A DNA stretch of 64,000 bases, taken from positions 1,984,001 through 2,048,000 of the forward strand of contig CP145409.1 of the NCBI GenBank assembly GCA_036867785.1. The letters are read 5' to 3'. This stretch comes from Plasmodiophora brassicae. Its lineage: Eukaryota. The notes under the pieces were generated by a model. That model searched no databases, was not told the DNA's origin, and was given only the letters and a program-made list of their open reading frames with translations. Shown here piece by piece: positions 1 to 64,000 of the stretch (position 1 is the stretch's first letter; each line of letters starts with the position of its first letter). A program made the translations under genes and the position numbers.

Positions 1-3000
1 AGCACGAGAATCGTTCATACTGAGCACGTACACAATACCCAGTTCAGAGCTAGCGGTGGGCATGACCTCGTCGTTGACGTCACCGATCACGGTAATGGAG
101 TCTTGTGCCAGCACCCGCATGAACTCGTAGGAGCCGCGATAATTCTCCAGGCTCCAGTTGTACACGGCAAGGTCGGCGGCGAGTGTCGGCACAGTGACGG
201 GAACCGTGCGAAGTTCGAAGAACCACTTGCTGCGGTCCACGAGATGGTCATCGCTGAGAAACGGACGACACACCTTCATCATTGAGAGCACTATCTGCGC
301 TTCGTCCGGGAACCGCAACGTCCGAACGTTCGCATCGATCGTTTGGTTAAACAGCATCTCCAATAGTTCCACCAACCCAAGAACAGGGTCATACCCATCA
401 ACAGCGTCCCGTTCGAGAATGGCCTGCACAGCACACGAGTTGACGAAACGCCTGAAACTGTTGCTTCCGAGTTTGGATGTGCAGCTGAGAAGTTCGTTGA
501 AAGCGGAAAGCGATATTACAGCCGGCGAACTCGACTTCACCGGAGACGCCTTCAACTGACTGTCGAGATCGTCGATAGCTTGCCGCAACATCAATGTTCC
601 CAGACGACAGCAGTCTTCAACGAAAGTAAGTCTTTCCTCGGAAGAACGTAGGGCCAAGAAGCCCTTAGAGATCGAGGTGATTGCTCCGCGAAGAACATAG
701 GAGATGAAGGAAGGATTCGCACGAAGAATCGAACGAGCTGCTTCGTCAGGCGCGTTCACGAAAGACGCTCCGGCAGCTTCATCAAGCTACACGTTCAAAA
801 GTTAGAAACACACGAAACGATGCGACTATACTCCAGCTGACCTCAACCGAGCCATGTAGTGCCGCAAGCACACGCCCGATGAGGACAAAGTTCATGACCT
901 GACACGCAGGCTGGGCACCCTTGCGGGAGTCGCCAGAGACGGGTTTGCGCTTCTTGGCAGCCCCTTCGGATTTCTCACGAGTCGAAGCCGTTGGGAATAG
1001 GGCGTCCAGTAGCTTGAAGAGTGCTAACACCTATGGGGACGCGTTGGTCACGTTGAAGCGCGGGTAACAGTATCAACAGAGGGGACCTTCGTAAGAGCGG
1101 AAGTGGTGACTCCCTCCGTCATGATTAGAAATCGTACACCGGAATCAATGATATCGACCCACATGCGTGATGACAAACGAAGATTGGGGTCGACTGCAAC
1201 ACTCTGCGACTGCGAAGCTAAGGCAGCAGACCGACCCGTGTCAAAGGCAAAGTCCTCTAGGCGACAGGTTCCCAACTTTCCAAGGACATCCCCAATGAAA
1301 ACAGAGTACTCGACATACAGACGCCGGTCCGCATCAGACTCCTGGCACGCTTCCACGCACTGGCACAAGCATCCAAACAAAGAAGATATCGGCTCGACGA
1401 CAGAACCAGACTGTATGCATCGGTCCAGCTGAAACGGCACGCTGGCGTCCTGTTCGGGATCAATGAAACGAGATAGATGAGATTTCAGGAGGTCAACGAT
1501 GTGCATCCGCAAGGTGGACGACGCCATACGAAATGTCGAATATAGCCTAACGTGGCAGTGTGAACGGACGGCAGCTTGCTGTGTGAGCGCACGCTGTAAC
1601 AATCCATGCACTTCAAGAAAGAATTTGGCGTCGTTCGAAGAGCACGAAGAAGACGAGCTTTGGCTGTTCTGGAAGATATCCGTCGCTTCAGATGACATTC
1701 CGCAGAGCAGGCTCAGGAAGCCATCGACTGTGAAAGGTCGTCAGGTTAGCGCGTGGCACTGCGATTAGACGGGGACGTACTTGCAGACACACGACGTTCC
1801 AGACTTCGCGAAAATATGCTCTTCCGGAGACACACCACCAGGGCACTCGACAAATCATCGCGAAGGCGAAGCAGCGGCATCAGGCAGGTAATGATCTCAC
1901 GAGACCGGCGGAAGTCCATCATCGTCTGATATTGAGTTCACCACTGCACATCGTTCAATCATGGCGCACACGTACGATGTACTCAAAGCTGTTCCGGATT
2001 TGAGCGGTGAAATCCAGAAACGTGTGCGGGTTCCCGGACACAAGCCGTGACAGAAGTATTCCAGGAGGCGTCACTTGACCGCCCTCACCATACTCGTCGG
2101 AGACTGACCGTTTACCACTTCTTTCATCGTCCTCGCCAGCACCGCTGACGAGTAGTGCCAGCAACTTTCCGACAATCGGCCCGCGTGCGAACGGGTGATC
2201 ATTGAACACTGCGAGAAGCGTCCGAATCATTAGTCGCATAACGGAGCAGTACGGGTTCGTCATTGACTCTGGGGTCACGCAGTCTGATTCCCATAGCAAG
2301 GCGCCTGCATGAACAATCCCGCCAATCTGTTTAGACGGTTTGTGAGCCAGGATCGCGAACGAGAGATCCACGAGGCTGGACACGATGAGATCGCATCCCG
2401 CCTTGGCACTATCCAGAACCTGGCTGAACACAGCATCAACGTCGACGAACAAGCCAATTCCAGGTGGCACATTGCTCTCCTTGGAATAGATCATCGATCG
2501 CGCATGCTTCAAGAAGCCCGACGAGTCAACTGAGTGCTGCCAGCGGAACGCAGCGAAAATGTAATCGGTCAAGAACGTCGTCACGGAAGACATGAATTTG
2601 TGAATGGCCGTTATCGACAGCAGCAACGAAAGCGCGACAGGCCCCAGAGGTACGTGACGATTCTTGACGACGTTCAGCAACGCAGTTCCCAAATCATGGT
2701 CCTGCCGCACAGCATAACTGAACGCATGTATGCAGGTCGCAAGAACCTGCACGACCGGGCGCGACGGCTGCGTCGTTGCGAGGTCTTGGCAAGAGGAGAC
2801 GAACGCGTGCATAACAAGTGGACGTGATTCAGAGTCGCCGAACAGGAGGAGGTTGTGATAAATCACGGGGATGTCGGCGACATCTTCGTACCGAGCCACG
2901 CTCTCGGTAAACTTGCGAATAGCAGCAGCGACATGCGACGTGGACAGTTCGATCTCACGCAAGACCTCCAGTGCCTTGATCAGGAACCGGGTCGTTGGCC

Positions 3001-3449
3001 ATGGGGCACGAAGGACCCGTTCGACGATGAACGATCGGTACTGCGTCGAATCCATACTGCCTTCTGTTGCCGCGCTAAGGTCTTCGTCGGCCAGGCTCGA
3101 AAGCATTGCGGTGATGACCGGCAGCATGTCGGTGGCACTTGGTCGAGACATCTCGATGGCCTCCACAGCGGATTCCACTGCGTCCAATCGGGAGCGCACA
3201 CTGACAATGGATACACATCCTGTTACAGCACGAATCACGTTCTAAACATCGTCGCATCAGAAGAACATCATGGCCGAGGACCGACAGCACAACCTGGGCG
3301 CCCGCCTGCGACAGTTCCTCGGCGTCGCGCGCGGCCAGCCACGCGACAACCTTCGCGAACGCAGCGCCGTTATCGGATCGCGATAACGCGTCAAGCTGCT
3401 GCGCGGCGCTGGCTTCGGACACAGCGGCGGCGTCGATGACCCGCTCCAT
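1..3449 (-). CDS. FANCI: Fanconi anemia group I protein homologue (multi-exon; 3' end runs off the window start)
   Basis: Long alpha-solenoid ORFs (3075-3566 part, 1955-3238, 1048-1698, 782-1030) with FANCI-like motifs FSYAVRQDHDLGTALL, LTQQAAVR..LY, EPISSL, LEDFAFD. ATG at 3449. Confidence 0.7.
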
Positions 3450-3645
3450 GGCACCCCGACGGCGTCGACGACGACGACGCTCCCCCCCAGAGCCCGCGGT
3501 TGATGTCTCCACAAAAACGGCGCCGGGGCACGCGGAACTGCACTGCCACGGCGTGTCGCGGCACATCGCCCGAGCCGATCACGGCACGTCATCATGACGG
3601 TATACGCACGTCTGTTCTATTAGTTTCAGCAAGGGGTACGGCGCG

Positions 3646-4517
3646 CTATGGGCTCCCGAACCCCTTGTCGAAGACGCTGTCAAGCACCTCCTCCCTGGTT
3701 TTGACGGCATGCCACCACCACCACCGGAGGCGGGTGGTCGGCCGTGGCTTTGGGAAGGCTGTCTGGAACAGCGCCCGGTATGACGCCAGGGACAGCGATG
3801 ACAGGGCGCTTGGCCAGTAGGCGAACTCGCTGATGGATCCTCGAGCGTGGGAGCCCAGCAGCCCACCCATATAGATGACGTCGTGAGGACTGCCAATGTG
3901 TGGGTAGAACAACGTTGAGTTTGACAGCAGATTGCCGCCGGGTGCCCCATCGACCGCCTACACGGGCCACTGTCTTTTAGAGGCTGGAGTATGCATGTCC
4001 ACATGCCGAACCTGTTCGTAGCAGGTTGCCGTGTTCCCCGACACTGTGAACGCAATGAAGTACCAGGCAGATGGCTGAACGGGTATGGGGCAGCGCAGGT
4101 CCAGGTCCCGGGCACCGCTTGTCGATATGGACAGCACATGTGGCCTGCCAAGCACTGCGATGTTAACGTTGCACTTCGACCAGGTTGGCGCGGTACGATT
4201 CCGACACGGCCGTGCTGTCGAGGACGAGAACAGGGTACGAGGCGTTGTAGGGCGCACCCGGGTACGTGACCTGGAATACGACGGCACCGTCCGTCGTCGA
4301 GGTCGAAAGACGGATAAACGCAGCGTACGTGAAGTTTGTCTTCTCGTACAGCAAGGGCAGCGTGCGGTTGCCGACGACGGCGCTCGGGGCGATTGTGGTC
4401 ACGTTCGTCGTTAGCATTATCGGCGCGGGAACGTTATCGTATACCGCGGCAACCTGGGCGACGTTGATCAGGAGACCGGCGGTGATGGCAACGCGATATG
4501 CGAGGTCGGGCAGCATG
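3646..4517 (-). CDS. Predicted secreted protein of unknown function (possibly a beta-sandwich/LamG-like fold)
   Basis: Signal-peptide-like start MLPDLAYRVAITAGLLINVAQVAA and several N-glycosylation sequons. The last exon reads VIYMGG..GSISEFAYWPSALS. Internal exons are uncertain. Confidence 0.5.
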
Positions 4518-4755
4518 GCACCACGGAGGTCGGCGGCCCATACAGCGATTCGGCAACCGGGTACCGCTGTCGATCGGCGCTCCGCACGATTTCCTCTACC
4601 GTACAAGCAGAGCGCCAGGCAACGAGTCGCCGTTCACCAGCGGCCAACCTGCGCCCGAATACGACTCCAGTCCATTCGTCATCGCGCGACGAGATAGCGG
4701 TCGAAACTAAACGGTGTATCGTGTGCCGAAGACCAGCCAAGCGAACAGGACTTGG

Positions 4756-6339
4756 CTATCCGATCACGAGCAGTCGTCGTCCGTGCTCGGAGGCCCAGAA
4801 CCGCGCCACAGGGCCTCCTTTGAACAAGGCCAGCACATCGGTGACGGCTGAATCGAAAATGTCCCTGGTGGGCAGGCGGCCGGGTTCCTGCACGGCGGCG
4901 ACGATGGAATTGTACGCCGCAGAGCTGATGTTCACCTGTAACGGCGCGTCCGACTTGACGTACGTTTCGAAGATGGACAAGGCGGCGTCAATGACCGCGT
5001 CCGGCACCTGCCCACGTGCAGAGTCCGACGGTTCATCCGTTAGCGCCGTCAGCGATTCGCCTCGCATCGAGCGCAGCGCCACGCTACCGGGACTATAGCT
5101 AGACCCGGGCGCGGGCTCCCCGCCGGCCTGGTTCGGGCGCGCCTTCGCCTGCGAACAGAACACACTGCTGGGTCAGTTGCTAGGCGCTGCGAACGTCGCC
5201 GGTGGCCACTTCGGTACCCGTTTGGGGAACATGCGTTTGAAATCCCGGACGGCGATGAGGAACAGAGGCGACTCGACGGCGAACTCGGTGGCCATGAAGG
5301 CGGTCAGGGCGGCGGCGCCCTCGGCGGTCTCGATAACGTCGGCGACCGGTGGCCGTTCCTGCTTCCGGATGAATTCGTCGTCGTCGACGTCGCGCGCGAC
5401 CCGGTAGACCGGCTGGATGATCTGGACGGCGACCTGGAACTTGTGGATGGCCCAGTACGCGAGCGGGACGACAGGGAACACGGTGCTGCTGAACGTGACG
5501 AGCGGGGGGATCAGGTATATCACCAGCAGCGCCATGGACGAGTACCAGACGCGCACCAGCTCCGGGCGAATCTGGAACACGTCCACAACGACCCGGATAC
5601 GGGAGACGTAGTAGATCTGCTGGGCGAGAAGGGCCATGGTCCACAGGAACATGAACGCCGTGTACGCGACAGACGCCGAGCATCGTTGCGACGGGGTCTG
5701 CGGGTGCCTGGTCACGTCGACGAACGCGCCCAGCAGGATGACAATGTGAACGGCAATGTTCGCGTACATGATCCGAGCGATAGACGACCCGCCGGTCAGA
5801 CCCGGGCGCTTCAGGAACCATTGGTCGGACTTGGACAGGCCCTGCGGCGTCTTCTTGGGCACAACGTCGGTCGTCGCCGTCGTGCTGACGGGCGCGATGG
5901 CGTCGAACACGGGAGATGGACCGATCGCGACGACAGGTACTGCGGTCGCCTTTGAGGCATTGCTGGTCGGTGTGGTCGGTTGCAACGGGGCGGCGGCGAC
6001 AATCATTCGGGCGCGGGTGAGACGGTACGACCAGTAGAGAAGGGCGGCCCGAAGGTTGAACGTGGCCGTGGCCAGGAACGTCAGCACAACCATGGTGGAT
6101 TGCGAGTAGCAATCCAGGTATCGGTCGCCGGTGACGATCATGAGCAGGTCGTGCGTGACCTTGACCTGCAGGGCCAGGACGATGACAACGGTGAGGACGG
6201 GGAGGCGCGCGCCGATCTGCTGGCGATGACGGCGGCGCAGGTACGCGACAACGAACGGTACGACGACGACGCCGTCGAGAACGAGCATGACAATGGCAAT
6301 GCCGAACGCCAGCTGGCCAAGCACCCCTGTCGAGAGCAT
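4756..6339 (-). CDS. 7-transmembrane RGS (regulator of G-protein signalling) protein
   Basis: About 7 hydrophobic segments followed by RGS motifs LTAFMATEFAVESPLFL and IFETYVKSDAPLQVNISS...DIFDSAVTDVLALF. One GT-AG intron at ~5151-5217. Confidence 0.85.
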
Positions 6340-6736
6340 CGTCGGCAGCTCCGCCCACACGTGGATAATGATATGGAAGGCGCGCGTCCCATGCGACCGT
6401 ACCCTCGACAGTGCGTCGGTAGTATCTCCCCATCGCACCCATCATCGGCTCCTTCCACAGAACGCGTCCCCTGCAACCAGTGACCGTATGTAGATACGCG
6501 GGCGCCGTTCATGTCTGGCGATAAGTGCTATATTTGTTCCGGCGTCAGGTTGTCGTCTTGGCTTTGCACGAGTCCGCTGAAAACGAAAAAAACGTGAACC
6601 GTTGTTTTTGCTGTGTAATTCGTGGACGTTCTTTTTTGGGAAGGTTGCAAGGCAGGCCCCGCAGGCGGCCATGGCGGCGCGACTGTCTGTTGACCATCCC
6701 ACGACCATTGTTTGATTTGCCGCCCGCGCGCGGACC

Positions 6737-8676
6737 ATGCGCCTGTACGTCCTGCCCGACAAGTTCGTCGTCGAGCGCGACCTCGATGATCCGCTGGGCA
6801 GCAACCTGCACATCCAGCGGGGCGACGGCGCCGCCATCGCCGTGGCCGACCGCCTCGACCCGTCGCTCGTGCTGCAGGCCGTGTCGGAGCACACGTTCGG
6901 CGTCGTCGGCGTCCTCAAGCTGCTTCGCGGACGATACCTGCTGCATGTCTCGGAAGCCAGGGTCGTCGCGTCGATGAACACCAAGCCAATCTACGCGGTC
7001 GTCCGTGCGAAAATCATTCCATTCTCTTCCAGACGTGTGGAAGATGACCTGCCAGACCGTACGCCATCACGTCCCCACAGTGGTGTCGCAAGCTGACCGT
7101 TTCCAGACGTGGTCCGGAACGAGGAGAAGGTATATCTGGAGATGGTTGAGCAAGTCCTGTCGTCATCCGCCTTCCATTTCTCATACGGGTACGACCTGAC
7201 GCACACAGTGCAACGAATTGCAGGTCGTACCCATCGTGCAATGCGGGTCCCTCCGTTCTAACCTTTCAAACAGCCTTGAATGATTCTTCGATGAACCTCG
7301 TGGGTCGCGCTGATGAGCGGTTCTTCTGGAACCGTTATCTCCTGTCCGATTACCTGTCCGTCAACGTCGACCCATGCTTCATTGTCCTTGCGAGCGGGTT
7401 CTTCACATCGGTCCGCGTCGACGCCCTCGATATCGTGTACGCGCTGTTCTCTCGCCGCTCGTGCCGCAACGCCGGGACCCGGTTCACGCGTCGTGGCGTT
7501 GACCACAGTGCCGCTGCTGTGAACTTTGCTGAACAGGAGCAGATTATCGTGAAGGGCGCCACTGTCTCGTCGTTCGTTCAGACTCGTGGGTCGGTTCCGT
7601 TGCTGTGGTCGCAGATGGCCTGCCTTCGATGGGCGCCACCCGTTAAAATCGACCACAGCGCCGAGTCGTTGGCGTTATGCAAGCGGAACCTGGACGAACA
7701 CGCCACCTTGTACGGCCGGAGCATCCTTGTCAACCTGGTGAACCAGAAGGGACGCGAACTGACAATCAAGAACGCGTTCGAGACGGGCGTGCCGCCGTAC
7801 TCGCCATCGAGCTCGCATCCGTACTCGTTGATATCGTTCGATTTCCACAACGAGTGCAAACGTATGCGTTATGAGAACATCGGCAAGCTGGTCGCCGAGG
7901 TCCGATCCGAGTTCGACCCAATGGGGTTCTTCCTGGGAACGTACGCGCCGAAGGACAATTCGTGGAAAGTGCAGAAGGAACAGCACGGGTGCTTCCGAAC
8001 GAACTGCATGGATTGCCTCGACCGAACGAATGTCGTCCAGTCAGTCTTCGCTGAGCGCGTCCTCGAAACGCAGCTGCGAGCGGTTGGTGCCTCGACTGTC
8101 GGCCTCGACGGGCCCCTGTCGCACACGTTCAAGGTCGTCTGGGCAGACAATGCCGACGCGCTGTCCCTGCAGTATTCTGGCACCGGCGCGCTGAAGACCG
8201 ACTTCACGCGCACAGGCAAACGATCGGTTGCCGGCGCCCTGAACGACGCGCGCAACTCGATCACACGGTACTACCTGAACAACTTCTGCGATGGTTTCCG
8301 TCAAGACTCGATCGACCTGTTCCTCGGGAACTATCGCCCAGACCTGAAGTCGGTGTCGAACCACGAGGAACTCCCGTATGCGGACCCGTCCCCTAACGGC
8401 GGGCTACGCTCCGTATGGCAGTACGTCGTGTCCCGTTCGATGATGATCCTGATGGCCGCTCTTCTGGCCACCTTCGGCCTGCCATCGGAATCCCGGCCGA
8501 CGCTCTCCAGCCTGATCGCTGTAACCCTCTTCATCGGCCCCGCGGTCACCCTCTTCGCCGCTCATCACGACGGCCGCCGGTTCGTCGACAAGCCCAGGTT
8601 CCTGCCACTTGCGGGCGCCGTGTTCCCCGGTGCGGATGACGGCGCCGTCGACGCCAACAAGGACAAACGGCAGTAG
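6737..8676 (+). CDS. SAC1: SAC1-type phosphoinositide phosphatase
   Basis: RFFWN, SRRSCRNAGTRFTRRG, QTRGSVP, the catalytic RTNCMDCLDRTNVVQ (CX5R) motif, GTGALKTDFTRTG and two C-terminal TM helices. Confidence 0.93.
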
Positions 8677-8884
8677 CACCTGCGTTCCCCAATGTCATTA
8701 AACACGGAACACGCCCTTCCCTGTCGCTCGTTGCAGTCACCCGTGACGGGGCCTGCAGTTCGAAGACAGGCCCGGGCGCCCTCGAGCCGCCGTACAGTGT
8801 GTGCGCCTTCGGACCGCGACGCCGACGCTGACGCTGGGTGTCGTCAGTACCAGGTGCGCCGTGCGCGCTGCGCGGGTCGCAGCG

Positions 8885-10391
8885 ATGGATCCGGTGACGA
8901 TCCACGACCTGACGACCAAGTTCCTGGAGACGTCGCAGCAGTACCAGGTCGACTACCTGATCGGGCAGGGGGCGTTTGGCAAGGTCTACAAGGCGCACCG
9001 CAAGGACAACCCGTCGAAATTCGTGAGGCGGCCGTCGTCGACGCCTGTCGTCGTCGTCGTTGCTGACGAATCGTTGCTGACGAATGCGTGCGGCAGGTCG
9101 CCATTAAGCACATGAACTCCGTCCGGGAAGGCATGGGCATTCCGCAGGACGCGTACAGAGAGATTAAAATCCTCAAAGAGATCTCCAGGTTCCCACACGA
9201 GGTCACCCGGGCGTCCACCGCTGTCGGCCTGTGTTGACGATGTCTGTAGAATATCGTCACGCTGGAGAGGGTGTTCATGAACCCGCACGGCGCCGGCCAT
9301 TCGCCCGGTCTGAGCCTCGTCTACGACTACGCCGAGCACGACCTGGGCGAGATCATCCGGCACCATCGCAAGACGAACACGCGCATGGAGCCGCGCATGA
9401 TCAAGTCGATCATCTGGCAGCTGCTGAAAGGCGTCCAGTTCCTGCACGAGAACTGGATCATGCACCGCGACCTGAAGCCACAGAACATACTCGTCACTGA
9501 TTCCGGCGATTCGCCTGGGACCGTCAAGATTGCCGATTTCGGCCTTGCCAGGATCTTTCAGGACCCGCTGCGTAGCCTCGTTGCCGATGGCGGTATGTCC
9601 TGATCGTTGAAACGACGGCCCTGGCGCTGAGAACGTCGTAGACGTGTGCACGATCTGGTACCGCGCCCCCGAGCTTCTGCTGGGCGCCTGCCATTACACA
9701 CGCGCCGTCGACATCTGGTCGATCGGGTGCGTTTTCGCCGAGCTGATCCTGACCCGGGCGATCTTCACCGGGAGCGAAGTCAAGAAGAAGCACGCCGTCC
9801 AGGCGGATCAGATCAAGAAGATCTTCCGCATTCTGGGAAAGGTCTGCTCGGGTTCATGCCGACACACATGGTCACGACATTTGTTGACGGGGGGCCGCTG
9901 TTAGCCCGACCTCGAGAAATGGCCCGACATGAAGCACCTCATGTTCTACGGCGAGGTTGCCGGGTGGCCGGCGGACGAGTACCAGTTCTGCCTACCGCAG
10001 GTGCTGAAGATCGACCGCAACAGCTCCGCTTGCGACCTTCTCCTTCACATACTCGGTTGTTGTGGTGCCACCCGGATTGCATGGCGCCGCTCTGAACCGC
10101 TCTGGGACAGAATACGACCCGAAGCAGAGGTGGACCGCCGAACAGGCCCTGCAGCATCGGTACTTCACCGAACCGCCCGAACCGCACCAGAACGTGTTCG
10201 TGCGGCAGAACGGGCAGGTCAGCAAGTACCCAGCGCGGATGCCGGCCCAGGAGGCGCCCGGCCCGGCAGGAGCGCCGCCTGCCGCAGGCGCCCCTGTCGC
10301 ACAACAGCATGCCAATGCCAAACGCCCCGCCGACCCTGCCGCCGCCGCAGCATCGTCCACGTCCCAGAAACGACCGAAATTCTACGCCTGA
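8885..10391 (+). CDS. CDK8: CDK8/CDKE-like cyclin-dependent kinase (multi-exon)
   Basis: GQGAFGKVYKA, PQDAYREIKIL, LVYDYAEHDL, HRDLKPQNIL, DFGLARIFQDPL, TIWYRAPELLLGACHYTRAVDIW, and a low-complexity tail. Confidence 0.82.
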
Positions 10392-10420
10392 TACACACAC
10401 ACTCGCCCCATCCCCTGTGT

Positions 10421-10635
10421 TTACTGTGTGTCGCCGCGTTCCTTGAGTCGTTGCCTATCCCGGACGACGCCCTGGTGCATCAGCTATGTCGCCCACCGTC
10501 ACGTTTGCGGACGTCCACCCATAGCGACGACGAGCGACCCACCTCCCGGCTGCGCACCTGGTCGTAATGCACGGCAATGACGCAGCCGCCAGCGACGGCA
10601 ACGGCCAGCCCCAGCGTGACGACGGCGCCCTTCAT
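10421..10635 (-). CDS. PET117: PET117-like cytochrome c oxidase assembly factor (2 exons)
   Basis: The spliced product reads MKGAVVTLGLAVAVAGGCVIAVHYDQVRSRE-LMHQGVVRDRQRLKERGDTQ*: one TM plus the VH..Q...R..MH.GV.RD..R pattern. Confidence 0.75.
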
Positions 10636-10763
10636 GACGGCGCGGACCGACGCGCAAACGACGACGGCGTGTGCGCGCCTGCTCGGCACGTCCTACAACA
10701 CGTGATGATGCTATCGTCGTCCCGTACACGTACGTCGGTCATGTATGTGGCGAAACGGTGTGG

Positions 10764-11038
10764 CTACTTGGTGCTGTCGTCGGGGCGGGCCTGGTCGAGG
10801 ATCTGCTGCAGGGCGGCGAGACTGGTGGCGCGGCGCGCTTCGAGCTCCCGGGGCGGCAGGACGGCGACCTGGCAGCGGGCGCGCACGTCAGTGACTTCGC
10901 GACGCGACGCGTCCCAACCGCGGCAATACGGACGAGTTTCCTGTCGAGGTCGGGGTCGGGCCGCCAGACGCACATGGCGATGGCGGTGGGCACGACGAAG
11001 ACGGGCACCCAAAACAGCATCAGCGCTGGGATCCGCAT
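10764..11038 (-). CDS. Small (~69 aa) single-TM protein of unknown function (2 exons)
   Basis: MRIPALMLFWVPVFVVPTAIAMCVWRPDPDLDRKL, then a GT-AG intron, then VAVLPPRELEARRATSLAALQQILDQARPDDSTK*. Confidence 0.5.
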
Positions 11039-11102
11039 CGGCAGTTGATTTATAAAGTGTGATCGCGACCCGGGGTACACCTACCCGAGGCACGTCGGCG
11101 AC

Positions 11103-11955
11103 ATGGACGCGCTGCTCGCGACACAGTACCATCAGCGCCTCCGGGACACGCTCGACGGCATCCGGTCGCAGAGCGACGACGCTCTTGCGGGAGAACCCGC
11201 CAGGCACCTCGCCGTCCAGCGCATCCTTAGCCGTGTGCGCGTCACGAAGGTACCCGGGCCGGGCATCGGTCCGCCCGCCCGTGCGCTGACGGAGCCGAAC
11301 GATGACAGGTTCTCATCGAGGGCGACTTCCATCAGATCTCGTTCGAGATCATCCCGGTGGCCACGTACTGGATCCAGTCGCTGATTCGCAACCGTTGGCC
11401 GGGCCTGTTCGCGTGTGCGGCGACGCCCTCTGGTTGACCCGATCGTCGTGCTGTCGTACAGAGCTGGACCAGACGACGGTGTTCGATAAGCCGACCATCG
11501 TGACGATCGCGGAAGGGTGGGACGATCCGTCCGAGCCGTCGTTCCCGCTCGGCAGCGTGCCCTGCGTGGCGATCTGGGAAGACGGCGGCCGAGCCGGGCT
11601 GGCGCTGAAGGGCCTTCGCGATGCGGAACGCGCCGTGCCGCACGCCTGGGACCACATGCAGCCGTTCCAGGAGCAGACGCCGATGGTCGACGCCATGAAC
11701 TATCGTCGGCAATCGGCACCCGGTCGCGATGCGGGCGCCGCACCCCAGCAATGGGTCACCGTCACCTGCCCGGCCCTGTTCGCCGGCGAGTACCGGCGCC
11801 AGGGACCCGCTGGGCAGACGGGCGCCATGTCGGAGTTCAACGCCGTGTTCCTGCACGAGGTCGTGCGCGCCCTGGGCATACCCATCGACGACCCCGAACT
11901 GTTCTTCTACCTCCTCCCGAAGACGTTCCGATTCTACGGGTCCGTCTTCCAATAG
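11103..11955 (+). CDS. Hypothetical protein (about 3 exons)
   Basis: ORFs with strong GC3 codon bias (11103-, 11302-11955) joined by short GT-AG introns. No family recognised. Confidence 0.6.
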
Positions 11956-12032
11956 CGTCTACGCAGTGGTGGTATATAACAAATACAATGCCAGGTGCGT
12001 ATCCAGATAGATAATAGAAAAATAGGGAGGCA

Positions 12033-13203
12033 ATGACGTCGAGCGCGGATGCGGCGCTGGACCTGCCCGTGTCGTCGCTGCTCTGGTGCTGCACGTTCAT
12101 GCTGGCGCCGATCGTCGCGTCGTACGTGCTCGACCTCGGCCTGCACGCGAACCTGCTGGTCGCGTCCTGCCGGACGATGGCGCAGCTGTCTCTGCTGGGC
12201 GTGATCCTCGCCCCCGTGTTCTCCTACGATAGCATCGTGCCGGGTACGTGTCGTGCATCGGTAGGAGCAGCGTTGGGTTTGGTCTCACGGCAGGCACGCT
12301 GTTCAAGTGTCTGTAATGCTCGTCGTGTCGCTGCTGGTCGCCGCTCGAGAAGCGTACGCGAGGCCGTCGCACGTCTACCCAGGCATGTTCTTCGTCTGCC
12401 TGCTGTCCATGCTGCTGTCAGTGGCCGTCTCGCTGACGCTCTGCATCGCGTTCGTCGTCCCGGTCCGTCCTTGGTGGTCGGCCCGGTATCTGGTCCCACT
12501 GAACGGCATGCTGCTGGGGGCCACGCTTAGTGGTACAACGATTGCCCTCGTACTGTGCCACGCAAGCTTGCCGACGCCCGTCTCTGATGTCGGACACTGT
12601 CTGTCGTCAGGACCATCTGCTGAGCGAGTTCAGTCAATGGCGGGGTCGTCTCGAGTGCTACCTGGCATTCGGCGCGTCCTGGTGGGAGACCATTGCGCCG
12701 CTGCTGGCGTCATCCGTCCGAACGGGCATGCTGCCAACCATTAACACCATGAACGTCATTGGGCTCGTGTCGATTCCGGGTAACACGCGTCGAACGTCTG
12801 GACGCGTCGCCCGAGTCCTGACCGGGAGCCCCGCAGGGATGATGACCGGGCAGCTGTTAGCGGGCCAGGAACCCGCAACCGCCTCTCGGTACCAGATCGT
12901 CATCATGTTCATGTGAGTTCCGCTCGGTTCGACTTGGATAGCGGACCCCATGTGTGTGTGTGGCGTAGGATTTCGTTGTCTGTCTGCGTATCCGTCGGAG
13001 CGTCCACGCTGATCACGAGCTGGCTCATGTTTGATGGCCAGCTGCGCCTACGTGATGGGTTCCTCTCCAAGGTCCAGGGCAAGAGAACCGACATCTTCGT
13101 CTGGCTGTGTCGCCAGGTGTACGGATGCCTCTCATGGCCGTTCGTTCGAGCCAGAGACTCGTCGTCCGATTACGTGGTCTTGCGATCCGTCAGCGCTGAA
13201 TAG
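12033..13203 (+). CDS. UPF0014 ABC-transporter permease (FetB/YbbM/STAR2/ALS3-like)
   Basis: RTMAQLSLLG, PWWSARYLVPLNGMLLG, LAFGASWWE, PTINTMNVIGLVSIPGMMTGQLLAG..P..A.RYQIVIMF. Several introns. Confidence 0.88.
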
Positions 13204-13494
13204 CGGCTGTTAAATTCCACTGCCATGGCATTGCTAGTTTCACCGATTAGCCGTCTGTTGCGTCGTACGTGCGCAGGCCCACCAGGATCCGGCGAGTGGA
13301 TTGACGGTTGCTTGTTACGTGGATAGCGCTCGGTGGACGCTATTAGGACGACAAGTTCTGTTCGTCAAGCACGCCAAAGAACCCAGACGTCACGAGTGTC
13401 AACAGACGCGCTTAATAATAGGTACAATGACGAAGGAATCCTGGCGCTAGTGCCCAGTGCGAGGTGGGAGGAGGCCTATAAGGGCTGCTTGCGC

Positions 13495-14388
13495 TTACGT
13501 TGCGATCAGCGCGTCCAAGTCGACGCGGATATTGCCCAGGCGAGCTCTTTGTTCAACATCATGCGACACCATGATCGTGGCACACTCCGGCTGCCCGTTC
13601 AATGACGCCTCGACGGCAGCAGTGGCAGCCGCGTCCAGTGCACTGCAACATTCGTCGAGCAGCAGGACCGGTGGGCGCAACGATAACGCGATGGCCAGGC
13701 GCGCACGCTGACTCTCGCCACCGCTCAGTTGCGCCCATGGTTGGTCCAGGCAGGCCGGATTCAGGTACCACTGATCACAGAACGCCTCGACGACATCATC
13801 GGATGGGGCACATAGGCGATCTACAAACAGACACAGGTCAGGTGGCGCCAGTTCGAACGTCGCACCCGTCGCATTACGCTGCTCTCGGACACGAAACGAT
13901 TTGATCTTGTGGAAGAACTCCCTGGGCGTGCCCGACATGTTCGGCGCTTTCTGTGCCACGTAGCAGACCTGACACCGCCAGAGTACCGACTATAAGCAGG
14001 GTAAATCAGTACCATTACAGATTGGGGTAGAGCCTAGAGACGGACCCCCAGCTCATGGCACGTTTTCCCATTCAGCAGTGCCCTGCCGGAAGACAACGGC
14101 CTCAAGTTCGCCAATGCACGAAGGAGCTGATCGAACAGGTTGTAAGCATGGGCGCAAATGACACATCTGGATATGTATCGCCGAACCTGTGACTTGCCGA
14201 TCCCGCTTCGGCCGTACACCTGGGCGATGTCCCCATCGTCTACCGTCAGGTCCACGGCGAACTTGCCGCCAACTGCACACCGACGAGGACCCCGTCAGCC
14301 TATCATCCGGCACTGGACGCGCACGGTGCAGCGTCCACCACCACACCCCACCGTTGACGGCGCCCTGCTCCACCACGAATCGAGTCAT
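13495..14388 (-). CDS. Stand-alone ABC ATPase (FetA/YbbL/STAR1-like)
   Basis: Walker A GRSGIGKS, signature LSGGESQR, Walker [13 protein letters not shown]-loop VSHD. No TM domain. Confidence 0.85.
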
Positions 14389-14468
14389 ACTACCACGTCG
14401 GGGGTCGTCGGCCGTGCGAGCGCAAAAACACGCACGCAAGCCGTGACTGCAGGAACTACTGGGGGGCT

Positions 14469-14702
14469 GCTTCGAGTGACCCGGCCAGTGTGAGAGCTGC
14501 AGCCCACAGTGCTGCCGACCTGTCGTGCTGCCGACCCGTCACGCTGCCAGTTGGATTGGGTCCCGAATTGTTGCGCGGGACAGGGCAGGGGGAGGGGGCA
14601 GCTTCGAGTGACCCGGCCAGTGTGAGAGCTGCAGCCCACAGTGCAGCCGACCCGTCGCGCTGCCAGTTGGATTGGGTCCCGAATTGGTGCGTGGGACAGG
14701 GC
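14469..14702. repeat. Imperfect direct duplication (2 copies, period 132 bp) in a divergent intergenic region
   Basis: gcttcgagtgacccggccagtgtgagagctgcagcccacagtgc...gctgccagttggattgggtcccgaattg starts at both 14469 and 14601. Confidence 0.9.
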
Positions 14703-14848
14703 GAGGCAGGTGGGCGGGGGGCGGGGGCGGGCGGTACGCCGACCCCTGGGCTCCTGGACCTGATTAGCATGATCGCGCCACGGGTACGCGATCCCCCGTC
14801 TTGGATCTCCTGGTTAGCGTCGCACCGGTATACCTACCGCGTTCGCAA

Positions 14849-17800
14849 ATGGAGGGCGGCGGCGGCGACCTGCTGCCGATGCCGAACAAACTCGGCGAGC
14901 TGACCGTCAGGAGCCTGTCGCGCCGCTCCATCCACCAGCGTCCCGCGTCGAAGAAGAATTTCAATGTCGCGGACCACGCGACGCTGACGATGGTGCCGAG
15001 CACGCCGCAGATGAAGCACGATATCACTGTCATTGAAGAGGAGAACCCCCGAGCCAAGAAGCACGTCCAGCTGCCGGGCTGGCCGCAGTCAGCGCCCAAG
15101 ATCGACAGGCCACCGTCGACGATGCAGGTTGCTCTTCGGCAGTTCGCCGACCGTCCGGGCTTCGTTATCCTGATGACGATCGTCACGCTGTTCTCATTGT
15201 TCGGTGACGACGCGCGCATCGCTTGGGCGCCAACGTCGGCCGATACGACATTCGGCATACTGTCGACTGTGGCAACCTGCCTCTTCCTGTTTGAGTTCGT
15301 CGTCCAGTGCGTAACGATGCCCAGGGTTTACATCCTGTCCTTCGAGTTCTTCCTCGACCTTCTGTCCACGGTTGCCATGGCAACAGACATTCCAGGGGTG
15401 TGGAACAACTTGGCGCCTGGCGCTACTGTCAGCCTGAGCAGTCTGACGGTCGCGCGAGCAGGCCGGGCCGCCAAGATCGGCACCCGAGCCGCGCGTATTG
15501 GCCGCATGTTCCGAATCGTGCGTCTAGGCCGGTTCGGAAAGGTCGTCAAGCGGATTGTCACCGGAAGAGAGGGCGACAGCGACGTTGCCGCTGAATCGAA
15601 TACGACTGCTGATAAGAAGGAAACGGAGGGTGGGCCCTCCTTGGCTGTCGCGGGGACCACGACAACAGCGAGCCCGGATCCGGTGAGTTCCACTCAATCC
15701 AGCTTAGAGCAAGGAAGCATCGTCGGGCGCAAGCTTGCCGACCTGACGACCAGGCGAGTCGTCGTTGTCGTCCTTCTGATTCTGTTTGTGGTCCCGATGC
15801 TGATAGATACGCCGGTCGCAACCGTCTCGATTCGATGGGAACGGAAAGCGCTGAATCGAATGCGCAGGTCGACGAAACGGTCCTGGTGGCGCTCGAAAGG
15901 ATCGAGAGCGCATCAGGAGACGTTAAGAGCGCGTTGATACGGTCATTGCTGGCAAGCCCATACGTCAATCTGCTCTACGTTCGTGTCGACGACACTGTTC
16001 TGCTGGACCTTCCTTCTGATGGGTACGTACCCCGGGGATGCGCATCGTAAGGGAACGCTAACAGAGGCGTACCTAGTTTCCGCACTGTGGAAATGGAAAC
16101 AATATCAACCAGTCGGTCTGTGGCCGTTAGCGACATCAAAGCAAAGACGGTTACCACTGCGGAATACAGGTACATCACTGCCGCCCAGCCGCTGAGCCTC
16201 TCTAAAAACATCGTCGTATTGATGTGTCAGCTGTGCACTGACCGCGTTTACCGTCCTCATTCTCGGCGTCGGGGCGCTGCTGTTCTCGCGCGATGCCCTG
16301 GTGCTTGCCATCGAACCCGTGGAGCGCATGGTGACCTTCGTGCGCAAGCTGGCGTCCGACCCCCTCGGGGTCATCAACGTCGACAACAGCTCCGATGATG
16401 ACGGGTCCAAACCACGGCAACTGGAGACCGACCTTCTTGAGAACACGCTGATCAAGCTGGGGTCTCTTCTTCAGGTCGCCCAGGTGTGCGGCCGGTCGGT
16501 ACGGCCAGCGGCTAACCCCCACTATTGTTGTAGATCGGATTTGGGTCGGCGGGCGCCAATATCATCGCGAAGAATTTCGCCGGGAACCAGAACGCGCTGA
16601 ACCCGATGCTGCCAGGCTGTCGCGTCAACGCGCTCTTCGCGTTCTGCGACATCCGACGGTTCACGGACACCACCGAATGCCTCCAGGAGAACGTGATGGT
16701 GTTCGTAAACGAGGTACGGACGCTGCGTCGCGTTTGCCAACGGTGCTGAAACGCGGCGACCCAGATTGCGAACGTCGTTCACGGATGCTGTCATCGGTTG
16801 GGCGGCGCCGCGAATAAGAACATCGGTGATGCGTTTCTCATCGTCTGGAAGCTGGATGACGATGTTGAAAGTATTGCACGTCCGCAATCGGTATGGCGCT
16901 CGACGTCGCCTCCCCTGCAACCCTGCTGACGCATTGCACGGCCGCCCATGCAGGTTGGCGCATTCCAGCACCACCACATTGCGGATCAGGCCGTCATCGC
17001 GTTCGTCCATTGCATCGTCGAGCTGCTGACATCGCCACAGCTGCAGAGCTGGCGCGTCAACACCCGCATCACCGACCGCATGCCCAACTACAACGTCAAC
17101 CTCGGTCGTGCTCGTAGCGCTCGCGCCACGTGCGCGCCCGGTGAACTGACGACGGAATTTCGCAGGTGTCGGCATCCACTGGGGGTGGGCCATTGAGGGT
17201 GCCATTGGCAGCGAACTGAAGATCGACGCGTCGTACCTGTCTCCTCACGTGGACATGTCGCAAGTGCTCGAGGAGCTCACGAAGGTGTACGGCGTGCCGC
17301 TCATATTTTCCGGCGAGGTCTACGACACGCTGTCGGGACCGATGCAGCAGCTCAGCCGCTGCCTCGATGTGGTCCAGCTGAGAAGCGGGTCGAACCCCAT
17401 GAGGGTACGGGCGCGCAACCGGGACCGCCATTCGGGCCCGGGTTCTCATCGGAGCGCGCACCAGGTGTATACGTTCGACATTGGGAAGGAGGCGCTTGAG
17501 ATCCAGAAGAGCGCGCCCGCAATGCCCCTTCTGTCGCTGAACCGCGGCAGCATCATGCTGACCGAGAGCCGGAGGAAACGCGAGTCCGTTATTCTCGTCC
17601 CGACGCGTCGAGACTCTGGATTGCCCCACCAGACGCCCTTGCCGACCGTGCGAGGGTCTACCGTCCTCTCAGTACTTGCGGAAGACGATGGAGACGACGA
17701 CGACGACAACGACGACGATGATGATGGGAGTACCGAAGAAGAAGTCTCGACGCATGAGATTGGGTCGGCACGTCCATCCTTCATTCCGCAGCCGAATTGC

Positions 17801-18130
17801 GAACCGAACTACGTGAAGATGGACTTTGCCACCCAAGTCAAGGTGCGTTCGCCTATTGCTATGGACGGTAGGCGACGCGCCCTAACCGTTACCTGCTGCC
17901 GGCAGCCGTATCGCGTCGGCGTCGACCCGCAGTGGATCGACATGTTCAACCGATCCGTCAAGCTGTACGTCGACGGCAAATGGGAGGGCGCCCGGGACGG
18001 CTTGTCCATCTGCCAGTCGATGGTCACGAACGATGCGCCGACCCGCGTTCTCTTAGACTTTATGCAGACGTTCTCCTATCAGCCCCCGCCAGACTGGGCT
18101 GGGTTCCGCCGCCTCGGCGACATCCACTAA
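14849..18130 (+). CDS. Voltage-sensor/ion-channel-like domain fused to a class III adenylyl cyclase with a C-terminal TPR-like segment (Paramecium AC / Plasmodium ACalpha-type architecture)
   Basis: S4-like RAGRAAKIGTRAARIGRMFRIVRLGR; GRKLADLTTRRVV; IEPVERMV..VRKLASDPL; FCDIRRFTDTTECLQE; NKNIGDAF; GWAIEGAIGSELKIDASYLSPHV; C-terminal Y..GKW..A...PPDWAGFRRL. Confidence 0.88.
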
Positions 18131-18170
18131 TTGCTAAAGCAGTCAGCGATGAGCATGCCATGGACTGCTG

Positions 18171-19293
18171 CTAGGGGAACGCAGACTGCATCAACATCCC
18201 GGACGACGACACGACGGCAGCGTTATCGCCCGGCACAACCGCTCCGTACCGTACGAGCAGGCCGACGATCCTGTCATGCCGCCCGATCTGGGCCAGCCTG
18301 ACCGGATAGTTGTCCATCGTCGTTGCATCGGCGCCGTTCCTCAGCAGCAGGTCGACGGCGTCGTAGTGGCCGTTCTCGCACGCCATGATCAGCGCCTCGT
18401 TGTTCTGGTCGGTGGCGTGCGCACCATGCTTCAGCAGCAGGTCGACGATGGCGGTGAACCCGCCCTGGCTGGCGCAGACCAGCGCCCGGCTCTGTAGCGC
18501 TGACGCCACCGCTCCATGGTCCAGCAGCAGTTGCACGATCTCCAGGCACCCTTTACGGCTAGCGCTGACCAGCGCCTTGCTGCTGAAGCTGGACGCCACG
18601 GCGCCTTTGTCGATCAGCAGCCGGACGACGTCCCAGTTGCCGAACCAGCTCGCCCAGATCAGCGCCTCGTTGTTGTACTCTGCACCCGGACGGTGAGCAC
18701 GGCGCCAGCGGGCAGGCACGCGCGTGTTCCCTACCGTTGACGACGGCGCCCTGTTCGATCAGGAGCCGGACCAGATCCCATTGGCACCTCATGCTGGCCG
18801 AGCCCAGCGCGTCCGATAACGCGTCGCGCCTTAGGCGTTTCGTGGTGCGGATCCAGGCTTGGACGACGTCCAGGCAGCGGTTCGTGCCGAACCGGTCGCA
18901 CAGCGTCAGGACCTGGTCGAAACAGACGGCGTCGACGCTGTGCGGCGCGTCGATGCAGGCCCGGACCGCCTCCAGGTGCCCGACGCGGTAGAACTTGGCG
19001 AACAGCGCCCGCAGCGTCTGACGCGACCCGAGGCAGACGGGCCTGGTGACGAGGTCGGCGGCGATGTCGACGAAGAAGGCCGGGACGGGCGACGTGATCG
19101 GCAGGATCGCGTCGCGCGTCAGCACGCATCGGATGTGGCCGTCGACGGCGTTCCTGAACGCGGACGACGCGGCGCGGACAGCGCAGATCGTGTCCCAGTC
19201 GTCCCACTCGACCCAGGCGACGATCGACGCGCGCACGTCGTCCGGGACGGCGGCCAGCGCGCGCCCCCGCCCCCGCTTGCGATACCGGGGCAT
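18171..19293 (-). CDS. F-box-like plus ankyrin-repeat protein (2 exons)
   Basis: N-terminal LAAVPDDVRASIVAWV..DTICAVRAASSAFR, followed by about 6 ankyrin repeats of the NNEAL..A...GH..IV.LLL..GA type. Confidence 0.78.
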
Positions 19294-19564
19294 CCTCCTC
19301 CTCGGCCGGGGTCGATCACGCCCGGGAACGTTCGCACATGGAACGGGCCTGTGACCCGCAGGTGCTTCGTTGTCGACGCTGACAGACTGCCGCTAGTACC
19401 ACTTCGGGGCGTCCCTCCACACGGCTCCCCAAAATTCGTCACGCCGTCGCTTGTGCGCGCAAACCCATTCTTACATTTCCATACACACTCGTCAGCCCCT
19501 GGTTTTTGTGCCGTCAGCTCTCTTGTCTGCCGGCGGCGCTCGACAAAAACAGGGGTCCCGAATT

Positions 19565-19587
19565 CCCCCCCCCCCCCCCCCCCCCCT
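19565..19587. repeat. Poly-C homopolymer (about 23 nt) in a divergent intergenic region
   Basis: Seen directly; a (CCTG)n tract follows at ~19685-19704. Confidence 0.9.
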
Positions 19588-19809
19588 TTCCGTGGAAGGG
19601 GGCCTCAATTGCAGACTTTTGTCCGCGGCCGCCCCGACGCATTCGCCGTCAGATCGCCACAGGTTATTCGAACCGGGATAGCTACCTGCCTGCCTGCCTG
19701 CCTGCTCCGGCATGCAGGCGCGTCGACGACCCGGGTCGCGTGCCCGTGCGCGCCGATGAAATCTCTCCGCGTGCGGTCATCGTCCATGTGGTGACGGTGA
19801 TGCCGCCTA

Positions 19810-21162
19810 ATGCCTGGCGTAGACGACCAGCGTCGGCGTCGCCGGCGGCGCGGGCATTCCTCGCCGACGGCGGTGACGCCGCCCTACGGCACGTCGCGTC
19901 GGCGGCTGTCCGATCCGGACCCGTTCCACGATCCGCAATACCATCATCGATGGGACCGTGACGGGTGGCGACCAGACCCGCCGCGACGCCCGTCCCGAAT
20001 CAACTACGACGGCGGTCGCCGATGGCAGGACGCCCGCGACCGCCCCCTGTTCGAGCCTGCCCTGCGACCACCGAGGCCCTATGCGGCGTTCCTTCGGGGA
20101 CCTCCGACCCCGCTCGACTGGCACGAGGACGAAACGCACCGGCACTCGGTCAAGCAGCGCATCTGGAACGACGACGACGACAATGACCGTTATTACGATG
20201 ACCGCCACTTCGCGGAAAGCGACCCGTCGCCGACGAGAACGTCCCGCACCGGCAGGTCCTTCGATCACGACGACGACGACGACCCGTCGTCGATCTTCTC
20301 GGGTGCCGTCACGCGATCGTCCAGCGACTCGCACGACTTTGATTCGGGGAACTACGACGACGACGACGGTGACAGCATCGGGGCGCAGCCGGTGCCCGCG
20401 GTGCGGCCACGTGCACGCGCACCGGCCAAGCAGCAGCAGCAGCAGCAGCAGCAGCGGCGAGTGCCGGCACCGCCAGCCAGGACGCCCGAGCGGCCAGCGT
20501 CGCCTGCACCGGGGCCGCCGCCGCAATCGCCCTCGTCGTCGTTCAGCATCGCGATGGAGTCGGAGGTGAACCCGTTCCCGGTCGCGACGGGCGCCGACGA
20601 CAACGAGGTCGCCCTGGACGCGCTGCTCGGCATCGCCGACATGCTCGAGAAGCTGTGGATGGGCGCCAGCGTCCTGTTCGCCGTCGTCGCCCTCGTCATC
20701 GTCGTCGTCATGTTCGCGATGGCGTCGTCGGCCTCGTACTACTGGTCGCTCGGGTTCGCCGCCTTCGTCTACGTGGCCGTCGGTGTCCTGATCGTCCGCG
20801 AGATCCGCCTGATCCAGCGCCACCTGCAGCTGTTGCACGACACGCACCACACGACCGACCACCAGCGTATCCGGACGGTCGACCTGCAGGCGATCGTCCG
20901 GTCGAACGCGGTGGCCGGCGCCCGCCTGCTGAAGGGCGCCATCCAGAAGGGGGCGGCCGGCCTGGCCGTCTACGGCCTGCTCCTGCTGATCATCGCGTTC
21001 GTCCCCGCCGTCCAGGTCGGCATCCTCGTCGTCGCGCTGTTCACGTTCGCCGTCGCCCTCGGCTTCTTCGTCGTTAGCATACGGCAGTCCAGGGCGCTCG
21101 TCGACAGGACCAACCGGCTCCTGGGCGACGACGACACTGTAGACGAGCATATCGCGCCATAG
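19810..21162 (+). CDS. Hypothetical membrane protein: disordered Pro/Asp/Gln-rich N-terminus plus 4 TM helices
   Basis: Intronless 450-aa ORF with a (CAG)n poly-Q tract and two hydrophobic hairpins in the C-terminal part. Confidence 0.7.
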   Translation: MPGVDDQRRRRRRRGHSSPTAVTPPYGTSRRRLSDPDPFHDPQYHHRWDRDGWRPDPPRRPSRINYDGGRRWQDARDRPLFEPALRPPRPYAAFLRGPPTPLDWHEDETHRHSVKQRIWNDDDDNDRYYDDRHFAESDPSPTRTSRTGRSFDHDDDDDPSSIFSGAVTRSSSDSHDFDSGNYDDDDGDSIGAQPVPAVRPRARAPAKQQQQQQQQRRVPAPPARTPERPASPAPGPPPQSPSSSFSIAMESEVNPFPVATGADDNEVALDALLGIADMLEKLWMGASVLFAVVALVIVVVMFAMASSASYYWSLGFAAFVYVAVGVLIVREIRLIQRHLQLLHDTHHTTDHQRIRTVDLQAIVRSNAVAGARLLKGAIQKGAAGLAVYGLLLLIIAFVPAVQVGILVVALFTFAVALGFFVVSIRQSRALVDRTNRLLGDDDTVDEHIAP

Positions 21163-21190
21163 TACTAAACGGCATCGGCCTCCTAACGCG

Positions 21191-21868
21191 ATGTGGTGGA
21201 CGGCCGTCATTGTGGTCGCGGCCGTCGTCGTCGGCGCCGACGCGCGCGCCCCGTTCGGCGACGTCCTCGGCGTGTCGCACGGTGGCGTCCAGGTGCGTTC
21301 GTGCCACGCCGAGTCGCCCGAGGCGTACCGCGAGGCGCTGCGGGCCGGCGACCCCAAGTACCACGCCTTCCTGGGCGGCGTCTTCACCGGGTTCCAGTGG
21401 CAGTGTGTGGAGCTGGCCAGGCGGTACCTGGTCGTGAACGCTGGCGTCGCGTTCGACGACGTCGTCAACGCCTACCAGATCTGGGACCTGGACGGCGTGC
21501 GGCGCGTTGCTGATGGCGAGCGGGTCGCCTGGCGCAGGTTCGCGAACGGATCACGGGTCCGGCCTGAAATCGGGTCGCTGCTCATCTGGAGCCCGGCCGG
21601 GTTCTACGAGCCCACCGGCCATGTCGCCGTCGTCGTCGCCGTCGGCGACGCGTTCGTGGACATCGTGGAGCAGAACGTGGACGACACGGTCTGGGAGACA
21701 GGACAGACGTATTCGCGGAGGCTGAAGGCCAGATCCGACGATGGCTCGTTCACCGTTGTCGACGACTATGACGGCGACGTTATCGGATGGATCATCATGT
21801 CGATCGTGACGACGGAGCGGGCGCCGGCGTACGACGACGAATCGGACATGGATCGCGACGAGTTGTAG
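21191..21868 (+). CDS. CHAP-domain cysteine amidase (glutathionylspermidine/trypanothione amidase-like) with signal peptide and RDEL terminus
   Basis: FGDVLG..GGV, WQCVELARRYL (catalytic Cys), GSLLIW, TGHVAVV (His), EQNV (Glu). Hydrophobic N-terminus; ends MDRDEL*; intronless. Confidence 0.88.
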   Translation: MWWTAVIVVAAVVVGADARAPFGDVLGVSHGGVQVRSCHAESPEAYREALRAGDPKYHAFLGGVFTGFQWQCVELARRYLVVNAGVAFDDVVNAYQIWDLDGVRRVADGERVAWRRFANGSRVRPEIGSLLIWSPAGFYEPTGHVAVVVAVGDAFVDIVEQNVDDTVWETGQTYSRRLKARSDDGSFTVVDDYDGDVIGWIIMSIVTTERAPAYDDESDMDRDEL

Positions 21869-22138
21869 CATAAAGGCACAGCAGTCCAAGGTGCACAGGT
21901 CCGCCTTTGCGGGCGATACACAACCGAGCGCCCTTGCCAGACAGGTCAGCGCCGGCGATACGACCAGCGCTGGCCGTGGATCCATCGACAGGATCCGTTG
22001 GGCAACGGTGGGGGAATCATTGGCCATCAGTCAGGTGGACGGTACAAGTAGTGGCACCCTTAGATGCATTCGTGGACGGCATATGCGTGCTGGGGACGTT
22101 GCCCCAATGCCCGGGTGGCCCTGCTCAACAGCACGAGT

Positions 22139-22771
22139 CTAATCGCTCGTGCTAGGAATCGGACGGCACAGCTGCACTGGGACCTCGTTCCGAACGTCCG
22201 GGTGCACCCGAAGGGCATCAGCAGCGTGAGGATTGTGATCTGGAACAGCGGCTAAACGGTAATAGCATCGATACCCCGCATGCTCGTTACGCTGACACCC
22301 AGGTGTCCAATCGACGATGAACTGCTGTTGTTGACAACTGTTGTGTGCCCAAGTATCACTGCCTGTGGGTGCTGAACCATTAGGTAAGCAAAGGATGGTA
22401 TATTGATTGATCACGACGGCGACAAAATGACAGAGCATGTCCGCACGTAAGCCACCATTGTGGGGACTACAGTCGAAGATGCTCCATCAACTTGTCCGGA
22501 TAGCCGCTCGAAATACAGTACATAAATTGAACCAGCAGTACAGCAAACGTGTGTTGGATACAACGACATGCCCTCAGAGCCCAGGTAAATATCACCGTTT
22601 AGGTTCATATTAGAGGTGTCAGAAGTGGGCATATCGCCACTCTTCATCGGGCAATGCCTTGAGACCTCACGTCTGGTCAAACTCGAAGGCGCTCGACGAT
22701 TGTCCTGGAGGCATTAGCCCCATGGATGCCTCCAGGACAGCCGCCTCTGCATCGGAAATGACCAATAAGCA
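22139..22771 (-). CDS. Possible multi-exon Cys-containing hypothetical protein (lower GC)
   Basis: Short ORFs 22411-22680 and 22139-22438 with plausible splice sites. Model uncertain. Confidence 0.3.
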
Positions 22772-23102
22772 CCTGCAAGACAATTGCTTGTTAGAACCGT
22801 CGGCAAACAGAACAAGGTTTTAGCTACGCGAAATAGTGGCGAACTCAGATACAAATGCTGTCCTCAACAATCAATTATCAGACAGGGATAACTATAAAGA
22901 CATCATCGTTCATGTCGGTCAAGCAAATATGGGAACTCACGTCTATCGGTCTGCTTGCATGCTGATATCGAAATGGCCAGGACACCGCAGCGCTCGGCGC
23001 ACACACGGTGCCGGCGTCCGTGGCGGAGTCCGTGGCGGAGTCCGAGGTCCAGCTCGTATAGCCTGAGCGCCCTAATGTTCGCCCAGATCGATTGAGTACT
23101 TC

Positions 23103-23780
23103 ATGGTAGGCCGGATGGCGAGGAGAATTGGGCGCAGGACGCCATCTACCTCACATTTACCGTCAAGCGCTGACAGCGAAATATCATGGGTTGGGTTCGA
23201 TGACAGCAAAGCGCCAGCGGAGATCGTGCACTGGCTGGCTGTCCAACTCAATCGCAAACCGGATCCGTTAGACCTATACGCCGCCGGCAAGAACGCATTT
23301 GATGCCGGCATGTATAAGGCCAGCGCAGCTTTCCTATCGGGCTACGTACAGACGCCCAACTCCCTACTGCCTGGGCGCCATCTGTTAGGATACGCGCTTG
23401 CGTCATTGAATCAGCGACGTCAGGCTATCGAGCACCTCGCCCAATGCGCCAATGGTACCGATGCTTGAATTGCGGTGTGAAATCAGGCTCACAGTGTAGC
23501 AGAGGGGTTTGACTCCGATTGGCAGCTGCTCGTTGAGTTGCAGATCGAGCTGATGAATGAAGAGAACCAACGAGAACTGTACTTGGCAAGACTAACCGCC
23601 AACACAAATGCCGCACTGGGTACCGACGCCGGTCACTCAGCTAACGAATCCATTCCTGAAGAGCAACTCGACAAGGCCGCTGTGAGCGATGACAATCCTT
23701 CTCCACTCGACAGCGACAGGAACCTTCCACTCGGCGAAACGCGATTGCCACCCGATGAAATTGTCTCGACGTTCGGGTAA
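23103..23780 (+). CDS. Small TPR-like helical protein (2 exons)
   Basis: LYAAGKNAFDAGMYKASAAFL..Y and HLLGYALASLNQRRQAIEHL are TPR-like. An intron at ~23455-23500 leads to GFDSDWQLLVEL. Confidence 0.6.
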
Positions 23781-24200
23781 GATGTCGTTGAGCGTTGCAT
23801 ATATTTTGAAACGCCACATCATCTATCCGGCACATACAGCGTAGTGAACTTAATTAATTAAACCTGTTTCCAAACGGTGACGATAGGCCAGGTTGGGAGC
23901 AGATCGACTAGCTCACGTGAGGGAGATGAAGAGGATCAGCGGGCCCACCACGATACTGCTGCGGGAAACGGAACTATTCTCGTGACGTCTCCAGCGCCAA
24001 GTCGACGAGGATGTCGGGAGATGCAGCAACAAAAACGGGCAACGGCGTTGCTATAAATAGATTGTCATGGACCCTTCCAGCTACCAGCCGCTGCTGGCCC
24101 GGCCGTGCCATAACAAGTTTGGTGTAGAGTCGCTTCAGTATATCTGCCTCGGCTAGGTCCCAGACGTTGAACGGCAAACCATATCGTTACGAAGCCGTCC

Positions 24201-25569
24201 ATGGGCGTTTCCCTGCGTATCACCATCATGGCGCCGTCCCTGATCCTGATCGCTCTCCTCGGGAGATATCGCGTCGACGCTGTCAGGCTCCGCTCCAGCG
24301 ACCTTGTTGACCATATCGTCAACGATTCGGCCGCCATCCAGCACTCCGCAGTGCTGGGCGACCTCCTCGCTTGTCTCAACGACGTGGATCCGATTCCTTT
24401 GTCAGCCATCGCCAACGCCGAGCTGGATACGATCGTGACGTTCATCAACGCAACGGCATCGCACGAGGTATTCCAGGTTCGTTCAATGCGAGTAGACGAT
24501 AACCAATGATTAACAGATCGAGGCTGCTGGCCAATTCGCGCACGACGTCTTCGAGGCAACGGGCCTGCAGGCCCAGTGCCGGCTGATGGTCGCCGCCAAT
24601 TACCTGGACATGCGCGGCCTGATGGACGCGATTACGTCTACGAAGCGTTCCTGGGGCGACATCACTGCCATGCGCGACACGCTACAGACAGACCCCTTCT
24701 GGTACGTTGTGAGCAACGCGCCTGGCATTGTCCGCCTTGGTCAGGTCGCGGACACCACAGCCAGGAAGTCGATCGTACGCCAGATTCAAGGTCTGCTCAT
24801 CGCTGGCGGCAACGCCACCGTGCTTAATGGCGTGCTCTGGCACCGCCTTGAGACCTTGCTGTTGTGGGCGACACGCAACAACGAGGAACGGATCGTCGAG
24901 TTTCTCGTGGATGCTCCCGGGATCGACGTCAACGTGCGTGACTATTTGCAGAGCACGCCTCTGCACAGAGCAGCGCCTGCCGGGTATCTCGGCATCGTCA
25001 TATTGCTGCTGCGCTTCCCCGGTGTCGATGCCAACCTGCGGGACGGCGCCCACATGACGCCATTGCACTGGGCGGTGATCCATCGTCGTCGCGATGTTGT
25101 CGCATTGCTGGCCCATGCGCCCGGGACCGACGTGAACGCCTACAACGACGACCTAATGACGCCCCTGCATTACGCCGTGCTTGCCGGGTATGACGACATC
25201 GTTGAATTGCTGCTGGGGGCACCCGGGATCGACGTCAATGCACGTGACGATATGCAGACGACCGTGTTGCACGTTCTTGCTGTATCCGGTGGGTACGCAC
25301 AGATCGCTGAGTTGCTATTACGCGCCCCGGGGATAGACGTCAACGCGCGCAACAGCCAGCGAAAGACGCCGCTCCACGTCGCCGCATCGACGGGACATCT
25401 GGCCGTGGTCGAATCCCTGCTGAGCGCCCCCGGAATCGATCTGCTCGCCCTGGACAACCTCAATCGGACGGCGTTCGGCATTGCGACGGCGCACGCCCAC
25501 CACGAGGTCGCCCTGCTGTTGCACGCTCACGTCGACGTCGGCGGCCCTAGTAGTGGCGTGCAGCAGTAA
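24201..25569 (+). CDS. Secreted SKP1/BTB-like plus ankyrin-repeat protein (candidate effector)
   Basis: Signal peptide, then VRLRSSD..H, PIPLSAIANAELDTIVTFI and LMVAANYLDMRGL (SKP1-like), then about 7 ankyrin repeats TPLH.A...G....V.LLL.APGIDVN. One intron at ~24468-24517. Confidence 0.85.
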
Positions 25570-25847
25570 CGAATATACGTCGTCATTAGGCGTAACCTGG
25601 CAGGGACGTGTCGACAAGAGGTAGGCTTCGATCGCACGCCAGTACCGGACCGGTACGGCGGCGTCCCTTGCGGTGTTCGTACCGGCGCCACCTCCCCGGT
25701 AACCTACGAGGCGTGCGGCCGCGGGATCCCGGATCGGCACTGCTGTTTCGCCGGGACGGGTTTCCGCTGCTCAGATGGTTTCGCAGGGTTCGATCGTTGG
25801 TTCGTGCCCAGTCGAACGTCACCGACCCTGTGCTGAGCCCAGGCCGA

Positions 25848-26555
25848 TGAACATCGTTATCATTGCTGCGCTAGTCGTCGTTGTCGGAGGCGTCGTCGAC
25901 GCGACCCGCCCCGCGGCTGCGACTCCTGCCACCTCGCTGACGTCTCAGAGCCAGCGACCACAGGGGACGGCCCGGGCCCCAGCATCGACATCGCATCCGC
26001 CTTCCGTACCGCAAGCTGCTACAGTGCCTGTGGCACGTGGAGAGCATGGTTGGTGGCAGCAACAGCCGACCGTCCTTCCCAGCGTTCATCACCTGTTCCA
26101 TGACGTGTTCTGGCACAGTCCTGTGCAGATACCAGGCTTGCGTCACCCGCCTCGTTTCGTTCGGCTTCATCCACTGTCCTCGTTAAATTCGTTGCTGCCA
26201 CTGTGCGATCCCATGTTCCGCCAAACCTTTGCTGAGCTGTACTTGCTATGGTCCCAGTTCGCACGACTGGACCCCGAATTCCTGGTGGAGCACGAGCCCG
26301 TGCCTGCCCGCGCGTACACGCAATCGGAACCGTACCGTCTGCTCCGGTCCTCCTTGTGTCTGTCGCACCTCATTATCCAGGTCGGCGTGACCCGGACCAT
26401 GGTCTTTGTCGTCGTGCCGTACCGTCAGCCTGCTTCACGCCCCGGCAACCTTCGCGCTGTTCGGCGCCCTTCGCTACGCTCACGTGGACAAACGTCAGCC
26501 GTCCAGCAGCACTGGTAGAGCCATTACCCAGCCGCAACAACGTCGTGATTCATAA
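25848..26555 (+). CDS. Predicted secreted hypothetical protein
   Basis: MNIVIIAALVVVVGGVVDA signal peptide, an Ala/Pro/Thr-rich linker, then a helical region. Probable intron after ~26380; 3' end uncertain. Confidence 0.55.
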
Positions 26556-26794
26556 AAACACACCTGGGAGTTGATGCGTTGTTCTGTCGCGTGTTCCTCG
26601 AATTCGACTGTTTCCGCCGGATCGTTCTCGCGTGTCAGGACAATGGACAGTTTGACAGCGTTTTTGGTCGTCGTCTGGAAGTTGACGGCCGACCCGGTAG
26701 GACGAGTGCGGCAAAACAGGCGCACGACCATTGTCCATCTTGATTTTTTTCGCGGCGCGGCGGCGGGCGTGGCCCAGACTGCAACCGGTGCATC

Positions 26795-29700
26795 ATGCTG
26801 GACATACCGTCCGACACGGTCGTGCAGTCGCCGTCCGTGTTCACGTCGCGCCTGTACCGGCGCCTGCCGCGGTACTCGCCGGCGCGACTCGACGTCGGGC
26901 CGTTCGTGATTGGGTATGCGATCGCCCTGGCGGCCATCTATGCCGTGGTGACGTCGCCATCGGTCGACGTGTCGACCGAGGTGACCACCGTGTCGCCCAG
27001 CCCTGAGGCCGTCGTCGAAGCCGCAGCCGATGACAGCAGCGCCGTTGTAAATATCACAGAAATGGCCGATTCCAATGCAACGATGGCGACGAGCGCCACG
27101 GCGCCGAGTAAATCCCCATTGGCGTTCATGGATGGCTGGAGCACGCATACGATTCTCGTGTTCGTGTCCTGCATATTGCTGCTCGCCTGTCATGGAATCA
27201 CCATCCTGTCGACCAGCTGGTACGTGCCCGTGTATCGCCGCCGCCGTTTGCCCGACTCTGACCCTGGTCACGCAGGTCGGTGTCTCTCAAATGCTTCATC
27301 AGGTACCGTCGCGTGCGATCCGTCCGTCACGCGACTGCCGTTGCCGTTAAACCCTCACCAACGTCATCGTGGTCTCTATGCAAGATTGAGGTCTGTTCTG
27401 GATGCTCTGGTTACCTATATCGATGGCGCGCTCACTGGTGTGCAGAAAATCGCAGGGCAGCGCGGGTTCACCCACCAACGACGGAAATTCATATGGTCGC
27501 AGGATCATTCCGCGTTTGTCGAGCTTGACTTCCCGACGGCGCACGCTCGTCAGCACTATGTTCGGGCACAGGGTCTTGGTCACGACGATGACGAAATGTT
27601 TATCAAGCGATCGAAGTACGGCCTGAACCTATTCGACGTCCCGCTACCTTTGTTTTCGACACTCTTTGCCGAGCACGCCACCGCCCCGTTCTTCGTCTTC
27701 CAAATGTTCTGCGTCGGCCTCTGGCTTCTGGACGAGTACTGGTATTACTCACTGTTGACCCTGTGTATGTTGGTTCTCTTCGAGATGTCTGTCGTGAAGC
27801 GCCGCCTAGGTCAGACATCATCGTCGTGCGTGAATTCTCCCAGGGCTCCTCATCCCATCGTACAGTGTCAATGGAGCAAGTCAGGAGTATGCGGGCGGCG
27901 CCGTATGAAGTCACCGTGTACCGCGCCGGTCGCTGGAGAACCGTGTCCACCTCTGAACTGCTTCCCGGGGACCTGTTGTCTTTGAAACGATATGGAGAAG
28001 GCCTGGTCCGAAACGTTCCTTGTGACGTTGTCCTCATACGCGGACACTGCGTTGTCGACGAGTCGCTTCTTACTGGCGAATCCGTTCCACAGGTTTGCTT
28101 ATTGCGTGCCTGCTGACAGCGCCGCTGTGCAACTAACGCTGTCGCTGTGTAGCTCAAAGAGCCGCTGGCAGCGTCCGGTGAACTGTCCAAACCATTGGAC
28201 ATTGACGGTGCTGATAAGGCTCACGCGATCTTCGGTGGCACGCGCGTCATTGTTCATTCGATGACAGAGACGGGGCCCGCGTCCGTCAAACGTCCCGCCG
28301 ACGGTGGTTGCATCGTATACGTTCTCAGGACTGGCTTTCACACGTCGCAAGGACGGCTTCTGTCGACGATTCTGTGCTCAACCGAGCGCGTCACTGTGAA
28401 CAACGCCGAATCCTTCCTGTTCATTGCGTGCCTGCTGCTGTTCGCGATCGTTGCTGCCGGATACGTTCTGATTCACTCCTGGTATGACCCAACGCGGTCG
28501 CGTGCGAAGCTCATCCTGAACTGCATCATGATTGTCACGTCGGTCGTGCCGCCCGAGCTCCCTATGGAACTGTCGCTTGCCGTGAACACTTCACTCTCGG
28601 CGTTGATGCAGAAGCGTATCTTCTGCACGGAGCCATTTCGGATTCCGTTCGCCGGGGCCGTTGACACCGTCTGCTTCGATAAGACCGGCACGCTCACCGA
28701 CGACACCTTTGAATTCCTCGGTGTTGCGTGCTCGGCACCTCCCGACTACGAACCGGACGATAAGTTTGACGTACGTATCAACAGGTGGTTGGGTTACCGT
28801 TGCGTGCTGAATCCTCTGGCAGTTATGTCCTGCCGACCAAGCGCCGATATGGTCAAGAAGAGTCATCGGGACGTGTCACAGCCTGGTCCATCTCGACGGT
28901 GGCCTAGTCGGCGACCCTCTCGAAAAGGCGGCTCTCTCTGCTGTTGGCTGGCAGACGTCGGGATCGAATGCTGGCGTTAATTCGGTTCGCGGTCAAGGAG
29001 AGCAACTTCGGATTGTTCGCCGGTTTGCATTTGAATCAGGTCAGCATCGACTTTATGGCGGTTCTTCCATTGTTTAACCATCCGTATCAGCGCTGCGCCG
29101 GATGACGTGTATCATCAATGTCAATGACTCGGAGTCGGCCGTTGTTTCTAAAGGGGCACCCGAAGCTATTGCTGAACTGTGCTGTTCTGTCCCTCCCGAT
29201 TTCGACTGCGTGCATCGTCACTTCTCGAGGCTCGGCTGTCGTGTCCTCGCGATGGCGTACAGGCATCTCCGCGTTGGAAACCACGCTGTTGTCAACGAAT
29301 CGCAAGCGATGCAACTCGAAAGGCGCGAAGTCGAACGGGATCTGATCTTCGTCGGCTTTATGGTCCTCCAGAGCCCGATCAAGCCCTTGTCGCAATCGAC
29401 GGTGAAGGCTTTCCGTAGCAGCTCACACCATGTTGTCATGATCACGGTACGTGACGTGGAACCGGTAGCCTATGTCGTCAGGCTAACGTGATCCACGGTC
29501 GCAGGGTGATCACGCGCTGACCGCCTGCGAGGTATCCAGGCGTTTGACGATCATACCGTCGGAGGCTCCTGCCGTTATCCTTACCCCTCGATCTGGTATG
29601 TCGGTTGGTTCGTCGCTGGCTGCTGCTGGTTAATGGTTCATTCGGCAGATGACAGCGGCCTGGACTGGATCGCCGTAACGGATCATGCAAGTGCAACACC

Positions 29701-30973
29701 GTTCGACCTCAAGACGATTGTCCCACCGTTCCGCGCGTCACTCTGCGTCACCGGTGCCGCCCTTGGTGCGATCGTCGACGACGAGCAGCGCAGCCGCCTC
29801 ATTCGTGCAACGTCCGTTTTCGCACGTGTGTCTCCTGACCAGAAGCAGACCATCATCACGTCGCTGAAGTCGTCTGGTCGAGTGACTCTGATGTGCGGTG
29901 ACGGTACGAACGACATTGGTGCCCTGAAGCAAGCGCACGTCGGCGTCGCCCTGCTCGCGTCTGCGTCGGAGTACAGCAGTAAGGCCCCGACGGCAAAGTA
30001 GGCGCGCGCCTCGTTGCCTGAGGCGCTGCAACCATTGACGTCTGTCGTGCGCAGCAGGGAGAAGAGCAAGTCAGCGTCTAGTGCCGGTTCTGCTCCTGCG
30101 ACTGCTTCGTCGCGTCGTGTCGCTGGATCTCGTCGCGGGGCCCCACCTCCGGGAGCGCTTCGCGATCGTCTCATGGAGGATCTGTCCGACGGCCCCAGCG
30201 TCGTTCCGTTAGGCGATGCGTCCGTCGCGGCGCCGTTCACGTCGAAACGGAGCCAGGTCGACTGCTGCCTCGACATTGTTCGCCAGGGACGATGCACGCT
30301 GGTCACCACCATGCAGATGTATCAGATCCTGGCGCTGCAGTGCCTCGTGTCGGCGTACTCGCTGTCGGTCCTGTACCTAGACGGCGTCAAGCTCGGCGAC
30401 ACGCAGATGACCTGTACGGGCATGTGCGTCGCCATGATGTTCCTGTTCATATCGCGTGCCAAACCGCTGGATCGTCTGTCGGCGGAGCGCCCGCAGTCGT
30501 CCGTCTTCACCGTCCAGATGTTCCTGTCGATCGTCGGCCAGTTCTGCATCCACCTGTGCGCGCTGATCACGGCCGTCTCCTGGGCGAAACCGTACGCCCC
30601 AACGGACGCGGCGTCGCTGAACCCAGATGGCGAGTTTACCCCGAACGTCCTCAACACGGTCGTCTACCTGGTGTCGTCGTCGATGACGCTGGCGACGTTC
30701 GCCGCCAACTACAAGGGCCACCCGTTCATGGCCAGCCTGGCCGAGAACAAGGCGCTGCTCCGGGCGCTGATGGGCGCCGGCGCGTTCCTGCTGGGTGCGA
30801 CCGTCGAGATGATGCCCGAGCTGAACGAGTTCCTCGAACTGCACGCCATGCCTGCCGGCGCGTTCCGATACGACCTGGCGCTGCTGATGATCGGCGACTT
30901 TGTCGGATCCGTCGCCTACGAACAGCTGCTGTCCCGGATCTGCCTGCGCAGGTCGACACGCCTCGTCGCCTAA
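26795..30973 (+). CDS. SPF1: P5A-type ATPase (Spf1/ATP13A1 family), multi-exon
   Basis: [81 protein letters not shown]. Confidence 0.93.
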
Positions 30974-31038
30974 GCGCCCCGGGCCGACCGATACAGGGGG
31001 AAACCAGCTAGCTGCCTTGTGCCGGCAGTGTATTCGTT

Positions 31039-31881
31039 TCATGTCGATTGGTTCTGTAGTTGAGCCGCGGCGACCGCCAGGTCTATGATGGCGGGGGCGA
31101 CGCTGCCGACCGTCGGCCCATCGTTGCCGGCGGCGCCCAGCGCCACGGGCGCCCCTTGCCCACTATGTACTCTGCCGATGTGCGCCTTCAGCGACGACTT
31201 CTGCCGGAACGTCTTATCGCACTGGTCGCACTCGAACTTGGCGCCCTGGTGGTGCACGGCCGTATGGGAGAACAGGTTGCCCTTCTGGGCGAACGTTTTC
31301 CTGCAGATCGTGCACTCGTACGGGCGGTCGCCCGAGTGGAACCGCTGGTGGTTCGACAGCGTGAACGACGTGGCGAACGCCTTCCCGCAAATATTGCACC
31401 CGTACGGGCGCTCGCCCGTATGTACGCGTTTGTGTTTGGCCAGCGCCGACGTCTGCGAGAACGCTTTCCTGCAGACGGTGCACTCGAACGGTTTGTCGCC
31501 GGTGTGGATCCGCGAATGGGTCGTCAGGTTGCAGCGCTGCGAGAACGACTTGAGGCAGACCGGGCACTGGAACGGGCGTTCGCCGCTGTGTACCCGGGCG
31601 TGCCGGTCCAGCTGCGACTTGGACGGGAACACCTTGTCGCAATGTGCGCAGGGCAGCTCGTTACCGGACGGCGGCCGAGACGCAGACGCGGCGGTAGGCG
31701 ACGACACCGGCGACGTTGGTGCCGGTGACGAGTCGCCGTCGGCCGTGGCGCCGGCGTCGTTGGCGGCCGGGGCCGGTTCAGGCGTCAAGTACTCGGTTGC
31801 CCTGGCGAGCTCATCGACGAGCCCGTTCCGATCGTCGGACGGCATTGCGGGAATGGTGGCGCGCTCGCCGCCCGACTGCAC
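31039..31881 (-). CDS. C2H2 zinc-finger protein, 6 fingers (paralogue A, intronless)
   Basis: Continuous 280-aa ORF with HSGERPF/HTGDKPF linkers. Confidence 0.92.
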   Translation of the reverse strand: MQSGGERATIPAMPSDDRNGLVDELARATEYLTPEPAPAANDAGATADGDSSPAPTSPVSSPTAASASRPPSGNELPCAHCDKVFPSKSQLDRHARVHSGERPFQCPVCLKSFSQRCNLTTHSRIHTGDKPFECTVCRKAFSQTSALAKHKRVHTGERPYGCNICGKAFATSFTLSNHQRFHSGDRPYECTICRKTFAQKGNLFSHTAVHHQGAKFECDQCDKTFRQKSSLKAHIGRVHSGQGAPVALGAAGNDGPTVGSVAPAIIDLAVAAAQLQNQST

Positions 31882-32426
31882 AATGGGTGCCTGACCGGAT
31901 CAGGACCGGATGATGATTCACGCGCGTGGCCCGGTGACGTCACTGCACTGGCCGAGGGTGCGTAATGGCCCGCCCCGGTAGTTGGCGGGTGTGCGCGCCG
32001 CGACTGGATCAGGTACCGAGGATGGGGAGCGCGCGCCGCCCTGGGGCTGCAGCTCGACTGTCCGATACAGCTTCTGCCGTCAGCGGCCTGTGTTCGGCGC
32101 CCGGAATACCCCGCACGCAGCAACACGCGCAGTTTCCCGATGCTGCCTACGACGCCGCTCAGCCGCTGTTCGCCCGCCTTATGTGCCGGCCGATGCCCGC
32201 ACGCCGCCCAATGACACAATAGGCGAACGCCGGCGCTGATAAAACAAGTCACACGCGGTGGGTGGGCCCCACACCGGGTTGCGTTACACTGACTGATGGT
32301 TCACACCATACGGGCCGCGACGTCCGGGCCCGACCACCCGTACAGTACCGCCTTCTTCTGGATCGGGGCGGCGCGTTACACGGCCGACGGAGGGGGCTCA
32401 CAGTAACGCCCGCTGGGGCGGCGATA

Positions 32427-33132
32427 TCACGTCGCCGTGTGTACTTTGGCGACATGCGCTTTCAGCGACGATTTCTGCCGGAACTTCCGGTCGCACCGGT
32501 CGCAGGCGTACTTGGCGTCCTCGTGCGTGGCCGCATGCGAGAACAGGTTGCCTTTCTGCAGGAACGTCTTGTTGCAGATCTCGCACTGGTACGGCCGGTC
32601 GCCCGAGTGACATCGCTGATGGTTCGTCAGCGTGAACGACGTCGCGAACGCCTTGTTGCACACGGTGCAGCGGTACGGACGTTCGCCCGTATGTACCCGC
32701 CTATGCTTGACCAGCGACGACGACTGCGAAAACGACCGTCTGCAGATGCCACACTCAAACGGCCTATACGCAGAGCACCTGTCAGACGCGTCCGGTTTCC
32801 TCGGAGTGCCTCAGCGCACCTGTCTCCAGAATGGATGCGATGATGCGCGACGAGGTTGCAGGACTGGCGTTGGCGAATGAGAATAGGCCTGCCGATGACA
32901 GATTCGGCGTTCTGGGTTACTCTACCTGCGAGAACGACTTCAGGCAGACGTTGCATGTGAACGGGCGTTCGCCGCTGTGCACGCGAGCGTGTCGTTCGAG
33001 AAGCGACTGGCACGAGAACGCCTTCGGACAGTCAGGGCAGACTAGCACGCCGCCACCGGATATCTCCTCGGCTCCCGGCAACGCTGGCATGGAGAACAGA
33101 CTGCCTTTGTCGTCGGTCGCCAACGTGGCCAT
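32427..33132 (-). CDS. C2H2 zinc-finger protein, 6 fingers (paralogue B, 2 introns)
   Basis: ORF pieces 32917-33243 and 32427-32663 are closely similar to paralogue A. GT-AG introns follow SFSQ and HSGDR. Confidence 0.88.
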
Positions 33133-33403
33133 GACGCAACTTCCTCGCCACGCACATTTCCGGGGGTGCAGCTTCGACTGGGCGACGCGCGTGGGTCCAG
33201 CTGTCCAGCTGCCCGCCTCCTCGTGAAACAGGTCCAGGCCCACGTTGCAACCGTGTTGCCAAACACAAGGGGGCTGCCGGTCGTTGTTGGTCCCCCAAAT
33301 CCAGGCTGGGCTGTTGCTGTTGCTCGAGACTGTGCGGGTATGTATTAATTGCTGACTGGTCTACCTGCACGCGGACGCCGCTGGCTCCAGGTTTAGCGCG
33401 CGA

Positions 33404-34843
33404 ATGCATCGTCGTGTTGCTGTGAAGGCGGCGTTCTGCACGGGTGCTGCTGCTGCGCAACGACGTGCACGTGCATCGCCTCCCGTGATGGCATCCGTGC
33501 CGATCGGGTTGCACCATCGGCAGTGGCACTGGTTCGAGTCGTTCCTGAAGCGCCCGTCGATGGGGATGGCCATACGCGCACTTCGTCACGATGACGACGC
33601 GCACCGCGGCTGGGCTGTGTTCCAGCACGTCCTTCGACTGGGATGCCCCGTCGATGTCCGTCTCTTCATGACCATGATGATGTTCTGCAGACGGCACCTG
33701 CCGTCGAAAGCGCCCCAGGTCCTCCGGACGGCCGTGTCCGTCGGGGTCCCCGTCTCCAACGACGACGGTCTCTTCTGCACGTTCCTGAGCGCATGTCAAC
33801 GTGCGGGCCGCCATCTTCTCGACGAGTCCATCGACGTGTACCGGGAACACGGCCCGAGGTCACACGACGTCCTGTTCACGTTGGCGCATTCCTGCCGGGT
33901 CGCACAACGTCCCGGGGATGCGTTGTTCCTCGTCCAGGACGCCATCGAGAACGCAGTGGAATTCAGTGAACGTCTCCTGTCGATCTTCGCGGCGTGCTGC
34001 GCCGAATCCACCAAGTCGGCCAATGTCGCCGAACAGCTCCTGGATGTGATTCGGTCCAGGCGCACGGGCGCACCCACCAGGAACCATCGTGTGTTCGCCA
34101 ATCTCGTTAAGGTGCTGCTGGCCGAGTCCAGGTACAGTCGGGCGATCTCGACGCTCGACCTGATGGACGGCATCGGCCTACCGCCGACAGAAGGCCTGTT
34201 CAACCACCTGCTCTGCGTCCTGGCCAACGCTGACCACATCCTGCAAGCGTTCACCGTGTTCGACGTGATGGTTGCCAGAGACGTTCTCGTCGACAGCACA
34301 GCGCTTAGCCAGCTGATCGTCAAGTCTACCCGTCTAGCGTCCCTTCGTGTATTGGACAAATACGTTTCGAAGCACCCGGACGTCCTCGACGGGTATGTTG
34401 CCTGCTCCTTCATCTCCGCCTACGGTCGATTCGGCAACATCGCCCTTGCCGAACGCGTCTTCCACCGCATCGACTCCCCGGACGCACCGACGTACAACGC
34501 CATGGTCGTCGCGTACTGCCGCGCCGGCATGCTGCCGCATGCAATCGACACGTTCGAACGGTACCACGTTGCCGACCGACACCCGTCGGCGTGCAACAGT
34601 GCCCTGTCGGCGTTCGCCAGAGCGGATTCCATTCCGCGCGCTCTCTTCGTCCTCCATGCCATGCAGGAACGCAACGTCCCGGTGACGGCGGCGGCCCTGT
34701 GCTCGCTCGTCGCCGCATGTGCTCGATGCTCGGATCGTAATACGTTGAACATGCTCCTGGACGACGCACGCCTGCGTGACGACCCAGCTCTAGTGTCGGC
34801 GTTCGACTCGGCCAGTGCCTGCCTGTCTGTCGCAGGTGTCTAA
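33404..34843 (+). CDS. Pentatricopeptide-repeat (PPR) protein
   Basis: Intronless 479-aa ORF with SFISAYGRFGNIALAERVF, TYNAMVVAYCRAG..AI..F and FNHLLCVLA..AF.VFD.M. The basic N-terminus resembles a mitochondrial presequence. Confidence 0.85.
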   Translation: MHRRVAVKAAFCTGAAAAQRRARASPPVMASVPIGLHHRQWHWFESFLKRPSMGMAIRALRHDDDAHRGWAVFQHVLRLGCPVDVRLFMTMMMFCRRHLPSKAPQVLRTAVSVGVPVSNDDGLFCTFLSACQRAGRHLLDESIDVYREHGPRSHDVLFTLAHSCRVAQRPGDALFLVQDAIENAVEFSERLLSIFAACCAESTKSANVAEQLLDVIRSRRTGAPTRNHRVFANLVKVLLAESRYSRAISTLDLMDGIGLPPTEGLFNHLLCVLANADHILQAFTVFDVMVARDVLVDSTALSQLIVKSTRLASLRVLDKYVSKHPDVLDGYVACSFISAYGRFGNIALAERVFHRIDSPDAPTYNAMVVAYCRAGMLPHAIDTFERYHVADRHPSACNSALSAFARADSIPRALFVLHAMQERNVPVTAAALCSLVAACARCSDRNTLNMLLDDARLRDDPALVSAFDSASACLSVAGV

Positions 34844-35440
34844 AGTAATATTGTCGGGTTGATAACTGCCAGGCAATGCGACGCCTGTGTGCATGGACGT
34901 CCGCTGCGAGCGCCCAACGGCAAGCCGGTGCCGGGCAGCTGCGGTACGACCTTGGTCGATTGACTCCACTCCCTGTAGTTGAAGTTACTAGGCCTGCGCC
35001 AGAGTACGGTCGGGTACCACCTTGCGTTAATTAGGAGAATGCGAGCCGTATTCGCGCCAACTAACGAACGTGGTGGCCAACAAACGGCAGCCAACCGGGC
35101 TACCTGTAACGGTGCGAGGGATCGCACGTCGTTCCTGCCGGCAGACGGTGACCTGTGCGCGACAGGTGTAGCTGCGCCTGGGACCGCCTGTCGCCAGCGC
35201 TGGACTTGTCGCTGCGGCGCGCGACTGTGCCTCGAGTCGCGCGCCCGGCCGCCAGTCCGTGTAGTTCTGTTTTTTGGAATTGGAGACAGGCCACGGACTT
35301 GCGCGTGACACTCACTCCGGTACGCGGTTTCTTTCGGTGCTGTCTTCCCGCGCGGCGGGCTGGAAGTTGGGCGGGCCGAACCCGAACGGTGGCGGTCGCG
35401 GTCGGCGGGTTCCTTGTCCCAGGGCGCGCGATCCCTACGG

Positions 35441-36212
35441 ATGATGGCGGCGCAGCGAGGTCCCTTGCCGCCGTTCCCGAGCATGTTCGTCCACGTCGTC
35501 GAGCAGGAGTTCCCGTGCAGCCAGTGCGACAAGGTATTCCCGACGCGCGCGCAGGTTGAACGCCACATGCGAGTCCATAACCCGGATCGGCCGTTCACCT
35601 GCGACGTCTGCATGAAGACGTTCACGCAGAAGTGCAACCTCAGCAAGCACGCGCGTATCCATACCGGCGACAAGTACGGGATGTGGACCGCTCATGTGAT
35701 GCTCCCGGTCTGACGCACGCGTAGGCCGTTCGAGTGCACGATCTGCCGGAAGGCGTTCGGCAGGCGGTCGGTCCTGACGAAGCACATGCGGGTGCACACC
35801 GGCGAACGATCATACCATTGCACTGTCTGCGGCAAGGACTTCGCCACGTCGTTCTCGTTGTCCAACCATCAGCGCTTCCACAGCGGCGACCGGCCGTACG
35901 AGTGTTCCATCTGCAGAAAGACGTTTGCCATGAAGGTTTGATTCCGATCATGTGTTCGCCGGAATGCATTGTGCTCATCAGTCTAACGTGTGCTATTTGG
36001 AATCCACAGGGCAATTTGACGTCGCATCTGACGGTCCAGTAAGCCGAAATTCAGTATGCACTGATGGAAATTACGTTGCTCACAGCCGTGTACCGTTTAG
36101 TACGGAAGGCGCAAAGTTCGACTGTGAGCATTGCGAGAAGAGGTTCCGACACAAATCGTCGCTGAAGACGCACATCGCTAAATTTCACCCACTGCCGGCG
36201 TCGTCGTCGTGA
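35441..36212 (+). CDS. C2H2 zinc-finger protein, 6 fingers (paralogue C, 3 introns)
   Basis: Fingers read across the introns at ~35674, ~35936 and ~36039. Ends KSSLKTHIAKFHP. Confidence 0.88.
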
Positions 36213-36432
36213 TTTGTCAGACTGCATAGGATCTACGGTTCGACTGTTATATCCATAAACCGAATCAATGCTCGTCGACGTCGGCTACCGACCGCAATAC
36301 TGGTAGGGGTGCCGCATAGGGACGCTGAACCGATGTGACCCTGTCCTGGCATACGTCGCCGTTGTCAACAGGGGGTGCCTGGCGGACGTTGGGCCCATAG
36401 CCCCGCGGCGACGACGTTGTACGCGACCCACA

Positions 36433-36907
36433 CCTATCAGCACCCGGTTCAGTGACCAGAAACGGTATGACACAATGTGGCCAATACTCAAAGGTCCTCC
36501 AACGACGTCAGTTGCCCGATCTCGGCAGGAATCGACTGCAACTGACTGGATGACAAGCACCTAACAGCACCGGTCCAGTTACCAGAAACGGTATCACACA
36601 ACGTGGCCAATACGAACAGCTCCTCCAACGACGTCAATTGCCCGATCTCGGCAGGAATCGGCTGCAACTAAGTGGAACTCAAGTCCTTATCAGCACGGGT
36701 TGCTGATAGGGGCTTGATGTTGCAGTCGATTTCTGCCGAGATCGGGCAATTGACGTCGTTGGAGGACCTGCACGTATTGGCCACATTGTGTGACACCGTT
36801 TCTGGTAACTAAACCGGTGCTGATAGGTGCTTGTCATCCAGTCAGTTGCAGTCGATTCCTGCCGAGATCGGGCAATTGACGTCGTTGCAATCCCTTTGAC
36901 TATTGGC
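36433..36907. repeat. Fold-back inverted repeat made of four degenerate LRR exon+intron cassettes (~126-bp unit)
   Basis: Two units on the minus strand and two on the plus strand meet head-to-head at tatcagca-cgggt-tgctgata (36688-36708). Each exon-like part encodes L.S.QLQSIPAEIGQLTSL..L. Confidence 0.9.
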
Positions 36908-37019
36908 GCTTAGTGCGAATACGGTTTCTAGCGCAACACGTTCATCGCAGCATATCGAGTCGACGACGACATCAGAAGAGAAAACGAGCAGCAGCAGGCG
37001 AAGAAACCGAGTAGGTAGA

Positions 37020-37690
37020 GGGAGAGACTTGCAGATGTAGAACGGGAACCCGTATCGGCAAAGAGGTCATGTAGGCGTCCGCGGAGACGACCCTGAGCAT
37101 GTAAGTCGTAACCATCGGGTTGGTGGTTGCACCAGTCGACCATTAACGAAGCCGGCGGACCTTGGCACCCCAGCTCAGAGTCGTAGAGCGCCTTGATCTG
37201 CTGGAAGGATGCGTGCTCAACGCGTTCGTGTCGTTACTCTATGCTGACGGCTGGTGCTGGCCTCGTAGCGGAAGGCGTGTCCATCGACTGATCGTGCTGG
37301 CTTCGCGTTGACGCCCAGAAGTGCCCAGAATCTATGTAGACGGTGGAAGACCAGCTTCGCCTGCTTGGCGAATGTGTAGTACTCGATGTTGTCTCGATCG
37401 TGGAGTCCACGATGCGCTGCCCAAACACCAGATTCGACTTGAACCTCGGCACGTAGCGGGTGTCGTTCAGGTCGCACTGCTTGACGTCAATGACATTGCG
37501 CGCGGTACCAATCCGGCCGTCGATGATTGTGCGCGCGGCACCAATCCTCCTAGCGCGTCATCTCTCGGCCGCCGCCTACATAGGTAGGCAGCACGTTCTG
37601 GAAGACGATATCGTCTCGTCGCTTCTGACAATCCGCCGACGTGGTTCATTCAGCGCGTGAAAGACACATGGCGCTCACCGTGCCATGCTT
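37020..37690 (-). pseudogene. Degraded coding fragment of unknown family
   Basis: Codon-biased stretches (NVIDVKQCDLNDTRYVPRFKSNLVFGQRIV / NIEYYTFAKQAKLVFHRL / QQIKALYDSELG) are broken by frameshifts, stops and a small local duplication. Confidence 0.4.
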
Positions 37691-38178
37691 CGTGGCGATC
37701 GACGTCGCTCATCATGGATCGACGCGCCGAACTGAACCGACCAGGCAACGTTCGTCGCCTGGCCGGCACCGGCAAGACACGCTCGGGGTCCGGCCGACAC
37801 GGGACCCAGGAATTTGGCCAGCGCGCGCCGACGTCCTATACGATTAATCCCCGCGATCTACAGGATCTGCCACGCAGGATGACCGTTCACCAGGTTGCGA
37901 AGTCCGCGGCAGGGGTCTATTATTTTTGCGGTTGTCCGTCCGGGGTTCCACGACTGCCGATCCGGTTGACTTCATTATCGAACGCGAACGACCAAGGTGT
38001 ACGTCGGTTGCGGTTTTTGGCGATTATCCGATCCGCCCCGGTTGTGGGACAGACTTCAGCGGCCCCGTCACAGGGCAGACTAATTTTCGTCGAGAGAAAC
38101 GTGGCACACACCGGAGGCGCGTCTCTGGAGACCAGCCCCGTTGGCGTTCACGCGCCGGAAGCCCGTTTCACCTACTCT

Positions 38179-38953
38179 ATGGCGCAGGCGGGCGTCGCAA
38201 CGGGCCCGATCGTTGTCGTCGAGGGTGACGAGTTCGCATGCAGCGAGTGCGGCAAGGAGTTCGCCACGAAGGCCCAGGTGAAGCGGCACGCGCGCACGCA
38301 CTCGCAGGTCCGCCCGTTCTCGTGCGACGTCTGCCTCAAGACGTTTATGACGAAATGCAACCTGACGAAGCACACGCGTATCCATACCGGCGAACGGTTC
38401 GTGTACTCGGGACCGATGACGCGCAAATGGACATTGACAGCGGCTGTCAGGCCCTACGAGTGCACGATCTGTCGGAAAGCGTTCGGGCGGCGGGCCATCC
38501 TGACGAAGCATATGCGGGTGCATACCGGCGAGCGCCTGTACCATTGCACGGTCTGCTCCAGGGATTTCGCCACCGCGTTCTCACTGTCGAATCACGAACG
38601 ACTCCACACGGGCGATAGACCATACGAGTGCCCGATCTGCCGCAAGACGTTCGCCATCAAGGTCGGTCGGTCCGTCTGGTTGCGCGCCCGGTTTCGCCGA
38701 CTAATGCTGCTGCTGCTGCTCCAGGGGAATTTAACATCGCACCTAACTGTCCAGTAAGTCCATCCCGATGCGCGCGTGCCAGTGTATACCCGTGCGCTGA
38801 TGGCGGCTCGTTCGCAGCACGAAGGACGCCAAGTACAAATGCGACGTCTGCGAGAAGCTGTTTCGGCACAGGTCGTCGTTGAACATGCACGTCGTCAAAT
38901 TCCACAGCCCGCGAACCGGGACGGCTGCGGCCCCGTCGCAGTCGACCCAGTAA
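38179..38953 (+). CDS. C2H2 zinc-finger protein, 6 fingers (paralogue D, 3 introns)
   Basis: Same three intron positions as paralogue C. Ends RHRSSLNMHVVKFHS. Confidence 0.88.
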
Positions 38954-39251
38954 CGAGACCCGCTCTGTTATGTAATATTATCATGTACACGAGCGTTATT
39001 GTTGCTATGCTGCCCTGCCCCCGTACGCCTCCGGCTTGGCACGAACCGCGCGCGCCCATCCCGTAGACGGATCATCACAGGCACACACACACGTGCCCTC
39101 ACGTCAGACGCCGCGTTCGACGCCGTCGCCCCGTCTCAGTGTCGTGTCGTCAGTTTCGTACATAGGCAGGTGTCCGAGACAGCCACCGCCTGAGTTGTCC
39201 CGTTACAGAGCGCAGGTGGGGGCACCTCTTCGCACGTGTTGTCGGCGGACG

Positions 39252-40691
39252 ATGAAGATGTTCCGGTCGTCAACGTCGGCGACGGGCGGCGCAAGCGTCG
39301 AACCCGTCATCGCGTTCGACGTCGTCGACGGGCACCGTCGCCCGACCCGATTGCGGGTCTCGGCAACCGGGTGCACCATCGGCAAGGACAAATACGGCCG
39401 CCACGATATCGTCGACGTCGTCCAGAGCGGCGATGCTCCTGGACGGCTCGTCGTCAGCGTCGTGCGACGCATCGAACTCGACGCCGACGACGACGGGCAG
39501 GTGCAGCGCATCCTCGATGCGTTCCAGGGCCTGAACCTGATCCAGCGGCGCGACGAGCGGAGGCCCGACGACCTCCGGGAGCCGGCCCACGCGCCACCGA
39601 CCGAAGCGTCGATGAGCGATTTCACAGCGATCGGCGTGCTGGGCGAAGGCGGGTTCGGCCAGGTGCAACTCGTGAAACGGAACGCGGACGGGCGCCTCCT
39701 GGCCATGAAGCTCGACAAAGACGGGCGCGGGGCGCTATCCGACGCGGAACGCGCCATCCTGGAGCGAATCCGCCATCCGTTCATCATATCGCTGGTGACG
39801 ACGGTCGTCGACCCAGCCGGGCGACGCCACCTCTGCCTGGAGTACGCCGACCAGCACGACCTGCACTACCATCTCCAGCGGCTCGGCCCACTCCCCGAGG
39901 ACGCCGTCGCCTTCGTCACCGCCGAAATCATCCTGGCGCTCGAACACCTCCACCAGCACGACATTGTAAGCCCCCGTCCGCGACGTGGGGCGTCGTCGAC
40001 TGAGGCGAGCGCCTGCCTGATCAGGTGTACCGGGACCTGAAGCCGGAGAACGTTCTCATAGGCGGCGACTACCACATTCGCCTTGCGGATCTGGGCCTGG
40101 GTAAACAGGGCGTCACGAGTCCCGGCGGCCTGTCGTCACAGGGGACGAAGGCGACGACGTTCTGTGGGACGCCCGCCTACCAGCCTCCCGAGATGCTGTG
40201 CGGCGACGACTACGGCCATGCCTGCGACTACTGGTACAGAGACGCCTCGTGGCGTTCGTCGCCAGAATGTGACGAACGGGGGCAGGTCGTTGGGCGTGCT
40301 CGTGTTCGAGCTGCTGACCGGGCGGGTGCCGTTCCACGCGCCGACCCGCCTGCAAATGTACGAGAACGCGATCCGCGCCGAGGTCGTGTTCCCCAGGTCG
40401 GTGTCGAGGTGCGCCCAGTCGTTTATTCGGGGCCTGCTCGTGCGCCGACCCGAGGACCGGATGGGATCCGGGCCGCTGCGCGGGTTCGAGCTCAGGTCGC
40501 ACCCGTTCCTGGGCGCCGTCCATCCGCACTGGGCCGACCTCGAGCAGGGCCGCATCGCGTCGCCGCTCGGGAACCTCCTGCATCGGGACGCCCTGCAGGC
40601 ATTCATCGGCCAGGTCGAGCGTGCGAATCGTCATACAATCGCGGATCCATCAGCGGTGTATTCCGGCGCCGTCCCGCTCCAGATCGGATAA
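39252..40691 (+). CDS. AGC-family Ser/Thr protein kinase
   Basis: GEGGFGQV, LAMK, HPFII.L, YRDLKPENVL, DLGL, TFCGTPAYQPPE, DYWSLG, RMGSG..HPF. Confidence 0.85.
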
Positions 40692-42406
40692 CGGCGTGGC
40701 GGGCACGTCGGTGTCGACGCCCGCGTACTGTGTCCCGTGCGGGTTGATGACGACGATCTCGTACGCGACCAGCACCAGCTGGGCCAGTTGCAGAATGCCC
40801 TCCGGAAACAGGAAGTCGATTAGGAAGTGTCGGGTGGCGCCCTGATTCTCAGCAAAGTATCTGCCGAACGGCGACGCGTTTAGCGAAACGGCGACAAGGG
40901 AGCCGATTGCTGCGAGCGCCGTACATGCAAATTCCAGCGGTGGCAACCATCAGGCCGAAGAGGGCGACGTGCAGGCGGGTGAAGGTCAGGAACGTGGACG
41001 CGTGCGGGCTGGTGGGTCGCATGGACTTTATCCGGGTCAACGAGACGACAGTGGGGCGCAGGAGGATACCGAAGAATACAACGTCGATGAAGAGCAGCGG
41101 GAAGAACATGGACAGGCCGTATCGTTTCACATCCGGATCCGACGACAGTACCGTGTCGAACACGACCCACACCTGAACCAAAACCACACAACGTCACACA
41201 CAGACAGTAAGATGGCGAATACGCGCGAAGCAGACCTGGGCGAGGTTGTAGGACATTGCGATGGCCGATAGGACCTGGACGGTCCTGATCGGGAACCGGG
41301 CACGTGCACCGACGACGGGCAGTGCTGACCCATACGAGAAGGCCATCATGCTGAAGACGGCGATCTGCAGGGCGCGCTTGATCACGCAGGCCAGACTGGC
41401 AGCGACCTCGATCGGGAACGGCGGCACGCCGTTGCGATTGGACGCGGTGTAGTACTGCCACCACAGCGTCGACTCCAGAAGCAGTGCTGCCAGTAGGAGG
41501 GAAATCGCAGCACCGGCGAGATCAGGACGCGGGACCAGGTGCTGTTTCATGCGAACGCCGCCCAGGACGGCGACCCCGAGCGATGCTATCGTTAGTATCG
41601 CATACAGCGAGGCCAGAGGGCGTTTCTCGGCCGACAGGTGCCCGTCAGCCGCCTCGATCTGGGAACCGCACTTAAAACGAAGAGCGCAAACGGGAACATA
41701 CGACGACCGTACCGATATGGTTCCAGAGAGCGAGAGACGCCCGGGCCGGGAACCGCAATGTGACACGACGAGGGCATAGCTGCCTTGCCCATCGACAGGG
41801 ACGCTGACGTGCAGGTCGTCCTTCGACAGGTCGTGAACAAACCGGGAGACAACGGTGACGCCGGACGGGATTATGACGGTACCCGGCTGGTCGCACACGC
41901 CCGACCGGAACATGGACGCCGAGCAGCACAAGGACGGCTGCGGGAACACAGGAGCGTCCATTAGACGCCTCCGTCCGCTGGGAAACGAAGCAGCGTATTA
42001 CCAGGCCAGGGTAGGCCTCCGACGGGAACGCAACGTCACCTGACGGTTTGTACACGATGAACTCGACGAACCCGGTCGGGGATGGCACCGGCTCCATGAG
42101 CGTCTTCCTCTCAACCCGCACTAAGCAATGACGTTGGTTTCGAACTGACGCAATAGTGGGTTGCGATGGGACTGACAACGCGCGGTGACCGACGTGGCAC
42201 CGTCGGCGGCGAAGAATCGCTGGCGGACCGACTCAGGGTATAGCTGCAGTGACAAAGAGCAGATCAGCATGAGAACGACAACGAAGGAGCCTGGGGTGAC
42301 GTACGACGGCATTGTCGTACGTGATGTGGAAGGCGGCGGCCACCTGCCCGAACACGGCAGCGGCGGCGGCGACCTGAGCCGCCAACCGCAACGCCGCCGC
42401 CACCAT
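40650..42406 (-). CDS. GOST / Lung-7TM (GPR107/TMEM87-like) membrane protein
   Basis: Signal peptide MVAAALRL..., a luminal domain with GSYALVVSHC and GHLSAEKRPL..LY, then about 7 TM segments including Y...NRNG. Several introns. Confidence 0.72.
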
Positions 42407-42923
42407 GGGCGCGCACATACAGTATGGATCGACCTGGTGGTACCTCGACAGCCGATGCCGCAGGCCGATATCTCGCGGCTGCTGCTGCTGCTGCCGGTCA
42501 GACGCGATCAGCACCATGCCGCATGGCCGGTGCTCGCGGATTGCAGTATTGGCGTCGGGGAGAGGCGGCTACCAGGAAGGTATCGATCGGTTCGCTCGCT
42601 CCGGTCCAACGAACGCAAAACAGGCGGCGTCGCTCCACCCGGGGGCCTTAGGGCGGGCTCGCAGTCGGACCGGGCGAGCGCGCATCATGCCCATTGCCCA
42701 TTGAATCGGTGCGTCTGCTTTATAACGCATTATGATTACGTACGCTATACGAACCCGGCCTGCTCCCCGGGGCGTGTTCTAAAGTACTGCATGTACGATC
42801 ACTTCTGTGCCGGATACGCGTTGTGAAGAGACGCCGGGGACTCGGACGAGGAGGACTGAGCTGGACTTACGGCCATCCCGGGCTGGCGTCGCGTGTCGGC
42901 CTGTCTGGAGGCTACTGGCATCC

Positions 42924-44330
42924 ATGTCGCGTCCTTCTTGCGCTGTGCATATCTTTGCCGTCGTTACGGCACTAAGTCCATACCTGGCCGGGGCGACCGT
43001 CAGTGTGGAGAGTATCCTAAACGGGACGGTGGTGGGATCCTGGGCGGCGCCTTACTTTACCCTCGGGAACACGTCGTTCGACGTCACTGCCAGCGCGCTA
43101 TACGTTGCCGGGTCCGCTGACGACCAGGCAGTGTACGACCAACAGCCCATACCGTTACCGTCGAACTCCTTCGTGGCCATCGACAGCACAGCCACAACCA
43201 ATTACCAAGGGTGGGCGGATGCCTGCTCCCGCCAGGCACTGTCTTGCCGAGGCCTGATTGTTATTAATTGTGCCGAACCGGACCGAGCTTACGTGGCATG
43301 GACGTTTCGATCCGCAGGGTCGGTGCCTTTTACGGACGTGCCCATGGTCATCCTGACCCCTGGCCAAACGTTGGACCTGACGACGACGTTTCGCAATGAG
43401 GGACGGCAGCTCCTACGCATGACATCACAGACAGCACCGAACACAGCCTTTACCACTAACGGGCCCTGGATCATTTGGGCCATTGCGTTCGCTCTAGAGC
43501 CAGTTCTCGCAGTGATCACGCTAGCCAAGGTCGTCGCCTTCTGCGTTACAGGCCATGGACGAGTGCGCCGCCCGCCCTTCGCCCCAGTCTTTGCTTTATC
43601 CGTGTCCTTCCTATGCGCCATCGGAGACGCGTATTTCGTCGGGAACATTGCTCTATGCGACGGCCGGTGCGCACCGTACAACCTGACAGTCCGCTTCATT
43701 CGGCAATCAGAATCGTCGATCAGCTGCGCGACAACCCTAACGCTAACATACATGCTGCAGCAGGCCTATGTGCAAACCGGCGGCGTCGATACGCGTTGGT
43801 CATACCTGCGACGGTTGTTCTCGTGGTCGACCGCATGTGTCGTGATTATTGCTGGTGTGACGAGCAACGTTCTGGACCTGGTCGCCTTGAAGAGTACAGG
43901 AAGTTCTCTCGTCTACGTCGTCGGGGTCTTCATCTTGTATTTTGTTGCCTACGTCGCTTTCATTCGTCAAGGCAGGTGCGTTGCCGAACAGCTTCTGCAA
44001 TGCAAAGGCGTCTCTGCTGGCGAACGACGCAGGCGTCTCCGTTTCGCTGTCCGAATCGTCAGAAGCGGCGTTTCGGGATTGCTGATGCTGATCGCATTGA
44101 CGGTGGTCGGCGCGGCGACCGCTGTCGGCAATGTAACCCTGTTCTGGTACTCCTATGCGGTGGCCAGCGCATTCGGCGTGTTGCAGCGCATAATGGAGGC
44201 GTTGACGTTCCAGACACCAGCCTATTCGCCGTTGCGGTTCAGCAGAGCGCTCCTCAACGGTGGCGCCGCCGTTCTCCCTGCCCCAACAGCCCCGAATTCT
44301 GTTCAGCCACCTTTCAAGCTGCCCATCTGA
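42924..44330 (+). CDS. Signal peptide plus extracellular (PA-like) domain plus 7TM protein, GPCR-like
   Basis: Intronless ORF with a ~180-aa ectodomain (RGLIVIN..., DVPMVIL) followed by seven hydrophobic segments. Confidence 0.7.
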   Translation: MSRPSCAVHIFAVVTALSPYLAGATVSVESILNGTVVGSWAAPYFTLGNTSFDVTASALYVAGSADDQAVYDQQPIPLPSNSFVAIDSTATTNYQGWADACSRQALSCRGLIVINCAEPDRAYVAWTFRSAGSVPFTDVPMVILTPGQTLDLTTTFRNEGRQLLRMTSQTAPNTAFTTNGPWIIWAIAFALEPVLAVITLAKVVAFCVTGHGRVRRPPFAPVFALSVSFLCAIGDAYFVGNIALCDGRCAPYNLTVRFIRQSESSISCATTLTLTYMLQQAYVQTGGVDTRWSYLRRLFSWSTACVVIIAGVTSNVLDLVALKSTGSSLVYVVGVFILYFVAYVAFIRQGRCVAEQLLQCKGVSAGERRRRLRFAVRIVRSGVSGLLMLIALTVVGAATAVGNVTLFWYSYAVASAFGVLQRIMEALTFQTPAYSPLRFSRALLNGGAAVLPAPTAPNSVQPPFKLPI

Positions 44331-44566
44331 CGGCGTCCACGTTCTTCCCTGGTTAGTCAACGCGACGGCTACCGCCCCATACATCAGTAAAAGTACACTG
44401 ATGGAAAGCTATGGTTGACAGCAAGCATTCGTATGCTTCGGAGGATTCGAATGCTTCGGTAGGTATAAACGTGCTCATCACACAGGTTTAGCCCAAGATG
44501 GCCCGTACCTGCATGCGCCCGTCCAATAATACTGTTAGGTAGTCGTCTGAGCCTGTAACGCGCCCT

Positions 44567-45060
44567 ATGGTGAGCGCAAGCGCTGGTCATGTCGTCATCC
44601 TTGCGATGCTTGTGTATATCTCCGAGGGGAGCGTCAGCGTGGAGAGCATTGTGGGCAAGGTCGTTCTTGGATCCTGGGCAGCGCCCTATTTCATGCTCGG
44701 TAACGAGTCATTCGACGTTACTGCCAGCACATTATACGTTGTAGGGTCCAGTGAAGCGCCGGAATCCATTCGGCTACCATCCGCGCCTACGTTTAATTTG
44801 TTGCTATCGATTGTACAGTGACGATCGACTACCAGGGATGGGCAGGTGCCTGCTCCAGGCGTCGTGCCGGGGCATCATGGCCACGAGCTGCGCCGAACCC
44901 ACCCGAACTGAAGCGGCCTGGATGTTTCAATCCACAGGGCCGTTGCCGTCTCGACAAGAGGCGAGCTGTTCGACATACACAAACGCACCCGATACGGCCC
45001 TGGGCACCATCGGCTGTACGTAAATATGGATGATATTGAATACCAGCATGTCGAGGAGCA
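44567..45060 (+). pseudogene. Truncated, frameshifted tandem copy of the upstream 7TM gene's ectodomain
   Basis: SVSVESIVGKVVLGSWAAPYFMLGNESFDVTASTLYV matches TVSVESILNGTVVGSWAAPYFTLGNTSFDVTASALYV. The continuation (DYQGWAGACSR, CRGIMATSCAEP) switches frames. Confidence 0.85.
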
Positions 45061-45541
45061 AAGGGGATGGCTCGACTGTTGCACCACGACACTTCTTCTT
45101 AAAGCCGCTGGCTAATCATGGCGAAGCGTTAAACAGCGTGTTAAGCGCCTGATATGTAACACGGCAATCGTGGCCGTGCCCTTACGGCCAGCTGCGTATT
45201 GCAAAGTAATCGACGGCAGCACATACATATCACACCCTTCCGAGGCTGAGAAAACGGGTCGCAGTTTTGTCGACCATGAAAGACCCCATGACGGCTGCAG
45301 CGTCGCTGTCAATCGATTTGACACACGAGATGATGATGAACCTTGAACTATAGCAAAGGCATCACGGTGTGCAACACAAGTTCGAGCATGGTTGATGTCA
45401 GTGGGCGACTGGCACAAGTCGGTGCGAGCAGGGTTGTAGTTGGCGAACTTCAGCGGCAGTTCCAACGCGTCGATCCGCCACGGACTCACAGGCCCGCCAC
45501 GGAGTCCGTGACGGACTTGTGTTCGGACTTGGTCAGTTGCC

Positions 45542-47059
45542 ATGACGATCGTCGATGACGAGAAGTTGGGCATCGTCCGCAAGCTCGCGCATACCGACAA
45601 GGCGGTTCGCGACGAGGCCGTCCAGGGCGTCGTCAGGTGGCTCGAAAGACGTAGCAACGTCACCTCTGTCGATCTGTTGAAACTATGGAAAGCGCTCTAC
45701 TATTGCATGTGGATGTCCGACAAGCCACGCGTGCAGTCCGATCTGGCTGACAACATGGCTGGTCTGCACATGTTCCTGCCGCGCTCATCGGCACGCGTCT
45801 GACAGGTATTCTCTGCCAGGAATCATTCGCACCATTCCTTCCGACCGCGTTGTGCCGTATGTTACCGCGTTTCTGGAGACGATGCTGCGGGAATGGCATG
45901 GTACTGATAAGCTGCGTTTGGACAAGTTCTACACGCTCGTTCGCCGGTCGATGCGCTCTATCTATTACGTGGCATTTCGTCCCGACTTTGCCGACCGATC
46001 CTCTGATCTCATCGATACGGTGTCGCGCCTAATCTTGGCCAACACGGACGCGAAATCTCGTGGGCTCACACTTCACGTCGCTGACGTTCTCGTCGACGAG
46101 GTACACCCGCAACTGTTCCATTGCGACGTTTCCGTGATGCTCACTGCGCTGCACAGCTTAATGGGGCGCTGGATGAGACTGGCCCTGGTGAGGACGCTTA
46201 CCACTACGAGGTCGTCTGGCGTGTTCTTCAGTCGTCCCTGTCTGTGCTGACCACGACCGCTGTCGATCGTGTTCAGCAGAAGCGTCTGCATGATCGCGTC
46301 TTCATGCGCATCCTGGACGACGCCGAAACGATCGCGTCGTCCAATGACGATGACGATGTGACTGTATCGAACCTGACGACCTTGATATTGATGAACGCCG
46401 CTGACCTGTCCAATCGCTTCTTCGATGCTGCCGCCGATCCCGCCTCTGCCGAGCGCAACCGAAAGGCGCTGTACTCCTTGCGAACACGATTTCAAACCCT
46501 GCAGCAACTTGTCGAACGCGCTCTGGAAGAATCCGATGACGAGAACGGGCACGGAGGAGGTGATGGCGAACCGTGTCCAAGCGCCCTTGGTCTGCCCGCC
46601 GGTGTCCACAGCGTTCAAAACGTGGTGGAGGACGAGCATGCGCAGGATGGGAATGCCCAGACGGGGCCTCCTGACGTGGATCCTCCTGTCCAGTCTGCTG
46701 AACTCAAAACGCCTTCTCGGCGGCGCCGTCGACGTTCGTCTCTGGCATCGACTCCAAACGAAGATGGCCGGGACGCCAAGCGTCAGACAGTCGAGATGGA
46801 CGGCGACAGGGCGTCCGAATGCGTTGACGCTTCCGCCAGTGGTGACGCGCCGGTCGCCCAGCCGGTGATCGCCGCCGATCAGGCCCAGGCCGAGAAGGAG
46901 GAGGAGCGGCCAGCCACGAAATCGGTGTCCTTTTCGGCCACGAAAAGCATCCGCAAGTTCAACAAGGCGACGCCGATCAAGATCAAGACGCCGGCCCGCG
47001 AGCTGATCGCCAAGAAGTCGCCCGGATCCGCCCTGAAGACCGGCTCGCGCTTGAAGTAA
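45542..47059 (+). CDS. RRP1: RRP1/Nop52 nucleolar rRNA-processing protein
   Basis: KLAHTDKAVRDEAV, LLKLWKALYYCMWMSDKP.VQ, REWHGTDKLRLDKFY, and a basic tail with KSVSF. Confidence 0.9.
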
Positions 47060-47582
47060 ACGATCGGGGGCCCGCGTATTATCCTCTGGGCCGTGTGTAC
47101 TGTGCAGATATTCGGGCGGTGGCCCGCGCGGGATATTATTATTCTCGCCGGGCGAAGATCTCTCTCTGCGCCGCGTGCGATTGGCAAAAGGGTGTCGCTC
47201 CTGCGCTGCTGCTGCTGCTGCTGCGACTGGGGGGCGCTGCCGTCGTTCGCCCACCGCATTTTTGGGCAGTTCCGTGCGGGGGCGCTACATCGACGTCGTG
47301 TGCGCGGCCTCGGCGCATGCAACGCTGACTGGGGCGCGCGTCGATAAAATTGTTTTCGTGAGTGGCACGCCGCCGCGCGCGCGCCCGCGCCCCCCCCCCC
47401 CCAATATAATAATCCGCCGCGTCTCACTGGGCCGTCGGTGCGGTGAGTGGACGGGCCGCCCCGGGGGGAGGGGGGCTGCATCATTCCCCCCCAAATTGGA
47501 AGATCGTCGTCGCTCACGGGCATGCGGGTAGGTGGCCGACGACGACGGCGCTGCTGCTGACGTGTGTGTGCACCCCCATCGC

Positions 47583-50060
47583 ATGGCGACCGACGCGGCC
47601 GCCGCCGCCGAGCACCGCGCCTCCGTCCTGTCCATCCCCGAGGTGCAGCTCATTGGCACCATCCTCGACGACACCGATGTGCCGCCGCCGCCGCCGAACC
47701 CATCCGTCATCGCCATGCCGACCCCGAAACCGTTCGCGTCGTCGCGATTCGCAAGGTCGACATCGGCGCCGCCGCAGCTGTCCATCGTCGAACAGCCGAC
47801 ATATGTGAACGGCGAAGCGATATCGCCCGAGGACCCGCGCCTGTCCCCAGCGTACTACGCGTACTACTACTCGCAACGGCCTATCGATCCGCGCCTCCCG
47901 CCGCCCTTGGTGGACTATTCCACATGGGGCGCTGGGCAGCAGCCACCATCGCAGCCGCCGCACCATGATCCGTTCAGTCACATGCGGCTACCTCAAGCGG
48001 ACAAGGCGGGCAGCGGCGCCCGCGTGCCGCCGCGGGTGCCGTCGCTCGGCAAGTCGGTGCGCGACAACGTCTGGGCCATCGAGAAGTCGTTCGGGTCGGC
48101 AGTCCTACCGAATGACCTGCCGAGGTCGGCGTCGCCGCTGCTGCACACGACCTGGCATGCTGCTGGGGCGGCCAAGCCCGACTATCCTGTAAGCCTGTGC
48201 TCGTTCCTCGGACGCGTGGGCTGATGGGCACCTGCTGTAGAAGGCGAACGCGGCACAGCCCGACGCCGACCTGCATCTCAAGTTTGCCAACTTTCATGTG
48301 GGCAGAGTCGCGTCCAGAGCGCGTGCTCAACTCCAGGGGCGCTGATTGCGTTGTTCAGGTATCGCAGCCGCATGGCCGTCCGTACCAGGCGCAGCCGCAG
48401 GCGTACGATGGCGTCCCGTTCGCCCCAATGCCGGCGGCGGATTCATCCGGCGGGTATTACGGAGGGTCCACGCGTGGCGACTCGAGACATGCAATGGCGA
48501 ACGGTGGAGGTCCACCCGTCTATCCAAATCCGTACCATCAACGTGCGCAGCAGCAGCACCAGCCGTACTGGGACAACGCGAACAACCCGCTGTACTACGC
48601 TGAGTACCCAGCGGTAATGCGCCACGTGCCCGTTCGCTTTGTGCAAGGTTGCCCCCCGCTGACGGTGCCCGTCCTGTCGCAGTTCCCCAGTACCGTTGGC
48701 CTGCATCAACGGAGCGCGTCCGCATTGCCAACGCCATCCAACCATCGGCCCATTCCCTATGGCAAGCAGCGCCGCCAGCAGTCGGCGACGGACAGGGCCT
48801 CTGTCCTCAATGGCAATGGGGCTGCCATGCAGAAGGCTGCAATTGTACACGAACTTAAAGTTAACAAGCACCATCATCGGGTATGCGCGTTCGATCCCGT
48901 TTTCGCAAGCGCTCGTCGCTGACCATCGACGCCACTTCCCAGGTGCGCCTATCCGATGTGATTGCCTCTGGGATCGTTTCCGTACTGGCGACGGAGCAGA
49001 ACGGGTCTCGGTTCATCCAGCTGCATCTCGAGAATGCCACCGAGGAGCAGCTCGACGAAATGTTCGCTCAGCTGCAGGCGGACACCATCCGATTATCCGT
49101 CGACGTCTTCGCCAATTACGTCGTACAGAAGTTCTTCGAATTCGGACGCCCGCGACACCGTCAAGGGTTTGCCGAGCGGATACTCGGCTCGGTGCTGCCA
49201 CTGTCGCTACAAATGTACGGCTGCCGCGTCATTCAGAAGGCGCTCGAGGTACAGCGCCGTTTGCGTCGCACGGTCGACCCGCTGGCTGTTGAATCCGATC
49301 TACAGGTGGTGGATCCTGGCATGCAAGCTGCGTTTATTGCCGAGCTGAAAGGCAACGTCGAACGTTGCGTCAAGGACCAGAACGGCAATCACGTCATCCA
49401 GAAGTGCATTGAAATTCTGCCATCGCAGTCAACGGCCTTCATCATCGATTCGTTCATTGGGAACGTGTACGCGTTCTCGACGCATGCCTACGGCTGTCGC
49501 GTTATGCAACGCCTCCTTGAGCACTGCACCGACGAGGTCAGGCGGGAACAGCTGCTGCGGGAAGTCATGGATCGCGTCGTGGACTTGATCATGGACCAGT
49601 TCGGCAACTACGTCGTGCAGAACATCTTGGAGCGAGGCCCCCCGCAATACCGCTCGGTGATCATCGCGCATGTCAAGGGTCGCGTTTGCGAGTTCAGCAG
49701 GCACAAGTTCGCGTCCAACGTCGTGGAGAAGTGCTTCGCTCTCGGGGGCGAACACGACAAGGAGGAACTCGTCCAGGAAGTGTGCAGCTGTGCGGGCACG
49801 TCGGATAATTGCCCGCTTGTGCTCATGGTCAAGGACCCGTTTGGTAATTACGTCATCCAGAAGGTTGCGTCGTTCCGTTTCGAATGCGCCCTGTTGTCCC
49901 CGTTCTGACCCGTGTTCCGCAGATACTCGCGGTGGTATCGCCCGAGCAGCGGGATCGACTCGTTGGCGCGATCTGCAGCAAGATCCCCAACCTGCGGAAG
50001 ATCGCCTTCGGCAAGCATATAATTGCGACTGTTGCGCGCCTGACCGGTCAGGCAATCTGA
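47583..50060 (+). CDS. Pumilio/PUF RNA-binding protein with 8 canonical repeats
   Basis: Recognition motifs SRFIQ, NYVVQ, CRVIQ, NHVIQ, CRVMQ, NYVVQ, SNVVE, NYVIQ. N-terminal DPRLSPAYYAYYYS...DPRLPPPL; ends FGKHII. Confidence 0.92.
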
Positions 50061-50181
50061 CGAAGCAGCGCACCCGCTGCTATAACATATATGTATAAAA
50101 GCAACCCTGATGTATGTCGTTGACGCGCGGCGTCGTGCACCCCGACGTGTGCGTATATTAACCGTTGGTGCTGCCGCCGCC

Positions 50182-53100
50182 CTACTCCAACGTCGTGGAG
50201 AACGTGATTCGGGTCCCCGCTTCGCCGGTGAACCCGGTCCCACGTCGACCCGGCCTCGGTATGGTGACGTGGCCCACGTCGGTGGTGGTCGCAGCGTCCG
50301 GCGCCGCTGCTGGGCGGTCTTGCGGCTCGCCTTGCGGCACGGTCAGCTCCAGGGGCACGCACAGCTGGTATAACTGGACCGGGTTGATCAGCGACGGCGT
50401 GGCCGTGTTGCCCGGGTTCAGGCCGCGCGGCTGCAGGAACCCGTCGTACAGGATCCGGTTCGAGATCTGCAGCGCCTTCGATACGTTCATCGCCTGCTTG
50501 TCGATCATCCACTGGTGGACGGCGTCCCCGCTCTGCAGGTTCATGCTCAGCGCCGTCTTGCTGGACGGGTCGTTCCACGAGAAGACGAACAGCGCCTGGT
50601 CGACCATGGCCTGCAGCAGGCGCAGCACGTCCTGCCCGACCAGCGCGTGTCAGTCGCCGCGTCATTCGCAGACGGCGCGCACGACGGCCGGACCTGGTCA
50701 CAGTTCTGGACGGCGTTCACCCTGCGCCTCTCGATGTCGTCCGCCAGCAGGGCGTGCACGTTGGCGCTGGCGATGACGATCAGGCTGCAGGGCGCGACAC
50801 ACTTGACGGTGGCGGCCCGGGCCGACCCGACGCTGACGGCCAGCTCCTCGCCGAACAGCGACCCCTGCGCCAGGTGCATCCGGTGCCCGCTGCTGTTCTC
50901 CATGACGACCTCGCCCGACTCGAGCACGTAGACGTCGGCGCCGAGCTGGCCGCGATGGTAGACGCACTCGCCGGGCGGCAGGACGACGAACTTGCGCACG
51001 TCGACCAGGCTGACCAGGTCGCTGTCCTTCATGTTGGCGAAGATCGACACCCGCTGCAGGTTGTCCAGGATCAGGCGCTTGCGGATCGTGCTGCGCAGCG
51101 ACGACGGCAGGTTATCCATCGCCGTCTCCATCGTCACGCCTTGCTCCATCTCCCATCGCTGCGCCATCAGCCGGTGGATCCGCTGGCGGAGCGTGTCGGG
51201 GAATCCCTGGGCGACACAACGACCGTCAGAACGCTCGGCCAGGGGGCGGCGGCGGCGCCCTCCATGCCTTGTACGATGTGAACCGGTCGACGTTCTGGAT
51301 GCTGGCCTGGTGGGCGCGCAGCAACGGGTTCATGGCGATCACCAGCGACGCCACGTTGCTGATGATGAGCGCCATGGCGAACAGGCCCGCCACGATCGTC
51401 ACGATGGCGAACACGAGCTGGGCGTCCGTCTCCGGGTTCAGCGCCGGCCCCCGCCCCGTCAGCAACTTCAGGCTGAACTGGACGCAGTGCCCATACTTGG
51501 CGACGAACGTCTCCGTCGACAGCTGGACGGTCGGCAGGAACACTGTGTTCTTGTGCGTCAGCTCGCTGGCTAAACACAGGCACGGGAGGGGGCCTTAGAC
51601 GGAAGGGCCCATCAAGCGCACCGCTCGACCCGTGCGGCAGACCTTCGTCGGGGGCGAACCCGTCGATGAACGTGAGGATCCAGTAGGAGCAGGCGACGAA
51701 GTGGACGAACAGGATGAACTGGAGCAGCGCCAGCGCCAGCTTCGTGATGGGGCGCACGGCGACCATCTTCCGGGACGTCAGCGACAGGTTGAAGATGTAG
51801 CGCATGGTCAGGATGCGGGCGAGGCGGTGGACGGGCGTCGAGCGGTACCCGACGAAGACCTCGGTCGGGAAGCAGGCGACCAGGTCGTAGAGGGCCCATT
51901 CGCGCAGGTACCGGCGCCGCACCAGCTTGATGTCGGTGACGAGCTCGCCCATGAAGTAGTAGGCGACGCGGGACTTCACGAAGACGAAGGCCCACAGGCA
52001 GATGTCGCAGAGGGCGTTCAGGACGGCCAGGTAGACGGGGACGCTGACCGACGAGTAGAACGCGATCCGGACGGGGACGCTCAGGCAGTTGAAGACGGAG
52101 ACGACCTGGACGGCGCGCGACAGGACGCGCGGCAGGAACGAATGCGGGTGGACCGACCTGCTCAGCCAGGCCCGCCAGTACGCCCAGGTGCGCCACGAGT
52201 CGCGCCGCACGAACGACGGCGCGATGCGGGCCAGGCGGCGCGTGCCCGGCGATGCGGCGACGACGCTCGGGCGGACCGACGTCGGCGGCGTGAACGTGCT
52301 CCGGCGCCGGTGGTCGGCAATGACCTTCCTGTCCATCTTCATCTCAAAGTTGCGCAGCTGGGCCACCTCCTTCTCCATCAGCGCCGCCTGCCAGAGACAG
52401 GGTCAGCACCGATCGTGGGGCGGCGGCGAACCAGTTGCCCCCGCCGACCTCGTCGGGGTAGATGGCCATGACGTCGTCAAAGTCGGCCTTGTGCAGGACG
52501 TAGACGTCGGTGAACCCGGTCGAGATGACCGTCGACGGGTGCGGCTCGTCGATGAAGAGCGCCCGGGCGCCAAAGTTGCCGCCCGTCGGGATCGCGTTGA
52601 TCTGGACGCCCTGCTTCAGGACGCGGACCTGGCCGAACCCGATCAGGCCCATGAAGCGGTGGGCGGTGTCGTTCTCCTGGACGATGACCTCGTCGGGCGC
52701 GTACAGGCGGTGCTCGAGGCGGTGGGCGATCTCGCCGAGCAGGATCTCGGGGACGTGCCGCAGGAACCCGACCTTCAGGACCATCTCGTGGGCCATGAAC
52801 AGCGACACGTCCTTGCTGATGGCCAGGCCGTCGGGCAGGACGTCGTGGAGCTCGTTGACGGAGAACCCGTGGTCCCGATCCCACCGATAGTTCTGGAACT
52901 GGAGCAGCGTGGCGCCCACGTCCGACGGCAGGTGGTGGTGGGCGGCGAACAGCGTCAGGTTCGACAGCTGCTGCTGCGCGCTGATGATGTTCGTGTCCTG
53001 CTGCGACACGATCTCGTTCAGGTTGGCGATGATGATGCCGAGGATGAAGATGCCCTAGACGGGGGAGGACGGCCGGGGCCGTCTGTCAGGACGGGCGGCG

Positions 53101-54587
53101 GTGCAACGAACAAACGGCACCCTGTCCCGTACCGTGAACGACAGGACGACGCCAAAGATCGTCTGGATGATGCCCAGCGAGACGGCCGGCTCGTACAGGC
53201 CAGTCATGGTGCCCAGCACCCAGAACAGCGACGCCAGGTACGCGCTGATCCACCCGCTGGTCTGGTGGGCGTCGCCGAACCACACGAGTAGGCGAGCGCA
53301 CTGCACGCCGCGTTCAGCCTCGGTTGGGGGCGCGTCTCTGCCCAGACGCCCGGCCTACCGTTAGCGTGTGCGACACGAGGACAAAGTACAGGAACAGCAT
53401 GACGAGCTTCATGGAGCGGGACGCGTTCTCGGCGGACGCCTCGTGCCAGAAGCGGACGACGCGCAGCAGGGCGACCGCCTTCGTATACCGCCACTGGCTC
53501 TCGCCGAACTCCAGGCTGAGCGCGTCGATCACGATCGTCGTGCAGGACAGCGCGTCCAGCAGCAGGAACGTGCGGGCGTACCGCCGGCGGATCAGGCGCC
53601 GGTCCCGGACGAGGGTGCCGCTCTGGAAGTAGGCCAGGCGCAGCTTGATGTTCAGGTCGACGAACAGGAACTGTGCGAAGGGGGGCGATGGTCAGACGCG
53701 TCGCCGGCCGCGCCATGGCGTGTCGCCGGTACCGACCAGGTCGCGCAGCAGGTTGAACAGGGCCAGCGACAGCTGCGTGCCGAACACGATCTCGATCGGC
53801 ACGTAGATGATCGTGTACAGGACGAACGTGACCTGGACGACCTGCCAGTACGACATGAACCTGCCGGTCGGGTGCAGGACATCGTGACGCTCGGCGTGGT
53901 CGACGGGCGCCTCGGTCGTCGGGATCAGCACCGACGGTATGTAGGCGACCGACTGCGTCACGTGGCTGTTCCGCTTGAACATGGCCTTCCGCGAGTTGCG
54001 CTTGTGCGGGTACAGGTCGACAGCCGTCACGTTGCCGCCCCCCGTCATCGCCTCCACCGGCGTCTCCGCGTCCGGCTTGCCGCCGCCGCCGACGTCGTCG
54101 TCGGTCGTCTCGACGGCGCCGCGCAGGTCGACGTCCGACCTGCGGATGAACGTGGCCATGTCCTTCAGGGCGCGCATCCAGCCGCGCGAGCTGCTGCTGT
54201 GCTTGCCCGACCCCTCGCGCGCCGCGCTCGCCCGGGACACGGGTGGCCCGCCCCCCAGCGGCTCCTCCAACGTCATGCTCTGCGGCATCATCAGCGGGGG
54301 CGCGGCACACACCGGACTCGATCACGTACCGCCTTGGAGTCGAACCGTGGGGACAGCAGGCGAGACCAGCCGGGCGGTTTCGCCGTCGCCGGCTTCGACG
54401 ACGGGTCGGCGACGGCGCCCGGCAGCGACGACGCCGGGTCGTTGCCGGCGGGCGGCACCTCCTCCTCCGGGTCGTGCGACGGTATGGCGTCGAAGTCGAC
54501 GCGTGTCGCATCGTCTAGGACGAGCCTGGGGACCGGCGGCGACGGCGACGACACTGACGACGGCGTCAGGTCGAACGACGACGGCAT
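50182..54587 (-). CDS. Cyclic-nucleotide-gated-type channel with two tandem [6TM + C-linker + cNMP-binding] repeats
   Basis: Two S1 starts (LHPTGRFMSYWQV; VHPHSFLPRV), two IRRRY/VRRRY segments, two pore/S6 regions and two CNBDs (PDEVIVQE..GGNFGARAL; PGECVYHRG..GSLFGEE..RAATV). Confidence 0.85.
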
Positions 54588-54853
54588 GTCGCCCCGCCCG
54601 CTCCCCCCGTTATTGTCACCGACGAATGCGGGATCGAGCGCCCCCTCCCGTGTGTACGGTCGTTGATCGTCCCGTCCCCATCAGCTAACACCCCATACGT
54701 GCACAGATAGTCTGGGTTGGTGAGACCACCTCCCGCGGTCCACACCACGAGGTGCGTCGCGGCGGTGCGCGCCGATGTGCGTTTCGTATATGACGACGGC
54801 CGAGGCGACGTTGTCTGGCGGGTTTTATGTCGATGATGGCGGACGGGGAGTCG

Positions 54854-56356
54854 TCACCCGCCACAGTTCTGCACGAGGACCGGGTCGGCCCGGTTGCGGA
54901 TCGCCTGCGCCGACGCGATCCGGCGCAGGCGCGCCTGGCGCTGGCGCCGGCCCCGCTCGACGGCCGCGTCGTCGACGTGGACGCCCCTGTCGAACCGTTC
55001 CGCGTCGGTGGCGAACGCGCACGATCCCGGTCCGGGCGTCACCGCGTCCCGGGTGGGCGACGACGACCGGACGCCGTCCTTGACGACGCGGGCGTCGCGG
55101 TCGACCCGGTGCCGGTCCAGGCGGTCGACCAGGTCGGCGAAGTCGCCGTACGACAGGGACCCGACGTGGCCGGCGTCGAGGCGGCGCCACAGGTCGTCGA
55201 CGTCGGCGGCGCCGTCCGCGATGGATCGCCAGCCTGGGGGCGCGCACGCGTCAGCGACACGGGCGCGGCGACGAACGACGACGGTGGCGCGGTCGTACGG
55301 GCGCGCAGGTCGTCCCGATCGATGACGCCGTCGCCGTTCTCGTCCAGGTACCGGAACAGGGCGCGGGTCGACGCGCGCCGCACGCGGGTCAGCCGCCCGA
55401 GGACGACGTCGACCTGGTCGAGGTCGGCCGCCTCGACGGGGCGCTGGGCGCCCGCCGACGCCACCCGACGCGACGCGCGCCACGGGCGGTACCGCTGCAC
55501 GTCGTCGTCGACGTCGTCGTCCTGGAACAGGTGCGTCACGATCCGCTCGACGGGGACGCCGTCGTCGTCGTCGTCCGCGCCGGCGCCGGCGACGAACTCG
55601 GCGAGGAACGCGGCGAGCTCGGCGTCGGTCAGGTCGATGTTGTACCGGGCGAGCGCCCGGCGGCAGTCGTCGCCGGTGACGACGCCGCGGTGCCGCGTGT
55701 CCCAGGAGCGGATCGCCGCCGACGGCACCGCCAGTCGCCGCATCCGGTCGCTCAGCGTCGTGACGACGCGTCGCGCCAGGCGACGCGCGTCCGGCTCCTG
55801 GAACAGGGGCGCCACCCGGGCCGAGCGCGTCGGCGGCGCCGTGCGCCGGGCGGCGGCGACCCGCTCCACCTCCCTGCAGGGCAGCGGCAGGCCCGAGCGG
55901 GCGACGGCGCCATCATCGTCGCCCGGCGGCTGCAGCAGGCCGGCGAACTGGTGGAACCGGACGTCGCCGTCGTCGTCGCCGGACGACGACGACGCCTGGC
56001 GCATGGCCCGGTGGACCGCGGCGATGTCGTCGGGCGTCGCCGACACGCCCTGCGACGCGACGAGCCGGGCGAGCTCGCCGACCGACAGGCGCCCGTTGCG
56101 GTCGGCGTCCCACTGGAGGAACATGCGCGCCAGCGACCCGTTGTTGTGGAAGTGCTCGCGCAGGTGCCCGATGATCCGCTCGTGGGGCGGCGGCGGCGGC
56201 GCCCTGGTCGCAGTAGTGGGCGCCGCTGACGACAGCGTGTACCGCGGCGGGCGCGCCGGCGTCGGGGCCAACCGCTGCGCTCCCCGGGACGGAGGCGCCG
56301 TCCCAGGTCGTCGTCGTGGTCGGGTCGCCTGCGCAGGCAGACGCGGGCGTCGCCAT
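54854..56356 (-). CDS. Multi-EF-hand calcium-binding protein
   Basis: WDADRNGRLSVGEL, WDTRHRGVVTGDDC, LDENGDGVIDRDDL, LDAGHVGSLSYGDF. Start exon uncertain. Confidence 0.78.
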
Positions 56357-56496
56357 CGCAACGTCATCCCGGTTAACAACAATTAGGGCGATCGGGCGGG
56401 CGGGGCCGTACTCGACGGCAGCAGGAGCACCGCCAGATTCCGAGAGAGAGTACGGCGGGCGATCGGCGCCAGGAAGACGACGCCTGCTATTCCGAC

Positions 56497-57108
56497 ATGG
56501 CGCAGGTGGTGGTGGAGGTGCCGCCCGGCAACGACGACAAGGCCGCCGTCCGGTTCAGCCGGACGCGCGGCATCAACGCGGCGATCGCGGCGGCGGCGCT
56601 GTCCGGCCTGTGCACGATCGGCACGGCCCTCTGCGCCTACGTCGTCGTCGTGTCGCAGGACGCGCCGCCCAGCGTACCCGGGTCGGAGCTCGTCTCGCGC
56701 AAGTTCCTGGCCGCCGTCGGCTTCCTGGTCCTGTCCGGCCTGGCCGTCTTCCTGGCCACGCTCCCGATGCGCCTGGTGCGCATCACGGTCAGCGCGACGC
56801 GGGGGCGTCGCACCGGACGAGCGCTGACCTGTGGCGAACAGGTCGAGTTCCGCGGCGATCGCGTCGCTCTCCTGCACAGGAACGGGCTGCTGTCGACGGA
56901 TACGACCCTCCAGTCGGTGGACGCGGACGACTTCCTCGGCGTCGCCGTCGTCGACAGCGAGGGCGACGCGAGCCGCCGCGTCGAGTTCCGCTGGCGCGAC
57001 AAACAGTCGAGCGTGCACCTATCCGCCGCGTTCGAGCGCATCTGGACGCACGACCAGAAGCTGGACGAGTTCGTCGCCCGCATCGACCGGCAGTGCTACG
57101 AGGTCTGA
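56497..57108 (+). CDS. Hypothetical 2-TM protein with a beta-rich C-terminal domain
   Basis: Intronless 203-aa ORF with strong codon bias and two hydrophobic helices. Confidence 0.65.
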   Translation: MAQVVVEVPPGNDDKAAVRFSRTRGINAAIAAAALSGLCTIGTALCAYVVVVSQDAPPSVPGSELVSRKFLAAVGFLVLSGLAVFLATLPMRLVRITVSATRGRRTGRALTCGEQVEFRGDRVALLHRNGLLSTDTTLQSVDADDFLGVAVVDSEGDASRRVEFRWRDKQSSVHLSAAFERIWTHDQKLDEFVARIDRQCYEV

Positions 57109-57266
57109 GCGATGGCCGCCTGGGAACGTGTAAAATATCGCCATCCCCGCCCGCCCCCGCCTCTGCCTGGGAACTGGTTCGGGTTCGCCCATGTGAGTCC
57201 ACCATGCGAGCAGGGCACGTGAATGTACTACATTGCGGGGGACGTCTCGACGGAGCCGCCCCCGCC

Positions 57267-58485
57267 CTACGACTGGTGCGCCCTGAGGTACTGACAGAGG
57301 GCGCCGGCCGCGAAGAACCTGGCGAGACAGGCGCCGCCGTTCAGCAACGACCGAAACGCAGGCACAACGCGCACAGGTCTTACAGGGCGCCCGTGATGGC
57401 ACGGTCGATAGCACTCTCGTGCATCACCTCCACGAGGGTCTCCGCCGCCGACGTCGTCACCGCGGTGATCGACGGAGGATAGAGCGACCACCTGAGCAGC
57501 AGCAGCAGCGCCCCTGTTGGGATTCGGACGGGCACGAGAGCACGTGACGTTTGCCAGACCATGGGGGCACGGCGATCCGCAGACGCGACGACACCGAATC
57601 GTGCGTCACGTGGGCGACGACGAGCGCATCGCAGTCGACGGGCAGGACCGATACGCGCTCGATGTTCTCGAACGGAAGCCGAATGCCGAGCAGGGACGAC
57701 ACGAACGACGCGGCAAACGGGCGCACCGCATCCGTCTTCTCGCTCACCTGGACACGCCCCCCGGTCAGCGACGCGGGCGACCCGACCGGAACGCGACCCG
57801 TACCGTGTTGAGCAGGTCGGAGCAGAAGAACCTGGGCATGCTGGCCGACCGGTGGCTGTTGATCCACAGCTGCTGATCGGATGCGTTCCGGGCGGGGAAC
57901 GGCAACCCCAGGTAGAACGGGGCGACGCGCACGTCTTGCGACAGGAACATTTCCTGCAGGGCGCCGTAGTACGACACGTACCTGCCCGTCGTGACGTGCG
58001 ACAGGATCACCACGGGCACCGTCGAGTGGGGCGACTCGATCGGCGCCGGGCTGGGCCAGATATGAGATCATCCGGCGGGGGCACTTCCACGATCGGGTGG
58101 TCGCCTGTACCTGCGAATCGTGCCACGAATTTGCACAAGCCCTGCGACGACGGGTCAGACGATGACAACGGGGGCGCCTGTATGCAAACGCACTCGATCG
58201 TCCATGGGCCCGGATATCGTCGTCGAGCGCCGCCAGGTCGGTGACGACGGGCGCGTTCTGGATGCGCCAGGCGCGGTGCAGGTCGCGAAGCGCGCCGATC
58301 GCGTACAGCGCCCCGGCGGAGTGCAGCGCATACGTGATGCCCCGCCAGAGCAGCGAGCCGGCGTGGTCGTCGGCGTCAGCCTGCTGGCCCCCGCTGGCGT
58401 TGCGCACCATCACTGCAATCCCGTTCTGCCGCGACTGCAGGTCCCGTGTCGCGCAACTTCTGCACGGGGCCGCCCCATGGGCCAT
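57267..58485 (-). CDS. Possible GIDE-domain (MUL1/SP1-like) membrane protein, no RING seen
   Basis: N-terminal TM then IQNAP, RVAPFYL, SSLLGIR...ERVSVLPVDCDALVVA, with a hydrophobic end. Multi-exon. Confidence 0.45.
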
Positions 58486-58551
58486 GGCTGAACCGGTCTA
58501 CGACGCCGGCCACAGTGTGTGCCTAACCATCATTACAACGAGCTCCGGGTT

Positions 58552-60915
58552 TTAGAGGCCGGCCTGCGAGTGCCTCCGCAGGAAGCTACGCACGAATTCG
58601 TACTGGGTGACGTCGTCATGCCGGTCCAGGTGCTCCTGCTGCTGCTGATCCTCGACGAGCTCGCGCAGCTGTCGCCGGAAGATGATGTGCGTCAGGTCCT
58701 TCCTGGTGATCATCCCGGCGACGTGGTTTGTCGGCGTGACGACCGGGATGTGCCGCAGGCCCATGGTGCGGTACAGTCGGAAGACGGTGCTGACCGGGGA
58801 GATCTGCTGGCAGACGTACGGGGCGGGGTCCATGTACGGCCTGAGGTCCATCTCCAGGTCCCGTTCCGAATCGCTAATCGTGACGTCCTCGATGGACGGG
58901 TACCTCGGGTACGACTGCTCCATGTCCTGGTCCCTGAGCAAGGGCGCGTCCCCGTACTGACGATGCTGCAGGAGGACGGTCAGGTGTTTGCGGGGGATCA
59001 GGCCTCGGAAGGCGCCGTCGCCATCCGGACCGACGACCGGGAACCCGTTATGCGAACACGAGCGCAGGACGTCGACGACGCGCCCGACGGTCTCGACCTC
59101 GCGGAACGAGACCGGGTCCGGCGACATGATGTCGGCCGCCAGCAGGTACTGCGCCACCGGCGGCGGGTCAAAGTCCAGGAACTGCCACCCGTTCAGGTGA
59201 ATCTGGATGTCGTACAGCCCCTCGTTGAAGTAGCCGCCGACCCACCGCGCCGTCATCAGCGTCGCCATGATCGGCAACCCGTACTGGATGTCGCCGGTCG
59301 CCTCGATCAGGATCACGGTCAGCGAGATTGTCATGCGCGCCATGCCGCCCAGGACGGCGGCGGCCCCGATCAGCGAGTACGTGCCCGGGTCGACGGTCGG
59401 CAGCGCCGCGTTCTCGTGCACGACCTGGCCGACGAGCCGGCCGAAACAGGCGCCGGCCAGCAGGCACGGGATGAACAACCCGGACGGGATCGCCATCCCG
59501 TAGCACCAGCAGGCGGCGACGAACACGACGAGGAAGACGACGACGAGGTCGGCGGTGTCGAACGTGACGGACGTGTGGAACAGGAGCTTGACGGCGCTGT
59601 CGAATGGCACAAGCAGGATGCTGGCCCGCGGCGAGAACTGCCCGTGCGCGCAGTAGAACTGCACCAGCTGCCGCGCGTACTGCTCGTGCTCGCGGCCAAT
59701 GCCGACGCAGGCCGGGCGCACCGCCAGGCACGCCACGAAGGCGACGAGGGCGAACACGGCGGCCGTCGCCGTGCACTCGGCGATGCGGCGGGCGGGCGAC
59801 CGGACGTGCGCCTGGCGCCAGACGGTCAGCCGCCGGTTGCATTCGTTGAAGGCGGCGCCGGCCAGGCCGCCGACGGCGCCCATGCCGATGAAGAGCGGCA
59901 GTTCGTAGGCGGAGTACGAGAACACGTTCTGGCCGTTGGAGGTGAAGTCGCCGAACGTGAACATGGACGAGTCGGAGAGCTTGCCCCAGTGGCGGTCGTC
60001 GCTGACGGCGGACGTGAACAGCGCCAGGAAGAAGTAGGACATCATGGAGCAGAAGAACGTTCGCCAGGTCAGCTTCTGGTTCCAGAACGACGACCCTTCC
60101 TCGAGAGCGAACAGGACGCCGCCGATCGGCGCGCCGAACGCGTTCGCGACGCCAGCGGCCGCCCCGGCCGACACGAACTCGCGCTTCTCCTTATCGTTCC
60201 GGAACTCGCCATTGTACTTCGTGCACGACGTATCGATACCCGCCACCGCGGACCTGCCCTGCGAGACGGCGGCGCCGCACACGGCGCCACAGTGAATCAT
60301 CGGGCCCTCGATGCCCAGGGGCAGGCCGGCCGCCACAGACAGGGACACGCCGATGGCTTTCACGAGCAGCGTCTTCACGCGGACGACACGCGGGACCTTC
60401 AGCCCGTTCAGGATGCACTTCACTTGCGGGATACCGCTCCCGGCGGCCATCGGTTCGACGTAGGCGACCAGGGCGCTGGCGACGCCGACAAAGGCGGCCG
60501 CCATCGTGCACTGGACAGCGATCGGCGCGACGACAAACCCTTGTCGGATGAGGCGGTCCACAGCGGCGAACCTGTAGCGTTGCAGGGAATGGGAGAGCGC
60601 CCAGACGCACAGGGCGACCAACGCCATCGTGAAGGAGACCAGGGAGATGAGGAGCCAGCGGAGCAGGGCGCGATGCTTGAAGAACGTTGGCGTCCGGGAT
60701 CGGATCTCCAGGCGTCGCACCAGCGAATGCGATTCGAAGCAGTCGAACGTGTCAAAGTCGGGCTCCGGCGATGATGACGGCGACGGCGACGGCGACCATC
60801 GAGCGTTATCCGCGGCGGCATCGCCATCGATCAGCAGACGCTCCTCCATGGAGAGAGGACGAGCCGCTGGGTGGCCGCGCCGTCCAGTTTTGCCACGTTT
60901 GTACCGCTGGGACAC
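58552..60915 (-). CDS. CLC chloride/proton exchanger (ClC-6/7-like) with 2 CBS domains
   Basis: Intronless 787 aa; GSGIP, GIEGP, FGAPIGGVLFALEEG, GLFIP, RMTISL, NEGLYD, HNGFPV, MGLRHIPVV. Confidence 0.95.
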   Translation of the reverse strand: MSQRYKRGKTGRRGHPAARPLSMEERLLIDGDAAADNARWSPSPSPSSSPEPDFDTFDCFESHSLVRRLEIRSRTPTFFKHRALLRWLLISLVSFTMALVALCVWALSHSLQRYRFAAVDRLIRQGFVVAPIAVQCTMAAAFVGVASALVAYVEPMAAGSGIPQVKCILNGLKVPRVVRVKTLLVKAIGVSLSVAAGLPLGIEGPMIHCGAVCGAAVSQGRSAVAGIDTSCTKYNGEFRNDKEKREFVSAGAAAGVANAFGAPIGGVLFALEEGSSFWNQKLTWRTFFCSMMSYFFLALFTSAVSDDRHWGKLSDSSMFTFGDFTSNGQNVFSYSAYELPLFIGMGAVGGLAGAAFNECNRRLTVWRQAHVRSPARRIAECTATAAVFALVAFVACLAVRPACVGIGREHEQYARQLVQFYCAHGQFSPRASILLVPFDSAVKLLFHTSVTFDTADLVVVFLVVFVAACWCYGMAIPSGLFIPCLLAGACFGRLVGQVVHENAALPTVDPGTYSLIGAAAVLGGMARMTISLTVILIEATGDIQYGLPIMATLMTARWVGGYFNEGLYDIQIHLNGWQFLDFDPPPVAQYLLAADIMSPDPVSFREVETVGRVVDVLRSCSHNGFPVVGPDGDGAFRGLIPRKHLTVLLQHRQYGDAPLLRDQDMEQSYPRYPSIEDVTISDSERDLEMDLRPYMDPAPYVCQQISPVSTVFRLYRTMGLRHIPVVTPTNHVAGMITRKDLTHIIFRRQLRELVEDQQQQEHLDRHDDVTQYEFVRSFLRRHSQAGL

Positions 60916-61054
60916 AATGGTAATATCGGCCGCGTGTACTCCCCCTCCCCCCTCAACGGCATGGCTGTGAAACCGTTAAGAGTACGCCAGGCCCCCAACT
61001 GTTTGTGTGACCAGCCTGTTAAATGAAACCGCCCGGTGGCTAGGGCGTTTGTCT

Positions 61055-61612
61055 TTATAGGTGAAGACCAGCCAGATCAGGCATAACATTGTACCGCGTG
61101 TTGCACAGGCGTATGATGCGCTGGTTTCCCAGGGCGAACGCGTCATTGAGCGCTTCCCGGCCGACGGTGGCGCCCGCTTCCAGCAGGATGGCCACGATGC
61201 GGTCCGAGCCCTGTTCAATAGCGGATTGCAGAGGGGTGACTCCGAACACGTCACGCCCGTCGACACGGGCGCCGTTCGCGATCAGCTCTTGGACGCAGTT
61301 GGCATGGTGCAGCGAGATGGCAAGGTCCAGGGCGGACCGAAACGCACATTGTGAGTTCGGGTCGGCGCCCGCTTGCACAACCGGGCGGATACCTTCCGCG
61401 AAGTTCTTCTCGACGATGACGCAGATGATGGGCATATCGAACACCTGCTCGGCGGTCGGTATACGCGCCTTGACGTTCGCGCCGCGCGCGATCGCAGCCC
61501 GCAGGCCATCGACAGACCGACGAGCGACTGCAACGAGCATTTCGGAATCAGCACTGTCAGGCATCGCCTGCACGACGACTCCCAGCACGATCAACGCCAC
61601 TGCCGACCACAT
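61055..61612 (-). CDS. Small secreted ankyrin-repeat protein (candidate effector)
   Basis: MWSAVALIVLGVVVQA signal peptide plus about 4 ankyrin repeats (GADPN, SALDLA, TPLQSA). Confidence 0.8.
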   Translation of the reverse strand: MWSAVALIVLGVVVQAMPDSADSEMLVAVARRSVDGLRAAIARGANVKARIPTAEQVFDMPIICVIVEKNFAEGIRPVVQAGADPNSQCAFRSALDLAISLHHANCVQELIANGARVDGRDVFGVTPLQSAIEQGSDRIVAILLEAGATVGREALNDAFALGNQRIIRLCNTRYNVMPDLAGLHL

Positions 61613-62630
61613 CGTTCACCAACTGCCGCCGCTGCGGACCGTGCGGCGACGTCACCGAGAACGTGCCCGCTGCGAAACCAAGTCGAACGCGACTATTATT
61701 ATCTCCTCAGAAGATTCTCCTGTTACAGCCGCCATATGGCTCGTCGACATGTATTCTGCGCCTACGACGACCGGCCAGGGTTTGGATTTATCCGCACAGT
61801 CCCGCCGGATGGCGGCCGCTGCTGCTCATGTTCGTGGTCGCGTCGAGGGCTTCGGCGTCGGCACGCTTCGGAGGGGCGGCCGACGGACTCCGTCACGGTG
61901 TGCGCACGTGGCCCCAGCCACGACGGTGGGAGCAGGCGTCCCGAATTGGGCGCGCCGACACGGGGCGGGCGAATGCGGACGCCGCGGTGGACGTGGGATT
62001 CCTCCCCGGTCCGCCTGGGGCGATCGCTCGTCGGCCTCATTAGCGATTTTGTGTGCGTTTGCGTGTGGGTGCTGTGCGTGTACGCGTGTGTTTGCGTATC
62101 TGTGTTGTTGTCGGCGTGGGCGTGTGTGTGCGCGAGTATCGAGCAACTGCAACCGTCTTTGTCTATTAGAACGGGGCCAGCAGCGGTCTGCCTCGACCAG
62201 AAAGGAGACAGCGTGCTGCCCACCCGTGCCGCGTGTGGTGGGCGTATGCTTGATGCTTAAAACGCGACGCGCCGATCTGAAAATCTCGGTACGGAACCGC
62301 ATGCCTACCCTTCCTGATGTGCCTTTGTAATAACTCGGATCTCTACTCAGTGGTCTCTCGTTGTACTTTGCCTGCTCGAAACGTGCATCTGGGCACAACT
62401 TGGTATTGCTGACGGTGGGCACGATTCGCACGGATCGTCGTACCTGAGCCGCGAGGTTGAAAACGTTGCGAACAACGGGGTCCAGGTGACCGAACTCGAA
62501 CCGTTCCTCTTCTCGCCCCCTATCGAGCTACCGATTGTTCGGCCGCCTCCGAAGGTCTTCTATCCATCGCCGGTTCTACGGCCTTCGTCCCTAAAGCAGT
62601 TCCTGCACGTGTCGTTTGAACCTCGTACGG

Positions 62631-63598
62631 ATGACGATGACGAAGGCGATGGCGCCGCCGGACGCGTCGCTGTTTGACGAGGTCGTCCTGCTTAACGACG
62701 ACGTCGACCCGTTCGACACCTCCGTTATGATGACGATCTCGCCAAACGGATCGTCGTCGTGGAACTCGGATGATTCCGTGCAATCGCCCGCTCCACCGGC
62801 GACGGTGGTCCCCCTTAAGGATCTGATCCAAGACCATGCTGTTAAGGTGCAACGTCTATCTCGCAAGGCGAAACTCGCACGGTATGGCTCGGTCGGTTGC
62901 ACCTCGCTGTCATGTCAATCACACAGACTATCGTTGCTTTCAGGGACAATCGCAAGCGCAAGTCGAGCCGCCTGAATGAATTAGAAGCGGAGTGCACTGC
63001 GCTGCGGGCTGAAGTCGAACGTCTTCGAGGGCGCGAGCGCGAAACTCTTCGTTTGCTGCGAGAAGGAGGAGGCAACTGCTCCGTCCACGATTATATCGTC
63101 CGCCAGCACCTGCAGGACTTAGTCACGGCGCAGCAGCCGATGCATGGCTTTAACGAGACGCTGCTGGACCTGACAGCAGTGTATGACGAGAACGGCATGA
63201 TGCGACTTGAGGCGATCAAACGTGCGGCGATGGATCGCTCAAGCCCTCCCGAACGCTTCCTGGCCTGGGCCATGTCTCGTCTGAATCCATCGTTCTTCAC
63301 CGACGAGAACGGGATGTGGGTCAGCCTGTTCCAGAGGCGCCTCGGTCTATCGGACGTTCAGCTCCAGCGCCTGCGCGATCACGCGTGTCCGCTGGCGCAG
63401 GCGCAGTCTCGTGTGAAGATCGAGATCGAAGCCGAATTCGACGCCCTTCGTCAGCGCTGGGAGGCCTACGGGCACGACGCGCGTCGCCTACTCGGCGCCG
63501 TTCTCTCTACAATGACAGACGACCAGTTCGTCAAGTTGGTGGAATGGGTCGGCAACAACGAGATCTGCGTGAACCAGCTTATTCAGGAGCTGCCTTAG
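62631..63598 (+). CDS. bZIP transcription factor with a helical C-terminal domain (2 exons)
   Basis: Splicing of intron ~62882-62943 gives RLSRKAKLARDNRKRKSSRLNELEAECTALRAEVERL. Confidence 0.75.
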
Positions 63599-64000
63599 TT
63601 AATCGATTCGCTCCTATAGAATACTTTACGATGCGTCCGCGCATCGTCATTCGTCAATAAAGCACGGCATCATCGTCGTTAGACGTGAGCGCGACCGGAG
63701 CGAGTTGCAGGAATGTCCTCCTCGCGGAGCCGGCTCTCGCACGCCGACTTGGGTCGCTTCCCCGATCCCTGGGGCCTTCAGCAGCGTCTCCGCAACGGGA
63801 AGTGATTCATGTCTAGCGGCCAGGTGAGTTGAAGTCTCCTGGTTTCTGTAGCGCACTCCGACGAGTCGCTATCTAGCAACCTGCCTGACGATCGACGTGC
63901 CAGCTGGTCGCGTCACTTGATCAAGGCCGGCAGCGGTTGCCGCGGCGTCCATAGCGTAATGGCGTTCCCCATGCTGCCTACTTGTATTTAGGGCTAGATG

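What the first reader, a model, noticed from the sequence alone, without database searches (positions are those of the whole stretch)
21191..21868. Stand-alone Gsp-amidase-type CHAP enzyme with signal peptide and RDEL ER-retention tail
Seen: an intronless ORF with intact Cys (WQCVELARR), His (TGHVAV) and Glu (EQN) motifs, an N-terminal signal peptide and a C-terminal ...MDRDEL. Known: these motifs follow the amidase domain of bacterial glutathionylspermidine synthetase/amidase and trypanothione synthetase, where it is cytosolic and fused to an ATP-grasp synthetase. Inference: here the amidase alone appears retargeted to the ER lumen. That suggests an undescribed luminal glutathione-amide or peptide hydrolase, possibly acquired horizontally.
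Basis: partly seen in the sequence, partly recalled or inferred. Interest (0 to 1): 0.7.

Follow-up and report, generated by a model that had tools for sequence, protein, structure and literature searches.

The report
ER-targeted stand-alone Gsp-type amidase
A protist gene encodes a small, apparently active cysteine amidase of the glutathionylspermidine-amidase type with an export signal and an RDEL tail, so it probably works inside the endoplasmic reticulum; exported relatives are common in a few protist groups and an inactive ER version is already described in Leishmania, so this is an interesting variant, not a new kind.

Summary
Window 21191-21868 (+) is an uninterrupted 225-codon ORF. It matches the amidase domain of E. 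coli glutathionylspermidine synthetase/amidase by sequence (E 4e-33) and by predicted fold (TM 0.94). It keeps Cys72, His144, Glu160 and Asn162. It has an 18-residue hydrophobic N-terminus placed exactly in front of the domain. It ends in a disordered acidic tail with RDEL.

- Stand-alone Gsp-type amidases with signal peptides or membrane anchors are not unique. They occur in saprolegnian oomycetes, chytrids, Plasmodiophora and many unnamed sequences. The Saprolegnia set is already in print as a secreted CHAP family.
- Recent bacterial transfer is not supported. The protein falls outside the clade that holds all named bacterial enzymes.

What remains particular is the RDEL ending, found in 1 of 198 family members examined, combined with an intact active site.

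My best reading is a soluble, KDEL-receptor-retrieved ER-lumen amidase acting on glutathione-amide-type substrates. ER residence and substrate are inferred, not shown. Earlier notes of this scan name the genome Plasmodiophora brassicae. The scan had not noted this protein before.

Verdict: new variant of a known kind, moderate interest.

The parts
21191..21868 (+). Complete single-exon coding sequence, 225 codons plus TAG stop
   Evidence: The ORF is listed and the DNA is shown. An in-frame stop lies at 21140 and no other usable Met exists. Contigs of 4 of 4 laid runs cover it without joints or indels.
21191..21244 (+). Residues 1-18, MWWTAVIVVAAVVVGADA: signal-peptide-like hydrophobic N-terminus. 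Cleavage after ADA or ARA is inferred.
   Evidence: Hydropathy is 2.27-2.75. The segment lies outside the GspA alignment, which starts at residue 19. Model pLDDT is 59-65. No SignalP was run.
21245..21805 (+). Residues 19-205: Gsp-amidase-type CHAP domain
   Evidence: 3a2z E 4.1e-33 over residues 19-204. Pfam CHAP. AF2 model with mean pLDDT 87.9. Foldseek 3a2y E 8e-22, TMt 0.94, rmsd 1.5 A.
21404..21406 (+). Cys72, catalytic nucleophile, equivalent to E. coli Cys59
   Evidence: It aligns with the position that is Ala in the C59A structure 3a2y. It is invariant in 22 of 22 homologues and in 72/72, 9/9 and 20/20 of the three groups. The role of Cys59 is taken from PMC6272389 passages.
21620..21622 (+). 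His144, catalytic histidine
   Evidence: Invariant in 22 of 22 and in all groups. It corresponds to His-130 of LmTSA (PMC2427367 passages).
21668..21676 (+). Glu160-Gln161-Asn162: third triad residue and the oxyanion-hole Asn
   Evidence: E160, Q161 and N162 are invariant in 22 of 22. They correspond to Asp-146 and Asn-148 of LmTSA.
21806..21853 (+). Residues 206-221, VTTERAPAYDDESDMD: acidic, predicted disordered linker
   Evidence: pLDDT falls from 71 to 57 to 47 over the last 25 residues. This stretch has no counterpart in the homologues.
21854..21865 (+). Residues 222-225, RDEL: KDEL-receptor retrieval-type C-terminus, followed by TAG at 21866-21868
   Evidence: Sequence. It is the only [DE]EL ending among 198 family proteins. 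No difference is listed across codons 185-225 in the 4 laid runs. RDEL binds the vertebrate KDEL receptor and retains cargo (PMC8248988 passages).

Best explanation
The gene encodes a soluble, catalytically competent cysteine amidase of the glutathionylspermidine-amidase branch of the CHAP family that resides in the ER lumen.

Proposed sequence of events:
1. The 18-residue hydrophobic N-terminus directs co-translational entry into the ER and is cut off (inferred).
2. The roughly 205-residue mature protein folds like E. coli Gsp amidase (shown by prediction).
3. Its disordered acidic tail presents RDEL to the KDEL receptor, which returns escaped molecules from the Golgi (inferred from the motif).
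4. Catalysis uses the Cys72 thiolate, His144 and Glu160, with Asn162 at the oxyanion hole (residues shown, activity inferred).

The likeliest substrates are amides of the glycine carboxylate of glutathione. These would be glutathionylspermidine-like conjugates or proteins carrying them as mixed disulfides. The enzyme would release the amine and leave glutathione (inferred from family and from conservation).

The gene arose inside a eukaryotic GspSA family that has repeatedly shed the synthetase domain and gained secretory signals. It did not arise by a recent bacterial transfer.
For: Family and fold:
- E 4.1e-33 to E. coli Gsp amidase over the whole domain.
- AF2 model with mean pLDDT 87.9.
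- The model matches 3a2y at TMt 0.94 and rmsd 1.5 A. Peptidoglycan CHAP lysins reach only TM about 0.33-0.36 and E 8e-5 or worse.

Active site and core:
- C72, H144, E160 and N162 are invariant in 22 of 22 homologues.
- The window keeps 46 of 58 columns that are at least 95% conserved in 72 bacterial fused enzymes.
- None of the 7 amino-acid differences between strains falls on the 43 invariant or nearly invariant positions.

Secretory entry:
- The hydrophobic N-terminus sits exactly before the domain.
- Relatives show the same layout: 6 saprolegnian proteins with a signal peptide plus a C-terminal TM segment, P. brassicae P0010, and unnamed P0063, P0079, P0086 and P0088.

ER retention:
- RDEL sits on a disordered acidic tail.
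- The chance expectation is about 3.2e-5 per C-terminus.
- RDEL binds the KDEL receptor with Kd 2.71 uM and retains cargo in cells (PMC8248988 passages).
- Secretory cDNAs of P. brassicae with HDEL or KDEL ends are reported (PMC8282356 passages).
- No difference is listed in the tail codons in 4 of 4 laid runs.

Precedent: kinetoplastids have an ER-resident single-domain paralogue, ERGAD (PMC10903960 passages).

Origin:
- The same oomycete and chytrid lineages hold fused GspSA.
- The window lies outside the clade with all named bacteria (SH-aLRT 95-96; UFBoot 99 / SH-aLRT 67).
Against: - No localisation or activity data exist.
- SignalP could not be run. The N-terminus has no basic residue before the hydrophobic core.
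- No orthologue was found, so conservation of RDEL across species is untested. The best relative is 50% identical, and the metagenome scan gave only a 33% relative.
- None of the other 197 family members ends in [DE]EL. The P. brassicae paralogue ends in VAEL. ER residence is therefore not a family trait.
- Endings of this kind can arise by chance: 2 of 80 cytosolic bacterial GspSA ORFs end in DDEL or DEEL.
- The ER lumen is oxidising, and the Gsp amidase Cys is easily oxidised to sulfenic acid (PMC6272389 passages).
- Several residues fixed in all fused enzymes are changed in the window: K69 to Q, Y40 to A, M93 to N, F139 to Y. The substrate may therefore differ from Gsp.
- Whether this organism makes Gsp is known only from one sentence in a paper (PMC7052976). 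My search listed no protein named for Plasmodiophora among the best 120 of 181 synthetase hits.
- Whether the organism has a KDEL receptor that accepts RDEL could not be checked, because no genome is held.
Confidence: 0.55

Rival explanations
1. It is a secreted enzyme or effector, like its relatives. RDEL would then be leaky, not recognised by this organism's receptor, or used only after delivery, for example for retrograde traffic in host cells.
For: - All other signal-bearing relatives lack a retrieval signal. They look secreted or surface-anchored: 6 saprolegnian proteins with signal peptide plus TM, plus P0010, P0063, P0079, P0086 and P0088.
- Saprolegnia CHAP genes are predicted to be secreted (PMC3681718).
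- Amino-acid polymorphism between strains is fairly high: pN/pS 0.66 against 0.21 for the neighbouring gene, on 9 and 8 differences.
- Earlier notes of this scan call the organism an intracellular plant parasite.
Against: - A soluble protein with a C-terminal RDEL would be retrieved in the producer's own ER if the receptor is canonical.
- The protein is not among the effector candidates in the supplementary tables I could search. That screen excluded HDEL/KDEL proteins only.
- The SNP counts are too small to show selection.
Confidence: 0.22
2. It is a peptidoglycan or peptide hydrolase of the general CHAP type and has nothing to do with glutathione amides.
For: - Pfam assigns only the generic CHAP family.
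- Six residues fixed in fused GspSA (at least 70 of 72 bacterial, 9 of 9 eukaryotic fused) are relaxed in stand-alone forms.
- The substrate is untested.
Against: - Sequence and fold match Gsp amidase far better (E 8e-22, TMt 0.94) than lysin CHAP domains (E 8e-5 or worse, TM about 0.33-0.36).
- 46 of 58 GspSA-conserved columns are kept.
- No cell-wall-binding module is present.
- An ER-lumen location offers no peptidoglycan.
Confidence: 0.1
3. It is a recent horizontal acquisition from bacteria that happened to gain targeting signals.
For: - Identity to bacterial fused enzymes (37-48%) is nearly as high as to eukaryotic relatives (45-51%).
- The eukaryotic distribution is patchy.
- Jiang et al. 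list the Saprolegnia CHAP family as a possible transfer.
Against: - GC3 of 0.89 is like the neighbours, at 0.87 and 0.91.
- The protein lies outside the clade with all named bacteria.
- All 80 bacterial loci encode fused or truncated-fused forms, none stand-alone.
- Fused eukaryotic genes exist in the same lineages.
- An ancient transfer into eukaryotes is not excluded.
Confidence: 0.05
4. It is a cytosolic or otherwise non-secretory protein. The hydrophobic N-terminus and RDEL would then be coincidences or annotation artefacts.
For: - No signal-peptide predictor was run.
- 2 of 80 bacterial cytosolic enzymes end in DDEL or DEEL.
Against: - ATG 21191 is the only possible start.
- The hydrophobic stretch replaces the hydrophilic N-terminus seen in E. 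coli and in fused oomycete enzymes.
- Having both signals by chance is very unlikely.
Confidence: 0.05

Closest known systems
[quoted passage not shown]
   Same: - Same fold: TMt 0.94, rmsd 1.5 A, 35% identity.
- The alignment covers the whole domain at E 4e-33.
- Same Cys, His, Glu and Asn.
   Different: - The E. coli domain is cytosolic and fused to an ATP-grasp synthetase. It has no signal peptide and no retrieval signal.
- The window protein changes 12 of the 58 columns conserved in bacterial fused enzymes.
[quoted passage not shown]
   Same: Single Gsp-amidase-type domain, signal peptide, C-terminal KDEL-equivalent signal, and a paralogue of a two-domain cytosolic enzyme (passages).
   Different: - ERGAD consistently lacks the nucleophilic Cys and is judged inactive. 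The window protein keeps Cys72 and the rest of the triad.
- ERGAD is reported as a trypanothione-synthetase paralogue of Discoba. The window protein is closer to E. coli GspA (E 4e-33) than to Leishmania TryS (E 1.5e-23), so the resemblance is probably convergent.
- I could not fetch an ERGAD sequence, so kinship was not tested.
Stand-alone secretory Gsp-type amidases of Saprolegniales (for example SPRG_07914, H310_14411), listed as the secreted CHAP family of S. parasitica (PMC3681718)
   Same: They are the best sequence relatives, at 50-51% identity. They also have a signal peptide directly before the domain and an intact triad.
   Different: They end in a transmembrane segment and a short tail such as YDLVH or YDAVK. 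That makes them type I membrane proteins. None has xDEL.
Amidase domain of Leishmania trypanothione synthetase-amidase (PDB 2vob, 2vps)
   Same: Same fold (E 5e-16) and the same type of triad. An acidic C-terminal tail exists in both.
   Different: - In LmTSA the acidic C-terminus of the synthetase domain blocks the amidase site.
- Here the acidic tail belongs to the amidase itself, is predicted disordered, and ends in RDEL.
CHAP peptidoglycan hydrolases (LysK CHAPK 4csh, LysGH15 4olk, PlyPy 5udm)
   Same: Same Pfam family and the same papain-like Cys-His core.
   Different: The structural match is only distant (TM 0.33-0.36, identity 16-22%). The substrate class is different.

Membership tests
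CHAP domain (Pfam PF05257, MEROPS C51) | Profile match above Pfam's gathering score | tested here: met
   42.6 bits against a cut-off of 26, E 9e-11, residues 66-162.
CHAP domain (Pfam PF05257, MEROPS C51) | Conserved catalytic Cys and His | tested here: met
   C72 and H144 are invariant in 22 of 22 aligned homologues.
Gsp amidase subfamily (N-terminal domain of GspSA / TryS) | Full-length sequence and fold match to a solved Gsp amidase, clearly better than to other CHAP domains | tested here: met
   E 4.1e-33 over residues 19-204. Foldseek 3a2y E 8e-22 and TMt 0.94, against E 8e-5 or worse for lysins.
Gsp amidase subfamily (N-terminal domain of GspSA / TryS) | Cys-His-Glu/Asp triad plus the Asn at the oxyanion hole | tested here: met
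   C72, H144, E160 and N162 are present. Their roles are taken from PMC2427367 passages.
Gsp amidase subfamily (N-terminal domain of GspSA / TryS) | Fusion to a C-terminal ATP-grasp Gsp synthetase (PF03738) | tested here: not met
   The ORF stops after residue 225. Contigs of two runs end 25-27 nt after the stop, and no joint is seen. It is therefore not a bifunctional GspSA.
Gsp amidase subfamily (N-terminal domain of GspSA / TryS) | Hydrolysis of glutathionylspermidine | not testable with these tools
   This needs an enzyme assay. The papers listing the Gsp-contact residues were not held.
Soluble ER-resident protein retrieved by the KDEL receptor | Cleavable N-terminal signal peptide | tested here: inconclusive
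   A hydrophobic 16-residue stretch directly precedes the domain. No SignalP was run and no experiment exists.
Soluble ER-resident protein retrieved by the KDEL receptor | C-terminal [KRH]DEL on an accessible tail, with no transmembrane segment | tested here: met
   RDEL is followed by the stop. The tail has pLDDT below 60. The only other hydrophobic 15-mer is the buried strand 145-159.
Soluble ER-resident protein retrieved by the KDEL receptor | Signal conserved in orthologues, and a receptor that accepts it present in the organism | not tested
   No orthologue was found and no genome is held. I can only say that no difference is listed in the tail in 4 laid runs.
ERGAD (kinetoplastid ER-resident Gsp amidase domain protein) | Single amidase domain plus signal peptide plus KDEL-type signal | tested here: met
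   Architecture. Definition from PMC10903960 passages.
ERGAD (kinetoplastid ER-resident Gsp amidase domain protein) | Loss of the nucleophilic Cys (pseudo-enzyme), and descent from kinetoplastid trypanothione synthetase | tested here: not met
   Cys72 is present. The protein is closer to E. coli GspA than to LmTSA. It works like an active counterpart of ERGAD and is not a member of that lineage. Direct kinship was not tested.

The most novel reading that the evidence does not exclude
An enzymatically active glutathionyl-polyamine amidase lives in the ER lumen of a rhizarian parasite. It would have evolved independently of the dead ERGAD of kinetoplastids. That would imply that glutathionylspermidine-type conjugates, or proteins thiolated by them, occur in the secretory pathway of non-kinetoplastid eukaryotes and are trimmed there as part of luminal thiol-redox control.
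Probability: 0.25. Interest if true: 0.65.

Novelty: new variant of a known kind. Interest (0 to 1): 0.42.

Why it matters
Glutathionylspermidine chemistry is treated as a cytosolic speciality of enterobacteria and kinetoplastids. Here a distant eukaryote carries an apparently active amidase of that type with ER-retention signals. Kinetoplastids have independently placed a catalytically dead copy in the ER. Two unrelated lineages sending this domain to the ER suggests a luminal role that nobody has defined. The intact active site in this protein makes that role testable with an ordinary enzyme assay. The finding also draws attention to an uncharacterised family of secreted or membrane-anchored Gsp-type amidases in oomycete, chytrid and plasmodiophorid pathogens.

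Tried and rejected
- Own-genome search for a synthetase domain was not possible, because no genome is held.
- The single-protein scan of bacterial genomes found nothing. The alignment-based scan then gave 80 loci.
- Expression: no RNA holder is listed. All runs are only guessed to be RNA and are kept as contigs, so expression is not shown.
- The metagenome scan for orthologues gave one relative at 33% identity.
- The search with an oomycete synthetase domain listed no protein named for Plasmodiophora among the best 120 of 181 hits. This does not show absence.
- Papers with the Gsp-contact residues of E. coli GspA (Pai 2006, Pai 2011) are not held. Substrate-contact residues therefore could not be mapped.
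- The supplementary tables of PMC8282356 held no CHAP, amidase or RDEL entry.
- The protein Atlas gave only generic CHAP clusters.
- Earlier findings of this scan hold no look-alike and nothing nearby.
- Rejected: fusion with the upstream ORF. It is in a different frame, a stop lies at 21160-21162, and no joint is seen in any contig.
- Rejected: a downstream TM exon as in the oomycete relatives. Contigs of two runs end at 21893-21895 and no joints are seen.
- Considered: the acidic tail as an active-site plug, as in LmTSA. The model leaves the tail disordered, so this is unsupported but not excluded.
- The exact sister group could not be resolved. The window joins the oomycete stand-alone group at SH-aLRT 85-87 in one tree. 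It joins an unnamed 201-aa protein at 69/42 in the careful tree.

Full report
THE OBSERVATION

It has 225 codons, starts with ATG and ends MDRDEL-TAG. An in-frame stop lies upstream at 21140. The protein has Met only at positions 1, 203 and 220, so ATG 21191 is the only workable AUG start. GC3 is 0.89, like the neighbouring ORFs at 0.87 and 0.91.

The window is eukaryotic. Several Pfam-supported genes are present only as fragments of multi-exon genes: FANCI, SacI, protein kinase, PPR, PUF and a CLC channel. Earlier notes of this scan name the genome Plasmodiophora brassicae. I could not verify that, because no genome is held.

WHAT THE PROTEIN IS

- Pfam gives CHAP at 42.6 bits against a cut-off of 26.
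- Against solved structures, the best hits are the amidase domain of E. coli glutathionylspermidine synthetase/amidase (3a2z, E 4.1e-33, residues 19-204 on 9-192) and then Leishmania trypanothione synthetase (E 1.5e-23).
- An AlphaFold2 model built on 22 homologues has mean pLDDT 87.9. Confidence is low only for residues 1-20 and 205-225.
- The model matches E. coli Gsp amidase 3a2y at E 8e-22, TMt 0.94 and rmsd 1.5 A. CHAP lysins reach only E 8e-5 or worse and TM about 0.33-0.36.
- Cys72 aligns with the residue mutated in the C59A structure. C72, H144, E160 and N162 are invariant in 22 of 22 aligned homologues.
- In 58 columns that are at least 95% conserved in 72 bacterial fused enzymes, the window has the same residue in 46. 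Nine of those columns were fixed by the search pattern used to find the bacteria.
- Six positions fixed in fused enzymes from both bacteria (at least 70 of 72) and eukaryotes (9/9) are relaxed in stand-alone forms. These are Y40, K69, M93, Y95, F139 and G185, kept in only 3 to 11 of 20 stand-alone proteins. The window has changed four of them. They may be contacts with the synthetase domain or with the substrate. I could not tell which, because the structural papers were not held.

TARGETING SIGNALS

The first 18 residues, MWWTAVIVVAAVVVGADA, are hydrophobic and lie entirely before the start of homology. E. coli and the fused oomycete enzymes have hydrophilic N-termini there. No signal-peptide predictor was available.

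The last 20 residues are acidic, predicted disordered, and end in RDEL. With the local amino-acid make-up, a [KRH]DEL ending is expected at about 3.2e-5 per protein end. RDEL is a proven retrieval signal in vertebrates: Kd 2.71 uM for the KDEL receptor, and cargo is retained in cells (PMC8248988, passages). HDEL/KDEL-bearing secretory cDNAs are reported for P. brassicae (PMC8282356, passages).

TRANSCRIPT AND STRAIN EVIDENCE

No run is on record as RNA, so expression is not shown. Contigs of 4 of 4 laid runs cover the whole CDS without joints or indels.
- In two runs from different studies, the contigs run 21205-21895 and 21206-21893.
- A third run has one contig across 19713-22514.
This is at most a weak hint of a separate short mRNA with a 3' end about 26 nt after the stop. 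It argues against extra exons.

Three runs share 9 differences from the window in the CDS, and one run has a tenth. Together these change 7 amino acids, and the 9 shared differences give 6 non-synonymous against 3 synonymous changes, pN/pS 0.66. The upstream gene gives 0.21. The counts are too small for inference. None of the changed residues is among the 43 conserved positions. No difference is listed in codons 185-225.

RELATIVES

A word-based search found 41 proteins of similar length.
- Named stand-alone relatives at 45-51% identity come from Aphanomyces, Achlya, Thraustotheca, Saprolegnia, Plasmodiophora brassicae (P0010, 48%), Cladochytrium and Rhizoclosmatium.
- Six saprolegnian proteins combine a signal peptide with a C-terminal transmembrane segment and a short tail.
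- P0010 has a signal-like N-terminus and ends in VAEL.

The search for longer proteins showed that the same oomycetes and chytrids also carry fused amidase-synthetase genes of 620-710 aa. Some chytrid copies have N-terminal hydrophobic anchors.

An exhaustive profile-free search counted 894 representative clusters at E of 0.001 or better. Most of the best 150 are 150-350 aa. Over all 198 family proteins then in hand, 52 of the 162 that are 350 aa or less have a hydrophobic N-terminal segment. Only the window protein ends in [DE]EL.

ORIGIN

A pattern scan of bacterial genomes returned 80 loci at 37-48% identity. All are fused or truncated fused genes.

- In a 108-row tree of the amidase domain (every second complete bacterial locus, 6 long rows kept), all named bacteria fall in a clade with SH-aLRT 95-96 that excludes the window and every named eukaryote. 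The window groups with the oomycete stand-alone proteins at SH-aLRT 85-87.
- In a careful 78-row tree (six long or compositionally odd rows dropped, every third bacterial row kept), the split between all named bacteria and all named eukaryotes has UFBoot 99 / SH-aLRT 67. The window's sister is unresolved at 69/42.

Recent bacterial transfer is therefore not supported. An ancient transfer into eukaryotes, as suggested for Saprolegnia (PMC3681718, passages), is not excluded.

WHAT IS ALREADY IN PRINT

- Jiang et al. 2013 list a 7-gene secreted CHAP family in S. parasitica.
- Butenko et al. 2020 state that GspS/TryS homologues occur in P. brassicae, Stentor and oomycetes (PMC7052976, passages).
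- Most relevant, a 2024 study of Leishmania targeting motifs describes ERGAD. This is an ER-resident single-domain glutathionylspermidine amidase protein with a signal peptide and a KDEL-equivalent signal. It consistently lacks the nucleophilic Cys and is judged inactive (PMC10903960, passages).
- Searches for Plasmodiophora with "CHAP domain" and for "glutathionylspermidine amidase" with "oomycete" found no paper. Plasmodiophora with "glutathionylspermidine" found only Butenko et al. 2020, cited above, and an unrelated wheat metabolomics paper. I found no description of an active ER-targeted form.

VERDICT

The best reading is an ER-lumen, KDEL-receptor-retrieved, catalytically intact Gsp-type amidase (confidence about 0.55). 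The main rival is a secreted enzyme whose RDEL is not decisive (about 0.2).

It is not a bifunctional GspSA, because it has no synthetase domain. It is not a member of the kinetoplastid ERGAD lineage, because the Cys is present and it is closer to bacterial-type GspA. It works like an active counterpart of ERGAD.

Novelty: new variant of a known kind. Interest: moderate.

Noticed in passing
window 19810-21162 (+): The upstream 450-aa ORF is low-complexity, with a poly-Q run and several C-terminal hydrophobic segments. Its only Pfam match is a sub-threshold holin-X resemblance. It stops just 28 nt before the amidase ATG. Other strains carry an in-frame 6-nt insertion (ACGACG) after 20167.
   Followed up: partly
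P0048, P0050, P0053, P0060: Some fused amidase-synthetase proteins carry an N-terminal hydrophobic anchor. These are from the chytrids Nowakowskiella and Cladochytrium and from unnamed sources. So even the bifunctional enzyme is membrane-attached in some eukaryotes. Its topology is unknown.
   Followed up: no
one search hit list: Saprolegnian oomycetes hold many synthetase-only paralogues (PF03738 alone, about 420-530 aa) beside the fused and amidase-only genes. Both halves of GspSA have been split off and multiplied there.
   Followed up: no
window 21191-21868 versus runs X8, X13, X14: The laid runs differ from the window by about 1.4% in this gene, with 7 amino-acid changes (T4P, A40T, G63D, S134R, P141R, T170P, D184A). 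All fall at variable positions. pN/pS is 0.66 against 0.21 in the neighbouring gene, on small counts.
   Followed up: partly
alignment: Six residues fixed in all fused enzymes are relaxed in stand-alone forms (window positions 40, 69, 93, 95, 139, 185). They are candidates for synthetase-domain contacts or for a changed substrate pocket.
   Followed up: partly
L014 and L046: Two of 80 bacterial GspSA ORFs end in DDEL or DEEL. This is a reminder that acidic xxEL endings arise by chance in this family's cytosolic members.
   Followed up: no
window 1955-3151, 7291-8676, 24586-25569, 33404-34843, 37714-38757, 48883-49908, 58552-60849: Neighbouring ORFs with Pfam support: FANCI fragment, SacI-homology phosphatase fragment, ankyrin-repeat protein, PPR protein, C2H2 zinc-finger protein, Pumilio-repeat protein, and a CLC chloride channel with CBS domains.
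   Followed up: no
rank 2: An Atlas cluster of 190-aa CHAP proteins is reported as 45% Eukaryota, with Nucleocytoviricota as the commonest phylum. This hints that giant viruses carry stand-alone relatives.
   Followed up: no

Follow-up and report, generated by a model that had tools for sequence, protein, structure and literature searches.

A fold-back palindrome of LRR pseudo-exons in a plasmodiophorid genome: a putative young source of hairpin RNA

What is a block of four single-LRR units, two facing left and two facing right, doing in the space between two zinc-finger genes? The question is raised by a stretch of DNA of 64 kb (GCA_036867785.1, CP145409.1:1984001-2048000), referred to here in its full length as the window. 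An initial annotation of the window described units of about 126 nt that meet at a 5-nt loop, and suggested that they might belong to an LRR exon-shuffling system or form a hairpin producing siRNAs. The analysis presented here leads to the view that the locus is most probably a gene-derived hairpin. Loci of this kind are important in the host, and published work on it leaves their origin unexplained. The argument depends on what the units are made of, on how they came to face each other and on what a transcript of them would look like. These points are taken in turn below, together with the other readings of the locus.

The basic geometry is not in doubt. Four cassettes of ~126 nt occupy 36434-36950, two on each strand, and they converge on a loop at 36696-36700; the repeat search and RNA folding agree on this arrangement (Table 1). 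In the repeat search of the window the two left cassettes form a direct repeat of 126 nt (36444-36569 against 36570-36695, 85%), and the two sides form an inverted pair of 189 nt (36480-36668 and 36719-36907) that is 92% complementary with its members 50 nt apart. Alignment of one arm against the other (36480-36695 against 36701-36907) gives 188 complementary positions out of 207, with 19 mismatches and a single 9-nt indel. In a scan of the 64-kb window for inverted repeats 40 nt or longer and no more than 3 kb apart, the hairpin was the sole one. The exon-like part has a 30-nt core that matches the window four times with at most one mismatch, twice per strand, and none of 100 shuffles contained any match.

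Folding in silico had been proposed as one check on the palindrome, and the outcome is clear. RNA of the plus strand from 36420 to 36920 folds with an energy of -380.2 kcal/mol, compared with -155.3 +/- 7.4 kcal/mol for shuffled sequences (z = -30.6). The corresponding RNA of the minus strand reaches -393.4 kcal/mol (z = -42.5). In neither case was any of 100 shuffles as good, and either strand gives a stem of ~210 bp that is ~91% paired. The locus is therefore self-complementary far beyond chance. A search of the window against Rfam returned no match.

The symmetry has limits, and these can be traced to the spacers. Three of the spacers are 85-87% alike, whereas the tail that follows the right outer pseudo-exon matches them at 48-57% (21-25 of 44 positions). 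The alignment score of this tail was reached by 57 of 5000 shuffles, and its similarity to the other spacers is weak but probably real. Beyond 36434 and 36950 the flanks are unrelated, with 1847 of 5000 shuffles reaching their score. Complementarity falls sharply, from 91% to about 55-60%, at 36480 and 36907. The strong symmetry ends there because the right outer spacer (36896-36950) is weakly related to the others, and this leaves the distal 46 nt of the left outer spacer (36434-36479) outside the high-identity core.

Table 1. Features of the fold-back locus and the neighbouring zinc-finger genes (positions counted from the first nucleotide of the window).
Feature	Position	Strand	Description
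C2H2 gene A	31165-31650	-	
C2H2 gene B	32439-33039	-	
C2H2 gene C	35516-36188	+	
Left outer spacer	36434-36491	-	58 nt, TT..AG, 3' end TGCTGATAG; 85-87% identical to the two inner spacers
High-identity fold-back core	36480-36907	.	~210-nt arms; from repeat search, folding and arm alignment
Left outer LRR pseudo-exon	36492-36560	-	69 nt, CLSSSQLQSIPAEIGQLTSLEDL; 17/23 to database LRRs; 16 contiguous residues in common with PBRA_009205
Left inner spacer, between left inner and left outer pseudo-exons	36561-36617	-	57 nt, the sole GT..AG spacer; ACCGGT at 36569-36574
Left inner LRR pseudo-exon	36618-36686	-	69 nt, DLSST*LQPIPAEIGQLTSLEEL, in-frame TAG at 36668-36670
Symmetry axis	36687-36709	.	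Facing spacer ends TGCTGATAA/G around loop CGGGT at 36696-36700; centre GCACGGGTTGC
Right inner LRR pseudo-exon	36710-36769	+	60 nt, 9-nt deletion, GLMLQSISAEIGQLTSLEDL
Right inner spacer, between right inner and right outer pseudo-exons	36770-36826	+	57 nt, GC..AG; ACCGGT at 36813-36818; in-frame TAA
Right outer LRR pseudo-exon	36827-36895	+	69 nt, CLSSSQLQSIPAEIGQLTSLQSL; 64/69 to left outer
Right outer diverged spacer-like tail	36896-36950	+	TT..CAG; first 12 nt alone within the high-identity core
C2H2 gene D	38239-38905	+	

What are the cassettes made of? Each has an exon-like segment of 69 nt, equivalent to one LRR of 23 residues, and a spacer of ~57 nt, which is the size of an intron. 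The segment follows the pattern of the 23-residue LRR type in the Pfam LRR_1/LRR_8 class (a core of LxxLxLxxNxL and then xxIPxxIGxLxxL, repeating every 20-30 aa) with every hydrophobic position present and with the Asn changed to Ser or Thr. When protein sequences were queried with a read-through of one arm, with X at the in-frame TAA of the spacer, the best match to an LRR protein had E = 5.5e-44 and 198 of 320 candidates had E <= 1, these E-values being inflated by the repeats. Single cassettes are identical at 17 of 23 residues to LRRs in 11 of the 120 database proteins returned. One LRR repeat is too short for Pfam models, and of the three stop-free single-exon translations two found no match in Pfam and one matched LRR_14 at E = 0.087 (12 bits, cut-off 40).

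The spacers have much of the character of introns. All of them end in AG, and the two that belong to the inner units begin with GT or GC. Excising 57 nt brings consecutive 23-aa LRRs together in register (..LEDL joined to CLSSS..), and the 69-nt segment is symmetric, with the same phase at both ends. The length of the spacers falls among those of the introns of the neighbouring zinc-finger gene C (51, 74 and 47 nt), and it also matches the mean intron size of 60 bp reported for P. brassicae (PMC4471660). Perhaps this hints at something more general, namely that plasmodiophorid LRR genes may be built of one-LRR exons, although this is a separate and modest point. Three annotations of one P. brassicae LRR gene of this kind give contiguous LRRs at the protein level, a level that is blind to introns.

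Not every detail of the proposed exon-plus-intron cassette is found in every unit. The sizes and the 23-aa LRR stand. However, an AG does not precede all four segments, because the left inner pseudo-exon has AA at the acceptor position in the consensus register (there is an AG 1 nt downstream), and the right inner segment is 60 nt rather than 69 nt in length. Across the four units the spacer ends comprise one GT..AG, one GC..AG and two, in the outer units, that start with TT. The latter is one of two lesions that the outer units had been said to share, and the TT in place of a GT donor is indeed present in both. The other supposed lesion, Ser at the LRR Asn position, need not be one. Intact LRR proteins carry Ser or Thr at the same position (for example 'YLSSSQL' and 'NLSSTQL'), so this residue may be original. 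The damage described for the inner units, a stop codon in one and a deletion in the other, was recovered exactly.

Could the locus nevertheless encode part of a protein? There is no intact tandem-LRR ORF, given the TAG in the left inner unit, the 9-nt deletion in the right inner unit and outer units that have neither a GT nor a GC donor. One candidate was an extension of the left arm into a terminal exon on the minus strand (36268-36432), which has 55 open codons past the last acceptor. It was rejected. GC3 in this stretch is 0.67, 0.72 and 0.56 by frame, compared with 0.78-0.90 in frame 1 of real genes in the window. The continuation has no Pfam match, and an exhaustive HMMER search with its 55 residues gave three matches, all of them summed weak alignments to the internal repeats of unrelated proteins. 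A second candidate, an upstream gene part to the right of the hairpin on the minus strand, was also rejected; the ORFs there (36928-37233, 37234-37557 and 37217-37486) belong to no Pfam family at E < 0.02. With all four pseudo-exons or their splice sites damaged, no coding tail and no LRR gene nearby, it follows that nothing is encoded.

Of the four paralogous C2H2 genes, C and D flank the hairpin, which begins ~220 nt past the stop codon of gene C. The four genes are alike in their coding parts only (~72%). The window as a whole is eukaryotic and gene-dense, with Pfam domains that include PPR, C2H2, protein kinase, FANCI, SacI-homology and ClC. Its ClC protein matches the ClC of Spongospora subterranea at 65%, and the only match with a P. 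brassicae name is a paralogue at 45%.

The statement that the window holds no other LRR gene is borne out by three approaches. A six-frame LRR motif scan of the window found three matches, all inside the hairpin. In a tblastn comparison of 120 LRR and ROCO proteins with the window, 1434 of 2211 HSPs fell into two 500-nt bins spanning 36000-36999, and the best stand-alone E-value outside 36400-36950 was 0.028. One HSP at 36328-36429 (21.6 bits) has an E-value of 5e-09, and it owes this solely to its linkage with the hairpin HSPs. Clusters of tblastn hits at ~28.1-28.4 kb and 47.46-47.55 kb (E >= 0.06) were set aside as noise and include no LRR family by Pfam. Finally, a Pfam search of 14 + 8 ORFs in the window identified no LRR, Roc or COR domain. 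The unit has no second copy within the 64 kb.

Where, then, did the cassettes come from? The host is a plasmodiophorid, most likely Plasmodiophora brassicae, and not a brown alga. The LRR type of the cassettes, QLQSIPAEIGQLTSL, is found in the P. brassicae LRR proteins PBRA_009205 and PBRA_008223 (the latter in records XXQ34123.1, CEP00911.1 and SPQ97021.1). Both proteins begin with a hydrophobic, signal-peptide-like N-terminus and continue with LRRs of the cassette type. Both also contain QLQSIPAEIGQLTSLE, which agrees with the cassette at 16 residues, and in CEP02987.1 (PBRA_009205) there are two occurrences of NNQLQSIPAEIGQLTSLE, an uninterrupted match of 16 residues to the cassette. Compared with the known members of the family, the cassettes have 5-6 of 23 residues changed. 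Among the best 120 of 2026 matches to XXQ34123.1, the only named P. brassicae proteins are PBRA_008223 and PBRA_009205. The others in this set are mostly LRR and U-box-LRR environmental proteins (ENA/JGI), along with one from Micromonas commoda. Judged at the protein level, the arms derive from a protein-coding LRR family of the same genome. A search for literature on PBRA_009205 or PBRA_008223 found none. The P. brassicae secretome is described as enriched in LRR proteins (PMC4471660), and the 'SIPAEIGQLTSL' LRR family consists of candidate secreted proteins, which are possibly effectors.

How the pieces came to face each other can be reconstructed with some assurance. The palindrome very probably arose by inverted duplication of a genomic LRR exon/intron fragment of two cassettes. 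The fragment must have been genomic DNA rather than cDNA, because the intron-like spacers were copied as well. That a two-unit block was duplicated and inverted had already been suggested, and the exon identities fit this. They peak in the two outer exons (64/69) and in the two inner ones (55/60), with the remaining four pairs at 80-90%, although the left outer and right inner exons (54/60) come close to the value for the inner pair.

A further clue to the event is provided by the spacer sequence. In the two intact junctions it reads ..AACCGGTGCTGATAG and contains the hexamer palindrome ACCGGT. The symmetry axis sits where the spacer's own ACCGGT would fall. Inversion exactly at this hexamer predicts GCACCGGTGC, and the axis observed, GCACGGGTTGC, differs from it by a single substitution and a single inserted base. 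Since the two are so nearly equal, the simplest origin would be a strand or template switch at ACCGGT during replication or repair. The drop in identity at 36480 and 36907 might then mark the other end of the same event, or it might be the limit of later conversion between the arms. The left arm is probably the older copy because the full family-like outer spacer is kept there.

What would happen if such a locus were transcribed? Transcription from either strand would yield a dsRNA stem of ~210 bp, ~91% paired. The RNAi machinery described for P. brassicae comprises two AGOs and no RdRP (PMC13547706; PMC4471660). There is a single double-RNase III protein (PMC4471660), and no Dicer; a Drosha-like enzyme, PbDRL, cleaves long dsRNA (PMC13547706). 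As reported in the same paper, 90.3% of P. brassicae sRNAs are 21 nt in length, and they are phased, 5'-C biased and mainly intergenic. Long palindromic precursors give rise to phased 21-nt sRNAs, and in the words of the paper, 'A palindromic genomic region ... generates miRNAs' (PMC13547706). Some precursors lie over or bridge adjacent pairs of PHAS loci, including miR088 (PHAS21-340/341), miR096 (360/361) and miR042c (346/347) (PMC13547706). By our own count from the tables of that paper, there are 20 pairs of neighbours no more than 200 nt apart among 118 PHAS loci. The palindromic precursors and the pairing of PHAS loci therefore make long hairpins an established source of sRNA in P. brassicae. 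Because this organism, which is without an RdRP, uses long palindromic precursors, the fold-back is a plausible source of hairpin siRNA.

These considerations lead to what we regard, tentatively, as the best explanation: a fold-back that originated by inverted duplication and that is now a young, putative source of hairpin RNA (endo-siRNA or proto-miRNA), the natural targets of which would be the parental LRR family. The parts of this explanation do not all carry the same confidence. Production of sRNA from the locus is putative and is best called a possibility to be taken seriously. Putative regulation of LRR genes by the locus is doubtful. Given arms that have drifted by 9% and cassettes with 5-6 of 23 residues changed relative to the known family, long perfect matches to live targets may be few. 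The fullest version is an active young hairpin-RNA gene derived from the 'SIPAEIGQLTSL' LRR family. Its transcript would be cut by PbDRL to give phased 21-nt siRNAs, with which PbAGO would tune that same family. This version is unlikely.

Nearly as likely as a source of sRNA is a silent relic. On this reading the event is the same, an inverted duplication of a fragment of an LRR pseudogene, but the product is untranscribed or inconsequential, decaying in a long intergenic region, and we consider it a substantial possibility. Damage is present in every cassette, and the 55-aa continuation has neither a real homologue nor coding-type GC3. A by-eye comparison of the 234 P. brassicae miRNAs listed in Table S8 of PMC13547706 placed none of them in the hairpin, the shared stretches being 8-9-mers expected by chance. 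The comparison covers these miRNA sequences, since the 78,890 siRNAs go unlisted and the phasiRNA and hc-siRNA loci are given as coordinates of another assembly. Nor does the supplement of that paper contain any of six 8-nt motifs taken from the cores of exon and spacer. The mismatches between the arms are symmetric and neutral-looking. Of the 19, five could be G:U pairs on the plus strand, six on the minus strand and eight on neither, so they show no strand-specific preservation of G:U of the kind that selection for an RNA stem would leave. This is the split that neutral decay would give. On the other hand, sRNA loci in this organism are mainly intergenic and long hairpins are known sRNA precursors (PMC13547706); any transcript crossing this 210-bp stem, 220 nt past the gene C stop codon, would be diced there. 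In addition, long, close-spaced palindromes are usually unstable, yet this one has lasted long enough for its arms to diverge by 9%.

If the fold-back is a young source of hairpin RNA, what are its closest relatives? Drosophila hpRNA loci are long hairpins, derived from target genes, that give endo-siRNAs without an RdRP through the animal Dicer-2 pathway, whereas the present locus is a hairpin known from its sequence. Trypanosoma brucei, too, is not known to have an RdRP. The long inverted repeats that produce siRNAs in T. brucei span 422-10,011 bp and are 99-100% identical (Tschudi et al., 2012, PMC3447711), whereas here the arms are ~210 bp, ~91% and built of LRR cassettes.

The closest concept comes from plants. 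The MIR163 and MIR161 foldbacks are described as inverted duplications of coding-gene sequence with arms that resemble the donor (PMC1790633). According to Fahlgren et al. (2007, PMC1790633), the first products expected of large young foldbacks are heterogeneous populations resembling siRNAs. The present locus differs from the plant foldback loci in its host, a rhizarian parasite that has a Drosha-like enzyme where plants have DCLs, and in having intron-like spacers that were copied along with the rest.

Nearer to home, in the same organism or one very closely related, the palindromic precursors reported for P. brassicae are also intergenic, and those listed range from 58 to 993 nt (Zhang et al., 2026, PMC13547706), compared with about 430-520 nt for this locus. 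Unlike them, it is absent from the 234 listed miRNAs. The text of that paper does not discuss a gene-derived origin of hairpins, leucine or LRRs. A literature search on palindromes in Plasmodiophora found only a mitochondrial repeat region and the RNAi paper.

A quite different precedent had been invoked at the outset. Brown algae do have single-LRR exons (PMC3341825), and so this element of the initial annotation is sound. In Ectocarpus ROCO genes these exons are 72 nt (24 aa) in length, and reverse-oriented, inactivated ones are present within the ROCO loci (Zambounis et al., 2012, PMC3341825). Features shared with the fold-back are one LRR per symmetric exon and dead inverted copies with splice-site-like ends. 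Might the fold-back then be a reservoir or a product of LRR exon shuffling, comparable with brown-algal ROCO genes or the VLR cassettes of lamprey, and donate its units by recombination or gene conversion? A symmetric 69-nt exon-like part between stretches of intron-like sequence is the geometry that this requires, and the inverted inactivated exons of Ectocarpus are a parallel. However, the exon-shuffling reading is unsupported, and we consider it very improbable, because the host is a plasmodiophorid unrelated to brown algae, because the exon measures 69 nt (23 aa) and because the 64 kb contain neither an LRR gene nor a ROCO gene. The spare exons of Ectocarpus lie inside ROCO introns, unlike these, which are orphaned in a zinc-finger cluster and locked in a tight palindrome. 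Moreover, three of the four cassettes have a stop, a deletion or no usable donor, and the window contains no further copy.

No more credible is a fold-back transposable element or MITE that captured fragments of an LRR gene in its arms. Such an element would have long inverted arms separated by next to no sequence, as the locus does, and the annotated elements of P. brassicae include Mutator, CACTA and hAT (PMC13547706, Table S5). However, reading the sequence at 36434/36950 and at 36480/36907 revealed no target-site duplication at either pair of ends, and the locus is single-copy in 64 kb, which together argue against a transposon. Its arms are also of unequal extent, and their ends fade into weak similarity instead of stopping at defined termini.

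The fold-back is genuinely present in the chromosome. Long reads are known to produce chimeras of the fold-back type, and an assembly or chimeric-read artefact, which had been named as grounds for discarding the palindrome, is the least likely reading of all: such palindromes are exact copies, yet these arms differ at 19 of 207 positions and by a 9-nt indel, the outer spacers are strongly different, and unique sequence with ordinary genes lies on both sides.

The preferred reading, a gene-derived fold-back that may be a young source of hairpin RNA, has consequences for how sRNA loci are thought to begin in this parasite. Clubroot is caused by P. brassicae, whose RNAi pathway is unusual in having neither Dicer nor RdRP. 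The origin of the siRNA precursors is acknowledged as a gap in the paper that describes this pathway: 'how siRNA precursors are generated ... remains unclear' (PMC13547706). The present locus shows, with a history that can still be read, how an siRNA precursor can arise, in that pieces of an LRR gene became a ~210-bp hairpin at a 6-nt palindrome. If no sRNAs map to the hairpin, then it is an ordinary decaying rearrangement. If they do, the birth of a hairpin would be tied to a specific family of candidate secreted proteins. Self-targeting regulation in Rhizaria would also gain a case that can be tested, and a genome-wide look for other gene-derived palindromes would be worthwhile. Should the locus prove to be an active hairpin gene, no hairpin regulator derived from its own target would have been described in Rhizaria before it, and it would offer a concrete answer to the question of where siRNA precursors come from in a parasite that has no RdRP.

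Two leucine-rich repeat (LRR) proteins of P. brassicae share the LRR type of the hairpin cassettes: P0039 (XXQ34123.1; CEP00911.1, PBRA_008223; SPQ97021.1) and P0353 (CEP02987.1, PBRA_009205). Among the matches listed, their LRR domain is up to 67% identical to environmental (ENA/JGI) LRR and U-box-LRR proteins and 60% identical to a Micromonas commoda protein, with other named proteins being far more distant. The resemblance to the environmental and M. commoda repeats could stem from common origin, or it could have arisen convergently in so regular a repeat. The P0039 gene has three annotations, of 284, 302 and 414 aa, with discrepancies at both ends. The 414-aa version, SPQ97021.1, is tagged 'mitochondrion' in the public record, although the LRR protein is nuclear-type.

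Elsewhere in the window, LRR-protein queries produced two weak tblastn clusters with a best E of 0.06 (see table). Pfam did not find LRRs in the scanned ORFs near them (27603-28220 on the minus strand; 47055-47531 and 47532-48224 on the plus strand). The clusters are probably leucine-rich noise.

Another frame considered was P0245, a 55-aa open frame left of the hairpin, examined as a possible terminal coding exon of the left arm. It has no coding signal, yet reached E = 7e-17 in the exhaustive search. This value comes purely from 13 summed weak matches to the internal repeat of one 2925-aa protein, a case of whole-sequence E-values being inflated by repeat-rich targets. One G+C-rich segment (0.70-0.74 vs approximately 0.60 elsewhere) has long overlapping open frames on both strands, as expected from its composition.

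The four C2H2 zinc-finger paralogues are arranged head-to-head (A/B vs C/D), with a PPR gene at the centre of the set. Similarity among them (approximately 72%) is confined to the coding parts, and their introns are short and conserved in position.

Coordinates of features in the window
Feature	Position	Strand	Detail
Weak tblastn cluster, LRR-protein queries	28100-28380	-	49 HSPs
Weak tblastn cluster, LRR-protein queries	47465-47554	+	45 HSPs
C2H2 zinc-finger paralogues (n=4)	31165-38905	A, B on -; C, D on +	Pfam
PPR gene	33356-34843		
P0245	36268-36432	-	55 aa
G+C-rich segment	54001-58000		

In the entries covered of the published small-RNA tables (Tables S6/S8 of PMC13547706), many phasiRNA-like loci form adjacent pairs of like length separated by 9-190 nt, with 20 such close-pair adjacencies counted among 118 loci. 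Certain listed miRNA precursors span or bridge pairs of this kind (PMC13547706). From this spacing, likeness in length and bridging, the present analysis infers that the members of a tabulated pair are probably opposite arms of one long hairpin.
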